Shown: in pieces, positions 1-64,000 of the stretch
Numbering within the stretch: position 1 is the stretch's first letter
Layout: each line of letters begins with the position of its first letter
Notes under the pieces: generated by a model
Seen by the model: the letters and a program-made list of their open reading frames with translations, nothing else
Database searches by the model: none
Told to the model about the DNA's origin: nothing
Made by a program: the position numbers and the translations under genes
NCBI GenBank assembly: GCA_947367565.1
Contig: CANBEI010000001.1
Span: 4,976-68,975, forward strand
Source of the DNA: an uncultured Candidatus Saccharibacteria bacterium
GTDB lineage: Bacteria > Patescibacteriota > Saccharimonadia > Saccharimonadales > Saccharimonadaceae
Length of the DNA stretch: 64,000 nt
Reading direction: 5' to 3'

Positions 1-760
1 AGTATTCTAACTCCGGCTCGGGCGTTAGTTCGTATTCGCAAGTCGGTAAAAACTTTTTATAAAACAAGTCTGACATAGCTTGAATATCGCAGGCTTCCTG
101 AGAATCGATGCGAAATTTCAGCCAACGACGAGCAGCAACTGTGCGAGAAGTGAGACCAGGAGCATTGCCCGTCCAAAGCACCCAATATTCATAATCGTCA
201 CTTGAACAGCGCGTGTCGTTATAGACAATCATGCCGTATTCTGGACGGCCGAGAATGTCAATGTACTGGTTTTTAGCGCGAGTATAGAGCACTGGAGCGT
301 CGCGGCGAATATGCTGCTCGTCAGTTTTTACACCCACGCCGTAAAGTCGGAGTTTTCCCAACTCAACAATTTCATATTCGAGGCCAGAATCGGCCGTTTG
401 GCGAGTAAAACTTAGACGAGGGTAATATTTAAGTTTTGGAGCATGACGCTTGACTTCGCTAGGTTTAATACCGTGAAACTTAGCAAAAGCACGCGCAAAG
501 GCAGCAGCCGAACTATAGCCATATTTTGCGGCAAGGTCGATAACACGAAAATCACTCTGCGCCAAATCACGGCCAGCAAGAGTAAGGCGACGTCGCCTTA
601 CATAATCGGCAATCGTCATATCGGTTAGTAGTGGAAAAATCCGTTTTAGAGTATTAAAATTAGTACCAGCTAAACGCGCCAACTCAGCTTCATCGATTTC
701 CGAATCGAGGTGTGCTTCAAGATAAGCGACCACCGCATTCAGCCGATCATAAAACGCCAT
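1..760 (-). CDS. AraC/XylS-family transcriptional regulator with GyrI-like effector-binding C-terminal region; 3' end runs off the window
   Basis: Absent from ORF track because no stop lies in the window. My translation of the minus strand from ATG 760-758 gives MAFYDRLNAVVAYLEAHLDSEIDEAELARLAGTNFNTLKRIF...RRRRLTLAGRDLAQSDFRVIDLAAKYGYSSAAAFARAFAKFHGIKPSEVKR, a typical AraC HTH pair. The ATG overlaps the TGA of the upstream kinase gene (ATGA). Confidence 0.75.
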   Translation of the reverse strand, partial: MAFYDRLNAVVAYLEAHLDSEIDEAELARLAGTNFNTLKRIFPLLTDMTIADYVRRRRLTLAGRDLAQSDFRVIDLAAKYGYSSAAAFARAFAKFHGIKPSEVKRHAPKLKYYPRLSFTRQTADSGLEYEIVELGKLRLYGVGVKTDEQHIRRDAPVLYTRAKNQYIDILGRPEYGMIVYNDTRCSSDDYEYWVLWTGNAPGLTSRTVAARRWLKFRIDSQEACDIQAMSDLFYKKFLPTCEYELTPEPELEY

Positions 761-2166
761 CAGCGAAAATACTCCAGAACCTCTGCGCCGTGCTGCCAGG
801 CGGTTTCAAGCTGGGCGTGAAATTCATCGAGCAGGCAAAACTCCTGCGCTAGAGCCTTAGCAGGGCCATCACGCAAGGTAGTAGCTAAAAATCCTGGTAG
901 TAACTTTGCACCGCTTGTACAAATTTGGCGGAAGTCATCAAAACTACGTTCAACATAAAACTCAGTAACTTGGGCTGCCAGCAGCTGCTTCGTACTAGAA
1001 AGGTTCTCGGAAAAGACGCCAATACCAAATAACGCCAGAAAAGCCTTCGCCATTTTGAAGAAAACTTCGGGAGGAGAAATATTATAATAGACAAAAATAT
1101 TCATCATCTCGACGAAAAACTGTGCGACCGGAATGTCTTGGATTTTAGCGACTTCCTGCTGAATATCTTGCCTAAACTGTGCATCATCAAAAGCGCCGCA
1201 TTCACTAGTGCGAATTAAGGTTTCGATCACCTTATCGGCACGGCCAGAATAGGCATTGAGAAAAATCTCTCGTACGAACTTCACCTCCTCGGAGTTTAAG
1301 GCAAAAATCAATCCAAGATCGAGAAAACCAACGTTCCCGGCTGCGTCTAGGTAAATATTACCGCCATGAGGATCGCCGTGAAAAATCACCGGAAGACCAT
1401 GCAGTAATGCATAAAAAGATAACGCCATATAGTCGTTTAGTCCGTCACGAATTTTGGCTTTATGCTCCGCAGTAAGTGACAGCTGATTAATCGTCGGGTC
1501 ATGAATAAATTCCATGACAATAAGATTATCCGTACAAAGTTCCGAAAAGACTTGCGGAACTTTTAATCGCACACTGTGCGGGATTTTGCCGTTAACACTG
1601 GAGATGAAATCTTGGTATTCCGTAATATTCTGGCGTTCGCGCTGAAAATCAGTTTCTTGATAAATCCATTCCGCCCAGAGAGTCAGGGCTTGGTCGCTGC
1701 CGAGAAAATTACGAAACTTCGTCAGTTTGCCAAAACGATGAATCAGACGCTGAATCTGCCGAACATCACGTCGGACACGGCGAGCGACATCTTGGCGTTT
1801 AACCTTAATTGCTACTTCGCGACCATCCAGCAAGACAGCGCGATGGACCTGCGAAACCGAAGCAGCCCCAATAGGCTTAGGATCAATACTCCGGAATTTA
1901 TCAGAAACCTTGCAGCCATATTCACTCTCGATGATTTTAGTAATTTTGCGATATGACACTGGCCTGCAATCATCGCAAACTTTCGACAAATTTCGACGAT
2001 CCTGCTCGCTAAAGATTTGACCGTAATTTTGCATGGCGAGAATCTGCGCCATTTTGATATAAACTACGCCCATCTTGAGTGCAAAACGGCAAATCACAGC
2101 GCCAGTATTACGACGCAAAACAAATTTCTGGATTAGCATAACGAAGCCGTGGAAATACAGACGCAT
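760..2166 (-). CDS. ABC1/UbiB-family atypical protein kinase
   Basis: 468-aa ORF. IGAASVSQVHRAVLLDGREVAIKVKRQDV and HGDPHGGNIYL match ABC1/UbiB kinase signatures. AAGGGGG Shine-Dalgarno lies 5 nt upstream of ATG 2166. Confidence 0.85.
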   Translation of the reverse strand: MRLYFHGFVMLIQKFVLRRNTGAVICRFALKMGVVYIKMAQILAMQNYGQIFSEQDRRNLSKVCDDCRPVSYRKITKIIESEYGCKVSDKFRSIDPKPIGAASVSQVHRAVLLDGREVAIKVKRQDVARRVRRDVRQIQRLIHRFGKLTKFRNFLGSDQALTLWAEWIYQETDFQRERQNITEYQDFISSVNGKIPHSVRLKVPQVFSELCTDNLIVMEFIHDPTINQLSLTAEHKAKIRDGLNDYMALSFYALLHGLPVIFHGDPHGGNIYLDAAGNVGFLDLGLIFALNSEEVKFVREIFLNAYSGRADKVIETLIRTSECGAFDDAQFRQDIQQEVAKIQDIPVAQFFVEMMNIFVYYNISPPEVFFKMAKAFLALFGIGVFSENLSSTKQLLAAQVTEFYVERSFDDFRQICTSGAKLLPGFLATTLRDGPAKALAQEFCLLDEFHAQLETAWQHGAEVLEYFR

Positions 2167-2178
2167 ATTCCCCCTTGG

Positions 2179-2640
2179 CTACAAATGTAGACCTTCGTCA
2201 AGCTCTTTTTGTCCGCCAATCGGAAAGCGAACTTTTTCGCCGTCTTGCGGCATGATAATATGGACGTGGAGACGAGTCAAAGATGCACCAGATTTGGCTG
2301 GGTCGCCAAAACGCATACAGATACCACCGCCAGTAATTTTATATTCCTTGACGAGTCTCTGCCAAATCTGCTGTAAATCTAGCCACATTTCCGGTGAAAT
2401 ATCTTCAATCTCATAGACTGGCCCAAGGGCAACAATCAAAAACGAAATTTCACTACCGGGACGCGGATAGCGATTCTCGGAGACGTGCCAATAATCGGTC
2501 TGAAAGATAATTTTCTGAGCCTCCTGATCGATATTCTCAAGCGCCATCGGATCCTTATCGGCAGCTTCCATACCTAGCATAATATCAAGCTGCTCTTGAT
2601 GGCGAGCGTTGGGTGGATAAATATATTTGTACTTCGGCAT
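2179..2640 (-). CDS. HIT-like (histidine-triad-like) nucleotide hydrolase/transferase, divergent
   Basis: ORF track starts at a TTG (2661). ATG at 2640 has GGAGG 9 nt upstream and overlaps the upstream stop (TAATG). The C-terminal RLHVHIIMP resembles the HxHxHxx HIT motif with the first His lost. Confidence 0.5.
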   Translation of the reverse strand: MPKYKYIYPPNARHQEQLDIMLGMEAADKDPMALENIDQEAQKIIFQTDYWHVSENRYPRPGSEISFLIVALGPVYEIEDISPEMWLDLQQIWQRLVKEYKITGGGICMRFGDPAKSGASLTRLHVHIIMPQDGEKVRFPIGGQKELDEGLHL

Positions 2641-3587
2641 TATTTTTCCTCCATTAGACAAATAGTTTTAATTCCTTTTTTCTCAGCGAGGGCGTGAGAG
2701 CGCTTACTCCAATTGCGTTCAGGATGGTCTTCGAGATAGTAAATCTCTTTCACACCTTTGTCCGCGAGAACTTTCATACACTTATCGCACGGAAAGAGCG
2801 TGACGTAAACTGGCGTATCGGCGAGAGTTTTGATGTTGCCCATTTTTTTTAATAAGTTAATCTCGGCATGCTCAACTGTGTCATAAAATAACTCAGTGCG
2901 ATGCGCAACATCATGCTCCGGAATTGTAAAATCAATTTGGTTCGATCCATAAACCCATTGTCCATTCCAGAGACAAATAGCAGCGGTCGGACAAACATCG
3001 TCGGTCGAATATTGCAATTCTTTCAAAAGACGCGGAATCGGCTCAGGCATTTCCTTGGAGTAATTAATTCGACGTTTCATATTTGCAGCGGCTTTTGCGA
3101 CATTTTCTTTCACGCCATCAATCTTGCGTAGGCGGCTATTAAGAGTAATTTGGCGAATTTTGTCTGAAGTCGAAGTCTTGGCTTGACGCGGCAAAACAGC
3201 AACTTCGCCACAGTATTTGCCTAGCTTTTCGATCTGCTCGTCATTGTAGTTCTCTTTAATAGCAATCAAAACGTCGGGTTTCACTGTCTTAATCAAATGC
3301 CACTTCGGTTCATCAACCTCCTTAATTACAACCGCATCAGCGATATTCAGCAGCCGAATAAACTCATAGCGCTCCTTCTCCGGGATTACTGGGCGCGTCG
3401 GACCTTTGCGCTTGCGAATCTTCTCGTCGCTATCCATGGCAATTACGAGAAAGTCGCACAGCGCACGAGCTTTCATGATATAGCGCAGATGGCCGAGATG
3501 AAATAAGTCCCAAGAACCTTGAACTAATCCGACCTTTTGCCCGGTTTTTTTAGCGATCTTGACGTTTGCTAACCAGTTCTCGTCCAT
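2640..3587 (-). CDS. Fusion protein: cytidylyl/adenylyltransferase-like N-domain + dCMP/cytidine deaminase C-domain
   Basis: N-terminal GSWDLFHLGHLRYIMKA (HxGH nucleotidyltransferase motif, TagD/RfaE-II-like). C-terminal HAEINLL ... PCDKCMKVL (HAE / PCxxC zinc deaminase motifs). Confidence 0.8.
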   Translation of the reverse strand: MDENWLANVKIAKKTGQKVGLVQGSWDLFHLGHLRYIMKARALCDFLVIAMDSDEKIRKRKGPTRPVIPEKERYEFIRLLNIADAVVIKEVDEPKWHLIKTVKPDVLIAIKENYNDEQIEKLGKYCGEVAVLPRQAKTSTSDKIRQITLNSRLRKIDGVKENVAKAAANMKRRINYSKEMPEPIPRLLKELQYSTDDVCPTAAICLWNGQWVYGSNQIDFTIPEHDVAHRTELFYDTVEHAEINLLKKMGNIKTLADTPVYVTLFPCDKCMKVLADKGVKEIYYLEDHPERNWSKRSHALAEKKGIKTICLMEEK

Positions 3588-3596
3588 AGTTCTACC

Positions 3597-4514
3597 TTAA
3601 ATCGCTACTGCAATGCCCTTAATCGCTTCATGCGGCTCATAGTCGGTCAATTCAAAATCAGTCGGACGGTAAGCGAAAATGTCATCATGTGAATTTGTAA
3701 TCTTGAGGGTTGGGAACGGTTTGCTTTCGCGCGAAAGGATTTCTTCCACCCACGGAAGTTGATTCTCGTAGATATGAGCGTCGGAAATCATATGGACAAA
3801 CTCACCTGGTTCCAGATCAAGCACTTCAGACATCGCTAGCAATAATGCCGAATATTGCACCCAGTTGCTCGGGCAGCCAATCAAGACATCACAGCTACGC
3901 TGGAACATGACAAGATTCAACTTATTATCAAGAATACGGAAATGCATCCAGCCATGGCAAGGGCAAACGACGACCTTTTGCTGATGATCTTTATTTCGAA
4001 TTGTGTACTGCGGGATCCAGGGCGAAATCAAATGTGTCTTCAACTCGGGGCGTTCGCGCATCTGTTTAATAATCTCAGCCAGCTGATTGAAGCTACCGCC
4101 GTCAGCGGTCGGAAAATCATGGAAAGCAGCGCCATATGACCCAGGGCCTAGATCGCCAGTCTCAAGGCCACGCTTCGCGCATTTTTTCTCGGTACACCAA
4201 GACTTCCACCACTTACAGCCAAACTCTTCAAGCTGTTCCTGAGTATGTGCACCATTAATGAAACCAAGTAGCTCGCCGACCGCGCCACGCCAGAACTTTT
4301 CCAGGCTGCGCTCAGTCAAAAACGGTACGCCGTTCTCCAGTAAATTAAAGCGCATAACTGGTGCACCTAATAAGTCGATCGTATTTACTTCGTTGCCGTC
4401 TTTATCCACCATGGGCGACGGGTCCTTGTGTCCGTGTTCTAAAACTGCACGAATCAGATTTTTGTACTGTTCGTCTGGTGTTCGTGATTGATATGGTCGA
4501 TATTCGCCTTTCAT
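3597..4514 (-). CDS. Thymidylate synthase (ThyA) family enzyme, divergent
   Basis: CPCHGWMHF (catalytic Cys), QRSCDVLIGCPSNWVQYSALL, DAHIYENQ and C-terminal GIAVAI align with ThyA motifs. True start is MKGEY at 4514 with GGAGG upstream; the ORF-track N-terminal extension is rejected. Confidence 0.8.
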   Translation of the reverse strand: MKGEYRPYQSRTPDEQYKNLIRAVLEHGHKDPSPMVDKDGNEVNTIDLLGAPVMRFNLLENGVPFLTERSLEKFWRGAVGELLGFINGAHTQEQLEEFGCKWWKSWCTEKKCAKRGLETGDLGPGSYGAAFHDFPTADGGSFNQLAEIIKQMRERPELKTHLISPWIPQYTIRNKDHQQKVVVCPCHGWMHFRILDNKLNLVMFQRSCDVLIGCPSNWVQYSALLLAMSEVLDLEPGEFVHMISDAHIYENQLPWVEEILSRESKPFPTLKITNSHDDIFAYRPTDFELTDYEPHEAIKGIAVAI

Positions 4515-4622
4515 TGCTACCTCCTGTATTGATATAATTGTAGCAAAGAAAAAAGTTTTTGGGGTGAAAAAGTAGCGAAAAGTTAATCGCATTAATTAAC
4601 AGAGGCGTGCTATAATCATTAT

Positions 4623-4937
4623 ATGAAGCACCACTGTCATTGCGGGTTAGAGAAGCATCTGGAGCGATTCCGGCTGAAGAAGTTCGGAGCGGTGGGGGTG
4701 GTTTTGATGATCTTGCATGTTTTGTTTCACGTCGTAGAGTGTCTAGTGTTGCCGGCAGCCTTGGTGGCGCTGGGTGGGCATGCAGTAGAGGAAGATGCAG
4801 CGGCAGTGAGCGAAAGTGTGATGACAGTGCCAGCCGAAGAGATTGAGCTGGCAGCAGACACCTCAAGTTTGTTAGTGGATTTTCATGAAAGTTTACAAGG
4901 TCTACGGATTTCGCTAGTCTCTGAGTTAGAGCTTTAG
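4623..4937 (+). CDS. Hypothetical small His/Cys-rich membrane protein
   Basis: 104-aa ORF MKHHCHCGLEKH... with one hydrophobic segment. TGCTATAAT (4608-4616) lies 6 nt upstream of the ATG, so the mRNA is probably leaderless. Confidence 0.45.
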   Translation: MKHHCHCGLEKHLERFRLKKFGAVGVVLMILHVLFHVVECLVLPAALVALGGHAVEEDAAAVSESVMTVPAEEIELAADTSSLLVDFHESLQGLRISLVSELEL

Positions 4938-5624
4938 CGCGGCGAGGGTAGCTTTATCTTCGGGGCTGACGCGACGTGATTCACGGGCTTTTTGGATAGC
5001 TTTGTTGTGAGTGAAAGTTGAAAGTTGGTCGCTGCGAAGATAATCTAAGGTCTCGTCGCGAAACTTCGTAAAGGCCTCGGCGACTAGCCAAGCAATCGCC
5101 ATGTTGACATAGTATTTGTCGGATTTCAAATCGTTGATAATTTGAAAGATTCGCGGTAAATACTCTGGTCGGAGAAAATGGTCCAGCATCATGACTAACA
5201 TAAAACGTTGAGGGTATTCGGCATCACCCTGCTCACTAGCGTTTTGACCGATTTCGCAGATGAATTCCCAGAGGCGCGGTAAATCTTCTACTTTTGGCTT
5301 AAAACTGGCGCAAAAACAGTCGCAGACCGCCCAGTTATTGATGCGCGGGATAAACCAAGCAACATAGTCAAGTCGTTCGGCTAATGCCATCGGCGCGGAG
5401 GCAATAATAATGCCAGTGATTAGAACTTCCTCGTAATAATAAGGCTGAATCTCATCAAGAAATTGCCAAAAATCACCTTTCGCAATTTCCTTGGCGAGCT
5501 TGCGCTGCTCGGGCATGCGCACACCAATCACATGCTCGGCCTGCGGGCAGGTCTTAAGATGAAAATTACGATAAGCAACGTCTTCTAGTTCCAGAAGACG
5601 CTCGCGCAGCTCTTCGGGGGTCAT
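4926..5624 (-). CDS. DNA alkylation repair protein (AlkD-like HEAT-repeat family)
   Basis: 232-aa ORF with RNFHLKTCPQAEHVIGVRMPEQRKLAKEI ... NNWAVCDCFC, typical of the DNA alkylation repair enzyme family. TGCTACAAT lies 7 nt upstream of the ATG. Confidence 0.75.
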   Translation of the reverse strand: MTPEELRERLLELEDVAYRNFHLKTCPQAEHVIGVRMPEQRKLAKEIAKGDFWQFLDEIQPYYYEEVLITGIIIASAPMALAERLDYVAWFIPRINNWAVCDCFCASFKPKVEDLPRLWEFICEIGQNASEQGDAEYPQRFMLVMMLDHFLRPEYLPRIFQIINDLKSDKYYVNMAIAWLVAEAFTKFRDETLDYLRSDQLSTFTHNKAIQKARESRRVSPEDKATLAALKL

Positions 5625-5649
5625 AATATATATTGTAGCACTCTATGCT

Positions 5650-6051
5650 CTACTGTCCGGAAAACGCCCAGTAAATAAACGCCCCCATAAAAGCGGCAAC
5701 AGCGACCACGGTGACACGGAAAAGTACACCGAGGAAGCCCGTAAACCAACGGCTAAATTTACGACTATCATATTCCTTGATTGCGAAACGTAGCTCGTCA
5801 TGCAACTCAGCATCTTCTCGTAGACTGCGGCGCACAACGGCAGTCACAGCGTCGGCAGCGACAACTTGGCTAGCTAAACAATCTTCGAGCGTCTTTCCGA
5901 AGCGTTCGTTACTCTTCACGCGTTTTTCAAGACGGCGCAAACGCTGTTCGAGGTCGGCAATATGACGATCCTTTTGATTAGTTTTGGTAATTTTTTCAGA
6001 CTTATCGTCGGATGACGCAGTTTTAGGGTTTTTGTCTGTTGTCTCGCTCAT
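5650..6051 (-). CDS. Hypothetical protein, coiled-coil N-part and C-terminal transmembrane helix
   Basis: 133-aa ORF. GGAGG lies about 10 nt upstream of ATG 6051. Charged N-terminus and hydrophobic C-terminus. Confidence 0.55.
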   Translation of the reverse strand: MSETTDKNPKTASSDDKSEKITKTNQKDRHIADLEQRLRRLEKRVKSNERFGKTLEDCLASQVVAADAVTAVVRRSLREDAELHDELRFAIKEYDSRKFSRWFTGFLGVLFRVTVVAVAAFMGAFIYWAFSGQ

Positions 6052-6144
6052 GGCAAGGGGCCTCCACTCTTAGTATAATATGTGTCTTGCCCAAGGACGT
6101 TTTTCCCTTTTTCTTTCCACCGGTTTTACTTATTTTAGTATAGC

Positions 6145-6411
6145 ATGAAAAAGTGGGTTGAGAGAAAAATTGAGACTAAAAATCTTCTCGACAATCCAGG
6201 GCATATGGCTTTTGTCCGTAGCGGGATTGTATATCTTGATGCTAGCGCAGTGTGGTATGTTGGTCGCTATGCTCAGCTATGGTCGCGTACGGCGAATTCA
6301 CCGAATAACGCCTATGACTTATTTATCTACACCGATAATGTCGATCCATCAGCTGGCGGTGGTCGCTACGTCGGTCGCTCCCTCCGCTGCCTCTACCCAG
6401 GTAGTGCCTAA
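6145..6411 (+). CDS. Small protein consisting of a FISUMP-type (Fibrobacter major paralogous domain) C-terminal tail module, copy S1
   Basis: 88-aa ORF: MKKWVERKIETKNLLDNPGH then MAFVRSG...LWSRTANSPNNAY...RYVGRSLRCLYPGSA. Internal ATG at 6205 starts exactly at the module. Confidence 0.5.
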   Translation: MKKWVERKIETKNLLDNPGHMAFVRSGIVYLDASAVWYVGRYAQLWSRTANSPNNAYDLFIYTDNVDPSAGGGRYVGRSLRCLYPGSA

Positions 6412-6580
6412 TGGAGGAAAAGGAAAATGAGAAATAGCTACTTTCAGGACCCGCTTGACCCGTCCCGTCGTTACGGGCGGGTCTGCGCTTCGCTCGCTTC
6501 CCCGTTGGTCGCGAAGATTCCTGAGAGTAGCTATTTCTCATCTCCATTCTTCCATTGGCTTCAGGCACGGCAGCGGAGGG
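6405..6580. repeat. Long imperfect palindrome with conserved GC-rich apical hairpin (structured element, copy A)
   Basis: Arms ATGAGAAATAGCTACTTTCAGGA (6427-6449) and TCCTGAGAGTAGCTATTTCTCAT (6519-6541) pair. Outer arms extend into the 3' ends of both convergent genes. Apical hairpin GACCCG-T-CCCGT-CGTT-ACGGG-CGGGTC lies at 6457-6483. Confidence 0.8.
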
Positions 6581-6755
6581 GGAAACCATAGTAACGACCG
6601 ACACTATTTGATGGGCCGACGCCGGTGGAATATACGCCTAAGTAACGTGCGTTAGTGGACGAGCTAGCCGTACGCGACCAATGATAGCTCCTTTCTCCAA
6701 AGTTGCTAATGTAGCCACTATCCAGATTAGTATATCCACTACGGACAAAAGCCAA
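6561..6755 (-). pseudogene. FISUMP-tail module copy S2, probably lacking a proper start
   Basis: LAFVRSGYTNLDSGYISNFGERSYHWSRTASSSTNARYLGVYSTGVGPSNSVGRYYGFPLRCRA. Upstream in frame is TAG-YYPSGATTIVQLP, where paralogue S5 has MNYYIATSGTSGATTIVQLP. Only a TTG is available as start. Confidence 0.45.
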
Positions 6756-6826
6756 TGGTAACTGTACTATGGTGGTGGCGCCGGAGGGATAATACTATAG
6801 GTTAAGGTATTATAAGATTGATATCA

Positions 6827-6929
6827 TTTTGCGACGTTAAAATTTTTAAAAAAATTTTAACGTCCGAAGCTATTCTTAACAGAGGTAGTTAGCAAAAGTT
6901 AGGTTAGAAAAATTGGATTTTTGTAAGCT
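6827..6929. repeat. 103-nt non-coding repeat R, copy 1, containing a perfect 32-nt AT-rich palindrome
   Basis: Differs at 2 of 103 positions from 41691-41793 by my manual alignment. Palindrome GACGTTAAAATTTTTAAAAAAATTTTAACGTC lies at 6833-6864. Confidence 0.9.
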
Positions 6930-6941
6930 GCGCGCCTCATG

Positions 6942-7995
6942 CTAGAGTGTTAACATGGTCCGCTCAAGCATCCGACCGAGCGCCGCTAAAGCGGTGTAGC
7001 TCGTATTCGTCGTCATGACTACCACGATGTAGCGAGCGCCATTCGGAAACTCAACCATAGCGGCATCATTATATCGTCCATCACCCCAGCCCGCCTTATC
7101 ATAGACGGCGGCCGTCGTGAATCCACTCGGCAGACCCTTGCGATAGAGGTATGGCTGATTAAGCATAGTCTCGCGAACTTTCGCCCAAGAACTGGCCGAC
7201 CAGTCTGGATGCCAATAGAGAAATTGCAAGAATAGCGACACATCATGCGCTGAGGTCATTAGACCGTCTGGCCAAGTATTTGCTAGCCCGACGCGCCGAA
7301 TCAACTGCGCAACCCGCGCAGAACGAGCCGGATCATCATACATTTTTTCTGGGCAAGGATTATTGGAGTAGCGTACCGTCACATCAAGGCATTGACCTAA
7401 GGTATATCCGTCAGTATAGGGTTGATTTGGGTCATCTAGCCCAGCATCGATTTGCGCATAAGCATCATAGAGATAGAACAATTTGTAAATTGATTTCGGG
7501 CGCATCTGCGCAGTTGAGTGATAGCTAGCAACGACTGAACCAGTATTAACATTAAAAACTTCAATTCCCACTTCACCATGCGCATAGCTTGCTAACCAAT
7601 TATCGACCGCTTCTTGCAGGGTTGAAAAAGTTTGAGGTTTAGCAAAAGTCCCAGCAAGAGACTTTTGCTCTTCCGGTATGGCAACTTGATTAATTTTGGT
7701 TAGAATCTGGGGCGCGTTAGCTCTATCGCTAATAATGGCGCCCCCCCCCCCCATTTTCTTCTCCGGCGCCACTGCGACCATCGACACCACCGATGGTAAC
7801 TGGAGCAGCCTTCGTAGCAGTAGTAATTGCCTCAAAAATGCCAAAACCCACACCGATCAAGCAACAGATAATACCAACTACGAAACAGCCAATCTGAAAG
7901 TTGCGCAGCAAAATGCCGGTTTTAGCAGTTTTGGTGCGACGTGTTTTTGGCTGGCTATCGCGTCGAGATTGTGCGCGAGCTTTTTTATTTCCCAT
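6942..7995 (-). pseudogene. Membrane-anchored serine hydrolase (class A beta-lactamase / DD-peptidase-like) split by a frameshift in a G12 tract
   Basis: ORF 7729-7995 (MGNKKARAQ..., TM helix) ends 3 codons after the tract. ORF 6942-7853 carries SIYK (SxxK), YSNN (SxN) and KAGWG (KTG-like). Removing one G joins them in frame as ...GAGEENGGGGAIISDRAN... Confidence 0.75.
7741..7752. repeat. Homopolymer C12 on plus strand (G12 in the coding strand)
   Basis: Counted directly: ggcg-cccccccccccc-atttt. Confidence 0.95.
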
Positions 7996-8079
7996 TTATT
8001 TTATTATACTACGAATATCCGTTTTAATCAAATTGGCCTACTGATGGAGTTTTTGAGGGGTTTCGCGTATAATATAGAT

Positions 8080-9150
8080 ATGGTAAAGAAGCGAGCACTG
8101 GGGTTTGGGTTAGTTGTGGCGGCGATTTTGGCGGTAGGACTTTGTTTTTGGCTGAACAGTACGCCGCAAAAGTTAAGTCGCTTAGGATATAATGCTGACG
8201 AAATTAAGGTAATCACTACACAGTTAAAACGCAGTGAGCTAGAGCCGGTTTTCGGGAGTGAATATCTGCCAGAATTGGTCCAGCTAATGAGCATGGAGGC
8301 TGCGCCGACGGATTTTCGGGTGGAAAAACTAGCAGATTATATTCAAGCGGAACAGAAATATAGTTTTTCGCCAGAGTTAATACTGAAGCTAGTTAATCAT
8401 CCGGACTACGATACGGATGAAAAATATACGGAGCAGATGATTGAAATCCTGTACGAAGAGTACTATCTGACACGAAATCAAGCACGGTATTTCGCCCTTG
8501 TATCTAGTACGGAACAAGAGTTGGAGCCGAAGCAAGTCGTAGCGCTGGTGAATGCGAACCGTGATCGTGAATATTATAGCGAGACCGAGGCAGCAAATCT
8601 TAACAATGGTGATTTGCTCTTAGTGAATAAATATTATTATCTTGACCATGATTTCACGGTAGATCTAGTCGAGCAGAGTGCGAGTTACGGGAGCATAGGG
8701 GAGCGCATGGAGCGCGAAACGTATGCAGCGTTTGAAGAGATGTTCGCGGCAGCGCAGGCAGCTGGCTATCAGTTATATGTAACCTCGGGCTATCGTGGTT
8801 ATGAGGAACAGGAGGAAGTATTCGCTAGTTATCTCGCAGAGGGCGACGAGGAACATGCTCTGAAGTACGCAGCGAAACCGGGGTATTCCGAACACCAGAC
8901 AGGTAGAGCGATTGACGTCTTCACTCCCGGGGAGACGACAAGTAGTTTCGCGAGCAGTCCGGTGGCGGCATGGCTAGCGGAGCATGCGTACGAGTATGGC
9001 TTTATTTTGCGTTATCCGGAGGGCAAAGAGGATTTGACGGGCTATAGTTATGAACCATGGCATTATCGGTATGTGGGACGCGAAGCGGCACAAGAAATCT
9101 TCCAGCGCGGAGTTACGTTGGAAGAATACGTAGCGGTTTTCGGGAAATAA
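8080..9150 (+). CDS. D-alanyl-D-alanine carboxypeptidase, VanY / peptidase M15B family, membrane-anchored
   Basis: SGYRGYEEQEEVF, SEHQTGRAIDV and EPWHYRYVG motifs. N-terminal TM helix. TATAAT 8068-8073 lies 6 nt before ATG 8080; alternative ATG at 8044. The ORF-track 5' extension back to 7696 is antisense to the neighbouring gene and is rejected. Confidence 0.8.
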   Translation: MVKKRALGFGLVVAAILAVGLCFWLNSTPQKLSRLGYNADEIKVITTQLKRSELEPVFGSEYLPELVQLMSMEAAPTDFRVEKLADYIQAEQKYSFSPELILKLVNHPDYDTDEKYTEQMIEILYEEYYLTRNQARYFALVSSTEQELEPKQVVALVNANRDREYYSETEAANLNNGDLLLVNKYYYLDHDFTVDLVEQSASYGSIGERMERETYAAFEEMFAAAQAAGYQLYVTSGYRGYEEQEEVFASYLAEGDEEHALKYAAKPGYSEHQTGRAIDVFTPGETTSSFASSPVAAWLAEHAYEYGFILRYPEGKEDLTGYSYEPWHYRYVGREAAQEIFQRGVTLEEYVAVFGK

Positions 9151-9199
9151 TGCGCGAGGGCGAAGGTGCGGAGTTCACGCCTCAACCCTCGTAGTTTTA

Positions 9200-10090
9200 C
9201 TAATCTAGCTCGACAAGTTCATATTCTTTCGACCCGAGACCAAGCCTGGCGGCCGCGTCAATAATCAGCCGACCATTCTGGCGTTCGACGCGCTCGACGA
9301 AATGGTCACGCCCAGGATCATCCGAATTCCAAATCATATCAATGCAGGCTTGATCGAGAGCAACCGGGTCGAGCGAGCCGGCAATCCCAATATCCGCCAT
9401 ACAAGGAGCCTCAGGCGTCGCGACGCAATCACAGTCGACGCTAAGATTATTAATCACGTTAATATAGACAATCGGCTTTTCTTGCTCCTTCATATAATCC
9501 GCAACCGCCGTGGCTGCCTCCGCCATTGACTCAAGAAAATCATCCTGCGGTGCAGTATGCTCCCAGAGCGTCACTACATCGCGGCTCTTCCCGGCAGTAT
9601 GAATATGGGCCTTGCCAGCCGCTGAGGCGATACCGATGGATTGATTTTTGAGCGCACCGCCGAAACCGCCCATCGGATGACCTTTGAAATGCGCAAGATT
9701 CAACATAGAATCATAATTCTCGAAGTTCTTGCCAATAATGTCGACTTCGAGGTACTTGCCATTCTTTACGGGGATTTCAATTTCGCCATCGGCATCCATA
9801 ATATCGACATCGGCAATTTCGGTGAAACCATGCTCCTTAGCAGTCTGGAGATGCGCCGTAGTATCATTACGCGCCCCTTCGTAAGCCGTGTTACACTCAA
9901 CAATCGTGCCCTTCAGCTTCTGAACTAAATCTTGAATCAACTCTGGCTTCAGATAATTCGGGTTGCCAGCTTCGCCAGTCGAAATCTTCACCGCGACCTT
10001 GCCGGGCAATGTTACGCCTAATGCCCCATAGACTCTCACCAGGCTAGCTGGTGAGATTTCGCGGGTGAAATAAACCTTACTTTTACTCAT
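9200..10090 (-). CDS. DUF362-family protein (putative Fe-S binding)
   Basis: 296-aa ORF. VAVKISTGEAGNPNYLKPELI...ECNTAY pattern typical of DUF362. AAGGAGG upstream. Confidence 0.65.
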   Translation of the reverse strand: MSKSKVYFTREISPASLVRVYGALGVTLPGKVAVKISTGEAGNPNYLKPELIQDLVQKLKGTIVECNTAYEGARNDTTAHLQTAKEHGFTEIADVDIMDADGEIEIPVKNGKYLEVDIIGKNFENYDSMLNLAHFKGHPMGGFGGALKNQSIGIASAAGKAHIHTAGKSRDVVTLWEHTAPQDDFLESMAEAATAVADYMKEQEKPIVYINVINNLSVDCDCVATPEAPCMADIGIAGSLDPVALDQACIDMIWNSDDPGRDHFVERVERQNGRLIIDAAARLGLGSKEYELVELD

Positions 10091-10131
10091 TTATACCTCC
10101 TTATTGCACCCTTCGCAGGGGTTATACTACC

Positions 10132-10160
10132 ATTGTAGCATACTTATTCATTTTTGTCAA
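10132..10160 (-). promoter_or_regulatory. Consensus sigma70-type promoter (TTGACA-17-TGCTACAAT)
   Basis: Minus strand reads GGTATTGACAAAAATGAATAAGTATGCTACAATGG. It overlaps the 3' end of dut and drives the DUF362 gene. Confidence 0.7.
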
Positions 10161-10632
10161 TACCATTCTCGTCTTGAGCTCTGTCGGTCGAGCCGAAACC
10201 GCCACGGCGCTGACCACTAGCGTCGTCGCCGTCAGCTATCAGGAACTTCTGGAAAATAACTTGCGCAATACGATCACCTTTCTTGATCTGTAAATCATGA
10301 TCAAGGACGTTGAAGACTAAGACTTGGAAATGACCATCGGTCTCTGGGCTACCATAGTAATCTGCATCGATCACACCAACGCCATTCGCCGGCACAATTC
10401 CCTTGCCCGCGCCAGAACTGCGATTGAAAATAAAATAGCATTCGTCAGGCTGACAATAGGCCTTCAGACCAGTCGGGATAAGCGTAGGTTTAATGCCCGG
10501 GCGAAATACCGGCACAGTGACATCTTCTGCGGCGGCAATGTCATAAGCCGCCGCCTGCGCGGTACTGCGGCGCGGCAAGACGATATTTTTATCTTCCCAG
10601 CCTTTGGCAATCTCAAAACCTCGTACTTTCAT
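10144..10632 (-). CDS. dut: dUTP diphosphatase
   Basis: AAAYDI, GVIDADYYG, RIAQVIF and RGGFGST motifs. TGCTATAAT lies 6 nt upstream of the ATG. Confidence 0.9.
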   Translation of the reverse strand: MKVRGFEIAKGWEDKNIVLPRRSTAQAAAYDIAAAEDVTVPVFRPGIKPTLIPTGLKAYCQPDECYFIFNRSSGAGKGIVPANGVGVIDADYYGSPETDGHFQVLVFNVLDHDLQIKKGDRIAQVIFQKFLIADGDDASGQRRGGFGSTDRAQDENGIDKNE

Positions 10633-10662
10633 ATTCTTATTATAGCATGTGCCTGACGAGAT

Positions 10663-12492
10663 TTATTCAGCGTCCGCAAACTGCGAATTGTAAAGTTCAG
10701 CGTAGAATCCATTTTGAGCGAGGAGCTGGTCATGCGTACCCTGCTCGACAATGTTACCCTCTTTCATGACCAAAATTAGGTCGGAATTACGAATCGTCGA
10801 CAGACGGTGAGCGATGACGAAGCTCGTGCGGCCATGGGTCAGCTTCGCAAAAGCGTCTTGAATTAGTTGTTCGGTACGTGTATCGACATTGGACGTCGCC
10901 TCATCCAGAATCATCATCGGCGGATTCGCGACCATGGCACGAGCAATCGTAAGTAGCTGTTTCTCGCCGGCGGAAATATTATCCGAATCTTCAGAAATCA
11001 TCGTGCGATAGCCGTGAGATAGAGATTCGATGAAATGATGTGTGTTGCTAGCTTCAGTCGCGCGAACAATTTCATCATGCGTAACACCTGTCTTGCCGTA
11101 CTTCAGATTCTCCTCGATCGTCCCGGAGAAGAGCCAAGTGTCCTGCAGGACCATGCCGAAGAGTTTACGAACATCAGCGCGCTTCATCTCTTTCGTCGGC
11201 ACGCTATCAATCGTGATATACCCGCTATCCGGGTCGTAGAAACGCATAAGGAGATTAATAATCGTCGTCTTACCGGCGCCGGTCGGGCCGACGATCGCAA
11301 CCTGCATGCCGGGTTGAATCTTGACTGAGAAATCCTTAATAATCGGACGTTCTTTGTCGTAAGAAAAGTTAACATTGTGAAAACCGACCGCGCCCTTGAT
11401 AGCGGAAATTTCCGATGCTGGGACAGGGTCAGGCGACTCCTCAGGTTCATCTAGGAAGTCATAGATACGCTCCGCGGCAGCGAGAGTTTGTTGGATATTG
11501 GCAGCAATTTGCGAAACTTCGGTGATCGGGCGATTGAACTGATTGACGTACTGGATAAATGCCTGAACACTACCAATTAGCAGCTTCCCGTCAATCGCAA
11601 GGCGACCGCCAGCGACACAAATCAGAACGTAACTTAAATTGGTAAAGACGTGGGTAATCGGAAAGGCAAGCGCACCGAAGAACTGAGCTTTCCAAGAAAC
11701 TTCGTAGAGGTGATTGCTGGTCTGATTGAATTTTTGAATCGCATTCGCTTCATAAGAATTGGCCTTAATAATAGCCTGCCCGGAGTAGTCCTCTTCGATA
11801 ATATTATTCAAATTACCAAGCGTAGTCTGCTGGCTGCGGAAGTATTTCTGGCCTTTTTTCGCCACCAACCCGACAAAGATTAGTGAAAACGGCACGGCAA
11901 CGAGCGCAATGACCGATAGCCAAACTGAAATCGTCAGCATCATAATTAAGATACCAATGACCGTCGTAAGGCTGGTGATAATACGCGAAAGCACGTCGGC
12001 GAGCGTATTGGCAACTGTGCTAATGTCGTTCGACATGCGCGAGAGAGTGTCGCCAAACTGATGCTTATCGAAATAAGAAATCGGCAAGCGGCTAATTTTA
12101 TCTAAAAGCTCGGCGCGCATCTTTTTCGCATAATGCGCCGAAACTACCGATAAAATCACGCCTTCGATATAGCTTAGCACGGCCGAAACGAGGTAAAGAC
12201 CAATCAGGATGAGGGCCAGCTGCCCTAGCTTTCCCCAGCTAATCGCGGCACCTAATGTTTCGCTGTCGGGAACTTGCCCACCAGCTTCAATAACGGCCTG
12301 GCCGTAGTCTTCAGCGGCAGTATTGGTCATTTCGCCGAGGACTTTTGGCCCAAAGATCGAGCAAACGGTCGCACCAACCGAGAGAACCATCGCGAAGATA
12401 ATTGGTATCATCCAAGGCTTCAGAGTTGACACGAAACGTTTGAAGGCAACCCCAAGATTTTTCGGCTTTTCGCCATTTCCGGTTTTAGGCAT
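10663..12492 (-). CDS. ABC transporter, fused permease/ATP-binding subunit (type I exporter half-transporter)
   Basis: 609 aa. Six-helix TMD followed by GPTGAGKTT (Walker A), LSAGEKQLL (signature) and MILDEATS (Walker B). Confidence 0.9.
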   Translation of the reverse strand: MPKTGNGEKPKNLGVAFKRFVSTLKPWMIPIIFAMVLSVGATVCSIFGPKVLGEMTNTAAEDYGQAVIEAGGQVPDSETLGAAISWGKLGQLALILIGLYLVSAVLSYIEGVILSVVSAHYAKKMRAELLDKISRLPISYFDKHQFGDTLSRMSNDISTVANTLADVLSRIITSLTTVIGILIMMLTISVWLSVIALVAVPFSLIFVGLVAKKGQKYFRSQQTTLGNLNNIIEEDYSGQAIIKANSYEANAIQKFNQTSNHLYEVSWKAQFFGALAFPITHVFTNLSYVLICVAGGRLAIDGKLLIGSVQAFIQYVNQFNRPITEVSQIAANIQQTLAAAERIYDFLDEPEESPDPVPASEISAIKGAVGFHNVNFSYDKERPIIKDFSVKIQPGMQVAIVGPTGAGKTTIINLLMRFYDPDSGYITIDSVPTKEMKRADVRKLFGMVLQDTWLFSGTIEENLKYGKTGVTHDEIVRATEASNTHHFIESLSHGYRTMISEDSDNISAGEKQLLTIARAMVANPPMMILDEATSNVDTRTEQLIQDAFAKLTHGRTSFVIAHRLSTIRNSDLILVMKEGNIVEQGTHDQLLAQNGFYAELYNSQFADAE

Positions 12493-14248
12493 GTTTTACC
12501 TCCTCTGCTTTTGACAATTCAGATTTAAATTCCTGATCTGAGAGCTGCGACTTAGCGATTTCGCGATAAATTTTGCAACCTGCTAATAAGTCATAATGAT
12601 TTCCCTTGCCAACAACTTTACCTTGGTCCAAAACAATAATCTGTTCGGCATCGCGAATCGTACTAATACGCTGTGCCACTACGAGCGTAACGGCATTCTC
12701 AGTAACCGGCTTTAGAGCCGCACGAAGTTTGGCGTCAGTCTTCATATCGAGCGCCGAGAAGGAATCGTCGAAGATGTAAATGTCTGGATCCTTCGCAATC
12801 GCACGAGCAATCGACAAGCGCTGGCGCTGACCGCCGGAAACGTTAGTTCCGCCTTGAGCGATATGAGAATCGTATTTTTTATCGAGTTTTTCGATGAACT
12901 CCTCAGACTGGGAAACACGTGCGGCGAGCCGCATCTGCTCCTCGCCGGCCTCTGGCGCGCCAAATAGAATGTTACTCTTGATAGTGCCAGCAAAGAGTAC
13001 GCCGCGCTGCGGAACATAGCCAATCCGACGCATCAAATCATGTTCGGAATAATCCTTGAGATTAAGCCCATTAATTTTAATCTCACCACCGGTCGTCTCG
13101 AAGAATCGCGGTACGAGGTTAATCAAAGTCGATTTGCCCGAACCGGTTGAACCGATAAAGGCCGTAGTCTCTCCTGGCTGTGCTACAAATGAAATATCCT
13201 GCAAGACTTTCTCTTCGGCGCCAGGATAAGCAAAGTCAACATGGCTAAACTCAACCGACGGGCGTAGCTCGGGTTTACCGACCGTATGAGGCTTCCAACT
13301 AATCTGAGGTTTGGCATCCAAGACTGCGTTAATCCGCTTCGCCGAAACATTGGCGCGTGGTAGGACCACGAAGAGCATGGTAAGGAAGAGGAAGGACATG
13401 ACAACCTGGATGGCATACTGCATGAACGCCATCATGTTGCCAAGATAAGCGATATCTTTCGTAATCAACGAGATACCAATCCAGATACAAAGCAGTGCCG
13501 TTCCATTGAATACAAGACTAATCAGTGGGCTCTGAAGCGACAAAATTACATCGACCCAAGCGTTCCAATGCGAGAACTCATCATTCGTCTTATCAAATTT
13601 GCGTTTTTCGAGCTTTTCGTTATTGAAAGCGCGAATGACTCGCAGACCAGTGAGATTTTCGCGCGTCAACATCGTAATCCGATCGGCAAGTTTTTGGATG
13701 AGGTCGAATTTTGGCATGACAATCGACATAATCAAAATTGTCAAGAATAGAATCACGCCAACAGCAAGTGCGATAATCCAAGTCATATCAGGCGCAGTAG
13801 CGATAGCCTGGCCGATAGCCAAAATACAGGTCATCGGTGCACGCAGGGCCATCGAGAGACACATGATAATGGCTTGCTGGACCTGATTAATGTCGTTAGT
13901 CGTACGGGTAATAAGTGAAGCGGTTGAGAAGTTATCAATATCAGCAATGCTAAAACTTAAAATATGTTTAAATAAATCACTGCGTACATCACGCGAGAAA
14001 GCCGTACCAATACGAGCGGAGAGGAAGCTGGCCATAAAGGCACAAAAAGCCGAGAGTACTGCGAGCCCGAGCATCCAAACACCGGTGCGCCAAATATAGT
14101 CGAGGTCGCTCTTCATAATGCCATTATTAATAATATCAGCCATCATCGCCGGAAGTTGAAGCGACGACCAGACTTGCAATGCGATCATTCCTAATAGCAA
14201 AATCGCCTGCCAAGCATAAGGTTTTAAGTACTTAAACATTTTGAACAT
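12485..14248 (-). CDS. ABC transporter, fused permease/ATP-binding subunit, partner of the downstream half-transporter
   Basis: GSTGSGKST, VSGGQRQRL and IFDDSFS motifs. 8-nt overlap with the next gene. Start moved to MFKMFKYLKPY (14248). Confidence 0.9.
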   Translation of the reverse strand: MFKMFKYLKPYAWQAILLLGMIALQVWSSLQLPAMMADIINNGIMKSDLDYIWRTGVWMLGLAVLSAFCAFMASFLSARIGTAFSRDVRSDLFKHILSFSIADIDNFSTASLITRTTNDINQVQQAIIMCLSMALRAPMTCILAIGQAIATAPDMTWIIALAVGVILFLTILIMSIVMPKFDLIQKLADRITMLTRENLTGLRVIRAFNNEKLEKRKFDKTNDEFSHWNAWVDVILSLQSPLISLVFNGTALLCIWIGISLITKDIAYLGNMMAFMQYAIQVVMSFLFLTMLFVVLPRANVSAKRINAVLDAKPQISWKPHTVGKPELRPSVEFSHVDFAYPGAEEKVLQDISFVAQPGETTAFIGSTGSGKSTLINLVPRFFETTGGEIKINGLNLKDYSEHDLMRRIGYVPQRGVLFAGTIKSNILFGAPEAGEEQMRLAARVSQSEEFIEKLDKKYDSHIAQGGTNVSGGQRQRLSIARAIAKDPDIYIFDDSFSALDMKTDAKLRAALKPVTENAVTLVVAQRISTIRDAEQIIVLDQGKVVGKGNHYDLLAGCKIYREIAKSQLSDQEFKSELSKAEEVKHA

Positions 14249-14318
14249 TAGACCATTATAAGGCGAATTTTTAGCAGAGTCAAGGAGGTAAGTGCCAAGA
14301 GAATAGCAGAGGCGCATA

Positions 14319-14347
14319 TTGACTTTTTAAGTAAGGTGTGATATAAT
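14319..14347 (+). promoter_or_regulatory. Promoter TTGACT-17-(TG)ATATAAT for the yhhQ-like gene
   Basis: TTGACT at 14319-14324, TATAAT at 14342-14347, 17-nt spacer. Confidence 0.65.
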
Positions 14348-14353
14348 GGAGGG

Positions 14354-14447
14354 ATGGGATGATTTTGGATCATCCCTGTTCTAGGTATACCTAGAACGTC
14401 ACTAGATTTCGCCTCATGGAGGCAAGTACCTTGAAAGGAGTGATAGT
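14354..14447 (+). promoter_or_regulatory. Structured 5' leader, candidate riboswitch of unknown class upstream of a queuosine-precursor transporter
   Basis: Three hairpins: GGGATGAT/ATCATCCC, the 20-nt perfect palindrome GTTCTAGGTATACCTAGAAC, and GCCTC-ATG-GAGGC. The CCTC arm of the third could alternatively pair with the AAGGAG Shine-Dalgarno. Confidence 0.35.
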
Positions 14448-15188
14448 ATGGAGAATCACGTAGACCAGGTTTTACTGGAGAAGAAACTGAATCGTTGTTT
14501 GACACCTAGAGCGGTGGGAGCGTTGATAGCAATGTCGGCGCTTATGGCGATGACAATGATTACCGCAAATTTATCAGCGACGAAAATCTGGAGTCTCGGC
14601 GGGATACCGGTAGATGGCGGAATTTTGCTGTTTCCCCTCTCCTATGTTTTAGGCGATTTGCTGGTTGAGATTTACGGTAAGCGTATTGCCGATAGCGTAG
14701 CGTGGGCGAGCTGCGGAGTTGGGCTATTAGCGGCAGCGTTTATTGCCCTAGCGAGGATGCTGCCGGATTATCCCGGAGCCGACAATGGCGGCTTCTTGAC
14801 GATTTCAGGCGTAGTAGGCCGGATATTCCTAGCGAGTATCGTCGGCTTCCTGGCAAGCCAGTTATGTAATAACTATGTCTTTGAGCGCGTGCGCCGAAAA
14901 CAACGCAACGGCGCATTCTGGAAGCGCGCGTTATTCTCATCAGTGTTGGCGCATATACCGGATATACTGCTGTTTGAACCGATTGCGTTTTTTGGAAAAT
15001 TATCGTTCATGGAGTTCGTCGAGCAGGCGGTCTTTGCCTACGTAGCGGCGATTGTGATTGAGGGGAGTTTGCTGCTGTTGGTGACTAAGCGCTTAGCACG
15101 TCAAATGGTGTACAGGCTAAAATTCCAACACGGTAAACGAATTACGTCACAGGGCGGATCCGATACGCAGTCTACCAAGGAATCTTAA
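14448..15188 (+). CDS. yhhQ: Queuosine precursor transporter, YhhQ/VUT (DUF165) family
   Basis: ANLSATKIW..GGIPVDGGILLFPLSYVLGDLLVEIYGKR is characteristic of YhhQ. Multi-pass membrane protein. Confidence 0.8.
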   Translation: MENHVDQVLLEKKLNRCLTPRAVGALIAMSALMAMTMITANLSATKIWSLGGIPVDGGILLFPLSYVLGDLLVEIYGKRIADSVAWASCGVGLLAAAFIALARMLPDYPGADNGGFLTISGVVGRIFLASIVGFLASQLCNNYVFERVRRKQRNGAFWKRALFSSVLAHIPDILLFEPIAFFGKLSFMEFVEQAVFAYVAAIVIEGSLLLLVTKRLARQMVYRLKFQHGKRITSQGGSDTQSTKES

Positions 15189-15195
15189 ACTCCGA

Positions 15196-15235
15196 AAAAC
15201 CTTTCCTTAGCAAAAGAGGAGAGGTTTTGTTTTTT
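15196..15235 (+). terminator. Rho-independent terminator
   Basis: AAAACCTTTCC ... GGAGAGGTTTT followed by GTTTTTT. Confidence 0.7.
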
Positions 15236-15241
15236 CTGAGC

Positions 15242-15973
15242 CTAGCGAAGTTCGACTTCGGCCGTGAGCGCCAGATGGGCAGAGACAAGATCCGGCAACA
15301 CGGCGAAATCTTGGACATCAATCCCGTCGTTCACGAGAATATGGTCACAGGCAACTTTACCATCGAATTTAAGACCAGAGAGCGTAGTCTCGACGTCATA
15401 TTCTTGCGTTAAATCACGGAGAAAATCGAGCGGGCGCATAGCAGGGGAATCATGAATAACGTTCAAATCACCACACATGACAAGCGGGCCGGGGACCTGG
15501 CGGACGATATTGCCAACCTTAGTAAAGGCCCTAACACTCTCTTCGTCACCTATCGGATTGGGTCGCCAAAAGCCGTGATGATTAATAACCGTAAGGCCGT
15601 TTTCAAGCTTGGCAATTTGAATGTTTAAGTTATTACCAACCACTTCGCCGAGTATCATCTTCTCCTTGTGTTCGCCACTAATGAATTTACTATGGGTTTC
15701 GGCGAACGGGATACGACTTAAAATTAGGTTCCCCTCCTCAAACGTACCACCGGCAATTTCGCTACTCCAATTCGGAGAAAAGAAAGCATATGGCAGACGG
15801 CTAGCTTTCTGAATTTGCTCGCGGTCGAAACAGAGGCGCGAAAGGTGGCTAGCGCAATCCTCAGAAGCAAAAACTTCTTGCATGCAGATAACGTCAAAAT
15901 CATTGTTCTCAAGGAACCGACGGAGGGTGCCTTCGACTTTACCCATCCAGACGTTGAGTTGTAGAATCTTCAT
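15242..15973 (-). CDS. Endonuclease/exonuclease/phosphatase (EEP) family protein
   Basis: MKILQLNVWMG...DVICMQEV N-terminus and C-terminal DHILV. Start moved to MKIL (15973), 8 nt downstream of TACAAT. Confidence 0.75.
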   Translation of the reverse strand: MKILQLNVWMGKVEGTLRRFLENNDFDVICMQEVFASEDCASHLSRLCFDREQIQKASRLPYAFFSPNWSSEIAGGTFEEGNLILSRIPFAETHSKFISGEHKEKMILGEVVGNNLNIQIAKLENGLTVINHHGFWRPNPIGDEESVRAFTKVGNIVRQVPGPLVMCGDLNVIHDSPAMRPLDFLRDLTQEYDVETTLSGLKFDGKVACDHILVNDGIDVQDFAVLPDLVSAHLALTAEVELR

Positions 15974-15992
15974 ATAATTATATTGTAACATG

Positions 15993-16024
15993 AAAAACCG
16001 GAACAGTATTATCGTTCCGGTTTT
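15993..16024 (-). terminator. Rho-independent terminator
   Basis: Minus strand reads AAAACCGGAAC-GATAATACT-GTTCCGGTTTTT. Confidence 0.8.
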
Positions 16025-16060
16025 GGGCTACCTAGGTAGCGGGTGGTGCGAAAAGGCAGA

Positions 16061-16834
16061 CTACCAATAGAGATAGCCATCTTTTATTGCCAAGAGATGC
16101 TCAAGCTGTTCCTCTTGAATAGTGTCGAGCGGATAGAATTTCTGAATAGTTATTCCATCGCCCTCCTCTATCATTCGTATAGCAGGCAATATCTTGTTAT
16201 TGATATTAACTGATATTAGCGTCTCATTTTCCGTAGGTGTAGTGATTGACAGGTGAAGATTTGGCTCTTTAGGTTTTTGGACCCAAGCATACCCCAACTC
16301 GCCATTAATCGGCATCTCTATATCCAGTCGACTATCTGGCCACATCGGTGTTTTAAGGCGCATAATCTCAAAGCAATCACCCGTACCGATTTTGTGAAAT
16401 ACGAAGCTTATAAAACCAGCATAAACAGAAACTCGATATAAATACCATTCCATATAAGGATTGTTTTCGAGGATATCCCGATACCCTAATATGAACTCTC
16501 TCGGGGTCACACATTCATGTCCACCTGCATCGTTTTTCACATATTCCAGATTGGCTAATATTTGATCATATAGACTAATGATGCTATGGCACTGAAGAAT
16601 TTCGCTAAAATCTTCCGCATCGTTACCGTACTCAAACATATAGAAAGCCGGGTCTCTACCAGGATAGTCTACTCCATCGATTGTAATGTGTGTTTTCAAC
16701 CCTAAGTTATGTCGAGATACGACAGCAAGTAAAGATTGGTTTATATCTCCTTTGACTAAGATTGAATCCGACTGCACGATAGAGATGTCAGCTGGCTCAG
16801 TCAAAGCGTCCGTATTAACCGGATAATAGATCAT
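16061..16834 (-). CDS. Hypothetical protein, no recognisable motif; visibly more AT-rich than its neighbours
   Basis: 257-aa ORF with GGAGGG upstream. Own consensus promoter and own terminator. Confidence 0.6.
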   Translation of the reverse strand: MIYYPVNTDALTEPADISIVQSDSILVKGDINQSLLAVVSRHNLGLKTHITIDGVDYPGRDPAFYMFEYGNDAEDFSEILQCHSIISLYDQILANLEYVKNDAGGHECVTPREFILGYRDILENNPYMEWYLYRVSVYAGFISFVFHKIGTGDCFEIMRLKTPMWPDSRLDIEMPINGELGYAWVQKPKEPNLHLSITTPTENETLISVNINNKILPAIRMIEEGDGITIQKFYPLDTIQEEQLEHLLAIKDGYLYW

Positions 16835-16955
16835 AAAATCCCTCCATTCCTAAAATCTAGCACCACAAATTCGTAAGATACTTAAGGCATTAGTTTTACG
16901 CCTTAAGTACATGAAAAACCTGTGGCGCAAACATATAGTTTCGTCTTATGCTTTC

Positions 16956-16984
16956 ATTGTAGCATACTTGGTTGTTTTTGTCAA
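16956..16984 (-). promoter_or_regulatory. Consensus promoter cassette (TTGACA-17-TGCTACAAT)
   Basis: Minus strand reads GTATTGACAAAAACAACCAAGTATGCTACAATGA. The ~120-nt leader contains the hairpin ACTTAAGGC/GCCTTAAGT. Confidence 0.7.
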
Positions 16985-17064
16985 TACTTTTTACGCTTTT
17001 TTGGGAAAATACAAGGGTTTTGTTCTGTTGTAATTATGGAAAAAGATATTATAATAGTAATAAT

Positions 17065-18411
17065 ATGGATTTTCGAGTTGAAAAAGTACTGCCGAATGGC
17101 CTGGGGCGGGTCGGAACGATACGGACGGCGCACGGTGAGATTAAAACGCCGGCGTTCATGGCGGTGGGGACGCAGGGGCATGTGCGGTTTTTGTCGGCGG
17201 AAGATTTGCGCGGCATTGGGGCGCAGGCGATGTTGTCGAATGGGTTTCATTTAAGACGGAGGAGTCATGAAATTGCTGAAGCTGGCGGGCTGGCCGAATG
17301 GAAGCCTACCGAATCATTCTCTTCGGAACACGACGTCGACTCGTCCCGTCGTCACGGGCGAGTCGCGTCTTCGTCCTCGGTCGTAACCTCCGGAGATTCC
17401 CGAAAAGAAAATTCGGTAGGCCTCCGTCCGGATAACCTGTCAGCCGAGCCTTGGCGGGGTCCGACGCTGACCGATTCGGGCGGGTTTCAGGTGATGTCGC
17501 TAGGATCAGGATTAGGCAAGGTAGTATCGATGGAGAAGGAGCGGGGCGTAGTGAATACAGCGCATAAGGAGCGGCTGGCGCAGGTACGCGAGGAAGGCGT
17601 GAGCTTTATTGATCCATTTGACCATGAGCCGGAATTCATCGGGCCGGAGGAGTCGATGCAGATTCAATGTCGGATCGGGGCGGATATTCATATGGCGTTT
17701 GATGAGCTGACGTCACTGGCGGATACTTATGAATATAATATTGAGGCAATGGAGCGGACAGAACGCTGGGCTCTCCGGAGCTTAAGAGAACATATTAAAC
17801 ATCGTGATGACCTGGGTTATCGGCAGAATTTGTACGGCGTCTTGCAGGGTGGGCGCTGGGAAGATCTCAGGCGACAGACGGCGCGAAACTTGGCAAAGAT
17901 GGAAGTCGACGGGATAGGGTTTGATGGCTTCGGGCTAGGTGGAGCGTTTCTGAAAGAAGATTTAGGGGAGATTTTGCGCTGGTGTAATGAGGAGCTACCG
18001 ATGGATAAACCGCGACATTTACTTGGATTGTCGCATCCGGATGATATTTTGATTGGGGCGGAGATGGGAGCGGATACGTTCGACTGCGTGGCACCGATGC
18101 GCGAGGCACGGCATGGAAAAATCTACACCCGCGACGGAAATTATAATTTGCGCAAAATGGCAGATTCGGGAGAAGTGTTAGAACCGGGCTGTGACTGCGC
18201 GACGTGTCGAGCGGGGTGGACGAGAGGGAGCCTTAGGGCGCTATGGCGGTCGGGCGATACGGAGAAGAAACAAAAATACTATAATCTAGCTTCAACGCAT
18301 AATTTGAGATTTATCGTGCGACTGACCGAAGAAGTGCGACAGGCGATGTTGGATGACAACTTCGCAGAATACAAGTGCGAGTTTTTGGCGCGATATTACG
18401 CTGGACGATGA
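17065..18411 (+). CDS. tgt: Queuine/preQ1 tRNA-ribosyltransferase carrying a ~48-50 codon in-frame insertion
   Basis: MDFRVEKVL...GEIKTPAFMAVGT, LTDSGGFQV and DELTS motifs. Start moved to ATG 17065, 9 nt after TATAAT. Confidence 0.9.
   Translation: MDFRVEKVLPNGLGRVGTIRTAHGEIKTPAFMAVGTQGHVRFLSAEDLRGIGAQAMLSNGFHLRRRSHEIAEAGGLAEWKPTESFSSEHDVDSSRRHGRVASSSSVVTSGDSRKENSVGLRPDNLSAEPWRGPTLTDSGGFQVMSLGSGLGKVVSMEKERGVVNTAHKERLAQVREEGVSFIDPFDHEPEFIGPEESMQIQCRIGADIHMAFDELTSLADTYEYNIEAMERTERWALRSLREHIKHRDDLGYRQNLYGVLQGGRWEDLRRQTARNLAKMEVDGIGFDGFGLGGAFLKEDLGEILRWCNEELPMDKPRHLLGLSHPDDILIGAEMGADTFDCVAPMREARHGKIYTRDGNYNLRKMADSGEVLEPGCDCATCRAGWTRGSLRALWRSGDTEKKQKYYNLASTHNLRFIVRLTEEVRQAMLDDNFAEYKCEFLARYYAGR
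17300..17425. repeat. Structured GC-rich palindromic element, copy B, in frame inside tgt
   Basis: Outer arms GGAAGCCTACCGAAT / ATTCGGTAGGCCTCC. Apical hairpin GACTCG-T-CCCGT-CGTC-ACGGG-CGAGTC at 17338-17364, homologous to 6457-6483. 126 nt, equal to 42 codons. Confidence 0.8.
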
Positions 18412-18464
18412 GTTTTGCTGGACGCTAGGCCAGAAGCGTGTTACGATAGAGAAAAGGAGGTCAG

Positions 18465-19574
18465 ATGAGCAGAGCAATTGAAGTAGATACGAAGACGTTT
18501 GTGCGGTTTTGGTTGGTGATTTTGGCGCTGGGGTTGCTTGGGCTGTTCATCTGGAAGGCTTGGGCGGCGTTGATTATTATTGGTATTTCCCTCTTTCTCG
18601 CAGTGGCGATTCGACCACTGGCGCAGAGGATTAATAAGCTGACAAAAAAAGACCATGCGACGAGTTCGTCGGTAATCGCATACGCTTTGGTGATTGGCTT
18701 TCTAGGGGTGATTGTCGCGCTAGTGGGACCGGTGGTGATTGAGCAAACGACGCAGTTCGTACAGCAACTGCCGGATACCTTCGAGCATACGCTTGGCGGA
18801 TGGGATGGGATTAATAATTTCGGACGAACGCTCGGGATCAATAATCTACAGGAAGAGATTAGTAAATGGCTGGAATCGTTTTCGAGCGGTTTCGTCTCAA
18901 ATTTCGGTAATGCACTAGTAGTAAGTGTCGGGACAATTGCGCAGGTAGTAACGAATGTGATTTTGACAATCGTTTTGACGCTATTCTTCTCGCTGGAAGG
19001 GCCAGGAATCGTAGAGAGTTTTTGGAAGATGATCGAGGGTAAGCATAAGAATTCTGAGGTACGAGCTTATAAGAAACTGACTCAACGGATGGTGAATGTG
19101 TTTTCGACGTACGTTTCACATCAAGCGATGGTGGCATTCTTGGACGGGTGTGTGGTGACGATTGTGGTGCTGGTGCTGTCATTATTGTTTGGCTTTTCGG
19201 GTTCGCTAGCGTTGCCGATGGGGTTGCTGGCGCTAGTATTCTACTTGATTCCGATGTTCGGGCCGATTATTAGCTGCGGGTTAATTACACTCATTCTACT
19301 GTTTAGCTCACCGGTAGCTGCGATCGTGTTCTTAGTATTCTATATCGTGTATGCGCAGATTGAAAACAACGTGATTGCGCCGAAGATTCAGGGCAACGCA
19401 TTGAATCTACCGGCGACGGTCGTACTAGTGGCGATTATTATCGGGATGAACGTGTTTGGTCTAATCGGTGCGATCATTGCGATTCCGATTGCCGGATGCA
19501 TTAAGGTCTTAATCGAAGAAGTGCCAGGACTGCGCGAAGCGGAGATTGAGGAGCGACGCCGAGAAGAGGCGTAG
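18465..19574 (+). CDS. AI-2E family transporter (PerM/UPF0118)
   Basis: 369-aa multi-pass protein. IPMFGPIIS...YAQIENNVIAPKIQG is typical of the family. AAGGAGG upstream. Confidence 0.8.
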   Translation: MSRAIEVDTKTFVRFWLVILALGLLGLFIWKAWAALIIIGISLFLAVAIRPLAQRINKLTKKDHATSSSVIAYALVIGFLGVIVALVGPVVIEQTTQFVQQLPDTFEHTLGGWDGINNFGRTLGINNLQEEISKWLESFSSGFVSNFGNALVVSVGTIAQVVTNVILTIVLTLFFSLEGPGIVESFWKMIEGKHKNSEVRAYKKLTQRMVNVFSTYVSHQAMVAFLDGCVVTIVVLVLSLLFGFSGSLALPMGLLALVFYLIPMFGPIISCGLITLILLFSSPVAAIVFLVFYIVYAQIENNVIAPKIQGNALNLPATVVLVAIIIGMNVFGLIGAIIAIPIAGCIKVLIEEVPGLREAEIEERRREEA

Positions 19575-19608
19575 TAGCAAGTAGCGGCCTTGCAAAAGTT
19601 ATTGAGAA

Positions 19609-20028
19609 CTAGTTGATGTCAAAACTTTCGCTTTTCAAGTCGCAATAGTATCTGCCGGTTTTTGCCGTGAATTTCAGCACACAGTAGTCGGGGTCGGTTT
19701 TGCCGCCTTTATAAAACAGAGTATCACCCTTTCGCCAGAGTTTATCTTTCGTCTCTTGGTCGGTTAGAACTTCCATCTTGCCAACCAACATCACGCCTTC
19801 ATATTTAATCAATCCCTTACGATAAAAATAAATGCTAGCATGAGGATTCCGGAGGTACTGCCTCGTACGCAACGCAGAGGTATTGGTAGAAAAGTAAAAT
19901 TCTTTCAAGCCATTATGCTGACGTGGTTTTAGCATAGCTTTGATATTCGGAAAACCATTTTCATCTATCGAGCCGATGAAGCTTATTTTACGTTTATTTA
20001 TAAAACTTTCTAGTTGTTTTAAATTCAT
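19609..20028 (-). CDS. Pyridoxamine 5'-phosphate oxidase family (general stress protein 26-like) protein
   Basis: MNLKQLESFINKRKISFIGSIDENGFPNIKAML pattern. Start moved to MNLK. Confidence 0.6.
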   Translation of the reverse strand: MNLKQLESFINKRKISFIGSIDENGFPNIKAMLKPRQHNGLKEFYFSTNTSALRTRQYLRNPHASIYFYRKGLIKYEGVMLVGKMEVLTDQETKDKLWRKGDTLFYKGGKTDPDYCVLKFTAKTGRYYCDLKSESFDIN

Positions 20029-20079
20029 GTCATCCCACAAACTATAATTAAGCGGTGTTATTAATTCATATTATAACAG

Positions 20080-21300
20080 TTACGAATGAAAATAAGTGAC
20101 AATGAATTCACTGCCCTGGCCTAAGGCAGATTTGGCGCTGACTTGCCCTTGATCGGCTTTTATTACTGACCGCGCGAAAGAGAGGCCGATACCGACACTG
20201 GACGCGCTAGAGCCTTCGGCTTTGTAAAAGCGCTCAAAAATGTGGTGTAAGTCTTCAGGTGCAATACCGGCGCCATGATCGCGGATAGCGATGCGGGTAT
20301 AGGGCACGCGATCTTCGACGGAAATTTCAACCGTACTACCGATCGGGCTATGTTCGATACAGTTTTTGACAATGTTAGAGAGAGCTTCAGCCTGCCAACG
20401 AGGGTCTACCTTAATCTGAGCGGATAAATCGCCGGTGACTTTGAGTTGGATATTTTGAAGGTCGGCTAGGATTTCGACTTTTTCGCGAACTTGAGTAATC
20501 AGATCGCTTACCGGCATCACGCGTCGCTGCATGCGAATCGTGCCGTTATCAAACTTGGCGAGGTTCAGTAACGTCGTAACGAGGCTACTCATAGCAGCGA
20601 CCTGGCGGCTGGAGGAACGCAAAAAATCTTGACGCACGGCAGGCGGCATTTCTGGGTCGCTCTCAAGGTTATCGAGCACAATTTGGAGTGAGGTGAGCGG
20701 AGTTTTGAGCTGATGGGAAATATCGGCAAGGGCGGTTTCGAGTTGACGACGGATTTTGCGGTCATATTCGGAGGCTTCTTTGAGCGTGACTGTAATCTTA
20801 TAAAGTTCATTCGCAAACAACGAGAGCTCATTCTCGCGATTCGATTCAATGCGCAGGTCATAAACGTGATCATTGAGCTTCTGGACATATGTGACAAGGT
20901 TGCGAATTTGACGGCGCGCACGCCAATCGTGATAATAAAGATAAATCGCAAGAGCGCAACCGACGCAAAGAATCGCAAGCAACCCAATAGCTAACAGAGC
21001 CTTGCCATAGTCCATAGCGCCCGCAGTGGCAAAATCATTTTCCGTATAACCGTAAGTACGCAAGATGTCTTCGCCAGTAGCGCGAGCGTCAGCATTTTCT
21101 TGCGCGAGCGCACGGACAAGATCAGCTGAATCGATATCAGGATAACGCTCGGCGACCAGGCCAACTAATTCAGCAGTTTCGTCATTTGATTCAGTACGAT
21201 AATGCCTCCAGACTCCGAGACTGACGCCCACGAAGATTCCGCCAGCGATTAGCACAATAGTTAGTACCGGCAATGCCGTATGCCAGAGTCGCCGCCACAT
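20080..21300 (-). CDS. Sensor histidine kinase (two TM helices, HisKA + HATPase_c)
   Basis: ISHQLKTPLTSL H-box plus N, G1 (RDHGAGI) and G2 (GIGLSF) boxes. ATG 21300 lies 1 nt after the regulator stop, with AAGGGGGA upstream. Confidence 0.85.
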   Translation of the reverse strand: MWRRLWHTALPVLTIVLIAGGIFVGVSLGVWRHYRTESNDETAELVGLVAERYPDIDSADLVRALAQENADARATGEDILRTYGYTENDFATAGAMDYGKALLAIGLLAILCVGCALAIYLYYHDWRARRQIRNLVTYVQKLNDHVYDLRIESNRENELSLFANELYKITVTLKEASEYDRKIRRQLETALADISHQLKTPLTSLQIVLDNLESDPEMPPAVRQDFLRSSSRQVAAMSSLVTTLLNLAKFDNGTIRMQRRVMPVSDLITQVREKVEILADLQNIQLKVTGDLSAQIKVDPRWQAEALSNIVKNCIEHSPIGSTVEISVEDRVPYTRIAIRDHGAGIAPEDLHHIFERFYKAEGSSASSVGIGLSFARSVIKADQGQVSAKSALGQGSEFIVTYFHS

Positions 21301-21301
21301 A

Positions 21302-21967
21302 CTACTTATCCCCCTTGAAGCGATAGCCAAGGCTCTTAACGGTCTGAATCAGGTCGGGCTGACCAAGCTTCTCGCGTAAACGCTTAAGATAGACTGATAG
21401 AGTATTATCGTTTACAATGCGACCGGATGCACTATAAATCTCATCAAGTAGGCGCTCGCGCGCAACAATACGACCGGAGTTTTCAAGAAGGCAGCCAAGA
21501 AGCTTGCGCTCGAGTGCGGTTAACTCGACCGGAGCGCCGTCGATGCGAACGATTTGTTCATCGTAGTCGAATTCGACATTGCCGACTTGAACTCGATTTG
21601 AGACCAAGTGTCGGCGCGCTAGGACGTTCCGAATGCGCAGAAGCAATTCGCGGTTTCTAAATGGCTTAGTAATATAATCGTCAGCGCCGAGTTCTAGGCC
21701 ACGCACTACGTCTTCCTCGTTGTCGCGCGCCGTGAGGAAAATTAGAGCAATATTAGAATCTTTGGCGCGAATCTGCCCGGCGAGGCCATAGCCCTCTCCA
21801 TCGGGCAGCGAGACATCAAGCAAGCCTAAGTCGAATTCATGAGCGGCAATCATACTGAGAGCAGCGGCGAAGTTTTCGGCGAGACTGACGTCATAATGCT
21901 CGCGCTCAAGGAGATACATAATTCCCTTAGCAGTGAGCGGGTTGTCTTCAACGAGGAGGATTTTCAT
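21302..21967 (-). CDS. OmpR-family response regulator
   Basis: MKILLVEDNPL receiver domain and C-terminal winged helix (TVKSLGYRF). Start moved to 21967, 7 nt after TGCTATAAT. Confidence 0.9.
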   Translation of the reverse strand: MKILLVEDNPLTAKGIMYLLEREHYDVSLAENFAAALSMIAAHEFDLGLLDVSLPDGEGYGLAGQIRAKDSNIALIFLTARDNEEDVVRGLELGADDYITKPFRNRELLLRIRNVLARRHLVSNRVQVGNVEFDYDEQIVRIDGAPVELTALERKLLGCLLENSGRIVARERLLDEIYSASGRIVNDNTLSVYLKRLREKLGQPDLIQTVKSLGYRFKGDK

Positions 21968-21993
21968 AGAGTATATTATAGCACAGTGGCATT

Positions 21994-22038
21994 TTGTATG
22001 TACATTGTATTGATATTGTATTAACAATGTACATACAA
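21994..22038. promoter_or_regulatory. Inverted repeat TGTATGTACATTGT (x2), candidate response-regulator operator overlapping the -35 region
   Basis: GTATGTACATTGT at 21996-22008 and its perfect reverse complement at 22024-22036, directly upstream of the regulator promoter. Confidence 0.55.
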
Positions 22039-22047
22039 TGTCTTACA

Positions 22048-24270
22048 TTAGATATTTTCGTCGCGGATAGTTTCGATAATATTCTGTTTTTCGACTTGCT
22101 TAACCGAGTAGCGCATGATGATACCGATCAGGATGCTGACAGCAACAATCGAGATAATGACGGCCGACCACGGGAATATATAACCGAAATCCATGGCTTC
22201 AGCTAATGACTTGTAAATGCCATAAGAGAGCAGGAGACCAATCGGCAAACCGATAATGAGAGCTTTACTGACATACATGAGGCTTTCGAGCCGCACCATG
22301 CGCTTAAACTCGCGGTCGGTCATGCCAACGGAACGGAGCATAGCGAATTCCTTGGCGCGCAGAGCAATATTGGTCGTAATTGTATTGAAAATATTGGTTA
22401 CGCCAATCAACGTTACAACCGCGACAAAGCCATAGAGAAATATACTAATCAATAGATAAATCCGGCGCGACTGAGCCTGGGTTTCCTTAACGTCATCATA
22501 AAAGATCCGTTCAAAACGGCCACTAGCCTCGACCTCGTCAAGATATGCGATAATCGGCTTCACATCGTCGATATTTGCGGCGAAGAGCTGGAAGGTATCA
22601 TTATCGACATCAAGTCGATCGCGCTGATAATAATCTTCTGAAACAAAGGACAAGGTGCCGTAGTAATTTTCAAAACCGAGCGGCTTTTCGTCAATTAGTT
22701 TCGTGACCGGGAGCTTAATATTGCCAGAAGTATCATAGGTCTTATAGTTATGTTGGCTCTCGCCAGTGTCGAGATTGAGGGTTTCTTCGCTAGACCATCC
22801 GATTAGCTCGACGTCAATCTCATCACCATCACGCAGATCCGGGTGGGCGCGCTCGACGCGATATTGCCCCGTCTCTTCTGCAACCATAGTCCAGTCATTC
22901 ATGAGCATGACTTTGTTATAATCCTTAGCATTCACGCCGACTGACTGCGCAAAGTCTTCGAAATACTCATGATTCACGAGCGCAAGGCCAATGTCAAGGG
23001 CGTTCGTACGGGCGTAATAAGCGTAATCTTTGAGATCGAACTTCTCGACGAGTTCACGGTAAAAATCTGTGTCGGCGCCAGCTACAGCGAGGTCGATGCT
23101 GGAATTACCATAGATTGTGCTGCTAGCTTTCATGCCATAGCTCAAGAAGCTAGAGAGGCCGACAAAAGTCGCAACGGACAGTACGATCGAGATGACCGTC
23201 GTGCGATATTTTTTGCGACTACGTTTCAGATTTTTGTAGGCAAGAACACCACCGACACCCCAGATGCCACGAATAAAGCCGGGCGTATGAAGCTTCTTTG
23301 ACTTAATCTTTGTATCGTTGCTACCGCGAATCGCGTCAATCGGAGCAAGCTTGCCGGTACGAATTGCGGGCAATAAACTGGAAAGAATCACTGTCACAAA
23401 GCTGAGGCCGATTGTCACCGGGAAAATCCAAAACGGCATTGAGAAAGTAACGTCGGCGACCATCATGCCACTAAGCAAGATATTCATAACTGCGACTAAA
23501 ATTAATACTGCGATGACACCAAGTATAATGCCGAGCGGGATACCGAGTACGGCAATAACAAGCCCTTCAAAAAGGACATTGTGACGAATCTGACGCGGCG
23601 TAGCGCCAATGCTAGAAAGCATACCAAATTGGCGAGCGCGTTCGGTAGCAGAAATACTGAAACTATTACGAATGACGAAGATACTCGTCACGACGATAAT
23701 CCCGATAACAATAGCGGCCATATGGTAGAGTGCGCTCAGCGTACTATCGCCCATTACACCCTCATAGCGCAAAAGCTCGCTATTAGTCCGAGTATTGATA
23801 TACCCCGCGCCGCTTGATTCTAGCGCATCGAGAATGCCGTCCCGGATTGTCGCGTAATCTTTCGGCTGGTCGTAGCGAACATAGATATTATACTTGCCTT
23901 TCGCATCAGCTGGCAGGGTTGCGAGAGGCTGATATTGTGATTTTGTATAGGCGGCGTGCTGATACTCTTGGTAGGTTTCATAGTCGTCGCCAAGCTCATT
24001 TTCAGTCAGGGGAGTCGAATAATAGTATTTCTCGACATGCGCATTCTCTTCAATATATTTCAAGTCTTCGACCGGAACTTCTTCGTACATGTCATGGTAA
24101 TCGCCAGTATCAGCGACGGTCCAATCGATCATCATCTTTTGAATACTGGTCACCATGCCAACAACCGCCAGAATCAAGGCGGATGAGAGCATAACACCGA
24201 GCACGGTGACCAAAGTGCGGCGCTTATTCTCGCGCAAGCTCGCGATTGTGAGTTTCTCTAAAACTTTCAT
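22048..24270 (-). CDS. ABC transporter permease with two FtsX-type modules and two large extracytoplasmic domains
   Basis: 740 aa with hydrophobic helix clusters around residues 20-40, 190-310, 350-380 and 620-730. Adjacent to a MacB/LolD-type ATPase. Confidence 0.8.
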   Translation of the reverse strand: MKVLEKLTIASLRENKRRTLVTVLGVMLSSALILAVVGMVTSIQKMMIDWTVADTGDYHDMYEEVPVEDLKYIEENAHVEKYYYSTPLTENELGDDYETYQEYQHAAYTKSQYQPLATLPADAKGKYNIYVRYDQPKDYATIRDGILDALESSGAGYINTRTNSELLRYEGVMGDSTLSALYHMAAIVIGIIVVTSIFVIRNSFSISATERARQFGMLSSIGATPRQIRHNVLFEGLVIAVLGIPLGIILGVIAVLILVAVMNILLSGMMVADVTFSMPFWIFPVTIGLSFVTVILSSLLPAIRTGKLAPIDAIRGSNDTKIKSKKLHTPGFIRGIWGVGGVLAYKNLKRSRKKYRTTVISIVLSVATFVGLSSFLSYGMKASSTIYGNSSIDLAVAGADTDFYRELVEKFDLKDYAYYARTNALDIGLALVNHEYFEDFAQSVGVNAKDYNKVMLMNDWTMVAEETGQYRVERAHPDLRDGDEIDVELIGWSSEETLNLDTGESQHNYKTYDTSGNIKLPVTKLIDEKPLGFENYYGTLSFVSEDYYQRDRLDVDNDTFQLFAANIDDVKPIIAYLDEVEASGRFERIFYDDVKETQAQSRRIYLLISIFLYGFVAVVTLIGVTNIFNTITTNIALRAKEFAMLRSVGMTDREFKRMVRLESLMYVSKALIIGLPIGLLLSYGIYKSLAEAMDFGYIFPWSAVIISIVAVSILIGIIMRYSVKQVEKQNIIETIRDENI

Positions 24271-24273
24271 AGT

Positions 24274-24951
24274 CTACGCCCGCTCGTCTTTAATAATTTT
24301 GCCATCCTCAAACGTAATCACGCGGTCCGCCTGGCTGGCGATTTCGAGATCGTGCGTAATCATGATGATAGTTTGGTGGTATTTTTGATTAGAAAGTTTC
24401 ATGAGCGTCAGAATTTCTTCACCGGATTTCGAGTCAAGGTTGCCAGTCGGTTCGTCGGCAAGAATAATTGCAGGGTCATTAATCAAGGCGCGGCCGATCG
24501 AAACGCGCTGCTGCTGACCGCCGGAAAGTTGATTTGGGAGGTGAGACTTACGGTCATTTAGGCCGAGAGTATCGAGCAAGTTCTTCAGACGTTTTTTATC
24601 GACACGCTTACCGTCGAGGTCGCAAGGCAGGGTAATATTCTCCACGACATTCAAAATGGGAATAAGATTATAGAACTGATAAATAATTCCGACTTGGCGA
24701 CGGCGAAAAATTGCCAGCGCGTCGTCAGAAAGTTTATAAATATCTTCACCGTTAATCAAGACTTTGCCAGAGGTTGGACGATCGACGCCGCCGAGCAAAT
24801 GGAGCAAGGTAGACTTACCCGAACCGCTGGCGCCGACAATGGCAACAAATTCGCCCTCTTCGACCGAGAAGCTAACATGATCGACAGCATGAACTTTGTT
24901 CTCGCCTTTACCGTAAGTTTTGACGAGGTTTTCGACTTCTAATATCTTCAT
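24274..24951 (-). CDS. ABC transporter ATP-binding protein (MacB/LolD-like)
   Basis: [18 protein letters not shown] and [11 protein letters not shown] motifs. Confidence 0.9.
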
Positions 24952-25000
24952 ATTCTCCTTCTGTTAGATGTTATGAAGTTATTCTAACAAGTCAAGATGA

Positions 25001-26296
25001 CTATGGGGTGACTTTTTGGTCGACTTTAGGCCCACCTTCAGCCTTCTTCGCGGTATTTTTGACATTGTCCTGCGATTTAGATTCCGAGACCGGCTTAGTG
25101 ACGACCGTTTTCTGACCATCCTTAATTACGACTTCCTGCTTCATATCGGGCTTCTTAGTGCTCGCTGTTTTCTTTTCGTTCCCTTTATCCCCGGTCAAGT
25201 CGATCTTTTCAATAATGCGTACAGGCGGGGTACCGGCTGGTTTGTTTTCCTCGGCTTTGGCTGACGGCTTAGGTTTTTGAGTGTCAGATTCCTTGGGTTT
25301 GGTATCTTGAGTTTTTGACATAGTTCCCTTTTCAGTCTTCGGCTTTGCTTCGGTTTGTTTAGTCTTTTTAGCCTCATTCGCTTGCGGTTTAATTCCGACC
25401 GCCTCACCGTCCTTGCCACTGCTCATCGGAGCCGTTTTCGTCTTCGGTTCGTCATTCTTACCATTATTCGCCGGTGTCGCCTTTGAATTTCCCCGTGCGG
25501 CTTTTGCCTTTTTCGCGGCTTGCTGAGCTTCAATGACCGGTAAGTTGCGCGAGCCGGTCGTGACAAGTTTGACTGGTTTTTCCTTTGGTTTCTCGATGAC
25601 TTCCGGCTCTTCGTCTTCGACTTCTTCCTCAATCACCACGGTCTTGATCTTCGGCATGACAATATGCTCGGCAAGTTTTCCGCTTAGAGCGAAATCTAGA
25701 ATCCAGAAGATATAGCCAACGATTAAAGTGGCCGTCGCAAAAATTGCGAACCACCAGAGCATGGTATCAATACCAATACTTGGATAGTCCAAAAATTCAT
25801 AAGGGTAAACTAATGATGCCGAGCGCGACATCAACTCGCCAGACACGAGGATTAGCGCAACATAGACCACAGGTAGAGCCAGCCAATAAAACGGTTCATA
25901 GGCGCGCCATTTGCCTTTAGCACTAAACATGACCCACGACATAATCATTAATATCGGCAAGATGAACTCTATCAGTATGACATTCACACCAACACTGGGA
26001 ATATAACTATCGAGCGCATAGTAAACAATACGAATCAAAAGCAGTAAGACGCCAGAAACGATTAGCCCGCCCTGGAGCATGGGGCAGACTTCGGTGCCGA
26101 TCGGCCGACGCTTCGCGAGGAGTGCAAATAGCGCGTCAACTATATAATATATGGCAGCCACCAGAGCCACCCAAGTCGCAAATAGACGCCAAGCACTGTC
26201 GCCGAAACTCGCAAACTGAATCCAAGTCGCGAGCCCCGCTAGAATCCCAATAATAAAGTCAAATGTCACCATAGCGGTGCGATTTTGTATATGCAT
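25001..26296 (-). CDS. Integral membrane protein with long Lys/Pro/Glu/Thr-rich low-complexity C-terminal tail
   Basis: 431 aa, about six N-terminal helices then KPKEKPVK...KPKTEKG-type repeats. TGGTATAAT lies 6 nt upstream of the ATG. Confidence 0.7.
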   Translation of the reverse strand: MHIQNRTAMVTFDFIIGILAGLATWIQFASFGDSAWRLFATWVALVAAIYYIVDALFALLAKRRPIGTEVCPMLQGGLIVSGVLLLLIRIVYYALDSYIPSVGVNVILIEFILPILMIMSWVMFSAKGKWRAYEPFYWLALPVVYVALILVSGELMSRSASLVYPYEFLDYPSIGIDTMLWWFAIFATATLIVGYIFWILDFALSGKLAEHIVMPKIKTVVIEEEVEDEEPEVIEKPKEKPVKLVTTGSRNLPVIEAQQAAKKAKAARGNSKATPANNGKNDEPKTKTAPMSSGKDGEAVGIKPQANEAKKTKQTEAKPKTEKGTMSKTQDTKPKESDTQKPKPSAKAEENKPAGTPPVRIIEKIDLTGDKGNEKKTASTKKPDMKQEVVIKDGQKTVVTKPVSESKSQDNVKNTAKKAEGGPKVDQKVTP

Positions 26297-26349
26297 GATT
26301 TGATTATACCATAAGTTGGATAAAACAGTGCGCGGCCGTAAAAACTGGA

Positions 26350-26769
26350 TTAAAGTTCCTCACACCAAATCAGCTCGCCATCAGAATCACGGCATTCCAC
26401 TTTTGCTTCAGCAATATAGAGCAGTTGAAAATCTGGGTTATCGAGCGTATAGCCCGCTTCTTCCGCCCAATCAAATTCCGCGAGAACCGCCTTCTTTGCG
26501 CCTAGGTTGTCGCTATCATCCAGTAAGCGACAGGTAATCCTGATCCAGTTTTCGCCATCATAAGCCACAATACAGGCGTGATTATTCTCAGCCAGTTGTT
26601 TCGATACGGACTTATTTTTCATCGTCATGGCGTATATTTTTCCGCCATATAATACCGGGTCGCCAAACGGGCGACAAGTCGGTAAACTTTTATCTAAAGT
26701 CGAGACATAGTTTACTGGTTCGCCGTTTACCTTGGCTCTATTCTTTAGGAAATCGAAAGTTCTATTCAT
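26350..26769 (-). CDS. Pyridoxamine 5'-phosphate oxidase-like small protein
   Basis: 139-aa ORF overlapping the upstream gene by 4 nt. The fold assignment is weak, based on overall pattern only. Confidence 0.45.
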
Positions 26770-27026
26770 TTATTCCCTCCACATTCACGCACACTTTTAA
26801 TATCCTGCAATTCAAAACGATATTTTTGCGTCGCTTCGGGATGCTTCGTGCGGTCAACTTCGGAAACAAACATATCGTATGGGCGAATATATAACGCATT
26901 ATCGCCATACAACGCGCGATAGACGACATATTTTTCTTTGGTCTCGCTATGAGTGGCGATATCTTCTACGAGATACAGGTCGCCCTTGAAATGTTTATAG
27001 ATACGCTTAACTTTTATCTCATTCAC
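26766..27026 (-). CDS. DUF1653 domain protein
   Basis: [34 protein letters not shown] is characteristic of DUF1653. Confidence 0.7.
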
Positions 27027-27576
27027 TTATCTGTTCCTCCATTAGTTTAATGATCGCATCATAAAATGGCTGGCGATTTACCATTACGCCAGCACTAATC
27101 ATTTCCTTAAATTCATCCAATGTAGCTAATTTGACAGCTTGGACTTCACTAATCTGCAGAGTTAGGTTTTTGATGTTAATCTCTGGAATCCGGACAACGA
27201 AACAATCAAAAATTTGACGGTCGATAATTTGTTGATTGTCATACACGGGCTTGCTAGTTTTTTGATAACTTATGACATGCGTCAAGTCTTCCGGCTGTAT
27301 TTGAATACCAACCTCTTCAGCAGTCTCACGCAGAGCGGTAGTAAGCGTATCCTCGCCAGCGTCGACATGGCCGGCAGCAGCAATGTCCCATTTTTCGGGA
27401 TTAGTTATCTTGGTTCTGCTGCGCTGTTGTAGGAGAATTCGATTTTCGGAATCGATAATCGCAACAGCTGCAATTTTATGCCATAATCCTTCTCGGTGAA
27501 CCTCGTCGCGCGTAGCTACGCGCCCAGTTTTAATTCCATGCTCGTCCAAGACGTCAATCATTTCCGACATTGACAC
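27019..27576 (-). CDS. NUDIX hydrolase
   Basis: Nudix box [23 protein letters not shown]. Confidence 0.85.
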
Positions 27577-27682
27577 CTCCTCGCTAAGTCCGATTGTTCT
27601 CTACTGACAGTAGAGAACAAGACTAGTCTTGTTCGTAAACTCATAAACTCTCCGATTATTTACTCTATTATAACATCTAGGG

Positions 27683-28087
27683 CTATGATTTCTTGCGATA
27701 ATTCTTCACAGCTTCGGCCAACGCCTCGTGACCCAGCACGGAACAGTGGAACTTATGCTGCGGCAGTCCGCCGAGGAATTCGGCGATTTCTTCCGGGCCA
27801 ATCTTCAACGCCTCGTCCAAAGTTTTGCCCTTCGCCAACTCAGACAACGCAGAAGTCGAAGCAATCGCGCTCGCGCAACCATAGGTCTTCCATTTCACGT
27901 CGACAATCTTATCATTCTCAACCCGAATAAACATTTTCATCTGGTCACCGCATATTGGATTTCCGACAATCCCCTCTGCATCATGTTCATACTTGTTTTC
28001 GTCGCCCATCAGAAAATTAAGCGGATTCAAAAAATGTTCTTTGACAACCTCCGAATAAACCCAACCTTCGCGATCAGTATTATCCAT
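27683..28087 (-). CDS. Fe-S cluster scaffold protein, IscU/NifU N-terminal type
   Basis: GNPICGDQM, YGCASAIAS and HCSVLG conserved cysteines. Confidence 0.9.
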   Translation of the reverse strand: MDNTDREGWVYSEVVKEHFLNPLNFLMGDENKYEHDAEGIVGNPICGDQMKMFIRVENDKIVDVKWKTYGCASAIASTSALSELAKGKTLDEALKIGPEEIAEFLGGLPQHKFHCSVLGHEALAEAVKNYRKKS

Positions 28088-28088
28088 A

Positions 28089-29225
28089 TTATGCTCCCAC
28101 CTTTATCGTACTCATGCCTTGTAATTTTCGTATGATTCCCGGTAGCACAGCCATAACTCTTTCAATATCCTCTTTCGTAGTGTCTAGCCCCAAACTCAAC
28201 CGAATACTGCTATGCGCTACTTCGGCGTCATGTCGCGCCGCCATCATGACATGACTTGGCTTGATATCGCCTGCCGCGCAAGCGCTACCAGTGCTAACGC
28301 AAATCCCCTCGGCGTCGAGATATAGCTGAATGCTTTCACCCTCAGCCGCCTGAAAACTCATATTCAAAATCCCGGGCAGGCAACCTTCATCTGGACTGTT
28401 GCAGCTACTATACGGTACTTCCGCGAGAATCCTTCGCTTCAACTCATTTTTCAATTTCGTCACTTCGGCCCATTTCCGGCAACTCCACTCTTCCCAGCAC
28501 CACCTGGCCGCCGCGCCCAGTCCGACAATACCCAAGATATTACTCGTACCGGCCCGCCGACCTTCTTCCTGCTTACCGCCGTACATCAAATTGCGATACG
28601 GCACTCCATTCTTTACATACAACACGCCAGCGCCAATCGGTCCGCCAATTTTGTGCGCAGAGAAACTTAAATAGTCGACGCCTAATTCCTTTACATCAAC
28701 CTTAATCTTCCCAACCGCCTGCGTAGCGTCAGTATGTACATAAGTGTTGTATTTTTTACAACACTTTACGTATTCCTTAATCGGCTCAATCGTTCCCAGC
28801 TCGTTATTCGCAAGCATAACCGACACTAGGTCCGCTATTTTCGCTTCCTTTTCAATATCTACCGTATCAACTCTTCCCCACCGGTCGACCGGCAGCACGA
28901 CCAGCTCTCCGGCTCGCGCGCGAGCCGCCTCTAGTACAGATGGATGCTCTACGCTGCTCGTCACAATCCGCTTACCGCGAAAAATCTCCATGACGGTGTT
29001 GTTCGCCTCGGTGCCGCCAGACGTAAAAATGATTTCTTCTGACTCAGCATTAATTAGTCGCGCAACCCGTACACGAGCCTCTTCAATGAGCTTTTTCGCA
29101 TTCCAACCCTCGTAGTGCAAAGCCGCCGCATTCCCCAGCTCTGCGTCCATAGCATCCAGCATCGCTTGCTTGACGCATGGTAGCATCTTTTCGGTCGCCG
29201 CATTATCCAGATAGACTCTTCGCAC
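28089..29225 (-). CDS. Cysteine desulfurase (NifS/IscS class)
   Basis: SFSAHKIGGPIGAGVLYV PLP-lysine motif and C-terminal STGSACA active-site Cys. GTG start. Confidence 0.9.
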   Translation of the reverse strand: MRRVYLDNAATEKMLPCVKQAMLDAMDAELGNAAALHYEGWNAKKLIEEARVRVARLINAESEEIIFTSGGTEANNTVMEIFRGKRIVTSSVEHPSVLEAARARAGELVVLPVDRWGRVDTVDIEKEAKIADLVSVMLANNELGTIEPIKEYVKCCKKYNTYVHTDATQAVGKIKVDVKELGVDYLSFSAHKIGGPIGAGVLYVKNGVPYRNLMYGGKQEEGRRAGTSNILGIVGLGAAARWCWEEWSCRKWAEVTKLKNELKRRILAEVPYSSCNSPDEGCLPGILNMSFQAAEGESIQLYLDAEGICVSTGSACAAGDIKPSHVMMAARHDAEVAHSSIRLSLGLDTTKEDIERVMAVLPGIIRKLQGMSTIKVGA

Positions 29226-29239
29226 TTAATATTACCTTT

Positions 29240-29332
29240 CTATAGTCCCAAAAACTCTTCAATCCTTGCTTGCATCACGGCTTCGGATAGTTCAGTCTTA
29301 TTTTCAACATTCTGCTCTTCACTTTTATCCAT
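29240..29332 (-). CDS. Candidate 30-aa acidic micro-ORF between folA and the cysteine desulfurase gene
   Basis: Below the ORF-track threshold. My translation is MDKSEEQNVENKTELSEAVMQARIEEFLGL. GGAGG sits inside the folA 3' end, and the ATG begins 1 nt after the folA TAG. Confidence 0.3.
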   Translation of the reverse strand: MDKSEEQNVENKTELSEAVMQARIEEFLGL

Positions 29333-29333
29333 T

Positions 29334-29810
29334 CTACCTCCTTGTATATTCAACGATTTCATATTTAGCCCCGTCATATTCGCTATCTTGTATTATTTCG
29401 CGATGCCACTTACTTTTGTCGAACTCTGGAAACAGCGTATCCGCCGGCTTCACACCATCCACCTCGGTCAGATAAATTTTCTCGGCTGCTGGTAAAAACA
29501 TTTCATACAAGCTCGCGCCACCGATCACGAATTTCTTCCCCGATACTGTCTTTAGCGTATCTTCTAGCTCTTCGCGCGTGCACCACTCAACATCCGCGCT
29601 CTCGCCTTTCCGGCTCGACAGCACGATATTGCGTCTCCCCGGCAACGCTCGTCCAATACTTTCAAAAGTTTTGCGTCCCATAATCACCGTACTGCCTTTG
29701 GTCGTCTCGCGAAAGAACTTCATATCCTCGGGAATATGCCAAAGCAGCCCACCGTCTTTACCTAGTCCACCGTCCTTACTTACGCAAGCAATCATGTATA
29801 AATCTTTCAT
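29334..29810 (-). CDS. folA: Dihydrofolate reductase
   Basis: LWHIPEDMKFFRETTKGSTVIMGRKTFESIG...LPGRRNIVLS. Confidence 0.9.
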   Translation of the reverse strand: MKDLYMIACVSKDGGLGKDGGLLWHIPEDMKFFRETTKGSTVIMGRKTFESIGRALPGRRNIVLSSRKGESADVEWCTREELEDTLKTVSGKKFVIGGASLYEMFLPAAEKIYLTEVDGVKPADTLFPEFDKSKWHREIIQDSEYDGAKYEIVEYTRR

Positions 29811-30301
29811 TATTCTTGCCTCAAAATCTTTCCTGTACCATATTCTAAATGTAGCAACCTCTGATTCCTCGACCCGCGGAACTTCAGCGTCAAATCACGC
29901 TCGGCCAGGATGAACGGACCGTCAATCAAAGCATCAAGACTTTTCAGAAATTCCCATTTCGCACCGCCGGCCTCTTTTAGCTGCTCATAGGTATAGCCGC
30001 TAAAACTCCAGACATTCCAGCTTAGTTCCTTGCGGCACCATTCGCTCAGCTCGAGACACGCCTCAGGTTGTTCAAATGGTTCACCGCCGCAGAAAGTAAT
30101 TCCAGTCTGGCCTTTGAATTCACGCAACTTTTGCTTCACCTCATCAACTTCTACTAACACTCCAGCGTTAAAGTCCCAAGTTTCGGGATTCTGGCATCCC
30201 ATACAATGGCGAGCGCAACCCTGGGTCCAGAGCACGGCCCGAAGGCCGTACCCGTTGACGATGTTGTCGCGCTCTAGTGGACCAGAAAGTCGAATCTGCA
30301 C
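29810..30301 (-). CDS. nrdG: Anaerobic ribonucleoside-triphosphate reductase activating protein (radical SAM)
   Basis: GCARHCMGCQNPETW cluster motif. Start overlaps the nrdD stop. Confidence 0.85.
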   Translation of the reverse strand: MQIRLSGPLERDNIVNGYGLRAVLWTQGCARHCMGCQNPETWDFNAGVLVEVDEVKQKLREFKGQTGITFCGGEPFEQPEACLELSEWCRKELSWNVWSFSGYTYEQLKEAGGAKWEFLKSLDALIDGPFILAERDLTLKFRGSRNQRLLHLEYGTGKILRQE

Positions 30302-32664
30302 TACTTCTTCCCCGTCATTGTTTTTTGCGTGCGTTTAGCGGCTTCACGCTTACTCTTCTCTTCTACGCTATACACGCCGTTCAGATTACATTTCACGTCA
30401 TGCTTCACGCGGTCATGTTCCTCGGCTTTCTTACCGTCATTCCAACGCTCGAGGCTACCTACTAGGTATCCAGTAATCCTTCTTAGTCTTTCGAATGGTA
30501 CATCACCCTCACTCTCAATCCGGCCACAGCTTGGGCACCTATCGCCCTCAATAATCCCTGAATAGCCGCAAACTGGGTCGCGGTCGACTGGGTGGTTGAC
30601 GGAACCGTAGCCAATACCGCTTTCTTTCATCTTGCGAATCACCGCTTCAAATGCTTCGATATTGTCGCTCGGGTCGCCATCAAGTTCGATATATGTAATA
30701 TGTCCAGCGTTACAAAGAGCATGATACGGAGCCTCGATCTCAATCTTTTCAAAGGCGCCAATCGGATAATACACCGGGACATGGAAACTATTAGTATAGT
30801 AGTCGCGCGTATTGACACCCTCGATCGGCCCATATTCCTTACGGTCAATCTTAGTAAACCGACCAGCCAAGCCTTCCGCTGGAGTCGCGAGTAGCGTAAA
30901 GTTCAGCTTATATTTCTTGCTATAAGCGTCGCATTTCTCGCGCATATGAGTAATAATATCAAGACCGAGCTCACGTGATTCCTCATCTTCGCCGTGATGT
31001 TTGCCAGTCATCGCCACCAAGCATTCCGCTAAGCCGATGAATCCAATACTCAAGGTACCATGCTTAATTACGTCGCGCAAAGTATCATTCCAGCCTAGCT
31101 TTTCGCTACCGAACCAGTTACCTTCACCCATGAGGAATGGGAAGTTGCGAACGTGCTGATTAGCTTGGAACTCATACCGCTCCAGCAATTCGCCAGCGAC
31201 CAGATCCATCTTCTCGTCAAGTTCTTTGTAAAACCCGGACCAGTCAGCTTCCTTACGCTCACCAAGCGCGATACCGTGCTTAATACCGAGACGTACAAGG
31301 TTAATCGTCGTAAAGCTAAGGTTTCCGCGTCCAGTTGCGATGCCATTACTCTCCGGGAAAATGCTACCGAAGACACGCGTACGGCAACCCATAGTTGCGA
31401 TTTCCGTACGATAATCACCTGGCTTGTAATCCTTCAAGTTGAACGGTGCGTCGATAAAGACAAAGTTCGGGAACAAGCGCTTCGCGCTGACTTCCATACT
31501 CTTCTTAAACAAGTCATAGTTCGGGTCTTCAGGGTTGTAGTTCACGCCTTCCTTGACCTTGAAAATTGAAATCGGGAAAATTGGAGTTTCACCGTGACCA
31601 AGACCGTCCTCGGTCGCTTCAAGCAGACACTTGCTGACTAATCGACCCGCCGGAGTCACATCAGTGCCGAAGTTAATACTAGTGAACGGTACCTGCGCAC
31701 CGGCACGACTGTGCATAGTGTTCAAATTATGGATAAAGCCCTCCATGGCTTGGAAAGTCTGACGCTCAACGTCTTCGTTCGCGCTCTCGATAATATCGGC
31801 CGGAAGCTTCAGCTTCTTTAGCGCCTTCTCATCACCATATTCCAGATTCTCCGGGATCTTAACCGTCAATTCTTTGTTGCCACTAAAGCGGTTGTACTGC
31901 CTAATAGCTCGGTTCAGCGCCTTGCGGAAGCTCTTGTTGACGCCTGGTGCCATGGCGTAATCGAAGTTCGGAATACTCTGACCACCATGCTGTTCATTCT
32001 GGTTCGCCTGAAGAATAATAGCTGCGAGCGCACCATAGCTACCAATGCTATTCGGCGTGCGGAGATGCCCGTGCCCGGTATTAAAACCGCCATCTGCGAA
32101 TAGCTGTAATGGATCGGTCTGGCAGCAAGTTAGCGTACCGGTCGCATAAAAGTCCAGGTCATGAACGTGAATCTCGCCGTCATCATGAGCCTTAGCATAT
32201 TCTGGTTTCATCAAAATCGTCTTCGCAAAAATCTTCGAACCTTCGGCGCCGAATTGAAGCATTTTACCCATCGCACTATTTCCGTCGACGTTAGCATTAC
32301 TACGCTTTACATCTGAATCTTCGGAGGCATCGGCAATTGCAATAGTTTTGTAAATATTCATCAAGTTGCTTTTCGCTTCGCGAATACGGTTACGCTCTTG
32401 ACGATAAGTAATATATTCCTTCGCTGTCTTCTTGAAGGCCGATTCCATCAGGACTTCTTCAACGATATCTTGGATCTGTTCGACGCTGGGAGTGCGTTGC
32501 TTGATAGTTTCGGTCGCACGTTTGACAGCCTTATCGGAGAGTTGCTTCGCGCGGTCGTATTTGAATTCCTCGGTAACTAAACCGGCTTTCGCAATCGCTT
32601 CAGTAATTTTTTCAGGATCAAAATTCGCTATTTTCCCATCCCGCTTGACAATTTTTTTGAACAT
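30301..32664 (-). CDS. nrdD: Anaerobic ribonucleoside-triphosphate reductase
   Basis: N-terminal ATP-cone, Zn-ribbon CPSCG and glycyl-radical region RRITGYLVG. Confidence 0.9.
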   Translation of the reverse strand: MFKKIVKRDGKIANFDPEKITEAIAKAGLVTEEFKYDRAKQLSDKAVKRATETIKQRTPSVEQIQDIVEEVLMESAFKKTAKEYITYRQERNRIREAKSNLMNIYKTIAIADASEDSDVKRSNANVDGNSAMGKMLQFGAEGSKIFAKTILMKPEYAKAHDDGEIHVHDLDFYATGTLTCCQTDPLQLFADGGFNTGHGHLRTPNSIGSYGALAAIILQANQNEQHGGQSIPNFDYAMAPGVNKSFRKALNRAIRQYNRFSGNKELTVKIPENLEYGDEKALKKLKLPADIIESANEDVERQTFQAMEGFIHNLNTMHSRAGAQVPFTSINFGTDVTPAGRLVSKCLLEATEDGLGHGETPIFPISIFKVKEGVNYNPEDPNYDLFKKSMEVSAKRLFPNFVFIDAPFNLKDYKPGDYRTEIATMGCRTRVFGSIFPESNGIATGRGNLSFTTINLVRLGIKHGIALGERKEADWSGFYKELDEKMDLVAGELLERYEFQANQHVRNFPFLMGEGNWFGSEKLGWNDTLRDVIKHGTLSIGFIGLAECLVAMTGKHHGEDEESRELGLDIITHMREKCDAYSKKYKLNFTLLATPAEGLAGRFTKIDRKEYGPIEGVNTRDYYTNSFHVPVYYPIGAFEKIEIEAPYHALCNAGHITYIELDGDPSDNIEAFEAVIRKMKESGIGYGSVNHPVDRDPVCGYSGIIEGDRCPSCGRIESEGDVPFERLRRITGYLVGSLERWNDGKKAEEHDRVKHDVKCNLNGVYSVEEKSKREAAKRTQKTMTGKK

Positions 32665-32744
32665 AAAAAATATTACCTCCTCTTTGTACCTAGTGATATT
32701 TTTATTTTTAATTATTATTAATTGTTATTGATTGTAATTGTCTG

Positions 32745-32794
32745 ACGCTATATGTAGTGTCTATATTTATTTTAAGACACTAGATGTGGGGTGT
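32745..32794. promoter_or_regulatory. Two NrdR-box-like palindromes
   Basis: ACGCTATATGTAGTGT (32745-32760) and ACACTAGATGTGGGGTGT (32777-32794) resemble the NrdR consensus acaCwAtATaTwGtgt. Their centres are about three helical turns apart. Confidence 0.55.
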
Positions 32795-32797
32795 CAA
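32769..32797 (-). promoter_or_regulatory. nrdD promoter TTGACA-17-TAAAAT
   Basis: Minus strand TTGACA (32797-32792) and TAAAAT (32774-32769). NrdR box 2 occupies the spacer. Confidence 0.55.
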
Positions 32798-32868
32798 TGT
32801 AAAATGTGTTGTATTAATTACAACGAAATTGTTTATGCTTAAACGGCTATTAAAGGTACTTTGCTTGG

Positions 32869-35409
32869 TTATTCTTGGCGCTGGAATTTCTTGTACAGTT
32901 CGATTACTACAAGCGGCGCCACGAAGGCAACTAGAGCCGTCGCGATAATTGCGATTAGTGGCGTTGCGACCGTACCAGCGAGGACGGCAAGCGGGCCGAA
33001 AATTGCCGAGATCTGGAGTAAGACTGCAACTAGCAGCGCCCACCAGAAACCATGATGGCGCACTTTAAGGCGCCGCCAAGCCGACTCATAAAGCCCGCGC
33101 GCTGAAATCGCGCTGCTCCACTGCATAACAACTAAAGCCGTGAAGGCAAGTGTATTAGCCTGTTCCGCTGAACCAAGGACGAGTTTCGCAATGAAATACG
33201 TACCAAGAGTCATACCCGACATCAATACAGCAATAATAATCATGCGAATTACCATACTAGTCGGTAAAATCGGGGCGTCTTTCGGCTGCGGCTTACGACG
33301 CAAAATTTGCGACTCGTCTGGTTCGAGACCGAGAGGAATCACGAGTAGCGAATCGGTGACGAGGTTAATCCAAAGGATTTGAATCGGAGTCAGCATTTGC
33401 TCGCCGAAAAGCACGAGTGAGCCGATCATCGTCAGAGCCTCGCCGGCATTGGTCGCGAGGAGATAACCGAGCATACGTCGGATATTAGCTAAGACCGTCC
33501 GACTCTCGCGGATCGCCTCCGTAATATTTTTGAAGTTATTATCCAGAAGGACAATGTCTCCAGCGTCTTGGACGACTGATGGACTATCGCCCATCGCAAT
33601 CCCGACATGAGCACCGACGAGAGCTGGAACGTCATTAACGCCATCGCCGGTCATCGCACAAATTTCGCTCTGTTTGATCGCATTCAAAATACGGAATTTA
33701 TCTTCTGGTGTCACACGAGCGAAAACTGTCACCGATTTTACCATATCAGTCAAATCCTCGTCGGCGATATTGCCTAATCTTGAACAGTCAAGAACTTCGG
33801 AAATGTCGTGCGCTAGACCAAGCTCGCGACCAATCGCATACGCCGTACCAGCGTGGTCGCCGGTGACCATCTTCGTCTTCACGCCCATCTTGGCGTTTTG
33901 CTTGATGGCGCGGGCAGCCTCGGGGCGAATAGCATCGGCAATCGCAATAAAGCCTTCAAACTGGAACCTATCATCTTTGCTTAACCGACCAAGTTCGTTG
34001 ATTTCACTGTTGATTTGACCGCTGGCAATAGCGACGACTTTGTAACCCTTACCGGCAAGTTCATTTAGCTTCAGTTCGATCTTCTCACGCTCAGCAGCTG
34101 TAAGCCTAGAACGATTGATAATCGTCTCCGGTGCACCCTTCACCGCAAGTTCAAGTTTGCCATCTTCGCCGCGGTACAAATTACCAGAAAGTTTCAAACC
34201 TTGGTCGAAGGCATAAGAACGTAACGGTTCGAGTTTATTGCAATCAAGTTTCCAACTAGCGAGATAACTAATAATCGAAACGTCGAGCGGGTCAGCCGGA
34301 GTCGAGCCACCCTCGGCATCAATCAGTGTCGCTTCGCAAAGGGCCGTACGAGCGAGATGTTTGCGAAAATTCGCAGCGCCACTAGGCGACCAAACTTCGC
34401 GTAGCTCCAGTCGATTCTCGGTCAGAGTGCCGGTTTTATCGCTGGCAATCGTCGTCACGATGCCGATTGATTCAATCGCTTTCAGTTCCTTAATTAAAGC
34501 CTGCTTGCGCGCCATGCGCTTCGCACAGAGCGCCAAAATAATCGAGATCGCAATCGGTAATCCTTCCGGCACGGCCGAGACAATCATGGCAAGCATAAAT
34601 TTCAACGCACTGAAAATTTCAATCCCATCGACTAATTGCACAACGAGGACGATAATTGCTAGAACAACAACTACGATAGCAATCTTGACAACGAGCTGAT
34701 TAATTTTTTCGGAAATCGGGCTACTTTCTTCCACCGAGGAAGCGAGCGAAGCGATACGGCCATACTCAGTGTCATCACCAGTTGCCGTGACAACGAATCG
34801 TCCGCTACCGGTTAGGACGAAAGATCCAGAAAAGACCATATTGCGCTGCTCGTAGACTTTTTTCATGCCAGAAATCGCACGAGCATCCTTGGCAATTGCT
34901 TCGGATTCGCCGGTCAGCATTGCCTCGTCGGCTAGCAGTCCAGATTCTTTAACAATGCGCCCGTCGGCCGGAATCCGATCACCCTCGCGCAAAATCACGA
35001 TGTCACCCGGTACAAGTTCAGATGCATCCAGCGCCTGCTCTGTGCCGTCGCGAATTACAGCAACGGCCTGCTTCGTACTGTTTTGTAGCGAACGAAGAAT
35101 ACGGTCAGTCGAGAAGCGCTGAATATAATATATAGCGGTGTCAGCAATGATAATAACTCCAATCGCAATCGTCTCAATCCAGTCCTGCTGCACTGCCGAC
35201 AGAATAAAAGCGGCGACCAAAATCACCATGAAGACATCCAAAAACGGTTCGATTAACTTGCGCCAAAGCGGAGTTTCGCGAACATGAAGCGAATTTTTAC
35301 CATATTTTTCTTGGCGTTTTAAAACTTCCTTCTCGGTAAGGCCAATTTCAGGATCGACGGAAAAATCCGCCAAGGTTGCTTTTACGGTCTGATTATAAAA
35401 ATTCGTCAT
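32869..35409 (-). CDS. P-type cation-transporting ATPase (type II, Ca2+/Mg2+-like)
   Basis: DKTGTLT phosphorylation motif, TGDGVNDVPAL and TGES. 846 aa. Confidence 0.9.
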   Translation of the reverse strand: MTNFYNQTVKATLADFSVDPEIGLTEKEVLKRQEKYGKNSLHVRETPLWRKLIEPFLDVFMVILVAAFILSAVQQDWIETIAIGVIIIADTAIYYIQRFSTDRILRSLQNSTKQAVAVIRDGTEQALDASELVPGDIVILREGDRIPADGRIVKESGLLADEAMLTGESEAIAKDARAISGMKKVYEQRNMVFSGSFVLTGSGRFVVTATGDDTEYGRIASLASSVEESSPISEKINQLVVKIAIVVVVLAIIVLVVQLVDGIEIFSALKFMLAMIVSAVPEGLPIAISIILALCAKRMARKQALIKELKAIESIGIVTTIASDKTGTLTENRLELREVWSPSGAANFRKHLARTALCEATLIDAEGGSTPADPLDVSIISYLASWKLDCNKLEPLRSYAFDQGLKLSGNLYRGEDGKLELAVKGAPETIINRSRLTAAEREKIELKLNELAGKGYKVVAIASGQINSEINELGRLSKDDRFQFEGFIAIADAIRPEAARAIKQNAKMGVKTKMVTGDHAGTAYAIGRELGLAHDISEVLDCSRLGNIADEDLTDMVKSVTVFARVTPEDKFRILNAIKQSEICAMTGDGVNDVPALVGAHVGIAMGDSPSVVQDAGDIVLLDNNFKNITEAIRESRTVLANIRRMLGYLLATNAGEALTMIGSLVLFGEQMLTPIQILWINLVTDSLLVIPLGLEPDESQILRRKPQPKDAPILPTSMVIRMIIIAVLMSGMTLGTYFIAKLVLGSAEQANTLAFTALVVMQWSSAISARGLYESAWRRLKVRHHGFWWALLVAVLLQISAIFGPLAVLAGTVATPLIAIIATALVAFVAPLVVIELYKKFQRQE

Positions 35410-35451
35410 AAGATTAGTATAAGGGTGATGGAGAGTTTTGTCTACCAGCGG

Positions 35452-36405
35452 CTATTCCTTGATAAAGTCAACGATGTCCGACCAAACTTGCTGTTTATCC
35501 TTTTCATTCAAAATCTCATGACGCATGCCGGGATAAAGTTTGCTCTTCACGTCACGATAACCGCGGTCGCGCATAAAATCAACTGCCTTCTGAAAATCTT
35601 TTTGACTGATAATGCAGGGGTCGTTCGCGCCGGCGATGAAGAAAATTGGCAAATCGGGGCGGTCAACTTTCCAGCCGGATTTACTATAGGCGGTTTTCAT
35701 AAGGCTAAATAGATTCTCAAAACCGTTGAGCGTAAAGACGAAGCCGTCGCGCGCGTCAGCGTCATAGGCCGCCACAACTTCCGGGTCACTGACGATCCAG
35801 GAGTTTTCGCTAGGGTAGTGCTTAGCAAGACTGACAGTTTCGCCGTTCTGACGAGCGAGCTTGGCAGACCTTTCGTTATATCCGCTAAAGGACAAGTTTT
35901 GAACAAGTGGGCTGCGATAGTGTTCGCCCTTGAGAGCTTTTAATAGTTTGACCACGAGACGCCCAGCGCCGGCTCCGAAGCGTTTGCTTGGTGAGCCGCA
36001 GACGATGAGCCGATCGATATCGGCGTCGTATTTTTTCGTATAGCAACGCACAATTAGTGAGCCCATACTATGACCAAAAAGTGTCAGAGGCAGTCCGGGA
36101 AAACGCTCACGTAGATAAAGTGTAAGTTGATGTACGTCGTCAACAATTCCCTGCGCGCCCTCCTGATAAAAATAACCATAATCTGTTTCGGACTTAACGC
36201 TGGCACCATGGCCACGATGGTCATGAATCAAAACAATAAAACCTTGCGCCGCACAGTAATCCATAAAATCATGATAGCGTTCGCGATGTTCCGCCATACC
36301 GTGTACTAACTGTAAAATCCCGATTGGGTGTTCTGGAATGCGCAGGCTGACGCCCAATTCGAGACCATCGTGCTGACTTCTAATTGTAAATTCTTCAACT
36401 TTCAT
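35452..36405 (-). CDS. Alpha/beta hydrolase (lysophospholipase / monoacylglycerol lipase-like)
   Basis: HGMAEHRERY and nucleophile elbow GHSMGS. Confidence 0.8.
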   Translation of the reverse strand: MKVEEFTIRSQHDGLELGVSLRIPEHPIGILQLVHGMAEHRERYHDFMDYCAAQGFIVLIHDHRGHGASVKSETDYGYFYQEGAQGIVDDVHQLTLYLRERFPGLPLTLFGHSMGSLIVRCYTKKYDADIDRLIVCGSPSKRFGAGAGRLVVKLLKALKGEHYRSPLVQNLSFSGYNERSAKLARQNGETVSLAKHYPSENSWIVSDPEVVAAYDADARDGFVFTLNGFENLFSLMKTAYSKSGWKVDRPDLPIFFIAGANDPCIISQKDFQKAVDFMRDRGYRDVKSKLYPGMRHEILNEKDKQQVWSDIVDFIKE

Positions 36406-36520
36406 AAAAACTCCTTGGAATCATTTTAGCACAACAGGTTCACAAAACTCAGACTTGTCGATCAATGAAAATCGTACTATAATCGTTTTAACCATTACAA
36501 GTAAGGTTCGAGGAGGTAGA

Positions 36521-37237
36521 ATGAGCGAGCCGTCTAATAGTAGCCCGGTTTCCGGTGCTGCGCAACCAGCAGCTAAGGCTGGGAGTGTGTCAGTGGCGCC
36601 CGACGCACAAGGTACGGATACGAGTCAAGAGTCTAATATTCAGTTTCGATCGTCGGAGATTGGAAAAATCACTGCGCGGCAAGAAGACCCGTTCAAGGAG
36701 CATAAGGCGCGGGCAGCCGAGCGGAAAAAGCAGAACGAGAAAACACGAAAGATGATTTTGATTCTCTTAATCGTAGGCTTACTAATCTTGTTGACTGGCC
36801 TGGGGATCTGGTGGATCATCGCAACGTTGAGCCGGCCGGAACCAGAGGAAATGACTTTTCTGCAGGATGAAACAATCAAGGATATTCAAACCAGCGCGAA
36901 TGAGATCTACAATGCGGAATCAGACGATAGTGACGAACAAAATATTGAAGGCGCAGTAGAGTATTATGAGGAACAGAAGAACGAGGCGGCAACCATTGAT
37001 GATCGCAACCGCATCACAATTGCCGAAATGTTATTTTATGCAGCGAATAGTTACCCGGAGCGTGTAGTTGAAGTCGGAGACCGGATTAATCCTGATGAGT
37101 TACCGCTGGACGAGGCTCTGACTTACTGTAATGCGATGGTAAATGCCTGGAACAGTCTTGGAGAGCCCGAAAATGCGGAGCAGTGCGAGGAGTTTATTGA
37201 AAATAACACAATGATTGATACGAACGGAGTGGGATAG
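36521..37237 (+). CDS. Hypothetical single-pass membrane protein
   Basis: Start moved to MSEPSNSS with GAGGAGG upstream. TM helix ILILLIVGLLILLTGLGIWWIIA. Promoter TTGTCG-17-TATAAT at 36452-36480. Confidence 0.6.
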   Translation: MSEPSNSSPVSGAAQPAAKAGSVSVAPDAQGTDTSQESNIQFRSSEIGKITARQEDPFKEHKARAAERKKQNEKTRKMILILLIVGLLILLTGLGIWWIIATLSRPEPEEMTFLQDETIKDIQTSANEIYNAESDDSDEQNIEGAVEYYEEQKNEAATIDDRNRITIAEMLFYAANSYPERVVEVGDRINPDELPLDEALTYCNAMVNAWNSLGEPENAEQCEEFIENNTMIDTNGVG

Positions 37238-37238
37238 G

Positions 37239-40043
37239 ATGAAAATTGAACAACAAATCGCGAAACGTACTACCCACTACATAGCTATTGCTTTAGCGTT
37301 GATGGCTATTCTGAGCTTGCCAATACTAATAGCGCACCCGCGCCAGGCTCTTGCGGCAGCCAATGCCGATGGCTGCGAGGAGCAAGCGGTTTTAGGCGGC
37401 GTAGCAGTAGGCGGAATCCCAGCAGTCCAAAGTGCCTGTACAAACTGTCGAAATAGCACAGGTCTGCGCTGGGGAGCCCTATGGATTAGCAATGCTGCTG
37501 GGGGTGGTCCAGGCCAAGCATTAGTGCTGGCAAATCGCGAAGTCGGTGGGCGCGATAGGACGGCAACTTTTGATATTCATGGGATGGTATACGGGTGCGG
37601 GCATAATACCGAAGTTCCATACCAAGTTACGGCCGTCGATACGGATTTGCGCGATAGCAGTGGTAGCTCAATTCCAGGAATCACCTACCAGAGCCGTTCG
37701 ATTCCGCGCGGTTATACGCAAACGCAATACGAATGGTCCGGAGGAGGTAGCCTTGGTGGAAATACAATTACCGATTTGGATACATTCTTCTCATCTTCAG
37801 ACAGTACTTGTACTGACTTGTCAAACGGAGCGAAAGACTGTCGACGTACGGTGCAAGTTTATCGATGCTTTAATATCTCGGGGCAAGGTTGCGGTAGCGA
37901 CCCGTCTGAAGTTCGTGCAATTATCAATGATACGACGAATGACGAAAACAAAAACCGTTTTTACTCTAAGTCTACAGTTGAAATTCCTGAGCAGGGTTCA
38001 GATATATCCGGCTACAGTGCGACTAGCGCCGCCGACGGGTCAGCAAGAGTCGAGATTAGTACGGATGAAGCTAATGTGACAGTCAACTTCAAACATGAAT
38101 TATTCTACGAAGTAACTAATCCATTTGGCGCAAATGACACCGTACAGGCGCCGTCAGTAGATTGGAAAATTCGAACGAAATCCGGCACAGAGAGCGGGGA
38201 TGCTTGGGCGAATAAAGACTGGCAGGATAAGCGTGGAGCGACCGGGACTTGGACCTCGCCGAGTGGAAAAGAAAGCCAGAATAGCGGAGCGACAATCGGA
38301 AACGATACGGTGACTGTACAGTTTACGGCAGCTGACAGCGGAAAGACGAAGCGGGTTTGCCGGCGCGTGAGGTATGAGAAAAAATACGTCGACTTCGTCG
38401 TAAATGGTCTGGCCGGAGCAGGTTACAACTGGATTGTCGAAGGCGGTAAAAACGCCGCGAATTCACAGGCCTGTGCCTATATTACATATATGGGTTCAGA
38501 CGAGAACGGCAAGGATCCTCTGGCTCAAGCAAATGTGGGGCTAGGGGCATCAGCGGGATCAGAATACGCAATGCTAGCAGGAGAAGATGCAACGTTGGCA
38601 ATTAGCGGTGCGGCGAACGGAGTCAAAACACGGCGCCTAATTGGCAAGGAAGCAGTGGTATTTAATCATGGCGCAGGAATTTCATATGATGCAAGCCTAG
38701 TCGCAGGGGCAGCGAGATTCAAGGGGACGGATTTATGTAATCTGTTCTGGGGGCGGAATCCGCAACCACTTGCTTGTAGTCGGCTGACGCGCTATACAGT
38801 TGATTATGCGGACAGAGCCGAAAACGGGGCGTCAGGCAGCGACACGACTAGCGAGACGGCGACCGTGGCCGTGCCAGACGATATTGGTCAGAAATATTGC
38901 AACTCGTTCGGCTATAAGTTCCGATATTTTTACGGCATTAAGGCGAATGGTGCGAGCAGCGTAACTTACACCTCGGAACCAGCAAAGGACTACACCTATG
39001 TTGCGCAGCCAGCCTGCCGGACGATTGCCAAAAGGCCGACAACGGCGTTCTGGAATGGGGGTTTACTAGTTTCTAGTCAGGATAATCAAGGTTACAGCAT
39101 TATAATGTCGCTCGCGAAACGGCATTTGATTGATGGGGTCGGACCAACGCTGGGGTATATGACTCCGGCTGGGAGCACCCAGCTAGAAAACGCCGAAGGC
39201 ATACCTGTAGCAGGCGATTCGCGCAATCTCTACGGTTCATGGTCAGAATATCTGGCGGCGTCGACTGGCAAGATGGATAAAAGTAAGGCGATTGCTTCGG
39301 GCGCAAGTATTAGTAATGGTACAGGCTTAACATCGACAAATAACGCAGTTTGTAATAACGCAACTTCGCCTTGGTCGACGAATTCGCCGCTCACGATTTC
39401 CAATGTTGGATGCGACCTAGCGGGTGCTGGATCCAACCTTAGCTCGAGCGCTTTTCGGACGCGATTGACGGCATACCTAGAAAAGGTAGGTAGTGATCCG
39501 GCGGCAGGAGTGACAGTTATTGGTGATAGCAATACAGATATTACGATTAGCAGCGCAAGTGGAAGTTACGTTAATAATTCTGCGAACGATGATACAAATT
39601 ATAATGTACGGAGTTTGCCGCAGACGATTATTTTCGCAAATAATGTCAAAGTAAAAAGTGATGTGACGCGGATTGACGCTTGGATTATTGCGAAAGGCGA
39701 AGTCAATACTTGCGTAGATTATGCAGAAGGCACGGCCGGTGGTACTGGAACGACAAGCGATGGCGTAGGGAATGCGGGTAATGCATGTACGCAGCAGCTA
39801 GTCTTCAACGGGCCAGTAGTAGCGGGCAGCATGAAGTTAAACCGGACGTTCGGAGCAGACTCGCAGGCGCAGATGAGCAGAGGGTTGGCGACGAATGGCG
39901 CCGCTGGGTACTCAACGCGCCAGAGTTCGGCAGAAGTATTTAACTTGCGTGCGGATAGTTACCTCTGGGGCTATGCTCAAGCTTCGAGATATGGCTCGAG
40001 TTATAATGAAGCGTATAGCCGCGAGCTGGCGCCGAGATATTAG
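37239..40043 (+). CDS. Large secreted/surface protein of unknown function (934 aa) with N-terminal signal/anchor
   Basis: MKIEQQIAKRTTHYIAIALALMAILSLPILIAHPRQALA. ATG overlaps the stop of the preceding gene. Gly/Ser/Thr/Asn-rich with scattered Cys pairs. Confidence 0.7.
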   Translation: MKIEQQIAKRTTHYIAIALALMAILSLPILIAHPRQALAAANADGCEEQAVLGGVAVGGIPAVQSACTNCRNSTGLRWGALWISNAAGGGPGQALVLANREVGGRDRTATFDIHGMVYGCGHNTEVPYQVTAVDTDLRDSSGSSIPGITYQSRSIPRGYTQTQYEWSGGGSLGGNTITDLDTFFSSSDSTCTDLSNGAKDCRRTVQVYRCFNISGQGCGSDPSEVRAIINDTTNDENKNRFYSKSTVEIPEQGSDISGYSATSAADGSARVEISTDEANVTVNFKHELFYEVTNPFGANDTVQAPSVDWKIRTKSGTESGDAWANKDWQDKRGATGTWTSPSGKESQNSGATIGNDTVTVQFTAADSGKTKRVCRRVRYEKKYVDFVVNGLAGAGYNWIVEGGKNAANSQACAYITYMGSDENGKDPLAQANVGLGASAGSEYAMLAGEDATLAISGAANGVKTRRLIGKEAVVFNHGAGISYDASLVAGAARFKGTDLCNLFWGRNPQPLACSRLTRYTVDYADRAENGASGSDTTSETATVAVPDDIGQKYCNSFGYKFRYFYGIKANGASSVTYTSEPAKDYTYVAQPACRTIAKRPTTAFWNGGLLVSSQDNQGYSIIMSLAKRHLIDGVGPTLGYMTPAGSTQLENAEGIPVAGDSRNLYGSWSEYLAASTGKMDKSKAIASGASISNGTGLTSTNNAVCNNATSPWSTNSPLTISNVGCDLAGAGSNLSSSAFRTRLTAYLEKVGSDPAAGVTVIGDSNTDITISSASGSYVNNSANDDTNYNVRSLPQTIIFANNVKVKSDVTRIDAWIIAKGEVNTCVDYAEGTAGGTGTTSDGVGNAGNACTQQLVFNGPVVAGSMKLNRTFGADSQAQMSRGLATNGAAGYSTRQSSAEVFNLRADSYLWGYAQASRYGSSYNEAYSRELAPRY

Positions 40044-40048
40044 TCTAG

Positions 40049-40075
40049 AAAAGACTCCCTCACTGGAGTCTTTTT
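40049..40075. terminator. Bidirectional rho-independent terminator
   Basis: AAAAGACTCC-CTCACT-GGAGTCTTTTT between convergent genes. Confidence 0.8.
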
Positions 40076-40081
40076 GGTATA

Positions 40082-40681
40082 TTAAGCCTTTTTCTTAAAA
40101 TAATCTTTCCCAAGACCGCAAAGCGGACATTTATAGTCGTCTGGCACTTCATCGCCATAGTAAACGTAGCCACAGGCCGTACAAACCCAAGCGGTCTTTC
40201 CCTGCTCACTCTGGGTTTTAGTCAACTTGCCCTTATGTTCTTGGTAATAAGCATAGCTCATAGGCCTCTCATCTGAAAAAACATCGCCCTCTACCATCCG
40301 CCCAATATAAAGCGTATGCGTCTCGGTATCAATCGCATCAACTTTCTCGCAGAGCATGTAGCCGAGCGAAGCTTTGATGACCGGAACGCCATCGGCTTCT
40401 TCGGTCTCGCACTTGGCGAACTTATCACAATCTTTAGAGCAATTAAAGCCAAAAGTCTGGATGATCTCAGGGTCCGCATCTTCGCCAAGGACCGAAAGGG
40501 CGAAGGTGTCGTTTTCGGCGAGTAGCTTATGGGAATGATTCGTCTTCGCAACTGCAACCGAAATCAACGGCTGGTCGCCGGCACTGACACGGGAGACTGC
40601 GTCGACAATACAGCCCCCTCCTTGAGTAGTCAGGACATAGACGCCCTGGGTAATTTTACGCGTAATCTTAGAATTCTTCAT
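40082..40681 (-). CDS. Flavin reductase-like domain fused to C-terminal rubredoxin
   Basis: N-terminal [21 protein letters not shown] and C-terminal [10 protein letters not shown]...YKCPLCG (two CxxC pairs). Start moved to MKNSKI with GGAGG upstream. Confidence 0.8.
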
Positions 40682-40898
40682 TTTCCTCCTTCGAGTCTCA
40701 TATATTGTAGCACGTTTTATGATTTTACGGTGTGCTAAAATGAAGAAGTGGAGGGCAAGCTCCATGGGACCCGACTACAACATCTGAGGTCAAGCTCCAG
40801 TTGTAATAAGTTCCCTTTTGAAAGATCGTGAAGTCAGACTCTCAAAGTCAGAGGAAAAATTGTGAGTGCAGGAATTAGTCTGATTACGGTTAGGCTAA

Positions 40899-41159
40899 GT
40901 GCGGACTGGCTTCTTTTGCTCTAGCGCTAGGTTATGTTTGGCTTTTGTCCGTAGCGGGCATACTAATCTTACCGGCGGTGGTGTCGCCAACGTCGGTAGC
41001 AACGGCTACGACTGGTCGCGTACGGCAAATTCGTCTACCAACGCCTATCGTCTCAACTTCAACCCTACGGATCTCAATATGAATGCGACAAATCGCTACT
41101 GGGGTTTCCCCCTCCGCTGGGTTTGGCCACGGTTTGGTGCCGATCTTTCGGAAAACTGA
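40899..41159 (+). pseudogene. FISUMP-tail module copy S3, degenerate (terminal Cys lost, disrupted 5' region)
   Basis: LAFVRSGHTNLTGGGVANVGSNGYDWSRTANSSTNAYRLNFNPTDLNMNATNRYWGFPLRW (TGC to TGG). An MKKW start homologous to that of S1 lies at 40737 in another frame and terminates after 15 codons. Confidence 0.45.
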
Positions 41160-41168
41160 GTTCAGCAT

Positions 41169-41375
41169 ATGGCTTTTGTCCGTAGCGGGTATGTGAATAT
41201 TACAATCGGTCAAGCTGGTATTATTGGTGGCAATGTCTACGTTCGTTCACGTACTGCTAGCAAAGACACGAACGCTTACATCCTTGCTTCTGCGATTAGT
41301 ATGGTTTATCCATCATATAGCGATGTTCGTTTTTATGGTTTCCCCCTCCGCTGCCTCTACCCAGGTAGTGCCTAA
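41169..41375 (+). CDS. FISUMP-tail module copy S4 (68 aa)
   Basis: MAFVRSGYVNITIGQAGIIGGNVYVRSRTASKDTNAYILASAISMVYPSYSDVRFYGFPLRCLYPGSA. The last 46 nt (41344-41389) are identical to 6380-6425. Confidence 0.5.
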   Translation: MAFVRSGYVNITIGQAGIIGGNVYVRSRTASKDTNAYILASAISMVYPSYSDVRFYGFPLRCLYPGSA

Positions 41376-41659
41376 TGGAGGAAAAGGAAGTATCTGGAGA
41401 TGCTACCGGTACGGCAGCGGAGGGGGAATCCAAAATAAGGAACATCGCTACCGGATGGATTAAGACCAGTGGAGTTAATATAGAGAATATGGGTCTTAGT
41501 AGACGAGCTTGATGTACGAGACCACCAATAACCATTACTTCCGATATACCCGGCTTGATTGTAACTAAGGAATATGCCACCACTACGGACAAAAGCCAAT
41601 GGCAACTGTACTATGGTGGTGGCGCCGGAGGTGCCGGAAGTAGCAATATAATAATTCAT
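41372..41659 (-). CDS. FISUMP-tail module copy S5 (95 aa)
   Basis: MNYYIATSGTSGATTIVQLPLAFVRSGGIFLSYNQAGYIGSNGYWWSRTSSSSTKTHILYINSTGLNPSGSDVPYFGFPLRC... TATAAT lies 3 nt upstream of the ATG. Convergent with S4. Confidence 0.5.
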   Translation of the reverse strand: MNYYIATSGTSGATTIVQLPLAFVRSGGIFLSYNQAGYIGSNGYWWSRTSSSSTKTHILYINSTGLNPSGSDVPYFGFPLRCRTGSISRYFLFLH

Positions 41660-41690
41660 GATATTATAGAGGGCCTACATTAGTATTATT

Positions 41691-41793
41691 TTTTGCGACG
41701 TTAAAATTTTTAGAAAAATTTTAACCTCCGAAGCTATTCTTAACAGAGGTAGTTAGCAAAAGTTAGGTTAGAAAAATTGGATTTTTGTAAGCT
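41691..41793. repeat. 103-nt non-coding repeat R, copy 2
   Basis: 2 mismatches to 6827-6929. One mismatch breaks the palindrome stem (AACGTC to AACCTC). Confidence 0.9.
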
Positions 41794-41876
41794 AGATCCA
41801 TACATTAATTTCGCGATTGGACGGGAGATTTTTCTGATATGAAATAGCTGCTGTTGCTTGCGACTGAAAACAAATA

Positions 41877-41913
41877 AGACCAAGAAAATGTAAAAAATAC
41901 ATTTTCTTGGTCT
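41877..41913 (-). terminator. Rho-independent terminator directly after tRNA-Leu
   Basis: 16-bp perfect stem AGACCAAGAAAATGTA/TACATTTTCTTGGTCT, followed by T-rich sequence on the minus strand. Confidence 0.85.
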
Positions 41914-41997
41914 GGTGCCCGCGACTGGATTTGAACCAGCACGCCTTGCGGCATATGCTCCTAAGGCATACGTGTATACCAATTTCACCACACGGGC
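41913..41997 (-). tRNA. tRNA-Leu (anticodon UAG), long variable arm, CCA encoded
   Basis: Minus strand reads GCCCGTGTGGTGAAATTGGTATACACGTATGCCTTAGGAGCATATGCCGCAAGGCGTGCTGGTTCAAATCCAGTCGCGGGCACCA. Acceptor stem 7 bp, anticodon loop CTTAGGA, T-loop GGTTCAAATCC. Confidence 0.9.
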
Positions 41998-42006
41998 AAC
42001 GGTTCT

Positions 42007-42036
42007 ATTATAGCATAAAACTTCCTGAAATGGCAA
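42007..42036 (-). promoter_or_regulatory. tRNA-Leu promoter TTGCCA-18-TGCTATAAT
   Basis: The -10 box ends about 9 nt upstream of the mature tRNA 5' end. It overlaps the terminator hairpin GTAGGGTGC/GCGCCCTAC of the upstream gene (42039-42061). Confidence 0.6.
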
Positions 42037-42074
42037 AAGTAGGGCGCCAAAAGCACCCTACTTAATACTAAAAC

Positions 42075-42701
42075 TTAGCGTAAGCTAATAATACTACACT
42101 GCCCAGTTTTGTCCGAAAAAGTCGCGCTAAAGGTCTGGTTATGTTTATCTACCCAGGTATAGCGCTTCGAGGTATCAGTTTTACCGGCCAATGCGCCTTC
42201 GACGCCACCGAGCTGCTTGACCAGCTCGTCGTAAGTGAACGATTCGCCGCTCTCCAACTTTTGTTTCAGCTCAGTGAAAATTGACAAATCAACATCATCA
42301 TTCGCAATTTTGGTCCTATCAATAGTCGCCTGCAAGATATAGCTACTACCGCTCTTCTCGCGTGCGATACTTTCTTTGCTATTAAACTTCCATTTTGCCG
42401 TGCCCGTAGTCTCATCAGTCTCTGGCTCGACGCCAATTACTTCCGTAATTTTCTCAATACTATCGCCAGTTTCGATCTCCTTGATACACTCCGTGATAAC
42501 GCATTTCGTTTCAATCGTTTCCTCTTCGACCGTGTTCAACCCAACATCGGCATTCTCTTCGGCGCTCATGAGCAAATATAGCCCGATTAATGCAACCGCG
42601 GCGATGAGCGCAATCACAAGCGCGACGATCTGCACCGGACTTTTCTTGCTACCTTGGTTTGACGCCTTGGTGCTGGTCTTAGCTTGACTTTCTTTTTCCA
42701 T
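42075..42701 (-). CDS. Hypothetical membrane-anchored protein
   Basis: Start moved to MEKESQAK with AAGGAGG upstream. TM helix IVALVIALIAAVALIGLYLLM. Confidence 0.6.
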   Translation of the reverse strand: MEKESQAKTSTKASNQGSKKSPVQIVALVIALIAAVALIGLYLLMSAEENADVGLNTVEEETIETKCVITECIKEIETGDSIEKITEVIGVEPETDETTGTAKWKFNSKESIAREKSGSSYILQATIDRTKIANDDVDLSIFTELKQKLESGESFTYDELVKQLGGVEGALAGKTDTSKRYTWVDKHNQTFSATFSDKTGQCSIISLR

Positions 42702-42723
42702 TGATACCTCCTTGTTTATACCA

Positions 42724-43308
42724 TCATAACATAGTTTTTTGGTAAATGCCGATACCGGCAGCAGCATAATAACGCGCCGTTAAGAGCTGAAACCCAGCTA
42801 GTTCTAGCTCACCTAAACTTCCCGGATATGACAATACTAAAATCCCGCCCGGCATCAGGAGTTCACCTAGCGCCTCGACTTCTGATTGCTGAAAGTTGTC
42901 ATACGGGGGGTCGGCGATAATGAGATTGAACTTCCCTTGCCAATCTGTCCGCTCAGTCACTGCCGCAACTGCTTCAGCCAAGACCTCCGCCGCAGCTCCG
43001 ATACGCGATAGGTTCTCGCATAGAATTCGCACAACCGCTGGTTGTTGCTCGACGAAAACTACGCTGGTAGCACCCCGACTAAGCGCCTCGATACCGAGTG
43101 CGCCGGAGCCGGCGTAAGCATCCAACACCCGCGCGTCAGCAATCCAGGGTTGCAAAATATTAAACAGGGCATTTTTCTCCCGCGCGCCCATCGGATGAGT
43201 GGCGGAATTATGGGGAGACGTGAGCTTCGTACCTTTGTATTTTCCGGCGATGACGCGGAGATCAGTTGCCGCGGAGCTACCTCTACCGTCGCGCAAAAAG
43301 CGTGTCAT
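42724..43308 (-). CDS. rsmD: 16S rRNA (guanine966-N2)-methyltransferase RsmD
   Basis: LDAYAGSGALGIEALSRGA SAM motif and DPPY. Confidence 0.85.
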   Translation of the reverse strand: MTRFLRDGRGSSAATDLRVIAGKYKGTKLTSPHNSATHPMGAREKNALFNILQPWIADARVLDAYAGSGALGIEALSRGATSVVFVEQQPAVVRILCENLSRIGAAAEVLAEAVAAVTERTDWQGKFNLIIADPPYDNFQQSEVEALGELLMPGGILVLSYPGSLGELELAGFQLLTARYYAAAGIGIYQKTML

Positions 43309-44141
43309 CGTTTCACCTTCCGAGCGCGATGCAAGCCATAAGCTTCTTCGGCCGCCGAATACCAGAGCAAAGCAATAACGCGAACGATTTCCGGCAAGAG
43401 CTGATTCTTGGTCGCCATAGCGAGATCAACCGTCCAACCATCTTGACGGAATTGATCATACATCGCTGCAACCTGTAAGCGGTCAATTGCCTCGTAGAGT
43501 ACTTTTTTCGGCTCGACGAGGCAAAATTCCTCGGAATTCACATGCGGCATGATTGTGCGCTCAGGCAAAGCGGCGGCAATCACCGCGACGCCGTATTCGT
43601 AACCAACATGCTTCGACATGTAGCCGCCAGCCCCCCAATAAAGCCAGTTATTGCGCGCAGTTTCGAGAGCACTGCGGCCGTGCATAATACCCTTAATTGG
43701 TTCGCCGAAGATTTTGATGAATTCCTTGTTCGACATTAGCTCTTCCTTGGCCTCAGACAGCGGAAAATGGTGCGCCGGAGTCAGACTGTCGGTTATCTTG
43801 TGCGCCATCCAGGCCGCTTCAAACGCCGCGCGAACCTCATCGTGTTTTTTGAGGGCTTGGACGAGATTGTGGCGGTGATCTGCGATTTGCTGCCACAGTT
43901 CGGCGCCATTGTTATCACCGAACATATGCGAAGGATCATCATCGTCCGGACTCTTGCGCTTCAGTCCGTCTGGGCCGCGCGCACCCTCGAATTGCAAGAT
44001 TTCCTTGCTGCTTGGAAAAAATCGACCACGCGGGAGATGTTTCGCTAGGACTTTGCGGGCAGCCTTGTCGAGCAACTGATGCGTACCGACCAACTTACCA
44101 CTCATTTTTGAATTTTTGACTAGAGTCGTAGTGGAATACAT
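43305..44141 (-). CDS. Hypothetical protein (His-rich; possibly zinc phospholipase C / P1-nuclease-like fold, unverified)
   Basis: 278-aa ORF with 4-nt overlap with rsmD. No motif I can name with confidence. Confidence 0.55.
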   Translation of the reverse strand: MYSTTTLVKNSKMSGKLVGTHQLLDKAARKVLAKHLPRGRFFPSSKEILQFEGARGPDGLKRKSPDDDDPSHMFGDNNGAELWQQIADHRHNLVQALKKHDEVRAAFEAAWMAHKITDSLTPAHHFPLSEAKEELMSNKEFIKIFGEPIKGIMHGRSALETARNNWLYWGAGGYMSKHVGYEYGVAVIAAALPERTIMPHVNSEEFCLVEPKKVLYEAIDRLQVAAMYDQFRQDGWTVDLAMATKNQLLPEIVRVIALLWYSAAEEAYGLHRARKVKR

Positions 44142-44240
44142 AGTTAATTTGTCTCTACCATTATAACATACTACATAAAAGAGAACGGCGCGTCCAAAAT
44201 CGACGCGCCTCAGCCTTCTACCGATAGAAGGCTGCTCGTT

Positions 44241-44963
44241 TTACCCTCCGAGAATCGCCCGCGCAACTTCTTCGGAGGAAACCTTAGATTTGCTCCACTC
44301 GTAATACCTAAGATTATACTCCTCGGCAACGAGCTCCATCAGCTCTTTGGTTGTCACTGGGATCTCTTCGTCGTAGTCCGGCGGCCAAACGACCTCCATC
44401 ATATCGGTATGTTCGCGCATAAAGGTGTCAATCTCATCGACCGAAGGCCATTTACGGTTTGGAGTGACGACATACGTGGTGTTCCTACTGACAATAATGC
44501 CATAGCCAGCATGACAGCCAACTAAAGATTCGAGGTCAGAACGAGAAAACGAAGCATGGCACTCTAGCGGATGATTGTGCAGCCTGATAATGCCATCATA
44601 CTTGCGCATAAGCTGGACGTGCTCAGCGCTTAATTGGACATTATCCCCACTATAGCTGGTATACTCGAATAGCTTCTCTCCGTCCGCAGTAAAAACTGCC
44701 GTGACCTCGAAATCTTCCTGACGAATACCCTCCATGACCTCGGCCAACGAATCACCGTGATCAATATTACTGAGAGCTTCCAACGACACTTCTGACTCAG
44801 CGCCTTCGCCGAGACCAATCTCGTTGCTATTACCTTCGGCTCCAGACTTTAGCCAGATAGCCCCAGCAGAGCGCAAGGCGCCATAGCCAAGCGCTATCAA
44901 TAAAACAATAATGGCCATACAATAAGCCGCCTTACTGGCCCTGTTTGCGGTCGATTGCCGCAT
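44241..44963 (-). CDS. Membrane-anchored protein with RadC/JAB-like HNHP...SxxD motif
   Basis: N-terminal TM helix. RLHNHPLECHASFSRSDL resembles the RadC-type JAMM motif HNHPSGxxxPSxxD with one extra residue. Confidence 0.5.
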   Translation of the reverse strand: MRQSTANRASKAAYCMAIIVLLIALGYGALRSAGAIWLKSGAEGNSNEIGLGEGAESEVSLEALSNIDHGDSLAEVMEGIRQEDFEVTAVFTADGEKLFEYTSYSGDNVQLSAEHVQLMRKYDGIIRLHNHPLECHASFSRSDLESLVGCHAGYGIIVSRNTTYVVTPNRKWPSVDEIDTFMREHTDMMEVVWPPDYDEEIPVTTKELMELVAEEYNLRYYEWSKSKVSSEEVARAILGG

Positions 44964-45080
44964 GGGAAATCACTTCCTTTCTATGAGTCTTCTATCTTTT
45001 AGAATATGTTAAAAATACGGGGACTTGACGCCCCTTAATGAAATCAGTGTAGCCACAGATTATGACTACCCCATACTTCC

Positions 45081-45109
45081 ATTATAGCATACTTTTTGAT
45101 TTTTGTCTA
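45081..45109 (-). promoter_or_regulatory. Promoter TAGACA-17-TGCTATAAT overlapping the recG stop codon
   Basis: Minus strand reads CTAGACAAAAATCAAAAAGTATGCTATAATGG. A ~110-nt leader follows. Confidence 0.6.
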
Positions 45110-47185
45110 GTTTAGGGTAGTGAGTTGCTGATATTTCTTGATGCGCGTAGCGAGTTCGGGGTAGTTTTGAAGATTTTCGGGATGTTTGACAAACTCGGAA
45201 GCATGATGGCTAGCCTGAGCAATAAGCTGCGTATCTGTCAAATTTGCGACTTGGAGATTCAGTTCACCATGCTGTTGCGAACCGTAAATTTCGCCCGGGC
45301 CGCGGATTTTGAGGTCGACTTCAGCAAGATGGAAGCCGTCAGTTGACTTTTCCATTTCACGCAAGCGACGCGAAGGTTTACCTTCGCCGGTCGTGAGAAG
45401 GTAACAACTCGCCGGCTGATCGCCACGACCGACGCGCCCGCGAAGTTGATGAAGCTGGGCAAGGCCATAGCCTTCGGCGTCTTGGATGACGATCATATTA
45501 GCATTCGGCACGTTAACGCCAACTTCAACGACCGTGGTCGAGACGAGGATTTGAATTTTACCAGCGGCGAAGCGGGTCATGATGACATCCTTTTCGTCGG
45601 GCTTCATTTTACCGTGAAGCATGTCGACTTTTATCTTCGGAAAAAGTTTAGCGAGTTTCTTGGCCTGTTCGATGACTGGAGTAGCAGTATTGGCATTTTT
45701 TTCTTCAATTACCTGGCAAATCCAATAAATTTGCTGGCCCTTGGCCAAGAGTTCGCGCATCGCAGGATAGAGCTCGTCGCGCTGCTCGATCTCAGGAAGA
45801 ATTTTAGTGACGATCGGTTGACGCCCGGGGGGAAGCTCGTTTAGAAGCGAAACGTCGAGGTCACCGAAGACGGTGAGCTGGAGTGAACGCGGAATCGGAG
45901 TGGCGGTCATCGAAAGGAGGTGTGGGGCAGTGTTTTCGGGCGATTTCAAAAGGAGTTTTTGGCGTTGACCGACGCCAAAACGGTGCTGTTCGTCGATGAT
46001 ACAAAATGCCAGCGAATGGAAATGCGTATCGTCCGTAAGCAGCGCGTGCGTACCGACGACAAAGTCGATTTCGCCCTGTTCGATGAGTTTTTTCAGCTGG
46101 CGTTTGTCGCGAGTTGAGCCGGTCAAGAGCGCAATCCGTGGCATGCGCCAGGAGATCCCCTGTCGCTGTAGTGCGCCGCCGAGCATGCTAAACAATTCTC
46201 CGAGGCTCTCGAAATGCTGAGTGGCGAGGATTGCGGTCGGAGCGAGCAGGGCGGTCTGATAGCCGTTTTTCGTGGCCTCGGCGGCGGCAAGGGCGGCGAC
46301 GATAGTTTTACCGGAGCCGACGTCTCCCTGGAGCAGGCGGTTCATCGGCGTGCCGCGCTCAAGGTCTTGCAAAATTTCCCAAGTCGCGCGACGCTGAGCG
46401 CCAGTAAGTTTGAATGGCAGATGCTGGACGATGGCTTGGATAAATTTAGCTTCAAATTTTAGTGGGATTGATTTTAAACGTTGATTTTCCTGCTTATTGA
46501 GTTTGGCGGCAAGGATTAATTCAAATAATTCTTCATAGGCGAGATATTCGCGACCCTTCTCGGCATCTTCAGGGCTTTCGGGAAAATGTGAATTATAGAG
46601 CGCCTCGGCACGCGCGCCTTTCGTAATGAATTTTGGCGCACCGTCGGTTAGAGGCAATAAATCTGGAATTTTGGCGAAGTCAGGACGTAGGCCGTCCATT
46701 AGCTTATGAAAAGTCTGGGGCTTGATGACGCTCTTAGCCGAATAAATCGGCTGGAAGCCGGCCGCGGAATCTTGCTCGACGTCTTGGACGAGAGCGGCGC
46801 TGGGCGAAGTGAGTTGATAGCGCCCACTCTTGAATTCATAAGTGCCAGTGAAATAATACTCGCGCTTTTCATCAAATTGTTTGGCGCGGTAAGGTTGATT
46901 GAACCAGAGCGTACGAATCGCGCCAGTATCATCGCGAATGACGCCCTGAGTGATTGTCAGGCGTTTGCGGCTGGTACGGACGAGGCGCAGGTCGCTAATT
47001 TTACCGCGAATGACAACTTTTCCGGGCCGCAAATCGGCAATCTTGACCGTTGTCTGGTAGTTTTCATAAACACGCGGGAGACAATAGACGAGGTCGCCGA
47101 TAGTGCGCAAGTTGACCCGCCGCAAAACTTCGGCGGTCTTCGGGCCAACTCCTTTCACTGACTCAATCGGCGCGGATAAATCCAT
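45107..47185 (-). CDS. recG: ATP-dependent DNA helicase RecG
   Basis: Wedge domain N-terminus, GDVGSGKT (Walker A), DEQHRFG and QLRGRVGRG. Confidence 0.9.
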   Translation of the reverse strand: MDLSAPIESVKGVGPKTAEVLRRVNLRTIGDLVYCLPRVYENYQTTVKIADLRPGKVVIRGKISDLRLVRTSRKRLTITQGVIRDDTGAIRTLWFNQPYRAKQFDEKREYYFTGTYEFKSGRYQLTSPSAALVQDVEQDSAAGFQPIYSAKSVIKPQTFHKLMDGLRPDFAKIPDLLPLTDGAPKFITKGARAEALYNSHFPESPEDAEKGREYLAYEELFELILAAKLNKQENQRLKSIPLKFEAKFIQAIVQHLPFKLTGAQRRATWEILQDLERGTPMNRLLQGDVGSGKTIVAALAAAEATKNGYQTALLAPTAILATQHFESLGELFSMLGGALQRQGISWRMPRIALLTGSTRDKRQLKKLIEQGEIDFVVGTHALLTDDTHFHSLAFCIIDEQHRFGVGQRQKLLLKSPENTAPHLLSMTATPIPRSLQLTVFGDLDVSLLNELPPGRQPIVTKILPEIEQRDELYPAMRELLAKGQQIYWICQVIEEKNANTATPVIEQAKKLAKLFPKIKVDMLHGKMKPDEKDVIMTRFAAGKIQILVSTTVVEVGVNVPNANMIVIQDAEGYGLAQLHQLRGRVGRGDQPASCYLLTTGEGKPSRRLREMEKSTDGFHLAEVDLKIRGPGEIYGSQQHGELNLQVANLTDTQLIAQASHHASEFVKHPENLQNYPELATRIKKYQQLTTLN

Positions 47186-47210
47186 AATTAATATTATAGC
47201 ACCGCCGCGA

Positions 47211-47909
47211 CTATGGCTGTTTCCGCTCCGTCCTCAACCGGCTCTGCTCCGCGCGCCATTCAGCAATCTTACCATGATGGCCAGAAAGCAAAACTTCCGG
47301 CACCGCCATCCCGCGAAACTCGGCCGGCTTCGTATATTGCGGGTATTCGAGATTATCACCATCGGAAAAACTTTCAATCGCCGCCGAATTCTCGCCGCCA
47401 AGTACGCCCGGTAATAGGCGCGTAATCGAGTCAATAATAATCAGCGCAGGCAGTTCCCCGCCAGTCAAGACATAGTTCCCAAGCGAAATTGGATAGTCGA
47501 CAATGCTCATGATGCGCTCGTCGTAGCCTTCGTAGTGAGGGCAAAGGATAATATAATGCTGCGTCTGGCTTTGAGGGCGGCCACAGTCAACTCCAGCGAA
47601 CTGTCTCGCTAGCTCCTGCGTCCAGACCGTGCCGACGGGCGTGGGGAGAATGACTTCAGCGGATGGGTCATCAGCTTTGACACTTTCAATCGCTGCAAAA
47701 ACCGGCTCGCAGCGCAAGAGCATGCCGTCGCCACCACCGTACGGAGTATCGTCGACTGATTTATGCGGACCGAGACCAAAGTCGCGCAAATTCACATAAT
47801 CAATCGCAATGATTCCGCGATCCTGCGCCTTATAAAGCATCGAGCTATTGAGATAAGGTTGTAGGGCCTCGGGGAAAAGCGTAATCAGCGTGAATTTGAG
47901 CGGTTTCAT
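47211..47909 (-). CDS. trmD: tRNA (guanine37-N1)-methyltransferase
   Basis: FTLITLFPE..., DDTPYGGGDGMLL and LTGGELPALIIIDSITRLLPGVLG. Confidence 0.9.
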   Translation of the reverse strand: MKPLKFTLITLFPEALQPYLNSSMLYKAQDRGIIAIDYVNLRDFGLGPHKSVDDTPYGGGDGMLLRCEPVFAAIESVKADDPSAEVILPTPVGTVWTQELARQFAGVDCGRPQSQTQHYIILCPHYEGYDERIMSIVDYPISLGNYVLTGGELPALIIIDSITRLLPGVLGGENSAAIESFSDGDNLEYPQYTKPAEFRGMAVPEVLLSGHHGKIAEWRAEQSRLRTERKQP

Positions 47910-48037
47910 CTTTCTATTTTGCCACAGATAAACACTTTCGTCAAATTGTAATCCCTCGTAGTAAAAACATATAATAAAATCAGGCAGTTACAAAAACGTA
48001 ACTGCCCTTTAGCCGAGGCTAAACCGATCAAACTAAA

Positions 48038-48715
48038 CTATATTATAGCATTGAGCTGCGTTGGACCGAATCCGCCTTTCGCAATGAACTCTTGAGGAGT
48101 GAAGCTATAAGTACGAAGTTTGCCATAATCAAAAACACTGATTAAGCGTCCGCTTTGCTCCTCTACGTGATACACAAACTCGATGGTCTGCCCCTCTTCC
48201 ATCACGACCGGCGCAGGTTTCATTCTACAGGGATACATCCCTGTTCCATCCTTGCCGATAGCACACTGCGCTTCGGAGCAAGACGGTTCATAGGTGTCAT
48301 AGCCAAAGACTTGGTTAACCTTGCCACAAACCATGAAACATTGACCGAGATAGCGTGCTTCGGCAGGTGAAAGATCTTGTCGGCGACAATGCCGTAGTTC
48401 AGAAACTTTAAGCTGAATACTAAGCCGCGACAACCTACGAGCACAATCCTCAATGTCCGCAGGTTGACCATATTCAAAGATGTCAAAACGACAATAATAT
48501 GGTACGGTCGTTTCCGACCTGCGGCTATGCAGTGAGCGATCAAGCTCACTATAGTTCGGTCCGCCAATCGCATAGTGCCGATTTACCTTTAGGTCGGCGG
48601 CGTTTTTACTGCGCAGCTGACAAAGACCTCCTTCTTCCATCCGTAATGGTTTTCGAGTTGCCGGAATGCGTGCGATGAGTTTACCGACACGCAATTTTTC
48701 TCTATCGGTTAGCAT
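48038..48715 (-). CDS. Hypothetical Cys-rich protein
   Basis: 225-aa ORF with AAGGAGGG upstream. Own consensus promoter and own terminator (GGCAGTTAC/GTAACTGCC). Confidence 0.6.
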   Translation of the reverse strand: MLTDREKLRVGKLIARIPATRKPLRMEEGGLCQLRSKNAADLKVNRHYAIGGPNYSELDRSLHSRRSETTVPYYCRFDIFEYGQPADIEDCARRLSRLSIQLKVSELRHCRRQDLSPAEARYLGQCFMVCGKVNQVFGYDTYEPSCSEAQCAIGKDGTGMYPCRMKPAPVVMEEGQTIEFVYHVEEQSGRLISVFDYGKLRTYSFTPQEFIAKGGFGPTQLNAII

Positions 48716-48770
48716 AATTGCACCCTCCTTAATGTTCTCTATCCGCTACGCAGATAGGCCTTATCTCTTC

Positions 48771-48799
48771 ATTGTAGCACAGAATTGCATTTTTGTCAA
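48771..48799 (-). promoter_or_regulatory. Consensus promoter cassette (TTGACA-17-TGCTACAAT)
   Basis: Minus strand reads GGTATTGACAAAAATGCAATTCTGTGCTACAATGA. Confidence 0.7.
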
Positions 48800-48849
48800 T
48801 ACCGCAGGGTCGGAGATTGATAATTTTTGGACTTTTCGCGCAAAATCTC

Positions 48850-48876
48850 TTGACACGAAACTGTTTGTGCTATATT
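48850..48876 (+). promoter_or_regulatory. Plus-strand promoter TTGACA-15-TGCTATATT
   Basis: TTGACA at 48850-48855 and extended -10 TGCTATATT at 48868-48876. No protein gene follows on this strand. Confidence 0.5.
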
Positions 48877-48882
48877 CTAAGT

Positions 48883-49135
48883 ATAAGCTGGTACGCTTCA
48901 CAGGGGTTCCACTGAATACGTTTGGTGGAGTGTGGAGACTTTAACAAAAACAAAAACAGCGGATTAAAACAAACCAATGTGCCCCGGGGTGGGCGCGCAT
49001 CAGCGAAAAAGAGACGGTAGCGAAAGCTATCGTCTCTTGCTATTTTAAGCTACGCACATTGGCAGTGCCAATGTGCTGCTTCGGATGTGTGGGCGCGCAT
49101 CAGCGAAAAAGTAGCCATGAGAGTGGCTACTTTTT
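48883..49135 (+). ncRNA. Candidate small RNA with tandem repeat and two intrinsic terminators (alternatively two Cys-containing micro-ORFs)
   Basis: GTGGGCGCGCATCAGCGAAAAAG occurs at 48989-49011 and 49089-49111, each followed by a hairpin plus T-run (49010-49046 and 49111-49135). CCAATGTGC occurs at 48974 and 49068, with its complement GCACATTGG at 49054. Confidence 0.45.
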
Positions 49136-49203
49136 ATACGAAGAAAAACCGCCAGTCGTAACGACCAGCGGTTTCCATAATGACTTGCCCATAACTACGA
49201 AGG

Positions 49204-50172
49204 CTACTTCCTGCAGGCTTTCTGCCACATACGATTCAGGGATATAAGTAAACTGTGCGTATGTTTGCTGATGAATCCGCGTTCTACGGATGCCGCTAAG
49301 AGCGCCTCGGCTGCCTCCGTCGACATCTTGTCGCCCCAAAAATCGAGACAGGCCGCGCGTAAGTCAGGAGCGTTCAGGTCAAGCATCGTGCGCTGCTCCG
49401 GGTGCCATGGCATCGCCAAGGCAATGTCGAGACGCGCTGCCATTTCTTTCCAGTCGCGTTTCACCTCCGGATGATAAAGCAGATCGTTAAGCAAATCCCT
49501 GCTAAGGAAAATCCGTACAGTGTTCGGTCTCATGCCTGGAAAGAGCAAAAGCTCATGCTTAGATTCATTATGTGGCATGAAGTCGTAGCGCTCAAAGCCG
49601 AGCTCCTGCTGCACGCGTTCACAAACTGCCTGGAATAATTCCACCCGACCGTCCGGCTCTGCGACCTCGTTGTCCCATGAACCAGTCTGATTCTGCGGCG
49701 AAAACGGGCAGCCTGTCTCATCGAGCTGACACTCCGCGCAATTCTCGGCGCTCGGTATATGCCCGCTGGAACGACGAAACGTACGACAACTCAAGATCTG
49801 CAGATAACGGCTGATACGCTCGGTATCATGAATGCCGGTTTCTGCCTCCAATGGTTGCCAGTAGGCACCACTTAGCAGTCCGCCACCGCCCCAGTAATAG
49901 CCGTAGTTCCAGTGCGACTGCGCAATGTATGCGTCGACCGTGATCTCTCCAGATTCCAGTTTGCAATAATCTGCAAAGGGCAACGCCAGCATCAGCGGTC
50001 CACGATAATGCATCGCGAGTACCGGGTAGCCCGGTTGCAAAGCCTGGATATAATAATGCCAGCCCGTGCCGTCTTCCCCGATATAATGGATATGGTCTGC
50101 ACCGAGATGAAAACCGATTAACTCTGTAACTTTCTCGCTCAATTCCTGAATAAATGATAATGTAGCTTCCAT
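49204..50172 (-). CDS. Hypothetical protein (322 aa)
   Basis: GAGGAGG upstream of the ATG. Terminator AAACCGC...GCGGTTT at 49146-49174. No recognisable motif apart from the Cys cluster NCAECQLDETGC. Confidence 0.6.
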   Translation of the reverse strand: MEATLSFIQELSEKVTELIGFHLGADHIHYIGEDGTGWHYYIQALQPGYPVLAMHYRGPLMLALPFADYCKLESGEITVDAYIAQSHWNYGYYWGGGGLLSGAYWQPLEAETGIHDTERISRYLQILSCRTFRRSSGHIPSAENCAECQLDETGCPFSPQNQTGSWDNEVAEPDGRVELFQAVCERVQQELGFERYDFMPHNESKHELLLFPGMRPNTVRIFLSRDLLNDLLYHPEVKRDWKEMAARLDIALAMPWHPEQRTMLDLNAPDLRAACLDFWGDKMSTEAAEALLAASVERGFISKHTHSLLISLNRMWQKACRK

Positions 50173-50421
50173 GTTGCTACCTCCTCTATTTTGTTTTTTG
50201 GGAGAAACTGGTATTTCCGCCCTAGCTGCCTACTATGTTGCTGCGCGAATAGGCAAGTAAGGCGAAAATACGTCTAGCAAGTCATTATGTCAAAGGGCGT
50301 AGACTTCTAGCGTAAGGTTTTACTGTTCTTCAACAGTAAAACCCGTATACGGGTTTTGACCGATACTTTTTACGAAAAGTCTAATTCTTAATCTGTAGTG
50401 AGATTTTCACTACATACTTAC
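50173..50421 (-). promoter_or_regulatory. Long (~245 nt) structured 5' leader
   Basis: Several hairpins on the minus strand, including the overlapping pair AAAACCCGTATACGGGTTTT and GTTTTACTGTT-GAAG-AACAGTAAAAC, plus GTAGTGA/TCACTAC. Confidence 0.45.
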
Positions 50422-50450
50422 ATTGTAGCACAGATTTGTATTTTTGTCAA
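50422..50450 (-). promoter_or_regulatory. Consensus promoter cassette (TTGACA-17-TGCTACAAT)
   Basis: Minus strand reads CTATTGACAAAAATACAAATCTGTGCTACAATGT. Confidence 0.7.
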
Positions 50451-50498
50451 TAGTGTTTATGAATATCTGCTGCTGGCGTAAAAATCGATAGTCAGGTA

Positions 50499-50693
50499 TT
50501 GGCTTTTGTCCGTAGTGGATGGACTAATATTGATACTACTAATGAAGGCGCCGTGCGGGTCATTGGTCAATACGGCGACTATTGGTCGCGTACGGCTAGC
50601 TCATCTACGAACGCCTATCGTCTAATCACGAGCCCTACAGGCGTCAATTTGTCAAACAGCAGCGATCGTTGGGCTGGTCTCTCCCTACGCTAA
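50499..50693 (+). pseudogene. FISUMP-tail module copy S6 with premature stop replacing the conserved Cys codon
   Basis: (TTG)AFVRSGWTNIDTTNEGAVRVIGQYGDYWSRTASSSTNAYRLITSPTGVNLSNSSDRWAGLSLR-stop. CGC TAA CTC CAC CCA aligns with CGC TGC CTC TAC CCA of S1/S4. Terminator at about 50722-50748. Confidence 0.45.
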
Positions 50694-50948
50694 CTCCACC
50701 CAGAACCCAAAAAATCGCCCATAGCATGGCGACTTTTTGAACATATAAGCTCTCAACTTATCGTTGGCTCGCAGTTAGCCTTATGTTCTTTCGAACTGTT
50801 ACTAGTATACTTGACTCGCGTAGAAATAGCAAGGATTTTCGAGGATTTTTGCTGACTATTTTTCATGTATTTTTTACAACATTATGCCATATCCCCTCTG
50901 TTATTGCTGTGGAAATGTATGTTGTTACAATTACAACATTTCGTCACC

Positions 50949-50966
50949 GGCTTTTGTCCGTAGTGG
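50949..50966 (+). repeat. Isolated 5' anchor block of the module family (fragment S7)
   Basis: GGCTTTTGTCCGTAGTGG is identical to the 5' block of the other copies, but no module follows. Confidence 0.6.
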
Positions 50967-51051
50967 TGGTGCAAGAAAATACCCCAGACGAGCTGGGGTG
51001 GTGGCAGTTAACTACGGGTTACGAGTAATCCTGTAAACAGTTTAATAGTCG

Positions 51052-51735
51052 TTAAGAGGCGTCTCCGGTATCAATAACAACGACTTCGCTATGTTTGTTA
51101 GTGTGCGCCAGTTGGCTCTTGCGTTCAGGATAGCTAACGTGATAGATGAAAAACACCGTTTCATCCTCGCGCATTTTGTCTTTCGCCTGCATAGCAGCGC
51201 GAAGCGTGATCTTCGGGGACTCAAGGCAAGTTACACCGTCTGGCATGATATAACTATGCGGGATTGCATAATATGCGGATTTATACTTATTCAGCATCCG
51301 ATAGATTGCAACCTCGAGCTCGTCATACGACATGCCCAGATAAACCGTGTACGCCCCATCGTCGCATCCAGCCGGCCCATCAGCCTTGAGATTACTAAGC
51401 CTATCCTCTCGCGTCTGGTCGCTGCGAAACAAAACATAGAAGCCGTCGGCATACTCCTTGGAGTTACACTCATCAATCTCGCAATGGAAAATTGATCTGA
51501 AAACTCTAATGATTAGATGATTAATGCCGGTGGCTAAGCCCAGGCTGAATACCAGAAAAAATACGACCACAAGCTGATAGGCAACCTCCGGAATCTTGTC
51601 ATGAGGTATATCACGACAGAGCACTGTAATACCGCCCAAGCTAATAAAGAGACTCAAAATCATTCCTATTATAGCCGAGAGGAATATAGTGATAACCGTC
51701 AGGATGTCGTATGCTACAGATTTGGTTTTAGTCAT
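51052..51735 (-). CDS. Hypothetical membrane protein (two N-terminal TM helices plus soluble domain)
   Basis: 227-aa ORF with AAGGAGGG upstream and its own consensus promoter. Confidence 0.6.
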   Translation of the reverse strand: MTKTKSVAYDILTVITIFLSAIIGMILSLFISLGGITVLCRDIPHDKIPEVAYQLVVVFFLVFSLGLATGINHLIIRVFRSIFHCEIDECNSKEYADGFYVLFRSDQTREDRLSNLKADGPAGCDDGAYTVYLGMSYDELEVAIYRMLNKYKSAYYAIPHSYIMPDGVTCLESPKITLRAAMQAKDKMREDETVFFIYHVSYPERKSQLAHTNKHSEVVVIDTGDAS

Positions 51736-51798
51736 AATAAAACCCTCCTTTTGAAATAAATGTACTTGTTTAACAAGGTGATGCTAACTACTCTTTCT

Positions 51799-51827
51799 AT
51801 TGTAGCACACTTTGCTAAAAAAGTCAA
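51799..51827 (-). promoter_or_regulatory. Consensus promoter cassette (TTGACT-17-TGCTACAAT)
   Basis: Minus strand reads GTATTGACTTTTTTAGCAAAGTGTGCTACAATAG. Confidence 0.7.
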
Positions 51828-51863
51828 TACTATTTACGCTAAAGTCGTGTTTTTGCAAGTATT

Positions 51864-53282
51864 TTATTCTTCAACCAGTGTAAATTCTTTCCCAGCAATC
51901 GAGATAATTGATTCCGGTTCGGCGCCTTGCGAAGTAAGCTCAGCGCGAATACCGAGTTTTTTCATAATATCGCGTAGACGATTAACCGAAGCGTAATTGT
52001 TCAAATCTGTGCGGTGAGCAAACTTTTCAATCTTTGGGCCAGTGACGACAAATTTCACCTCGTCGCCATCTTCTAGCTTTTCGACTTTCCAAGCGTTACT
52101 GGGCTGGGCAGAGGAAAGAGTAATAACAGGCAAAGTTACGACATGCCCAGCTTCTGACTCGGTCGGGGGGGCGCTCTCCTCATCTAAAGATTCGGACCCG
52201 CGCCCGCCCGAGGAGTCGGAGCTCCATGACCTCGCAGAAGCTGAGTATGTCACTGCCCCGTCATCGTCCATCTCAAATGAACCCGGAGCCGTAGACTGGC
52301 TCTTAGCTTCGCGCTTAATTCGCACTAGCTCACGCAATACTTCCGTGATTCCCCGCTTCGCGGCGGAAGAAATCGCATAGACCTTCGCATCGGGATTCAC
52401 CTTTAGGATACTGGCAATCTGCATATCAATAATATCTTGGTCGACACCCTCGCATTTCGTCAACGCGACAATCTCTGGACGGTCACGCAAGTCAGAGTAA
52501 CGCTCCAGCTCTTTGCGAATCACCTGATAAGCCTCACCGGCGTCATCATTATAAACGTCAACGAGATGCAACAATGCCGCCGTGCGATCGACATGGCGAA
52601 GAAAATCATGACCCAGACCCTTGCCGTCAGCAGCGCCTTCAATTAACCCCGGAATATCAGCAATCAAAATATCTTGGTCATCAACCGTCGCGACGCCGAG
52701 CTGCGGCGTCAACGTCGTAAAGGGATAATCGGCGATTTCTGGGCGAGCGTTACTAACGACGCTAAGGAAAGTTGACTTACCAGCATTTGGCAACCCGACT
52801 AGCCCAACGTCGGCAATCAGTTTCAGCTCGAGTGCCGCCTCAAACTCATCACCCGGCTCGCCAACTTCGGCAATCATCGGCGTCTGACGCACGCTTGACT
52901 TAAAATGCGCGTTACCAAAGCCACCGTCGCCACCCTTCGCAATCACCGCTTCCTGCCCGTCAACCGCCAAATCCGCCAGCACGACGCCGTCCTTGCGCAC
53001 AACCGTACCAACTGGTACCTCGACAATCAAATCCTTTCCACCTCGGCCAGCGCTACGTTGACCAGAGCCATTTTTACCGTTCTCAGCTTTCAACTCGGGA
53101 TTGAATCGAAAATCAATCAAGGTATTCGTGTCTTTGTCGGCGCGAAAGATAATACTACCGCCACGACCACCGTCGCCACCGTCCGGACCGCCTTTCGGGA
53201 TATAAATTTCGTGGCGAAACGATACTGCGCCGTCGCCGCCCTTGCCGGCTTGGAGTTTGGCTTTTGCCGTATCGACGAACAT
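51864..53282 (-). CDS. obg: GTPase Obg/CgtA with C-terminal OCT domain and an extra Ser/Gly/Asp-rich linker segment
   Basis: MFVDTAKAKLQAGKGGDGAVSFR, Gly-rich Obg fold, GLPNAGKST, DIPGLIEGA and TKCE. Confidence 0.9.
   Translation of the reverse strand: MFVDTAKAKLQAGKGGDGAVSFRHEIYIPKGGPDGGDGGRGGSIIFRADKDTNTLIDFRFNPELKAENGKNGSGQRSAGRGGKDLIVEVPVGTVVRKDGVVLADLAVDGQEAVIAKGGDGGFGNAHFKSSVRQTPMIAEVGEPGDEFEAALELKLIADVGLVGLPNAGKSTFLSVVSNARPEIADYPFTTLTPQLGVATVDDQDILIADIPGLIEGAADGKGLGHDFLRHVDRTAALLHLVDVYNDDAGEAYQVIRKELERYSDLRDRPEIVALTKCEGVDQDIIDMQIASILKVNPDAKVYAISSAAKRGITEVLRELVRIKREAKSQSTAPGSFEMDDDGAVTYSASARSWSSDSSGGRGSESLDEESAPPTESEAGHVVTLPVITLSSAQPSNAWKVEKLEDGDEVKFVVTGPKIEKFAHRTDLNNYASVNRLRDIMKKLGIRAELTSQGAEPESIISIAGKEFTLVEE
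52148..52243. repeat. GC-rich imperfect palindrome inside the obg linker (96 nt, 32 codons), possible diverged relative of the structured element
   Basis: Perfect outer arms CAGCTTCTG (52148-52156) / CAGAAGCTG (52235-52243), inner GACTC/GAGTC. TTCGGACCCGCGCCCGCCCG resembles TTCAGGACCCGCTTGACCCGTCCCG of copy A. Confidence 0.4.
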
Positions 53283-53283
53283 T

Positions 53284-54426
53284 TTAATATTTCTCGTGAA
53301 TATAGTTAAAGCTGCGTGCTGAGCTGGCTGGAATCGTACCCTCGGTCACAACATAAGTACCAGCCAAGTTCATCTCACGAACCAAGACCGAACCATCACC
53401 ATTCACTGCCAATACTACGCCGACGTGACCATAGCCACTACCGCCACTAGACGTCTGGAAGACGGCACCGACTTCGGGGTTATTGTCGACCCTGTACCCT
53501 GCAGCCCTCAACGTGTAAGCCCAAGAATATGCGTGACCCAAAGCACCGCTCGGTAAAGCACCCTGCGAGCGCGGATCGGTCGCTCGCCAATAATAAGCAT
53601 ACCAAGTACACTGACCAGCGTAGCTACCGTTGCCCGGGGAGTTAGCATAGAATCCGGTAGCGATAATCGACATGTTCTGACGTCCAGCCGATGAACCGGC
53701 ATAGGTATAGGTGTAATTATTACTGCTGCCATAGCTATAGCTTGGCGCAACATACTCGGGACGTTCGGTCTCTGGCAAGCTACCGCCCGGCAAGACAATC
53801 AACGTTCCTTCGACAAGACTGCCACCCTCAAGGTCATTATAAGCGATAATCCGCTCAGCCGACGAACCGTAGCGGCTCGCAAGGCTTTCCGGCGTATCGC
53901 CGTTTTTCGCAGTATAAACAATGCCGGCTACTGACGGAATACGTAATAAATCGCCTGGATTGATATCGGTCGTCTTCAAGCCGTTCGACCAACGAATCTG
54001 GTCAGTGCTAAGCCCGAATTTCAAGGCGATATACGCCATCGTCTCACCTTCTTTCACGGTATAGGTCTCGACGCCGCGGGAAATGTTGGTATTGATTAAG
54101 CTTGGTTTTTCCAGCTTATCGGCGCTAGTCTGACTAATCTCTTTCATCGCCGAAGCAACGACGTAATTCGACGCAACTGTGTCGACGCTAGAAAGATCAA
54201 AACTATTCGACAGGCTCGCGACTGCATAAAGCGTTGAAAGCTGATCGGTAGTGATATTATAATCGCTAGCCGCCATCGCGTTCAAGCTTAGCGCACCGCT
54301 ATCAAGCTCAGACTTAGTGTCAATTCCAACCTTCGCCACCCCAACAATCATCAAAAACACCGCTAGGTAAGGTAAAACTTGACCCAGAAAACTCCTAACT
54401 TTGTGTTCTTTACGTTTCTTCTTCAT
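53284..54426 (-). CDS. Secreted peptidoglycan hydrolase, two LysM domains plus C-terminal CHAP domain
   Basis: YTVKEGETMAYIALKFGLSTDQIRWSNGL and YTAKNGDTPESLASRYGSSAERIIAYN (LysM). CTWYAYYW...GHVGVVL (CHAP Cys/His). Confidence 0.85.
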   Translation of the reverse strand: MKKKRKEHKVRSFLGQVLPYLAVFLMIVGVAKVGIDTKSELDSGALSLNAMAASDYNITTDQLSTLYAVASLSNSFDLSSVDTVASNYVVASAMKEISQTSADKLEKPSLINTNISRGVETYTVKEGETMAYIALKFGLSTDQIRWSNGLKTTDINPGDLLRIPSVAGIVYTAKNGDTPESLASRYGSSAERIIAYNDLEGGSLVEGTLIVLPGGSLPETERPEYVAPSYSYGSSNNYTYTYAGSSAGRQNMSIIATGFYANSPGNGSYAGQCTWYAYYWRATDPRSQGALPSGALGHAYSWAYTLRAAGYRVDNNPEVGAVFQTSSGGSGYGHVGVVLAVNGDGSVLVREMNLAGTYVVTEGTIPASSARSFNYIHEKY

Positions 54427-54554
54427 AAATTCGCCTTTTTACTGGGATTTTCCCTGTCCATTTCGGAGGCGGGTGTGCCGCTTCTCATCTAAAGAATCGC
54501 CGCCGGCACAGCCCTAATCGGGTTAGCCTCCTCAATGAACAGAGTAAAATCCTA
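54427..54554 (-). promoter_or_regulatory. Structured leader upstream of the LysM-CHAP hydrolase, candidate riboswitch (c-di-AMP/ydaO-like context, sequence match weak)
   Basis: Nested helices GGAGGC/GCCTCC and TGTGCCG/CGGCACA. Segments GCUAACCCGA, CACCCG and CCGAAAUGGACAG loosely resemble conserved ydaO segments recalled from memory. Confidence 0.3.
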
Positions 54555-56114
54555 CTATAAAGCAACTTGACAGAGTTCGGCGCAATGCTCAGAAATATTC
54601 CGTTGGTGCTCCTCATCTGTAGTACTATAATACATCATACCGTCGTCTCCTGTCAAGAAGAATAAGTAGTTTGCCATCTCGCTATCAGGGGTAGCAGTCG
54701 CAATCAGAGCCTCGATTCCGGGGTTACTAATCGGACCGTACGGTAATCCGGGGTTTTTGCGGGTATTATACGGCGAATCCAGTTCGACTTTTTCGGCATT
54801 ACTCACCTCTGTACCGTCTCTGTCCGGATGTAATAAGTCCCAAGCATAGCTCACCGTCACATCGCTGCCGAGGTTCATATCTTGCCCTAAGCGGTTATAA
54901 AACACCTGCGCCACTTTGGCGTAATCAACCGCATTATTCGCCTCTTTTTGTACTACCGACGCCAGCGTAATCCCCTGATACAGATTAAAGCCACGCTCTG
55001 CAAATTTCTCTTTCAGACCGTTCTGCTCTAAAACTGAGGCAAATTCAGTCAAAATCTGCTCGATAATCGTTTCTACGGTGTCGTCAGCGTAAAATTCATA
55101 GGTTTCGCCGTACAAATAGCCTTCCAGGCCAGCATCATCGGGTTTACCCTCAAAAATCCAGCTGTACGAGCCCGTATAAGGCTTTTCTAGGGCTTTTTCG
55201 ATATCACCTTGGTTATAGCCTAGTTTTACTAAAGTATCGCTAAAATCGCTTACAGTGGCCCCAGGGAGCAAAGTGAGCCGAAATACCGCATCGCCACCAC
55301 CGATCATTTGGGCGATAATCTCACTCGGGGGCATAGTTTTGGTAAATTCGTAGTCACCAGGGCGAAGCGCCGTACCAGAGTAATTGAGGCGATAAAACAC
55401 CTGAAAAACGATGGAATTGCGAACTAAGCCAGCATTTTTGAGGTTCATGGCAATATCATTCACGCTCATGCCTTCACTAACCTCGAATTTAACCGGTTTA
55501 CAGGCGCTAGAAGACGCATCTTCGGTGTCACTGCAGTCAACGTCGGTGAAAACCGGTTGGAGATTATCTTGATAGAAGTAATACGCCCCACCAGCGGCAG
55601 CGCCAAGCAGCACTAACATGACAATGAAAGCGGTCAGCAGCTTGTGCGATTTGCCAGGTTTCTTGCCTTTGACGGATTTATGTTTCGCGGCAGCGGCCTT
55701 AGAAGTCGGCTTACCGGCGTGTTTTTCGAGGAAATCCTGCAAGATGATCGTCGCGGCCTCGGAATCGATATCGCCTTTTTTATAGCCCCTTTTGCGGCTC
55801 TTGAGGCGCTTTTCGGCCTCGACTGAGGTCAAAGATTCGTCTTGGAAGCAGACTTTTGCCCCTGGAATCGCCTGTTTCAAGGCCGCAGCGAACTGACGCG
55901 AATATTGACTCTGTTCCGTCTCCTGCCCTTGACTATTACGCGGCAGACCGACGACGAAACTATTGATATCCCAAGCCCGTGCGAGCGAGGCAATCTTGTC
56001 AAGCTCGGTACCATCAACCTCAACGGCAGCATACGGTACGGCGATGCGGACCGCCGAATCCGCTTTGGCGACGCCGATACGCTTCGTGCCGACGTCGAGA
56101 CCGATTAACTTCAT
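54555..56114 (-). CDS. Fusion of RuvX/YqgF-like nuclease domain, TM linker and MltG/YceG endolytic transglycosylase domain
   Basis: N-terminal MKLIGLDVGTKRIGVAKADS (YqgF). Lys-rich linker plus TM helix LLTAFIVMLVLLGAAAGGAYYF. C-terminal YceG-like region. Confidence 0.75.
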   Translation of the reverse strand: MKLIGLDVGTKRIGVAKADSAVRIAVPYAAVEVDGTELDKIASLARAWDINSFVVGLPRNSQGQETEQSQYSRQFAAALKQAIPGAKVCFQDESLTSVEAEKRLKSRKRGYKKGDIDSEAATIILQDFLEKHAGKPTSKAAAAKHKSVKGKKPGKSHKLLTAFIVMLVLLGAAAGGAYYFYQDNLQPVFTDVDCSDTEDASSSACKPVKFEVSEGMSVNDIAMNLKNAGLVRNSIVFQVFYRLNYSGTALRPGDYEFTKTMPPSEIIAQMIGGGDAVFRLTLLPGATVSDFSDTLVKLGYNQGDIEKALEKPYTGSYSWIFEGKPDDAGLEGYLYGETYEFYADDTVETIIEQILTEFASVLEQNGLKEKFAERGFNLYQGITLASVVQKEANNAVDYAKVAQVFYNRLGQDMNLGSDVTVSYAWDLLHPDRDGTEVSNAEKVELDSPYNTRKNPGLPYGPISNPGIEALIATATPDSEMANYLFFLTGDDGMMYYSTTDEEHQRNISEHCAELCQVAL

Positions 56115-57853
56115 TATTTATCCTCCACGGTTAGGTCGACTTCGATGCGACTAGGGTCGTTCGGAACAGAGCGAACCCAGAAATAAGACGGGGAGACATT
56201 GACCGAGCTGACGCCATTGATTGAGCGGAGAAGAGAGTTGACCTCACCAATCTTCTTGCCCTTTGTACGCTCAATAATGGTTTCTTCGGTAACAGTTGGA
56301 CCAATCTTGACGGTCGTCTTCAGACGGGCTGGCTCTTCAATACTAGTAAAGCGGTCGAAATATGGTTCACCGACAGAGTAAATCTTCTGGTCGTCACCAA
56401 CCGACATCTTCTTTTCCATGAGTTGCTCAAGCTGAGACTTCTTCACGGTGTAAACGGTATAGCTAATCTTCACCGAGACGGTCGGTTTCGTGCCATCACT
56501 AACCTCGGTGCCAACTTCTGGTTTCGAGGTCGTATCACTAATATCGGCAGCGTAGCTCGGCTCAATGATGACAAATTCTTTGTCTTTTTTCAACTGATCC
56601 ATGAACTTCGTCTTATTTTCTTCGGCGTGCTCCTCGGCAATCTTATCACGGGCGTTATGGACATCCTGGAGGGAGACGACGGTAACGTTGTTGGTCGTGC
56701 CGCCGGAGATAGCCTCATTGGTGACGCTTGCGCCCTGGTATCCGTTCCATGGGTCACCGTCACCCTTAGCGAGGTTAAAACTCTCCCCGGATCCAGCAGC
56801 TTCAACCGGCACTGTGGCCACAAGCGTACAGTTCTGAGTTTGGCGGTTTACCGTACCATTTGAACAAGTAATTGGCATTGTGCCATCCCAAGCAATTGAG
56901 GCCCCGGCCGTAGCTTTATAGACCTTACCGTTGCCAGCGACAAATTCGGTATTAGCCGGAATATCAATACCAAAACCGTCCTTATGTGATTGGGGCTGAA
57001 AAGTATATGAGAGTTTGAGGTTCCCTTTTGCGTGTTCTCCGCGGTCTTCCTGCCCTGTAGCCGTGAACTCAGCATCATAGCGCTGCTCGAAAGTCTGTTT
57101 CTCGACATAGAGAGTGCTCTCATCGAGGTTTTCGGCGTTCTCTTCGGTCGTGAATTTCACTTCTTCAGAGAAGTTATCAGAGGAAGTGCTCATAGCGACG
57201 GTAATCTTCGCAGCAGGAGCGAAGACAAAAGCCCAGACCCCGACCGCAATTAGCAAAACCGCGGCAACGGAGCCAATAATGATCCATTTGCGATATTTTT
57301 CAAAACTCGGGACTTTTTTACCGTTTTTGTCTTTTTTGTCCTTATTTTTGCCCTTTTTACCGTCTTTAGAGCCGTTTTCGAGGGTCTCTTCGTCAAGATT
57401 AATAATTTCACCGTCTTTTTTGGAAGTCGTTTCAGAAGCGCTCTTAGTGTCCTCTCCGGGCGTTTTAGCACTATTTTTGTCAGATTTTAGCTCGTCAAGC
57501 TCAGCGGCAGCACTTGCATCAGCCAAATCTTCGTCAATTACCTGTTCCTCGGCCATGGTTTTATCAATATCTTCCTTGGTCGGGACAACCGGGCGAGACT
57601 GCAGAGTCTTCGCGATCGGAATCTGGGCGGTCATCGCCATCTTCACGATCGCTGGGTCGGCCGTCACGATAACTGCAACCTTGTCACACTCTTTCGCGGT
57701 GCGTGCGACGAGCTTCATATTCACCGCGCTGCGTAGCATGGTTGCTTTTTTGGGTGGCACGAGAGCCACCAGTTTTTGTTCCGCCTGTTGAAGCTTGGTC
57801 AAGATGTCGGTGATATCATCTTCTGGCTCCAAATAAATAACTTCCTTATTCAT
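56114..57853 (-). CDS. Hypothetical single-pass membrane protein with Lys/Asp-rich linker and large extracytoplasmic domain
   Basis: Start moved to MNKEVIYLEPEDD (57853), 8 nt after TGCTATATT. TM helix WIIIGSVAAVLLIAVGVWAFVF. Confidence 0.6.
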   Translation of the reverse strand: MNKEVIYLEPEDDITDILTKLQQAEQKLVALVPPKKATMLRSAVNMKLVARTAKECDKVAVIVTADPAIVKMAMTAQIPIAKTLQSRPVVPTKEDIDKTMAEEQVIDEDLADASAAAELDELKSDKNSAKTPGEDTKSASETTSKKDGEIINLDEETLENGSKDGKKGKNKDKKDKNGKKVPSFEKYRKWIIIGSVAAVLLIAVGVWAFVFAPAAKITVAMSTSSDNFSEEVKFTTEENAENLDESTLYVEKQTFEQRYDAEFTATGQEDRGEHAKGNLKLSYTFQPQSHKDGFGIDIPANTEFVAGNGKVYKATAGASIAWDGTMPITCSNGTVNRQTQNCTLVATVPVEAAGSGESFNLAKGDGDPWNGYQGASVTNEAISGGTTNNVTVVSLQDVHNARDKIAEEHAEENKTKFMDQLKKDKEFVIIEPSYAADISDTTSKPEVGTEVSDGTKPTVSVKISYTVYTVKKSQLEQLMEKKMSVGDDQKIYSVGEPYFDRFTSIEEPARLKTTVKIGPTVTEETIIERTKGKKIGEVNSLLRSINGVSSVNVSPSYFWVRSVPNDPSRIEVDLTVEDK

Positions 57854-57902
57854 ATACATTAAATATAGCACATTTCGGAAAGGTTGTGCTAAAATAAACA
57901 TA

Positions 57903-59468
57903 ATGAGTTTGTTCAAGAAGAAAATGAAGCCGGTGGCGCTGTCGGCGTCGGAAATTCCGAATTATTCGGCGCTTGCGTCGTTGACTTTAAACGCAATCAA
58001 TGATGGAGTAATGTTGATTGACGAGGCGGGAATTATTAAATTCGCAAATCCGGCCGCAGCGACAATGTTGGGATATGGCAGCCCGACGAATGTTATCGGC
58101 CTGAGCTACCAAGCCGTACTAAGGTTTGAGACGACGGATGGTCAGCCGGTGAATCCGGAGACTAGCAAGTTGACACAGGCGATTCAGACTGGTCAACAGT
58201 TCGATACGCGTGAGTACGTCTTGATTTCGGCACAGAGTGAACGCAAGGCGGCGATTTCACTGACGATGATTCCGACGGGTGGACCGCGATCGAATAAGAT
58301 CATCACTTTTCGCGATATTACGAAAGAGCTGGAGAAGGAAGAAGACCAGAATGAGTTTATCTCGACGGCAAGTCATGAAATGCGGACACCGGTGGCTTCG
58401 ATTGAGGGGTATCTTGGATTGGCGCTGAATCCGCAGACGGCGACGATTGATGATCGGGCAAAGCAGTATCTTGAGGCTGCACACAAGGCGAGTCAGCATC
58501 TCGGGCATTTGTTCAAGGATTTGTTGGACGTGACGAAACTGGACGACGGGAGACTGAAATTACATCTCGTACCAGTCGAAATAGTATCGACAGTGCGCGA
58601 GATGGTGGGGGCGCGCGAAAAAGACATGGCGGCAAAACATCTGAAGTATAGTTTCGGAACGAATGCTCCAGTAAACGGTAAACAGATTGAGCAGCTGGTC
58701 TATGCGGCAGTGGATCTCGGAATGCTGAGAGAGATTTTGGATAATCTGATTGAAAATGCGATTAAGTATACGCCGGAGGGGGGTGAGATTTGGGTAAATG
58801 CGCGGGGCGATGGTGATAAGGTCTTGATCAATGTGACTGACAACGGAATCGGGATTTCGCCAGATGATGCGGCGCATATTTTCCAGAAATTTTATCGCGT
58901 AGACAATTCGCAGACGCGGCAGATTGGCGGGACGGGTCTAGGGTTATATCTAGTCAAGCAGCGAGTTGAAGCGATGGATGGTCGAGTGTGGGTCGAGAGT
59001 GCGTTCGGGGATGGGTCAACGTTCTTCGTGAGTCTACCAAGGCTGAGTAATGCAGAATACCAGAAGCGCTTGTTGGCGTATCAAAATGAGCAGACAGTAC
59101 AGGCGTTTAGCGAGACGCATAGCGGAGCGAAGCCGCAGGTGACGACGTCGAGCGTGAGCGTGCCGCTACGAGGAGCAGAGGCAGGCACGGCGACGGTAGT
59201 GCAAAGCGTGGAGCAGACAAGTGCACCACAGGTGATGCCGGCTGCGAGTGCGGTACAAGCAACAGGGCAGACAATGCAAGTTCAGACTGCGCCGGTGGTG
59301 CCGCAACAGCCTCAGCCAGTAGTGCAAACGCAAGTAGTACCGCAGACGCAGCAAGTACAGCCACAAATGATGCCGGTGCAACAAGCGCCCGTGCAGCCAG
59401 TGACCGGGCCGAATGATTTGACAATTCCGCGTAACGATCAATTAAATAACCAAAAAGGAGTCGCATGA
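57903..59468 (+). CDS. PAS-domain sensor histidine kinase with Gln/Pro/Val-rich C-terminal tail
   Basis: SHEMRTPVASI H-box plus N, G1 (DNGIGI) and G2 (GTGLGL) boxes. TGCTAAAAT lies 7 nt upstream of the ATG. Confidence 0.85.
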   Translation: MSLFKKKMKPVALSASEIPNYSALASLTLNAINDGVMLIDEAGIIKFANPAAATMLGYGSPTNVIGLSYQAVLRFETTDGQPVNPETSKLTQAIQTGQQFDTREYVLISAQSERKAAISLTMIPTGGPRSNKIITFRDITKELEKEEDQNEFISTASHEMRTPVASIEGYLGLALNPQTATIDDRAKQYLEAAHKASQHLGHLFKDLLDVTKLDDGRLKLHLVPVEIVSTVREMVGAREKDMAAKHLKYSFGTNAPVNGKQIEQLVYAAVDLGMLREILDNLIENAIKYTPEGGEIWVNARGDGDKVLINVTDNGIGISPDDAAHIFQKFYRVDNSQTRQIGGTGLGLYLVKQRVEAMDGRVWVESAFGDGSTFFVSLPRLSNAEYQKRLLAYQNEQTVQAFSETHSGAKPQVTTSSVSVPLRGAEAGTATVVQSVEQTSAPQVMPAASAVQATGQTMQVQTAPVVPQQPQPVVQTQVVPQTQQVQPQMMPVQQAPVQPVTGPNDLTIPRNDQLNNQKGVA

Positions 59469-60049
59469 CCAAGATTATGCTGGTCGAGGACGATAATAGT
59501 CTTCGCGAGATTTACAGTATCCGTTTGACCGCTGAGGGGTACGCAATTGTTTCGGCGGGGGATGGCGAGGAGGCCTTGGCGGTCGCCGTCAAGGAACGCC
59601 CAGATTTGATTATTTCTGATGTAATGATGCCAAAGATTTCGGGTTTTGACATGCTGGATATCTTGCGTTCGACGCCGGAGACGCAAAATATTAAAGTGAT
59701 TATGATGACGGCACTATCGAGCGAAGACCAGCGTGAACGTGGCGAGAGTTTGGGGGCGGATCGGTATCTGGTGAAGTCGCAAGTAGGAATCGAGGACGTA
59801 GTGAATGCAGTACATGATGTGCTGGGCGATAGAGATGGAGCTAGCGATATGACGACTGCTGGTGGTCAGGGCTCGGTAGCGGCGCCGACAGAGGCTGCGC
59901 CAGTCGTGCCGATTGTAGATGCAGCGCAAGAGATATCAGTCGTGAGTGCTACGCCAGAGGCACCACTGGGGAGTATGGATACGACGAGCAGTACGACCGA
60001 TACGGCGGGGGCGAATGATTTGACGGCAGGACTAGGCGGAGCGCAGTAG
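59465..60049 (+). CDS. Single-domain response regulator (receiver) with low-complexity C-terminal tail
   Basis: IMLVEDDNSLREIY...LIISDVMMPKISGFD...K receiver motifs. ATGA overlap with the kinase gene. Confidence 0.85.
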   Translation: MTKIMLVEDDNSLREIYSIRLTAEGYAIVSAGDGEEALAVAVKERPDLIISDVMMPKISGFDMLDILRSTPETQNIKVIMMTALSSEDQRERGESLGADRYLVKSQVGIEDVVNAVHDVLGDRDGASDMTTAGGQGSVAAPTEAAPVVPIVDAAQEISVVSATPEAPLGSMDTTSSTTDTAGANDLTAGLGGAQ

Positions 60050-60056
60050 GCGGGGC

Positions 60057-60773
60057 ATGGCTGAAATAGTCAGGCTAAATAAGTTCTTAGCCGAAAGGCT
60101 GGGGATTTCGCGACGCGAGGCGGATAATGCAATTGCAGCCGGAAAGGTGACGATAGATGGCGCTACGGCGGAGTTGGGGGCGAGGATTGAGGTCGGGACG
60201 GATGACGGGGGCTCTGGGATTGACAAAAATCCAAATGTGTGCTATCATGGTAAGATGGTGCCGTTTGAGGCGGCTTATCTATACGTAGCACTGAACAAGC
60301 CGCGCGGGGTAGTATGTTCGCGGAGAAGTCAGGGCGGCGAGCCAACGGTTTATGATTTATTACCGGAGGAGTATCGCGAGCTGAAGACCGTAGGTAGATT
60401 AGATAAGGATTCGTCAGGGTTGATATTGCTGACGAATGATGGTGATTTTGCGTTTCGAATGACACATCCCCGGTTTACGAAAACGAAGATTTATGAAGTG
60501 GAGCTAGACCGAGCGCTGGAGCCGCTACATCAGCAAGAAATTGCAGATTTTGGGATTGAAATCGGAGACGGTGTGTCAAAATTAGGACTAGCGAAGTTGG
60601 ACGAGACGCGAAAAAAATGGCAAGTGACGATGCATGAGGGGCGGAATCGGCAGATTCGACGAACGTTTGGGGCGTTAGGGTATACGGTCGTAGAGTTGAA
60701 ACGCATGCAGTTCGGAGCGTATCGGCTAGATGGGCTAGAAGAAGGTGGATATACGAAAGTAAAGGCTGTATAG
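60057..60773 (+). CDS. Pseudouridine synthase, RsuA/RluB family, with S4 domain
   Basis: RLNKFLAERLGISRREAD (S4) and GRLDKDSSGLILLTNDG catalytic motif. Confidence 0.85.
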   Translation: MAEIVRLNKFLAERLGISRREADNAIAAGKVTIDGATAELGARIEVGTDDGGSGIDKNPNVCYHGKMVPFEAAYLYVALNKPRGVVCSRRSQGGEPTVYDLLPEEYRELKTVGRLDKDSSGLILLTNDGDFAFRMTHPRFTKTKIYEVELDRALEPLHQQEIADFGIEIGDGVSKLGLAKLDETRKKWQVTMHEGRNRQIRRTFGALGYTVVELKRMQFGAYRLDGLEEGGYTKVKAV

Positions 60774-60775
60774 CG

Positions 60776-60800
60776 AAAAGGGACACCGAGTGTCCCTTTT
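60776..60800 (+). terminator. Rho-independent terminator
   Basis: AAAAGGGACAC-CGAG-TGTCCCTTTT. Confidence 0.8.
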
Positions 60801-60991
60801 CTGGTACCAGAAAACCGCTTGTAGGCTTCAATGAATAGTAAAGTATTCTTTGAGTGCCATAATACCGGCGAAGACTGCCGTAAGTATGCCGATGCACAGG
60901 AGTACGCAATAGCAGATAAGCGCGTTGCGGTTCGAAAGTGGAGCTAAGAGAATAGTCTAAAGCTAAAAGACCAGTGAAGAGGAACAGCAGT

Positions 60992-62386
60992 CTAGTTCTG
61001 CAGCAGCCGAGCCAACTTCGATCGAATACCGTCATCTTCGGGTGTGCCGGCAAGAGTGTCGAGCGCCACGCGCAGTAGCCCAAGCGCCGTGACGTAACTA
61101 TAGTCAAGCGTGGCGCTCGTCTGGTTGTGGATGCCAGGAATGTCGGCGTTTTCGACGAGATGGACGACGGGGCGGCGCGCGAATGGTAGTTCTTTGAACC
61201 AGTCAGTGGTCGCCAAAACCTCTTGGAGCTCATTTAAGCCCGCGCCGCCCCCACAGAGCAGGATCTTGTTCGGTAGCATATCATTCAAATTAAACTCATC
61301 GAGTGTAATTTCGACGCCCGAGAGCCAAACGGCGAGATTGCGCCGCACCGCCATGAGCATCTTATCGCGTACGTCAGCCGGGACCTTGGCCGGGTTCTTG
61401 ATGCTGAGCTTGTATTTCTCCGCCGTGTCGAAGTCGACCCCTAAGGTCTCGGCAATCTGATGCGTAAAGCTACGGCCGCCGATGCCAAACATTTTCGTTC
61501 CCTCAACGCCACCATCATCGACGACGGCGATGTCAGTCGTACCGCCACCAATGTCCATGACAATACCAGAAAATCCGCTATCTATATCATCACCAAGGCA
61601 GGCACGGCAAACCGCAAACGGCTCAACTGCAACTGCTAACAGGTCCAGGCTTAACTCCGCACAGACTTTTTCAATCGCGGAAATATGTACCAGCGGCGCA
61701 AAAGCCGTATAGAACTGGATCACGACGTCAGTCCCCTTGAACCCAATCGGATTGCTAATCTTATAGCCGTCGATCGCAATGCTAACAATCGCAGAGTTGA
61801 TCAATCGCACTTCGACGTTCGGATTATTCGTCTCGTCGGCAATTTCCTTGCGCGCAATCTCGCCAGCCCGATCCTGGACGCGTTTAATAATCAGTGACAT
61901 TTCTTGCTCGGACAGCGGTTTGTTACCATTCTTGCGTCGATACCGGACCGTACTCGTGTTGCCCTTAATGAGCTCACCGGCAATCCCGACGACGGTCAGC
62001 TTGCTGGTCGTGCCCGACATTTTTTCGGCTTGGCTAAGCGCACGCTCGCAGACTCCAACCACTGCTGGAATGTCGGCGATCGCACCGGCATACATATTGC
62101 TAGCAGCTTGATGAGCTCGACCGATACCAATTACGTCAAGACCGCCCTTCTTATCCTGCCTTGCAATCACCGCCTTGACATATTCCGTACCAATGTCGAG
62201 AGCGAGAATCGTATCGTCATCTTTGACCGGACTGCCAAGCTGTTCTTCCTGCTCTTGGTAAATTTCATTTAGCTGGTCAAGTTTTTCATTCTTAGGAGCG
62301 GCAGATTCTTTGTCTCCCGCCATTCCCTGCGCCATCTTGGCCATTTTGCCAGCCGCGGCCTTTTTGACATTCTTTAGAACTCCCAT
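60992..62386 (-). CDS. FtsA-like actin/HSP70-fold ATPase with charged N-terminal extension
   Basis: ILALDIGTEYVKAVIA, VMDIGGGTTDIAVV and ILLCGGGAGLNEL motifs. No ftsZ follows in the window. Confidence 0.7.
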   Translation of the reverse strand: MGVLKNVKKAAAGKMAKMAQGMAGDKESAAPKNEKLDQLNEIYQEQEEQLGSPVKDDDTILALDIGTEYVKAVIARQDKKGGLDVIGIGRAHQAASNMYAGAIADIPAVVGVCERALSQAEKMSGTTSKLTVVGIAGELIKGNTSTVRYRRKNGNKPLSEQEMSLIIKRVQDRAGEIARKEIADETNNPNVEVRLINSAIVSIAIDGYKISNPIGFKGTDVVIQFYTAFAPLVHISAIEKVCAELSLDLLAVAVEPFAVCRACLGDDIDSGFSGIVMDIGGGTTDIAVVDDGGVEGTKMFGIGGRSFTHQIAETLGVDFDTAEKYKLSIKNPAKVPADVRDKMLMAVRRNLAVWLSGVEITLDEFNLNDMLPNKILLCGGGAGLNELQEVLATTDWFKELPFARRPVVHLVENADIPGIHNQTSATLDYSYVTALGLLRVALDTLAGTPEDDGIRSKLARLLQN

Positions 62387-63837
62387 TATATTTCCTCTAT
62401 TTCGTTATCTGTAAAAATCCACTCATCATTATCGAAATCATATTCATAGTCGGGATCATAGACATAGTCACAATCATCACCATAACAGTCTATGTTGTCG
62501 ATCTCGATGTCGCTACCTCCGCTATCAATCGTGACTCTTCCCCACGTATCTTCAACCGGCAAGATCTCAAATAATTCCGTAATGTCACGATATTCGCTCG
62601 GAGCACTCACGGTCGCTTCCTGATAGCCTAGCGTCACAGCAAAGCTGTTTTGCCACTCATCGCTGTCAGCATAAGCCCAGATGCTACGAATCTTATGGCC
62701 AAATTGTGATACCTCAGCGTACAGGTGTAGCTCTTCCGGAATGTCGATGTCGCTGGCGGAGATTTCGTCGAAGTCCGATGCACTAATCTCGTCGGCGCCG
62801 GGGTTGTACTGAGCCATAGCGTTGTTATAACAAGTGTACATTTCTTCGGCCATAGCAGTATCTGGAATCGTGTTGATAAACTCCGCTAATGCGTTTTTGT
62901 TGACCGTAATCTCATATAAATTATGCCAAGCCTGCGCCGTATAATCGGTGTAGCCGTCGCCCGAGGCAATCTTTTTGACCGGCGTTACTTTTACAAACTT
63001 GTTTTGCTTATATAACTCAACCAGAGTTTTAGAGTTGTCACGCGTACCGGCTTCAAGTACACAATCATACAAACTGCCGTACAAGTCGGCGACCTCGCGG
63101 CTGCCGCTCATGTCTTCAAGCACATCGCGCACCGAAATCCGCCACCATTCGCCATCAATCGTCTCGAGGGCAGAGAATAATTCTTCCATTTCACCCTCGG
63201 CATCGGCTTCAAGCCCCATGCTACGCACGCTATCCATGATACCGCTAACCTTAAGATAAATCGCGCCGTCTGTCATTTGGACCGTGCCAATCTGGAGATT
63301 GATGCTTTGCTCATTAGCTAATGTAATTAATAGCGAAACGTCGGTCGCATTTGGTAACTTTGAGCTAGAAGAGGTGAGATTTAGGATTACCATCTGGACC
63401 GTGTCGTCGTCATTACCTTCGCGCAAGGTCATCGACCCGCCGCCATTCAGAGAGATATTCGGCGCGCGGAAGATATTATTTACGCCGTCAAGCATGACCT
63501 TTTCAGGATTGTTATAGAAAGCAAAGAACCAAATCGCGAGTCCGCCAAGAATCAAGACGAGTACACCGATAATCGCAGCAATGATCATTTGGGTGCGACG
63601 TTTTGCTTTGTCTCCGGGGAGACGTAAATCATGCTCAATATGATGGCTGTCGACTGGACGCGAGACCTGCGGCTGCGCTACGGTTTCGACATTCGGGGCA
63701 GCACCCTCCCCGGCCGTCGGCATCATAGGCTGTTCTGTAATCGTTGCATTAGTTTCTATGTTTTGGCCTGGCTCAGACTGCGACATACTATTGTCTAGAT
63801 TCTCTGCGCCACCCGCCGTGATTGGATCCTGATCCAT
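62386..63837 (-). CDS. Hypothetical single-pass membrane protein with acidic C-terminus (occupies the position an FtsQ/DivIB gene would have)
   Basis: 483 aa. TM helix MIIAAIIGVLVLILGGLAIWFFAF. Stop overlaps the start of the FtsA-like gene. Confidence 0.6.
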   Translation of the reverse strand: MDQDPITAGGAENLDNSMSQSEPGQNIETNATITEQPMMPTAGEGAAPNVETVAQPQVSRPVDSHHIEHDLRLPGDKAKRRTQMIIAAIIGVLVLILGGLAIWFFAFYNNPEKVMLDGVNNIFRAPNISLNGGGSMTLREGNDDDTVQMVILNLTSSSSKLPNATDVSLLITLANEQSINLQIGTVQMTDGAIYLKVSGIMDSVRSMGLEADAEGEMEELFSALETIDGEWWRISVRDVLEDMSGSREVADLYGSLYDCVLEAGTRDNSKTLVELYKQNKFVKVTPVKKIASGDGYTDYTAQAWHNLYEITVNKNALAEFINTIPDTAMAEEMYTCYNNAMAQYNPGADEISASDFDEISASDIDIPEELHLYAEVSQFGHKIRSIWAYADSDEWQNSFAVTLGYQEATVSAPSEYRDITELFEILPVEDTWGRVTIDSGGSDIEIDNIDCYGDDCDYVYDPDYEYDFDNDEWIFTDNEIEEI

Positions 63838-63932
63838 GGCTCTCCTTGCTTAAGCTTTATCTTATTGTAGCATATTAGCCCGCAAAAATACAACCACTTT
63901 GCGCGGGCTAGACGGCGTGCTATAATGTGATT

Positions 63933-64000
63933 ATGAATAGTTTTACGATTAAAGAGATCAAAGCTCGGCAGGTACTCGATAGCCGAGGCAATCCGACCGT
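63933..64000 (+). CDS. eno: Enolase, 5' end only
   Basis: My translation is MNSFTIKEIKARQVLDSRGNPT. TGCTATAAT (63918-63926) lies 6 nt upstream of the ATG. Confidence 0.8.
   Translation, partial: MNSFTIKEIKARQVLDSRGNPT

Follow-up and report, generated by a model that had tools for sequence, protein, structure and literature searches.

Between two convergent small genes of a Saccharibacterium, at positions 6405-6580 of the 64,000-nt stretch of DNA analyzed here (the window), lies a long palindrome that has no counterpart of similar length at a paralogous junction of the same window. An earlier note on this DNA regarded it as the outcome of an insertion or a duplication-inversion event at the apex of a hairpin. 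The question raised by this locus is whether the palindrome (copy A) is a discrete piece of inserted DNA and, if it is, what kind of element was inserted and what happened to the two genes that end there. We consider it probable that copy A is a small, non-autonomous, structured palindromic repeat that was inserted in the compact junction of two convergent paralogs. The coordinates of its parts and of the neighboring features are collected in Table 1.

Table 1. Positions of copy A, its parts, the flanking genes and the related loci in the window
Feature	Positions	Strand	Description
Left convergent small paralog gene	6145-6411	+	88 aa, ends ...RSLRCLYPGSA; stop TAA 6409-6411 is ancestral
Conserved 3′ module of the paralog family	6380-6425	+	PLRCLYPGSA* plus TGGAGGAAAAGGAA; identical to 41344-41389
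Left arm of long stem P1	6420-6449	+	Inner 8 nt TTTCAGGA (6442-6449) common to other copies; outer part locus-specific
Insert	6426-6566	+	141 nt, element with arms plus inverted left-flank copy; missing from compact junctions (alignment with L141 and L135)
Unit, inner P1 plus three-way-junction core	6442-6524	+	About 83 nt; 97.6-98.8% identity with the non-orthologous L072 copy
Hairpin P2	6452-6487	+	Invariant top CGTCCCGTCGTTACGGGCG at 6461-6479; bulged T, CGTT loop
Hairpin P3	6488-6515	+	Outer helix CTTCGC/GCGAAG; invariant CGT in apical loop, 6503-6505
Right arm of P1	6519-6548	+	
Imperfect inverted copy of left host flank (6404-6426)	6542-6568	+	Without counterpart in compact junctions
Right convergent small paralog gene	6561-6755	-	64 aa from TTG, ends ...GFPLRCRA; stop TGA is the complement of 6561-6563
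CCCTCCGCTGCC, PLRC codons of the minus gene	6569-6580	-	Inverted partner of 6380-6391; the pair closes the element's loop
Copy B, in-frame insert of 37-38 codons in tgt	17314-17424	+	Model match 17316-17411, 85.6 bits
Locus 2, paralogous convergent junction without element	41344-41428	.	19 nt longer than compact junctions

Insertion of copy A in a compact junction

Pairwise alignment of the two paralogous loci in the window showed 100% identity between 6380-6425 and 41344-41389, and this identity stopped at 6425, exactly where the earlier note had placed the end of the common sequence. Homology with locus 2 on the right-hand side returned at 6567-6584, which corresponds to 41411-41428. The segment of locus 1 without a counterpart in locus 2 was larger than the approximately 115 nt first proposed: 141 nt (6426-6566) face 21 nt in locus 2. 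Furthermore, the convergent genes of locus 2, which had been described as separated by a short hairpin, overlap by 4 nt (ORFs 41169-41375 on the plus strand and 41372-41659 on the minus strand).

Many paralogous small genes have the shared left flank as their invariant 3′ end (...PLRCLYPGSA*, TGGAGGAARAGGAAG), and a metagenome scan with this flank as the query yielded 20 contigs. Comparison with metagenome variants that lack the insert was carried out on the compact junctions L134, L135 and L141, in which GGAGGAARAGGRAGT, ending in ...GGAAGT, is joined directly to ACGGCAGCGG (the right side is also given as ACGGCAGCGGAGGGGG). In the window and in L010, L058 and L136, about 140 extra nt are found exactly at the point of this joint. 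L010 and L058 are GTDB species representatives, and copy A is common to at least three species-level genomes. Compared to junctions of the same gene family that are free of the element, copy A is a discrete insertion with sharp boundaries. Locus 2 had been taken as the empty site, but the three compact junctions are cleaner representatives of this state, as locus 2 contains 19 extra nt. Local alignment of this extra segment (19 nt relative to the compact junctions, or the 21-nt segment) with the element gave p = 0.07, which is not significant, and the segment is not established as the footprint of a lost element.

The insertion point is found at the 3′ edge of a loop of about 40 nt closed by the convergent PLRC codons (6380-6391/6569-6580; CCCTCCGCTGCC/GGCAGCGGAGGG in locus 1), and not at the apex of the short locus-2 hairpin. 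Of the event that was first envisaged, the part that stands is a discrete insertion accompanied by an inverted left flank, while the part that falls is its position at the hairpin apex. No direct target-site duplication was detected when filled and empty junctions of copy A or of copy B, the second copy in the window, were compared. In both copies, one flank is duplicated in inverted rather than direct orientation.

The insertion affected the ends of the two genes in different ways. The plus-gene stop codon TAA (6409-6411) lies within the sequence shared with element-free junctions, and this ancestral codon is now paired in the stem because of the inverted copy of the left flank (6542-6568). 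The minus-gene stop codon TGA (6561-6563) is located in the inserted DNA, where it was supplied by the same inverted flank copy; 4 nt separate it from the minimum-energy stem of the RNA, and in the DNA fold it is found at the stem edge. In element-free junctions, the minus homologue continues as ...RCRT(G/P)S...FLH* and its TAG overlaps the TAA of the plus gene, whereas the minus gene in the window is shortened to ...RCRA* and has lost a tail of 12 codons. The proposal that the palindrome supplies the stop codons of both genes thus applies to the TGA of the minus gene but not to the TAA of the plus gene, which the element-free junctions identify as ancestral. The copy-A locus provides an example of an insertion that rewrites a gene end, with a new stop codon and the removal of a 12-codon tail.

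The two genes had been labeled lectin-tail genes. No match to Pfam or NCBIfam was obtained for five flanking small ORFs, and no relevant match to PDB profiles was found; database homologues of the small paralogs are proteins of 75-163 aa without a Pfam domain, and the AlphaFold2 model of a flanking small protein had a pLDDT of 43. Members of this small paralog family in the window are located at 6145-6411 (+), 6561-6755 (-), 40899-41159 (+), 41169-41375 (+), 41372-41659 (-) and 50499-50693 (+), with a fragment near 50944-50966. In these genes, the N-terminal part (..SGTTGATTIVQLPLAFVRSG) and the end (GFPLRCLYPGSA*) are invariant, the stretch of about 55 aa between them is variable and an identical 3′ flank follows, and the 46 nt at 6380-6425 and 41344-41389 are identical despite the differing coding sequence upstream. 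Judged from sequence, this layout resembles that of variable cassettes whose ends are kept uniform by conversion. A tRNA-Leu gene (41913-41997, minus strand) is situated directly downstream of locus 2.

Structure and distribution of the repeat family

The arms, core and fold of copy A were as originally described. The arms at 6427-6449 and 6519-6541 are complementary at 22 of 23 positions, and the extended arms (6420-6449/6519-6548, 30 nt each) are 87% complementary and enclose 69 nt. The similarity of the arms is real beyond these limits as well (GTGCCTAATGGAGGAA... on the plus strand versus GTGCCTGAAGCCAATGGAAGAA... on the minus strand), and the palindrome reaches outward to 6404/6568. Folding of the 6405-6580 region gave a branched hairpin spanning 6408-6557. 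Its stability relative to dinucleotide-shuffled sequences is high: the plus-strand RNA has an energy of -92.1 kcal/mol compared to -56.6 +/- 4.0 in the shuffles (z -9.0, 0/200), the minus-strand RNA has a z of -7.4, and calculation with DNA parameters gave -52.6 compared to -25.1 in the shuffles (z -8.3).

An ORF of 54 aa (6427-6591, plus strand) begins with the first left-arm base, 9 nt past a GGAGG, and reads copy A in a frame that is also used by tgt. It was rejected as a conserved gene, a 1-nt indel in P3 producing a frameshift in L010 and L058, and from these sequences it is probably not a gene.

The apical-hairpin motif CGTCCCGTCGTNACGGGCG, with 18 specified bases, was scanned over one genome per GTDB species and was found at 115 or more loci. 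About 48 among them belong to MAGs of Saccharibacteria recovered from mouse, ruminant and other samples, and all of these copies share the same architecture; the remaining matches, in high-G+C taxa, lack the architecture and were dismissed as chance. A covariance model (R1) was run on the window and on 433 kb of Saccharibacteria DNA composed of 8-kb loci. It matched 65 copies in this DNA, as many as 4 of them within 8 kb, which gives a density on the order of 40 copies per Mb when the seed copy of each locus is discounted. Exactly two copies were found in the window, copy A (6437-6532, 77 bits, E about 4e-20) and copy B (17316-17411, 85.6 bits), in which the apical hairpin is seen again at 17338-17364 with a compensatory change.

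The conserved unit is about 85 nt long and folds as a three-way junction with an inner stem of 8-10 bp and two hairpins; together with the arms, its length is about 110-190 nt. Stem P1 has a median length of 24.5 bp (interquartile range 21-35, maximum about 55), but only its inner 8-10 bp are conserved, and these only in part (TTTCRGGA/TCCYGAAA), while farther out, over 15-45 bp, the arms of different copies are unrelated. Hairpin P2 is composed of a covarying base and an invariant top, CG-U-CCCGU-CGUY-ACGGG-CG. Hairpin P3 consists of an outer helix that covaries and a small hairpin at the apex with CGU always in the loop.

Strong covariation was seen in the model-fitted alignment, in which 91.2% of the cells are paired compared to 66.7% in column shuffles and 41-50% with slid partners, and in which 425 cells are changed on both sides compared to 129 in the shuffles. 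The two mismatch types are unequally tolerated in the core helices, with 30 G.U versus 4 A.C (20 versus 0 in P3 alone), and nearly equally in P1, with 41 G.U versus 32 A.C; the core of the 16 copies antisense to a host gene has 10 G.U versus 0 A.C, all these counts being read from a model-fitted alignment that itself favors G.U. Since the G.U bias of the core is kept in the antisense copies, the selected fold is that of the element's own strand and not that of the host mRNA. These results suggested that a folded single strand is what matters. Folding energies of the whole element, unlike the pair-level counts in which the core prefers sense, slightly favor the antisense strand, a difference that may result from tetraloop bonuses and flanks.

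Further searches of databases and of the literature gave little. A collection of phage genomes searched in distant mode contained no match to the element, searches with the element-encoded peptide were uninformative, with no candidates from a word index and a single match from an exhaustive HMMER search, and the literature searched on palindromic, MITE or selfish repeats of Saccharibacteria or Patescibacteria yielded only CRISPR or unrelated matches. The repeat family is apparently undescribed so far.

The earlier statement that the element resides in coding as well as non-coding DNA was borne out by the wider set. Among the 65 copies, 24 (about 37%) lie in frame inside long ORFs, with the frame open throughout the element, and the others sit in spacers between adjacent genes. 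The intragenic copies are sense to the host gene in 8 cases and antisense in 16, and four frames (S0, S2, A1 and A2) are used in the hosts. Pfam identified TsaD, QueA, TatD, AlaRS, TrmD, PriA, TypA/BipA and MnmA as hosts, and LeuRS, IleRS and others were recognized by eye. In silico excision of the element joined long ORFs in 8 cases, which at first appeared to be genes split by an insertion; on inspection all were adjacent genes, for example, IscS and MnmA, or the end of RpoD. The element probably behaves as selfish DNA in that its copies persist where they are harmless, either in spacers or, in either orientation, in frame at surface-tolerant sites of housekeeping proteins.

Copy B illustrates the behavior of the element inside a gene. 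At 17411-17424, its right outer arm repeats the host left flank (17300-17313) in inverted orientation. Three forms of the protein were distinguished among tgt orthologues: 400 aa without an insert, about 410 aa with ...WSPE/RADN..., and 448-457 aa with the element, which is present in one of two frames or inverted. The same site is read as SRRHGRV, as RPVVTG or from the antisense strand among orthologues. In the comparison of tgt of the window (16972-18411) with the orthologues P0065, P0076 and P0003, even the element-free Saccharibacteria protein of about 410 aa has 10 extra residues (WSPE RADNQVNEP) at the loop compared to the 400-aa form (LATG), and an older insertion into this hot spot could have left these residues behind.

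Comparison of copies between loci provided a view of how core and arms change. Non-orthologous copies have only 76-87 nt in common, with 94-98% identity, and their arms are unrelated. The L072 core is 98% identical to that of copy A, and L009 and L101 hold another core subtype; the copies L072:3558-3652, L009:2239-2334 and L101:4001-4096 lie at orthologous positions between genes, and their flanks and arms are homologous. In L120:750-845, which is in tgt of the MAG CAYXCA01, the core is inverted at the same codon position as in the window (17316-17411), and the outer arms are homologous to the tgt arms of the window with differences that are paired (compensatory) and synonymous. Read from these alignments, L072 and L120 appear to show that a core can be exchanged or turned around while its arms persist. 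L121 is a derivative with one arm left, and L015 and L041, from one genome, have unit and arms in common but different flanks. In L136, a contig of ERZ778515 that carries the copy-A orthologue, a second and different palindromic insert of about 80 nt is nested in P3 from about position 288, beside a hairpin loop.

Origin of copy A and competing explanations

If copy A is an inserted repeat, as we consider probable, it would belong to a family that is abundant in gut and rumen Saccharibacteria and in which a long locus-specific stem carries the 85-nt unit at its tip. At copy A, this stem would have been formed from the element's own arms and the inverted duplicate of the left host flank, with two consequences: the original stop codon of the plus gene would have joined the stem, and the minus gene would have exchanged its 12-codon tail for a stop at the TGA in the inserted DNA. 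The family would be selfish DNA that persists at harmless sites. Its core may serve as the recognition site of a propagation machinery, either in folded single-stranded DNA or in the element's own transcript, and the complementarity of the arms may be kept by intra-palindrome template switching or by conversion. Cores would be exchangeable between loci, and the locus-specific arms may arise from fold-back copying of the target flank at insertion or from ectopic conversion of cores. The copy-A hairpin could, in addition, act as a bidirectional transcription barrier or as a stabilizer of RNA ends.

Several points weigh on the other side. Inspection of the ORFs near the copies identified no transposase, reverse transcriptase or other mobilizing gene, no autonomous relative was found, and no recent insertion polymorphism was seen within one species. 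Copy A being common to at least three species-level genomes, mobility at the present day is only putative. Furthermore, an invariant, covarying core would be expected of a functional RNA and not of decaying selfish DNA, and it counts against the mobile-element reading. The sharp boundary of similarity at 85 nt can be explained by ectopic conversion instead of transposition.

The element could be a structured RNA that serves the host as a cis terminator, as an RNase III processing or stability module or as a multicopy small RNA, with its spread being secondary. Under such a reading, which we regard as unlikely, 6405-6580 would be a bidirectional terminator of the two convergent genes. The strong covariation with an invariant hairpin, the strand-specific tolerance of G.U, the very stable fold on both strands, the U-rich run that follows the copy-A stem on the minus strand (AUUUUCCUUUUCC) and the retention of copy A in three or more species all favor a functional RNA. 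However, the 37% of copies in housekeeping ORFs, two thirds of which are antisense to the host mRNA, are difficult to reconcile with it, and so is a core strand preference that ignores the direction of host transcription. Intergenic copies flanked by ORFs of at least 90 aa are tandem in 16, convergent in 9 and divergent in 9 cases, and with the crude ORF calling used no clear bias toward gene 3′ ends was seen. An intrinsic terminator has a short G+C-rich stem and a small loop followed by a T run, unlike copy A, which is a branched hairpin of 150 nt, and a consensus scan for rho-independent terminators found no site in 6000-7000. Rfam 15 identified only tRNA in the whole window at the gathering threshold and nothing in 6300-6700 even at E <= 10.

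A second alternative places the function in the flanking genes, the palindrome being a cruciform or recombination site for inversion or conversion between convergent cassettes. The element does lie exactly between two inverted cassettes with invariant ends, a different variable region is found beside the same element in L058, and long inverted repeats recombine, as the inverted core of L120 exemplifies. This alternative is nevertheless very improbable, as most junctions of the gene family are without the element and only 4 of the 65 copies (window, L010, L058 and one truncated copy, all of them copy-A matches) adjoin these genes. The other 61 copies are elsewhere, 24 of them in tRNA-modification, tRNA-synthetase and other housekeeping genes, and inspection of the ORFs of 4900-9200 revealed no recombinase.

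It is also highly doubtful that the long palindrome is the original form and that locus 2 and the compact junctions are its deletion derivatives. Derivatives of this kind exist, as L121 with its single arm demonstrates, and the 21-nt segment of locus 2 weakly resembles an arm, but the p value of 0.07 given above deprives that resemblance of significance. Several independent paralogous junctions are equally compact, including their overlapping stops CTAA/TTAG, and the extra DNA belongs to a dispersed family with other copies at unrelated places.

Finally, we give very little credence to an intervening sequence that is removed from RNA, either intron-like or by RNase III plus a ligase, with the in-frame state incidental: P1 joins both borders in either orientation and the core is structured, but the frame is open through the whole element in every intragenic copy, orthologues use different and always open frames at the same site, and in no case is a gene split by a copy that breaks its frame or introduces stops. 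The last point speaks against removal in the manner of an intron and for the insert being translated.

Comparison with known repeat systems

The Rickettsia palindromic elements (RPEs) are repeats of about 100-150 bp that are scattered in tens of copies through a small, host-dependent genome and are able to fold into a long hairpin; close to half of the copies are located in unrelated housekeeping ORFs as tolerated in-frame fusions (PMC10969869). The present family is likewise a dispersed palindromic repeat, with 65 copies in 433 kb and about 110-190 nt for unit and arms, and 24 of the 65 are in frame in unrelated housekeeping ORFs, with tgt alleles with and without the insert. It differs from RPEs, with which it was compared by description only, in three respects. 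First, its hosts are Saccharibacteria, which as Patescibacteria belong to another phylum. Second, each RPE family has one conserved peptide, whereas four frames on both strands are used here. Third, what is conserved here is a non-palindromic, covarying three-way-junction core with an invariant hairpin, the long arms being locus-specific.

Bacterial MITEs such as Correia, ERIC, RUP and BOX are short, non-autonomous, multicopy and foldable, lie between and sometimes within genes and can give terminators or stop codons to neighboring genes. Their defining traits are terminal inverted repeats that are conserved, target-site duplications in direct orientation and a cognate IS. The element resembles them in being short, non-autonomous, multicopy, foldable and located between and within genes. 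However, its inner stem of 8-10 bp is only semi-conserved and its outer arms are unrelated between copies, and copies A and B are accompanied by an inverted flank copy instead of a direct duplication. To our knowledge, no IS partner of the Saccharibacteria element has been described. The behavior of the family is closest to that of RPEs and MITEs, and its in-frame occurrence in housekeeping genes corresponds to the hallmark of RPEs; the element lacks the direct duplications of MITEs and the one conserved peptide of RPEs, and it appears to lack the conserved termini of MITEs.

The substrates of HUH transposases and of integron integrases are recognized by a strand-specific fold in which a conserved hairpin has a bulged base. 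A strand-specific imperfect hairpin is a likeness to REP/BIME with RAYT, to IS200/IS605 ends, to PATEs and to attC, given the bulged U of P2 and the core G.U:A.C ratio of 30:4. In the 64-kb window and the 8-kb loci, neither a Y1/HUH transposase nor an integrase could be connected with the element. Furthermore, REPs are extragenic and 37% of the copies here are intragenic, attC conserves the stem ends and varies the tip while the element does the reverse, and none of the REP/BIME, IS200/IS605, PATE and attC systems is known to build long locus-specific arms.

Tentatively, these features could point to a new class of mobile element. In its active form the element would be single-stranded and folded, with a putative protein reading the three-way-junction core and its two CGU loops. 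Hairpin loops or their vicinity would be its integration sites, and its arms would be built or replaced as the target flank is copied by fold-back. Such a class, if real, would explain the locus-specific arms, the core swap in L072, the insertion nested at a loop in L136 and the inverted flank duplications. An element of this kind would keep adding segments of 35-50 residues to the essential proteins encoded by an ultra-small genome.

The genomes of Saccharibacteria and other CPR bacteria are tiny and are thought to contain few repeats, and a family at roughly 40 copies per Mb is of interest for this reason. The in-frame copies in tgt, tsaD, tRNA synthetases, priA and similar genes would represent a second, independent case of the selfish coding DNA of Rickettsia. 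The family would be a source of lineage-specific protein insertions and, at the same time, a practical hazard for annotation and for the alignment of marker genes. With its covarying strand-specific core, arms that differ between loci, inversion and swapping of cores and inverted duplication of flanks, it offers a tractable system for studies of how palindromic repeats spread and are maintained.

Quasipalindrome correction by fold-back template switching is a general mechanism of replication error and not an element family. Inferred from the sequences of the arms, template switching would explain why these drift and yet remain complementary, the near parity of G.T and A.C in P1 and the outward growth of the palindrome through an inverted flank. 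The ancestral flank could be inferred for copy A, for copy B and for the TsaD copy of L095, and in these three cases the additional inverted flank is located on the 3′ side of the element's strand.

What the first reader, a model, noticed from the sequence alone, without database searches (positions are those of the whole stretch)
17300..17425. Structured GC-rich palindromic element inserted in frame inside tgt (copy B), with compensatory base changes relative to an intergenic copy
The Tgt ORF reads GGLAEW-[KPTESFSSEHDVDSSRRHGRVASSSSVVTSGDSRKENSVGLRPDNLSAEP]-WRGPTLTDSGGFQV. Tgt homologues, as I recall them, go almost directly from GGLHxFMxW to xPIxTDSGGFQ, so about 48-50 codons are extra. The extra DNA at 17300-17425 (126 nt, 42 codons) folds as a hairpin with three parts. 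The outer arms are GGAAGCCTACCGAAT / ATTCGGTAGGCCTCC. The inner stem is TCGGA / TCCCGA. The apical hairpin is GACTCG-T-CCCGT-CGTC-ACGGG-CGAGTC (17338-17364). The apical hairpin and a downstream GATTCC box recur at 6457-6483 and 6517-6522 as GACCCG-T-CCCGT-CGTT-ACGGG-CGGGTC. The C-to-T change in the 5' arm is matched by G-to-A in the 3' arm. The inner stem changes in the same coordinated way, from TCAGGA/TCCTGA to TCGGA/TCCCGA. The outer stems are unrelated in sequence, yet both pair. Divergence that preserves pairing argues for selection on structure (RNA or cruciform DNA) rather than shared ancestry alone. A stop-free, in-frame structured insertion in a conserved enzyme recalls Rickettsia palindromic elements. 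It could also be an intervening sequence removed at the RNA level.
Basis: partly seen in the sequence, partly recalled or inferred. Interest (0 to 1): 0.85.

Follow-up and report, generated by a model that had tools for sequence, protein, structure and literature searches.

The report
Palindromic repeat inserted inside tgt
A small GC-rich DNA palindrome sits in frame inside the tgt gene of a Saccharibacteria genome; it belongs to an apparently undescribed repeat family that lodges in surface loops of many housekeeping enzymes and is translated rather than removed.

Summary
Copy B (17300-17425, in tgt) and copy A (about 6410-6556, intergenic) share a ~93-nt core that folds into a closing stem plus two hairpins, with outer arms unrelated in sequence.

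A covariance model built from 14 copies finds 32 hits in about 370 kb of Candidatus Saccharibacteria DNA (some orthologous or duplicate loci), and only these two in the window. About two thirds lie inside genes: tgt, tsaD, ileS, alaS, obg, tatD, mnmA and others. They occur in both orientations and several reading frames, and the host frame is always open. So the element is translated, not spliced. AlphaFold models the Tgt insert as a disordered loop.

The conserved part is the centre; the arms are locus-specific. Arms grow by copying the opposite flank: one tsaD allele carries a perfect 30-nt inverted copy of native codons. The centre can flip: a relative's tgt differs by an exact 126-nt inversion at 17300-17425. 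Cores are lost by deletion between short direct repeats.

Best reading: a selfish palindromic DNA repeat resembling Rickettsia palindromic elements, shaped by replication template switching. How the core moves is unknown. No published description was found. The RNA-removal idea is not supported.

The parts
17065..18411 (+). tgt ORF (queuine tRNA-ribosyltransferase), intact, 448 aa
   Evidence: ORF list; PDB TGT matches at E ~1e-61; homologues carry PF01702.
17302..17451 (+). 50 codons (Tgt residues 80-129) lying between the two stretches that align to Z. mobilis TGT
   Evidence: AlphaFold gives pLDDT < 50 for residues 84-117 with no secondary structure, between confident helix 61-72 and strand 134-137.
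17281..17444 (.). Whole palindrome of copy B. The arms are 17281-17314 and 17411-17444 (34 nt, 76% complementary). The left arm includes the native GGLAEW codons.
   Evidence: As DNA it folds at -44.3 (+) and -44.1 (-) kcal/mol, z about -5.4 on both strands.
17300..17425 (.). 126-nt (42-codon) segment found exactly inverted at the same site in a relative's tgt (L004 8610-8735)
   Evidence: Both regions are 201 nt. Identity is 96/201 direct and 145/201 after inverting this segment.
17317..17409 (+). Conserved core of copy B (B-type)
   Evidence: Covariance model R1 scores 102.8 bits (E 2e-23) on + and 13.6 bits on -.
17322..17328 (+). 5' half of closing stem P1 (TTCGGAA; family consensus TTCGGGA)
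17332..17369 (+).
   Evidence: 9 of 16 pairs show changes on both sides across copies.
17369..17395 (+). Hairpin 2 (CTTCG...CGGAG with inner GGT-CGTA-ACC)
   Evidence: The inner pairs covary (GGT/ACC, GCT/AGC, GGC/GCC).
17397..17404 (+). 3' half of closing stem P1 (TTCCCGAA), including the GATTCC box
6438..6530 (+). Conserved core of copy A (A-type)
   Evidence: R1 scores 76.8 bits, E 6e-17.
6410..6556 (.). Whole palindrome of copy A (arms 6410-6441 and 6527-6556). It fills most of the gap between two convergent small ORFs.
6145..6411 (+). Small ORF (88 aa, ...GRSLRCLYPGSA*) ending just left of copy A
   Evidence: no Pfam match.
6561..6755 (-). Convergent paralogous small ORF (64 aa, ...GFPLRCRA*) ending just right of copy A
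41362..41389 (+). Paralogous site without the element. It is identical to 6398-6425, the native left flank of copy A.
   Evidence: 28/28 identity; sequence.
52140..52251 (-). Third palindromic in-frame insert, in obg, with a different or decayed core. It lies at the same obg site that carries an A-type core in relative L019.
   Evidence: Not detected by R1.

Best explanation
Copy B is one member of a family of small non-autonomous palindromic DNA repeats in Candidatus Saccharibacteria. The family resembles Rickettsia palindromic elements.

The unit shared between loci is a GC-rich core of about 80-110 nt. It consists of a closing stem (TTCGGGA/TCCCGAA) and two hairpins. Cores arrive at new loci by an unidentified DNA-level process. 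They survive in intergenic gaps and, when the added length is a multiple of three, in permissive surface loops of housekeeping enzymes. Four of the six reading frames of each core are stop-free, so an in-frame insert is read through as a disordered Ser/Arg-rich peptide loop.

The long outer arms are not part of the shared unit. The very stable core hairpin promotes template switching during replication. This copies one flank as a reverse complement onto the other side, which makes, extends and homogenises the arms. It can also invert the centre. Slippage between short direct repeats deletes cores and leaves remnants. Together these processes make one loop per protein hypervariable in length.

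Shown by sequence: the family and its structure; intragenic frame-preserving copies in both orientations; inversion; inverted duplication of native codons; deletion derivatives.

Inferred: template switching as the process behind the arms; translation of the insert; selfishness with no host function; the mode of core transfer.
For: Family and structure:
- The core pattern scan hit 12 Saccharibacteria loci among 18 genome hits and 12 metagenome loci.
- Model R1 gives 23 + 9 hits in about 370 kb and is strongly strand-specific.
- 86.6% of pair cells are paired, against 76% in shuffles and 39-53% in slid controls. 20 of 35 pairs show double changes.

Core-only homology:
- Cores that are 90-98% identical sit in unrelated arms. 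L015 and L017 are on the same contig; window B is 94% identical to the L017 tsaD copy.
- Arms occur nowhere else in the held DNA.
- At orthologous loci, arms and core diverge together (alaS in L008 and L022).

Intragenic and translated:
- Copies lie in Tgt, TsaD, IleRS, AlaRS, Obg, TatD, MnmA, a class-V aminotransferase and a tRNA U5-methyltransferase. All host frames are open, with the element sense or antisense to the gene.
- Four of six frames per core are open.
- The same site in Tgt and TsaD carries cores in 6-7 type/orientation/frame combinations.
- The insert is modelled as a low-confidence loop.

Arm copying:
- L043 has a perfect 30-nt inverted duplicate (2034-2063) of native tsaD codons (1842-1871). 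It is absent from the empty allele L027.
- Weaker versions of the same pattern occur in window B (76%), window A and L017.

Inversion: window tgt and L004 tgt differ by an exact 126-nt inversion.

Deletion:
- L025 and L026 have the same arms, with and without the core.
- L041 and L040 differ by a 198-nt segment bounded by the direct repeat GGSCTGTCG, and L040 keeps half a hairpin.

Published mechanism: template switching creates reverse-complement copies, homogenises and expands inverted-repeat arms, and inverts spacers (PMC8794818, PMC8604942, PMC13100816).
Against: - No transposase, target-site duplication or donor copy was identified, so mobility of the core is inferred only from near-identical cores at unrelated loci.
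- The inner arm segments next to the core are absent from empty alleles (GKVSDSSPASS versus GDGLV in TsaD). They match nothing else held, so their origin is unexplained.
- One site per protein is hit repeatedly by different core types. Permissiveness alone may not explain this; it may mean existing palindromes are targeted, or that cores are exchanged between copies.
- At the tgt site, the window core (B1) is only 76% identical to the L004 core (B2). Each is 94-95% identical to copies at other loci in other genomes. This needs core replacement or independent colonisation.
- Translation of the insert is inferred from frame conservation, not observed.
- Cores conserved across species could reflect a function rather than recent spread.
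Confidence: 0.7

Rival explanations
1. The core is a new kind of mobile DNA with a dedicated enzyme. It moves as a Y-shaped single-stranded hairpin, or it targets the tips of existing hairpins or cruciforms. Integration itself primes snap-back synthesis that builds the arms. On this view the conserved centre with host-derived arms is the signature of the transposition mechanism, not of later mutation.
For: - Architecture native-left | inner arm | core | inner arm' | reverse complement of native-left, seen at several independent loci.
- The same loop is colonised by different core families and orientations.
- Core-less perfect hairpins occur at the same place.
- The closing stem TTCGGGA/TCCCGAA is sequence-conserved and could be a recognition site.
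- Cores are strand-asymmetric.
Against: - No candidate enzyme was found, and no systematic search was possible.
- No hits in viral contigs.
- The core-less hairpins look like deletion products: two alternative products, with core-bearing sister lineages.
- Ordinary template switching already accounts for arm copying and inversion.
Confidence: 0.17
2. The element is a functional structured RNA: a cis-regulator, an sRNA or ribozyme, or an intervening sequence that is cleaved out of the mRNA and the ends rejoined.
For: - Very stable fold, with compensatory changes.
- The core scores far better on one strand.
- In animals, base-paired transposon ends trigger excision from mRNA ('SOS splicing', PMC12779559).
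Against: - Copies lie in both orientations relative to their host genes, so half would present the complement in the mRNA.
- All intragenic copies are in frame and stop-free, which an excised element would not need.
- G.T and A.C mismatches are about equal (32 versus 24).
- Both DNA strands fold equally well.
- No Rfam match at E <= 10.
Confidence: 0.05
3. The insert is a protein-level feature: a functional or ancestral loop of Saccharibacteria Tgt. The DNA palindrome is incidental.
For: - The clade has extra residues at this site even in its commonest short form (WxPERADGxxxxPW).
- The frame is always preserved.
Against: - The same DNA core is read in at least six different orientation/frame combinations, giving unrelated peptides.
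- It also occurs in intergenic DNA (copy A).
- Close relatives (84-98% identical Tgt) differ in having it or not.
- It is predicted to be disordered.
Confidence: 0.03
4. There is no mobility. Each hairpin arose locally by template switching, and the similarity of the cores is convergent or due to chance.
For: Template switching can create perfect stems in a single event (PMC8794818).
Against: 93-nt cores are 90-98% identical at unrelated loci, with E-values down to 1e-24. Asymmetric two-hairpin centres cannot arise repeatedly by local copying.
Confidence: 0.02

Closest known systems
Rickettsia palindromic elements (RPEs)
   Same: Palindromic repeats of about 100-150 bp in a small host-associated genome. 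Many copies are inserted in frame in unrelated housekeeping genes and read through as extra peptide segments compatible with the protein fold. No own transposase is known (PMC10969869).
   Different: RPE families are conserved along their whole length, and each encodes a conserved peptide in one frame. Here only the centre is conserved, the arms are locus-specific, the core is read in many frames and both orientations, and the centre flips. The phylum is different and the core is GC-rich. Sequence homology to RPEs was not tested.
Mitochondrial palindromic GC clusters and double-hairpin elements (yeast GC42, Allomyces DHEs)
   Same: Short GC-rich hairpin-forming repeats in an AT-richer compact genome. 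They are non-autonomous, turn over rapidly, merge and shuffle with one another, occur occasionally inside genes, and have an unsettled mobilisation mechanism (PMC4478555). A two-hairpin fold is described for DHEs (from my own knowledge of Paquin et al. 2000).
   Different: Those are organellar and smaller (about 30-80 nt). A putative target-site duplication is reported for them and none was found here. Long locus-specific arms are not a described feature.
Bacterial MITEs (Correia/NEMIS, ERIC, RUP, BOX)
   Same: Small non-coding repeats that fold as hairpins, dispersed in intergenic and sometimes intragenic positions.
   Different: MITEs are defined by conserved terminal inverted repeats, target-site duplications and a related IS element. 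Here the termini vary and the middle is conserved, so the layout is the reverse of a MITE.
Template-switch (quasipalindrome) mutation
   Same: A process, not an element. It makes reverse-complement copies of adjacent sequence, perfects and expands inverted-repeat arms, and inverts spacers (PMC8794818, PMC8604942, PMC7202029). This matches the 30-nt inverted copy, the near-perfect arms and the 126-nt flip.
   Different: It explains the arms but not how identical cores reach unrelated loci.

Membership tests
Rickettsia palindromic elements (as a kind: in-frame palindromic repeats) | Dispersed multi-copy palindromic repeat of about 100-150 bp | tested here: met
   Two copies in the window. 32 model hits in about 370 kb of related DNA, some of them orthologous or duplicate loci, and up to 4 in 8 kb. 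Whole palindromes span 126-200 nt.
Rickettsia palindromic elements (as a kind: in-frame palindromic repeats) | Inserted in frame in unrelated protein-coding genes without breaking them | tested here: met
   At least 11 host gene families, all frames open. Translation itself was not observed.
Rickettsia palindromic elements (as a kind: in-frame palindromic repeats) | Each family conserved over its whole length and encoding a conserved peptide | tested here: not met
   Only the core is conserved and the arms are unrelated. Cores are read in 6-7 orientation/frame combinations.
Rickettsia palindromic elements (as a kind: in-frame palindromic repeats) | Sequence homology to RPE-1 to RPE-10; Rickettsiales host | not tested
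   No RPE sequences were at hand. The host is Candidatus Saccharibacteria according to the record titles.
MITE | Conserved terminal inverted repeats | tested here: not met
   The outer arms differ at every non-orthologous locus.
MITE | Target-site duplication | tested here: inconclusive
   L041/L040 differ by a 198-nt segment flanked by GGSCTGTCG. Because L040 keeps half a hairpin, this reads better as a deletion. No clean duplication is seen for L025/L026 or for copy A against its paralogue.
MITE | Related autonomous IS with matching ends | not tested
   Only short loci were held and no whole genomes. Only 20 ORFs were scanned against Pfam (10 from the window; 10 from related loci), and none matched a transposase.
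Self-splicing or enzyme-excised intervening RNA (group I/II intron, bulge-helix-bulge intron) | Recognisable ribozyme or splice-motif RNA family | tested here: not met
   No Rfam match at gathering score or at E <= 10.
Self-splicing or enzyme-excised intervening RNA (group I/II intron, bulge-helix-bulge intron) | Fixed orientation relative to host transcript; no need to preserve the reading frame | tested here: not met
   Both orientations occur and the frame is always preserved.
Intein or conserved protein insertion domain | Conserved peptide or splicing motifs | tested here: not met
   Peptides differ with the frame used, and the segment is predicted to be disordered.
REP/BIME/REPIN | 20-40-nt palindrome with a conserved 5' tetranucleotide and an associated RAYT transposase | not tested
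   Size and two-hairpin architecture differ. No RAYT search was possible.

The most novel reading that the evidence does not exclude
The core is a previously unrecognised class of mobile DNA laid out as the reverse of a MITE. Its conserved Y-shaped hairpin centre integrates at hairpin tips or replication gaps and builds its own arms from host flanking sequence by snap-back synthesis, driven by an unidentified enzyme in Saccharibacteria. In doing so it turns single surface loops of essential enzymes into recurrent hot spots for insertion, inversion and deletion.
Probability: 0.2. Interest if true: 0.8.

Novelty: new variant of a known kind. Interest (0 to 1): 0.62.

Why it matters
Saccharibacteria have very small, gene-dense genomes. 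A repeat family that lives inside essential translation-related enzymes shows how selfish DNA can persist where little non-coding space is left. It also supplies raw material for new protein loops.

The data give an unusually clean natural record of template-switch mutagenesis. A perfect 30-nt inverted copy of coding sequence, an exact 126-nt flip, and paired deletion products all appear between close relatives.

There are practical consequences. These inserts inflate and fragment domain hits. They create length-variable hot spots in marker genes such as tgt, tsaD, obg and the aminoacyl-tRNA synthetases. As long near-perfect palindromes they could also cause assembly or alignment errors in metagenome-assembled genomes; this last point is inference.

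Tried and rejected
- Rfam at gathering score over the whole window, and at E <= 10 around both copies: only one tRNA, nothing at the elements.
- Viral contig scan with the core pattern: 0 hits.
- Hypothesis that the left arm is native host sequence and only core plus right arm were inserted. Rejected for the inner arms, because empty TsaD alleles read GDGLV where the filled allele has GKVSDSSPASS. Kept for the outer arm parts.
- Search for the arms elsewhere, as donor flanks or local templates: only the palindromic partner and orthologous loci were found. Only about 1% of each genome was available, so this is weak.
- G.U versus A.C asymmetry as a sign of RNA-level selection: 32 versus 24, no signal.
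- Another inverted repeat at 36213-36372 is chance (z = +0.37).
- The mid-length Tgt form (L042, WSPIDQLNQNQRPDG) is not a clear palindrome.
- The obg insert in the window is not recognised by the model. Its relation to the family is unresolved.
- A shared target motif such as AATGG near palindrome edges was considered by eye. I judged it too weak to claim.
- The six non-Saccharibacteria hits of the genome scan were not examined. Several are from high-GC Actinobacteria, so they are presumed to be chance.
- Literature searches for any description in Saccharibacteria or the wider candidate phyla radiation (CPR) found nothing relevant.
Full report
**1. The observation**

The sequence is as described. 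The tgt ORF (17065-18411, +) is intact.

Against solved Z. mobilis TGT, the alignment covers query residues 11-77 and 130-446. About 48 codons are left where the enzyme has four residues.

The 27-nt apical hairpin motif occurs twice in the window, at 6457-6483 and 17338-17364. None is expected by chance.

Both regions fold into the same shape: a long outer stem, a short closing stem and two hairpins.
- Copy B: -71.5 kcal/mol, z = -7.0.
- Copy A: -83.6 kcal/mol, z = -10.4.

As DNA, the two strands of copy B fold equally well (-44.3 and -44.1 kcal/mol). The outer arms pair in both copies and are unrelated in sequence.

**2. It is a family**

Record titles of the matching genomes place the organism in Candidatus Saccharibacteria. 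The Tgt is 98% identical to a protein from a public sequencing run (SRR27010021, Logan assembly).

A pattern for the core hit 18 genome loci, 12 of them Saccharibacteria MAGs with one or two hits each. It also hit 12 metagenome loci and no viral contig.

From 14 copies I built an alignment and a covariance model (93 positions, 35 pairs).
- 86.6% of pair cells form standard pairs. Column shuffles give 76% and slid partners give 39-53%.
- 20 of 35 pairs show changes on both sides.
- The model finds 23 hits in 247 kb of related loci and 9 more in the metagenome and tsaD loci. Some hits are orthologous or duplicate loci.
- One 8-kb locus (L022) holds four copies.
- In the window, with filters off, only copies A and B are found. 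B scores 102.8 bits forward and 13.6 bits reverse, so the core is asymmetric.
- At least two main core types (A and B) occur, plus more distant ones. These include C-type with apical hairpin CCTGC-CGTC-GCAGG, and others seen in L041 and L043.

**3. Where copies sit**

About two thirds of copies lie inside long ORFs that Pfam confirms as real genes. These are IleRS, AlaRS, MnmA, a class-V aminotransferase, TatD, a tRNA U5-methyltransferase and TsaD, as well as Tgt and Obg.

The core lies sense to the gene in some copies: window tgt, L003, L017, L018, L019 and L025. It lies antisense in others: L004, L005, L008, all four copies in L022, and L038/L039. In no case is the host frame interrupted.

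Each core type is stop-free in four of its six frames.

Among the 120 closest Tgt cluster representatives, the segment between GGLAEW and TDSGG varies from 15 to 114 residues. The minimal form is GGLALATGWQGPT and the commonest form is WxPERADGxxxxPW. Thirteen representatives carry recognisable A-, B- or C-core peptides in six type/orientation/frame combinations, always at this one site.

TsaD behaves the same way at HIYANWL[...]PEFPLLALVVSGGHT. The empty form there is GDGLV. 19 of 120 representatives carry known cores in seven combinations, and several other recurring insert peptides appear as well.

This rules out an ancestral or functional peptide. It also argues strongly against removal from the mRNA, since an excised element would not need to keep the frame or avoid stops.

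AlphaFold models the Tgt insert as an unstructured, low-confidence loop. pLDDT is below 50 for residues 84-117. The loop lies between a confident helix (61-72) and the strand carrying TDSGG (134-137).

**4. Only the centre is shared between loci**

Cores at unrelated loci can be nearly identical.
- L015 and L017, on the same contig, are 98% identical.
- Window B is 94% identical to the L017 tsaD copy and 90% to the L018 ileS copy.

Their arms have nothing in common. The arms match nothing else in the DNA held, apart from their own partner and orthologous loci.

At orthologous loci (alaS in L008 and L022), arms and core have diverged to a similar degree. The arms are therefore not simply fast-evolving.

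A subset of B-type copies shares roughly 10 more nucleotides on each side (CCATTATCC...GCACAATG). The edge of the shared unit is therefore fuzzy.

This layout, with a conserved middle and variable ends, is the reverse of a MITE. It also differs from RPEs.

**5. How the arms arise**

In tsaD of L043, a perfect 30-nt reverse-complement copy (2034-2063) of native, conserved codons (THHLKSHIYAN, 1842-1871) lies on the far side of the insert. The empty allele L027 has the native stretch but not the copy.

The same arrangement is seen in diverged form at other loci:
- L017, where the right arm contains the reverse complement of the LKSHIYANW codons.
- Window copy B, where 17411-17444 is 76% complementary to 17281-17314, which includes the GGLAEW codons.
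- Window copy A, whose native left flank 6398-6425 is also present at the element-free paralogous site 41362-41389. An approximate reverse complement of that flank follows the element.

So the arms are at least partly built by copying the opposite flank.

The published mechanism that does this is replication template switching. It creates reverse-complement copies, perfects and expands inverted-repeat arms, and inverts the spacer between them (PMC8794818, PMC8604942, PMC13100816, PMC7202029). Attributing the arms to this mechanism is my inference.

**6. Inversion and deletion**

The tgt regions of the window and of L004 are both 201 nt long. They match at 96 positions as they stand and at 145 positions once a 126-nt segment is inverted.

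L025 and L026 (tsaD) have identical flanks and outer arms. L025 carries a B-type core. L026 has a perfect hairpin with 26-bp arms, a 6-nt loop and no core.

Two close relatives, P0166 and P0168, differ only by the orientation of that loop. Core-bearing sister lineages exist. The core-less forms are therefore best read as deletion products.

L040 differs from L041 by a 198-nt segment bounded by the direct repeat GGSCTGTCG. L040 retains half a hairpin, so this too is a deletion.

**7. RNA or DNA**

No Rfam family matches.

Among non-Watson-Crick cells, G.T (32) is not in excess over A.C (24). Both orientations occur relative to transcription. Both DNA strands fold equally well.

Nothing points to an RNA-level role.

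**8. What remains unexplained**

- How cores reach new loci. No transposase, target-site duplication or donor was identified, and only about 1% of each relative's genome was available.
- The origin of the inner arm segments, which are absent from empty alleles.
- Why one loop per protein is hit again and again by different core types. Permissiveness is one answer. Preferential insertion into, or core exchange between, existing palindromes is another.
- At the tgt site itself, the window core is only 76% identical to the L004 core, although the arms are homologous. Each core is 94-95% identical to copies at other loci in other genomes. This implies core replacement or independent colonisation.

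**9. Comparison and verdict**

The closest known kind is the Rickettsia palindromic elements: in-frame, read-through palindromic repeats in housekeeping genes of a reduced genome (PMC10969869). Mitochondrial GC clusters and double-hairpin elements are a second analogue (PMC4478555).

This family shares how those elements behave but not their defining layout. I found no description of it in Saccharibacteria or the wider candidate phyla radiation (CPR).

I rate it a new variant of a known kind. It is of moderate to high interest for mobile-element and CPR genomics. The RNA-removal idea is not supported, and the mobility mechanism is left open.

Noticed in passing
window 52140-52251 (-), inside obg (51864-53282): A third palindromic in-frame insert: 17-nt arms at 88% complementarity, with a 78-nt GC-rich centre. 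Its core is not recognised by the A/B model. It sits at the same obg linker position that carries an A-type core in relative L019.
   Followed up: partly
window 6145-6755 and 40899-41659: Clusters of small paralogous ORFs (64-95 aa; MAFVRSG...WSRTA...GFPLRC) arranged convergently. None passes a Pfam threshold. They recall the Fibrobacter-type paralogous domain (from memory, untested). Copy A sits between one convergent pair; the paralogous pair at 41169-41659 has no element.
   Followed up: partly
window 6830-6929 and 41694-41793: A near-identical 100-nt direct repeat beginning with the palindrome GACGTTAAAATTTTT/AAAAATTTTAACGTC. On the minus strand it lies upstream of the small paralogous ORFs, so it may be a duplicated promoter or leader.
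   Followed up: no
window 17482-17571 (Tgt residues 140-169): A second insertion relative to Z. mobilis TGT (GLGKVVSMEKERGVVNTAHKER), also modelled with low confidence. It is conserved in sequence across the whole clade and is not palindromic, so it is an ordinary lineage-specific loop.
   Followed up: partly
window 16061-16834 (-): A 257-aa ORF with no Pfam match lies between the Exo_endo_phos gene and tgt. In relatives L003, L004 and L005 those two genes are directly adjacent, so this ORF is a window-specific insertion.
   Followed up: no
L026 3396-3465 (tsaD of a relative): A perfect hairpin with 26-bp arms and a 6-nt loop, inside a coding region and with no core. A close relative (P0168) has the loop in the opposite orientation.
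   Followed up: yes
TsaD homologues P0121-P0240, loop after HIYANWL: Several further recurring insert peptides mark additional core families at the same site. Examples are SEISASADALLGRGMSNTASSATPASLNS, LSQSKVNLSKSNPSDEGRDFEQVQP and FVQHGCASPHLKNRSRHSLSSQATVLHKN.
   Followed up: partly
Tgt homologues P0001-P0120, right edge of the variable loop: The motif (L)RPDG(L)xAxPW recurs at the right boundary in most variants. In the window it is encoded by DNA partly complementary to the GGLAEW codons. The common short form WxPERADGxxxxPW may itself be the relic of an old palindromic insertion. This is speculative.
   Followed up: no
Host genes of intragenic copies (loci L008, L017, L018, L022, L038, L039 and the window): Most host genes act on tRNA: Tgt, TsaD, MnmA, the tRNA U5-methyltransferase, IleRS and AlaRS. 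One copy also sits next to rnpA. This may only reflect the gene content of a reduced genome.
   Followed up: no

Follow-up and report, generated by a model that had tools for sequence, protein, structure and literature searches.

The seven repeat copies (S1 to S7) in the window, by which we mean the whole 64-kb stretch of Saccharibacteria DNA analysed here, are in our estimate with about 80% probability components of a diversity-generating retroelement (DGR) in a gut Saccharibacteria lineage, with a FISUMP/CLec2-type ligand-binding domain as its target. In the mechanism we propose, a DGR-type reverse transcriptase (RT) encoded outside the window would copy template RNA into cDNA while misreading adenines, and the cDNA would replace the stretch between a 5' anchor (GGCTTTTGTCCGTAGYGG, encoding AFVRSG) and a 3' anchor in recipient copies, which would explain why the anchors are invariant at the nucleotide level and the cores variable. 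The GC-rich 3' anchor (GGTTTCCCCCTCCGCTGC, encoding GFPLRC) would act like an IMH. S3 with its flanks would be one of about ten dispersed template RNA genes, each with a structured 5' leader and a clamp helix bracketing the template repeat (TR), and these would presumably serve a single RT in trans. S1, S2, S4, S5 and S6 would be truncated recipient-type cassettes composed of a variable region (VR) and a 3' recognition flank, changing rarely and by whole-core replacement or recombination at the anchors; S7 would be a deletion remnant.

An anchored repeat family related to FISUMP domains

The cassettes, the anchor matches and a neighbouring tRNA gene occupy the following positions in the window (the S3 unit is listed further below).

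6145 to 6411, forward: S1 cassette, starting at the anchor (6207)
6561 to 6755, reverse: S2 cassette, with upstream extension PSGATTIVQLPL; converges on S1
41169 to 41375, forward: S4 variable-region cassette, beginning exactly at the 5' anchor
41372 to 41659, reverse: S5 cassette, with 21-codon upstream extension MNYYIATSGTSGATTIVQLPL; converges on S4 and overlaps its end
50499 to 50693, forward: S6 cassette of the longer 191-nt class, with TAA in place of the Cys codon and a 3' anchor that has diverged
50949 to 50966, forward: S7, 5' anchor only, the rest of the cassette being deleted in the window
6207 (forward), 6753 (reverse), 40940 (forward), 41171 (forward), 41597 (reverse), 50501 (forward) and 50949 (forward): 5' anchor matches
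41913 to 41997, reverse: tRNA-Leu(TAG), then a terminator-like hairpin; a neighbour outside the system

The preliminary description of this DNA had claimed a repeat family of seven copies, and the 18-nt 5' anchor bears this out, with seven exact matches in the 64-kb window against a chance expectation of 0.09, and zero extra matches at up to 3 mismatches across the whole window. The 3' anchor has five matches at 0-3 mismatches, in S1, S2, S3, S4 and S5 (chance expectation 0.05), and S6 carries a diverged version of it. The central block TGGTCGCGTACGGC occurs exactly in S1, S2, S3 and S6 and with 3 mismatches in S5, and was not found in S4; at 3 mismatches its matches by themselves do not exceed chance. 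The peptide pattern AFVRSG...WSRTA.SSTNAY...GFPLRC was seen in the window ORFs of the family, and their translations show no signal-peptide-like N-terminus, as had been stated. S1/S2 and S4/S5 are convergent pairs whose 3' ends form 51-52-nt imperfect inverted repeats. The proximity of the second locus to tRNA-Leu had been taken as a sign of an island, a suggestion that found no support: the locus has the identical position in the three genomes compared, and no integrase or recombinase occurs among the ORFs scanned beside the three loci.

The assignment of the family to FISUMP domains is supported by profile alignment. In hhalign comparisons with six Fib_succ_major domains validated by Pfam, the family profile aligned to their C-terminal half (99.65%, E 4.5e-25), family positions 19-139 falling on domain columns 130-246 of 246. 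A profile search returned 4647 matches, and in the long ones that were checked the matched region scores above the PF09603 threshold (P0177, 70.1 bits; P0103, 92.5 bits; P0076, 86 bits). The direct HMM scan that the preliminary description had proposed as a check came out negative, with no FISUMP match (PF09603, TIGR02145) to the six window peptides in Pfam or NCBIfam even at E<=10. By hhalign the variable region is the last ~65 residues of a FISUMP-type domain, the C-terminal placement expected of a DGR variable region, and Fib_succ_major/DUF1566-type (CLec2) variable regions are a published class of DGR targets (PMC5758913).

The window copies comprise the last 65-95 residues of the domain, and none has a complete domain with a secretion or lipoprotein signal. 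A full-length relative, P0064, has 538 aa and ends ...VVQLPLAFVRSG...GFPVRCLFLGK; tblastn with this protein found no N-terminal domain part in the window, confirming the reported absence there. A longer expression gene had been predicted to lie elsewhere, and we found such genes in the form of P0064 and of a 140-aa target in sister genomes. AlphaFold2 applied to the 141-aa target with a 26-sequence alignment gave an unusable model (pLDDT 39) and did not confirm a C-type-lectin fold, and a PDB sequence profile search with the family alignment returned chance-level matches only.

Reverse transcriptase and template RNA genes

Each of three sister Saccharibacteria MAGs contains dozens of copies of the 5' anchor, and two of these MAGs share 96-97% flank identity with the window. 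The public genome scan returned 8-kb blocks, so that the counts per sister genome are lower bounds: at least 10, 8 and 9 template-like copies, at least 27, 24 and 19 cassettes, and at least 30-40 family copies in total. In L065 and L087, a 405-aa RT with the motifs IGNLTSQ and YVDD lies ~200 nt upstream of a template-like copy. It matches Pfam RVT_1 at 35.8 bits (cut-off 29.6). Among solved structures it comes closest to 8ub7 (328-aa reverse transcriptase, E 7.7e-21), which we take to be the Bordetella DGR enzyme and which scores far better than Drt2, group II intron or retron RTs. In both L087 and L065 the start of the RT is overlapped, by 4 nt, by a 325-aa ORF that has no Pfam match and is not recognisable as Avd or HRDC. 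Neither an RT nor an accessory ORF is present within the 64-kb window, and the window's own genome presumably has the RT at another site. Sequence of at least 1.7 kb on the RT side was available for 24 of 31 template-like units, and the RT was present in 2 of those 24; one RT apparently serves about ten scattered templates per genome.

Covariation supports the clamp helix of S3 (40760-41148), a template RNA gene whose leader is conserved. Its parts are these.

40760 to 40939, forward: template RNA 5' leader, defined by the 26-unit alignment, the RNAalifold consensus and pair counts
Within 40760 to 40939, forward: conserved CTCCATGGGA
40785 to 40798, forward: leader hairpin with conserved loop TGAGGTCAAGCTCCA
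40821 to 40828, forward: 5' half of the clamp, AAAGATCG
Within 40760 to 40939, forward: GAAGT/GCTTC helix and a third covarying hairpin
40940 to 41120, forward: S3 template repeat, 179-181 nt, with 10 Asn codons, ending in CCGCTGG (IMH*-like)
41136 to 41148, forward: 3' clamp GGTGCCGATCTTT, near-invariant across 26 units

In the 3' clamp, CGATCTTT pairs with AAAGATCG at 40821-40828. The leader motifs are unique within the window, and the 3' clamp has its sole exact match there. We aligned 26 template-like units and derived the consensus with RNAalifold: pairing holds in 92.2% of scaffold cells, where slid controls reach 35-48%, and double changes occur in 137 cells (25-43 in the controls). Compensatory changes occur at 23 scaffold pairs, and none of 500 shuffles reached the observed values. 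As in other DGR templates, the repeat is Asn(AAY)-rich and non-coding, with 10-18 Asn codons in each of 31 template-like copies, and its 3' end (IMH*) is unlike the target IMH: S3 ends in CCGCTGG-GTT and the cassettes in CCGCTGC-CTCTACCC. S3 has no start codon context. Its ortholog, L008 2773, is 2 substitutions apart, both synonymous in the VR frame. The preliminary description had called S3 decayed; its Trp codon and 'broken' 5' end are instead the normal boundaries of a template-repeat unit. S3 is probably transcribed and used as a template. An Rfam scan of 40600-41750 matched no family and gave just one chance miRNA match, and a sigma-70 consensus promoter scan found no strict site for S3 and none for S5. 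An extended -10 (TGcTAAAAT, ~40733-40741) was spotted near the S3 unit by eye only.

Adenine-directed variation and the cassettes

Adenine-specific change is evident in the family as a whole. At the nucleotide level, two templates make up the mosaic L005, which shows 14 A-site changes against 1 of another kind; L042 has 25 A-site changes versus 2 others and L038 has 18 versus 3. For these three, taking C, G or T as the free base gave a 3-4 times worse fit. Orthologous RT-adjacent templates are 6 A-site changes and 1 other apart. The ~140-aa target gene lies outside the window and is present in sister genomes in many variants, which we drew from ENA assemblies via protein search. At the codon level, 9 of the 14 testable target variants are explained by adenine-only changes from one or two templates with 0-2 unexplained residues (0 for P0007, P0013, P0015, P0020 and P0023), at least 8 different templates being in use across the variants. 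Adding cassettes as donors improved the fit in 0 of 14, and for most variants the closest relative in the genome is template-like rather than a cassette. The programmed diversification that had been read from invariant anchors and variable cores is borne out; the donation from silent cassettes that was then favoured found no support in these 14 variants. A DGR remnant had been offered as the second alternative; it named the right kind of diversity-generating system, which is active in the lineage rather than a remnant.

The adenine relation between TR and VR that holds for the family is weak in S1 and missing from S2, S4, S5 and S6. S1 shows a weak adenine bias against templates L045/L055 (27/60 mismatches at template A, p=0.011); S2, S4, S5 and S6 show none against any template compared, and in their mosaic model A as the free base was no better than the C, G or T controls. 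Most dispersed cassettes of the sister genomes likewise have no clean adenine signature. A plain alignment of the seven copies is unlike one TR with several VRs because the differences fall at all bases. Whole-length TR/VR comparison gave a modest adenine bias, and clean signatures needed half-wise and mosaic models. Such models still fail for the window's own cassettes.

Several features of single cassettes bear on their history. S2, which had been described as lacking an ATG, has a TTG start codon and 11 homologous codons upstream; its ortholog L011 228 is 98% identical, and by sequence comparison its tail RCRA* looks to be derived from RCLYPGSA* through a 12-nt deletion. S4 ends in the native tail RCLYPGSA*, followed by the conserved 3' flank; its site is empty in one sister genome and holds a different core in another. 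The S5 extension is homologous to residues 53-73 of the 140-aa target; the S5 core is 99% identical in P0001, with a different tail, and recurs in another context in L073. The reported change of TGC to TAA in S6 is corroborated by the ortholog L057 523, which retains TGC at that position. S7 had been described as an anchor block only, and its ortholog L057 75 continues as a normal cassette (AFVRSGYMHLANGYIRNAGYYGDY, at least 18 residues), which places a deletion in the window.

Cassette cores move between loci unmutated, and this part of the earlier cassette idea survives. In four cases a single genome has the identical core at two of its loci, S1's core turns up elsewhere in two sister genomes (in three strains, three different loci or contexts), and strain differences break precisely at the anchors. 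Identical cores at two loci call for a non-mutagenic copying step, which is absent from canonical DGR homing. Four assemblies of one species, independent of each other, have the same locus-1 pair, with 0 differences in 310 nt, so these two cassettes are not now being diversified. The window cassettes may still be able to receive cDNA.

The cassettes are also constrained as coding sequence. All 70 are free of in-frame stops from one anchor to the other, their pN/pS in the variable-region frame is 0.25 (3.4 and 1.1 in the remaining frames), and the third codon position has ~2.5 times the substitution rate of the first two, in a set that was found through the exact anchor and hence carries an ascertainment bias. 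A strong Shine-Dalgarno sequence precedes the start in 0/59 and 4/27 cassettes, against 23/48 long ORFs, and S4 is among those that have none. Judging from these patterns, S1, S2, S4, S5 and S6 are kept in frame under moderate purifying selection and have no ribosome-binding sites. An alternative genetic code was dismissed by inspection, the long ORFs being intact under table 11, as were integron cassettes and MITE/REP elements, given the frame-specific constraint and the protein homology.

The cassettes could be inert fragments of former DGR targets left by duplication and deletion, which would suit their restriction to the last 65-95 residues of a domain with ~240 aligned columns, the missing Shine-Dalgarno and adenine signatures, the stop in S6, the stump S7 and the invariance of the locus-1 pair across four samples. 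We regard this as unlikely, given 70 stop-free cassettes of 70, a pN/pS of 0.25 confined to the variable-region frame and a 5' anchor that is exact in 7/7 copies although the cores differ by ~40%; the upstream block, moreover, shifts in concert by species (TGQSGATNIVKLPL versus SGATTIVQLPL). Antigenic variation of the pilS/vls type, with silent donors copied by anchor recombination into one expressed FISUMP gene, has in its favour that the cassettes are promoterless, 5'-truncated, open copies between conserved blocks, with frame-specific constraint and almost no Shine-Dalgarno sequences. The recurring cores, with the S1 core in three contexts, and the strain breakpoints at anchors point the same way, as do the sharing of only the first half of S5 with L078 1228 and the 95% identity of P0036, a target variant of another length class, to cassette L076 7651 / L078 4982. 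The expressed variants, however, gained nothing in fit from cassettes as donors and in 9 of 14 cases trace to templates, an RT and structured template RNAs exist, and partial DGR homing also predicts mosaics and whole-core replacement; we consider this reading quite unlikely.

Two further accounts give the short ORFs or their arrangement a role of their own. Translated FISUMP tails of 65-95 aa might act alone, diversified slowly or never: these reading frames are intact and under constraint, gene prediction picks them out in many assemblies, and S5-type copies share a conserved ATG start (MNYY). Yet almost none has a Shine-Dalgarno sequence and none a signal peptide, many have TTG or CTG as their start or lack any start codon at the anchor, and the C-terminal quarter to third of a FISUMP domain would hardly fold alone, which makes such mini-proteins very unlikely. 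In a shufflon-like arrangement, a recombinase would flip the convergent pairs between their inverted 5' anchors and so swap C-termini. The anchors within S1/S2 and S4/S5 do form 19-nt inverted repeats, 511 and 391 nt apart, and one partner per pair alone has an upstream coding extension, but the scan beside the three loci gave no recombinase, and the orientation is the same at orthologous loci of three genomes. The S1 core has a different tail in its other context, so what is exchanged is the inter-anchor core rather than the inverted segment as a whole, and this account is scarcely credible.

Within the DGR reading that we prefer, a two-tier form of diversification, joining a trans-served RT and dispersed templates to a silent, selection-maintained store of cassettes, is a tentative possibility to which we give clearly less than an even chance. 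In its first tier, one RT would use some ten dispersed, structurally uniform template RNA genes in trans, each with its own distinct scaffold sequence, and the same FISUMP-type gene could be rewritten by any one of them or by two successively. In the second, about 25 silent cassettes would keep their anchors and swap cores by anchor-guided recombination, forming a store of earlier variants or a set of spare recipients. If this were true, the RNA leader and clamp would constitute a recognition module of DGR RTs that is both new and definable.

Comparison with known systems

The closest parallel is the Legionella LdtA DGR (Wu et al. 2018, PMC5758913; CLec2: DUF1566/DUF823/Fib_succ_major). In both, the RT carries IGxxxSQ and YxDD motifs, the template repeat is rich in Asn(AAC), and template and variable region differ in an adenine-specific way. 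In both, too, the variable region forms the C-terminal end of a FISUMP/Lcl_C-type domain, its 3' boundary is GC-rich, IMH-like and unlike between template and target, and an inverted repeat lies downstream of it. The present system differs in that each genome has 8-10 template units or more, mostly remote from the RT and each with a conserved structured leader and clamp, and in that several of them write one target. Its main target has only ~140 aa and no signal peptide, truncated variable-region cassettes number in the dozens, and the ORF beside the RT, with 325 aa and no Pfam match, is not a recognisable Avd or HRDC.

DGRs of the candidate phyla radiation are reportedly the subject of work by Paul et al. 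in 2017. Those systems resemble the present one in being cellular DGRs of small-genome episymbionts that presumably diversify a surface-binding protein. A Patescibacteria-restricted DGR clade 2 has been defined (Roux et al. 2021, PMC8144416), in surveys that examined RT neighbourhoods and state that remote targets were missed (PMC8144416). The literature searched contains no description of dispersed template RNA genes or of the cassette family in gut Saccharibacteria. Remote targets are known from the Treponema denticola DGR, and Stenotrophomonas SKA14 has two TRs and six VRs in DUF1566 proteins (PMC5758913, PMC6642488 for both). Such multi-target and multi-template DGRs likewise combine one RT with several variable regions, some remote, and more than one template repeat has been reported computationally. 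The lineage studied here differs in its larger scale, with ~10 templates and ~25 cassettes per genome, in templates that are scattered across contigs and have a common covarying RNA scaffold, and in the alternation of different templates at one target, including two-template mosaics. Its genome is, we assume, about 1 Mb in size.

Neisseria pilE/pilS, Borrelia vlsE and Mycoplasma genitalium MgPa share with the window many promoterless, 5'-truncated, stop-free copies of one gene's variable part, conserved blocks around variable cores, and cores that sit at different loci in different strains. They differ in the source of new expressed-gene variants, which here trace to adenine-mutagenised RNA templates and not to cassettes, and in the presence here of an RT.

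To our knowledge, DGRs are the only natural targeted protein hypermutation system in prokaryotes, and they are being developed into directed-evolution tools. How the RT recognises template RNA has been worked out mainly for the Bordetella phage element, and some 30 natural variants of one template RNA with covarying leader and clamp helices offer a candidate recognition module. The lineage shows that templates can work far from the RT, and several templates per target multiply the accessible sequence space beyond the adenine positions. The constrained, apparently untranslated cassettes could point to a storage or recombination layer atop the DGR. Saccharibacteria are obligate episymbionts, and a hypervariable lectin-like protein is a candidate for host attachment that would make host-range adaptation testable.

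Anchored repeats and their copy classes

The 18-nt 5' anchor GGCTTTTGTCCGTAGYGG has seven perfect matches in the window against a chance expectation of 0.09, and the 3' block GGTTTCCCCCTCCGCTGC matches five times at 0–3 mismatches, confirming the repeat family with invariant blocks proposed in the preliminary description. Allowing up to three mismatches in the 5' anchor added no match in the window. The central block is perfect in four window copies, the cores between the blocks show ~40% divergence spread over all four bases, and the block-bearing ORFs are 64–95 aa long.

Exact matches of the 5' anchor in the window (pattern search)
6207, + strand: S1, class C cassette
6753, - strand: S2, class A cassette
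40940, + strand: S3, class B copy (template)
41171, + strand: S4, class C cassette
41597, - strand: S5, class A cassette
50501, + strand: S6, class C cassette
50949, + strand: S7, anchor-only stump

Scanning one genome per species for the exact anchor, a requirement that favours conserved anchors, yielded dozens of copies apiece for three Saccharibacteria MAGs (MGBC126680, SRR4116659_bin.70 and SRP287540_co1_55) and copies in a few other assemblies; two of the three MAGs are 96–97% identical to the window outside the cassettes. Family copies fall into three context classes, with at least 10, 8 and 9 class B copies and at least 27, 24 and 19 cassettes per genome.

Context classes of family copies
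Class A: cassettes with 10–20 codons of constant region (...GATTIVQLPL) before the anchor; S2 and S5
Class B: copies with 10–18 Asn codons and conserved non-coding flanks, without upstream coding homology; S3
Class C: cassettes starting exactly at the anchor and ending in the native tail RCLYPGSA*, followed by the 3' flank; S1, S4 and S6

S1 and S2 are convergent, as are S4 and S5, and the 3' ends within each pair make 51–52-nt imperfect inverted repeats. Because the spacers and 3' parts are palindromic (6420–6449 / 6519–6548, 30 nt, 87%; 41305–41355 / 41413–41463, 51 nt, 84%), each pair is one large imperfect inverted duplication of cassette and 3' flank; might such duplications form a cruciform used in homing? 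S5 lies 250 nt from tRNA-Leu, and the idea of an island inserted at this gene is unsupported because the same arrangement is syntenic in three genomes. Beside the cassette loci lie several ORFs without a Pfam match: 37215–40043 (+), of 942 aa with a hydrophobic N-terminal segment, and 42075–42767, 49204–50172 and 51052–51735 (all -).

Template RNA units and a reverse transcriptase

We aligned 26 class B units together with their flanks (190 nt on the 5' side, 90 nt on the 3' side) and recovered a common architecture.

Elements of the class B alignment, 5' to 3'
Leader motif: conserved TCCATGGGA
Hairpin: invariant loop TGAGGTCAAGCTCCA on a covarying stem
Helix: AAAGATCGTGAAGT, its GAAGT pairing with an ACTTC ~85 nt further on; GGAGT/ACTCC also occurs
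Third hairpin: covarying, followed by the template repeat
3' end: invariant GGTGCCGATCTTT after the template repeat; CGATCTTT complementary to upstream AAAGATCG

The RNAalifold consensus reproduces this leader and clamp structure. Paired cells amount to 92.2%, against 35–48% with slid partners, and double-change cells to 137 against 25–43; 23 pairs show compensatory change, and none of 500 shuffles reached the observed values. Judged by this covariation, class B copies are structured RNA genes. The CGATCTTT/AAAGATCG helix halves may act as a clamp around the template, although covariation says little or nothing on the clamp or on a possible anchor–anchor pairing, both being (near-)invariant.

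The window unit, S3 with its flanks (40760–41148), carries all class B motifs, each unique in the window, and matches no Rfam family. S3 had been read as decayed; its missing ATG and its Trp for Cys are normal template boundaries. Its ortholog in MGBC126680 is two substitutions apart, both silent in the variable-region frame, and we infer that S3 is transcribed. Among public-genome blocks, L018 (816–1278) holds a template-like copy with Asn-rich repeat and 3' clamp, without the conserved 5' leader, that is, a 5'-truncated unit. Block L050 (~620–1480; CALBZW010000017), orthologous to window 40940–41600, has an S3-type repeat in which an internal 39-nt unit is tandemly triplicated, and at the place of S4 a ~200-nt MITE-like insertion bounded by the inverted repeats AAGCCTCTAGCCTAACTCTGGAAT...ATTCCAGAGTTAGGCTAGAGGCTT.

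Two sister genomes have, ~200 nt upstream of a class B copy and in the same orientation, an ORF of 405 aa that contains IGNLTSQ and YVDD and scores above the Pfam RVT_1 threshold. Among solved structures its nearest relative is 8ub7 (E 7.7e-21), a reverse transcriptase of 328 aa that far outscores Drt2, group II intron and retron enzymes and that we take to be the Bordetella enzyme of a diversity-generating retroelement (DGR). Another ORF, of 325 aa (L087 2615–3592, -, and its equivalent in L065), shares 4 nt with the start of the reverse transcriptase; it is 100% identical between the two genomes, has no Pfam match and is a candidate non-Avd accessory protein. The window encodes neither ORF, and the reverse transcriptase was found beside only 2 of the 24 class B units (31 in total) with at least 1.7 kb of sequence on the relevant side.

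Adenine mutagenesis, the target and the cassettes

Compared over their whole length with the best class B copy, cassettes show only a modest pooled excess of template-adenine mismatches (per-base rate 0.49 at A, 0.28–0.34 at other bases), and clean adenine signatures need half-wise or mosaic models. The public-genome copy L005 6780 is such a mosaic, its first 73 nt from one template and the rest from another in the same genome, with 14 A-site changes and 1 other; in L042 the counts are 25 and 2 over three segments, in L038 18 and 3. When C, G or T replaces A as the free base, the cost of the mosaic model rises 3–4-fold. The orthologous templates adjacent to the two reverse transcriptases, which are 99.75% identical, differ by AAC AAC AAC to GGC TAC TAC, by AAC to TGC near the 3' end and by one other change; thus, template-like copies can also receive cDNA.

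The strongest evidence for adenine mutagenesis comes from a 140-aa gene outside the window, whose 16 variants from different metagenomes have almost identical N-termini and very different cores. For nine of the 14 testable variants, a single template or a mosaic of two accounts for all but 0–2 residues when codons may change at adenines only, and these variants draw on at least eight different templates. At the 5' end of this ORF in block L001 (10040–10072), a perfect 15-bp hairpin (GCTTTTACCAAAATT/AATTTTGGTAAAAGC) lies within the annotated N-terminus (AFTKIKILVKA), downstream of a AGGAGGTGA site, and the annotated start may not be the true one; the first ~9 residues of the metagenomic variant P0005 differ, by eye as if through a ~25-nt deletion there.

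Among the window cassettes, adenine bias is marginal in S1 (27 of its 60 mismatches to the L045/L055 template fall at A, p=0.011) and absent from S2, S4, S5 and S6, which are fitted no better by an A mosaic model than by controls; dispersed cassettes of sister genomes are adenine-clean in only ~8 of 48. At the site orthologous to locus 1 (S1/S2) in another species, four independent assemblies carry an identical pair (0 differences in 310 nt), so that these cassettes, unlike the 140-aa gene, are stable on population time scales. Constraint argues against their being inert relics, as do the exact anchors: none of the 70 cassettes that have both anchors contains an in-frame stop, and across eight independent orthologous pairs pN/pS is 0.25 when the variable-region frame is read (synonymous excess, p=1.9e-5), compared with 3.4 and 1.1 for the two alternatives. 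Third codon positions change ~2.5 times as often as first and second, base class allowed for. These selection estimates are based on ~40 substitutions. A reading as mini-proteins is countered by missing ribosome-binding sites and signals (in a crude test, potential starts have a strong Shine-Dalgarno before them in none of 59 class A copies, 4 of 27 class C copies and 23 of 48 long window ORFs) and by how little of the fold there is, only a quarter to a third of the FISUMP-type domain. Cassettes look like neither junk nor ordinary genes.

Cores move between loci. Orthologous loci with flanks 92–97% identical (locus 1 against L062; locus 2, S3–S5, against L050 and L008; locus 3, S6/S7, against L057) hold unrelated cores with breakpoints at the anchors. 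The S1 core recurs at 97–99% identity in three genomes, occupying another site in each and spanning both context classes, and in four cases a single genome carries 100% identical cores at two loci that differ in their flanks. The first half of S5 is also present in L078 1228, a copy with an Asn-rich second half. Partial homing would yield such mosaics and core replacements; the identical duplicates require a non-mutagenic copying step, most simply recombination through the anchors. A shufflon is unlikely, given that the flanking ORFs scanned include no recombinase, orientation is conserved and only the core is exchanged. Of the silent-cassette idea favoured earlier, non-mutagenic core copying survives, but donation to an expressed gene is unsupported: adding cassettes improved the fit of 0 of 14 target variants, the variant P0036 being the single suggestive case.

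Domain identity, known retroelements and distribution

Pfam and NCBIfam scans of six window peptides returned no FISUMP model even at E<=10, so the FISUMP assignment fails on the direct HMM scan its proposer had named, but profile comparison makes the homology real. A word-indexed search gave 49 relatives of 75–163 aa, the longer ones with a common constant N-terminal part ...ICPSGTGGNWVLPLSGTANNNVSGSFYNLLNQYNATSGTTGATTIVQLPL ahead of AFVRSG. Their profile matched 4647 of 1.84 billion representatives, many of them long multi-domain proteins; those tested carry Pfam Fib_succ_major above threshold, often with Lcl_C, precisely at the matched region. With hhalign, the family aligned to six Fib_succ_major domains at 99.65% probability (E 4.5e-25), positions 19–139 covering the last 117 of 246 domain columns. 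These profiles indicate real homology to the C-terminal part of a FISUMP-type domain. A full-length relative, P0064 (538 aa), is hydrophobic at its N-terminus and contains the whole domain, which ends in ...VVQLPLAFVRSG...GFPVRCLFLGK; the N-terminal part, described earlier as missing throughout, is indeed absent from the window.

Variable regions of the Fib_succ_major/DUF1566 type ('CLec2') have been published as a class of DGR target, and DGRs typically have a GC-rich IMH (the 3' boundary in the target), its template counterpart IMH* and an inverted repeat further downstream (PMC5758913). The 5' anchor fits the 5' homology and the 3' anchor the IMH of a DGR, and the target domain is probably C-type-lectin-like (CLec2 class) by homology. 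The system is a DGR with a known target-domain class, in a phylum where DGRs are known. Since multi-template DGRs have been reported computationally, for example with two template repeats in Stenotrophomonas (PMC6642488), it is a DGR variant and not a new kind. Within a limited literature search, it differs from described DGRs in the number and dispersal of template units, their common covarying RNA scaffold, the several templates serving one target, and the large family of truncated, constrained cassettes.

The 10–14 codons before the anchor change in concert by species, reading SGATTIVQLPL in the window and two close MAGs and TGQSGATNIVKLPL in SRP287540_co1_55 (L019-type blocks); the template repeat does not reach this block, so it must be homogenised, or selected on, by a process other than homing. 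A template unit and cassettes also occur on a 46-kb contig of the Mediterraneibacter agrestimuris DSM 111629 isolate assembly (NZ_CALPDG010000030.1; L017, L094), and likewise on contigs binned as Lachnospiraceae or Roseburia (L012, L014, L042, L051). All of these except L012 share 80–97% identical stretches with Saccharibacteria MAG loci, reflecting either contamination or mis-binning, or a hint of a co-cultured episymbiont and its host.
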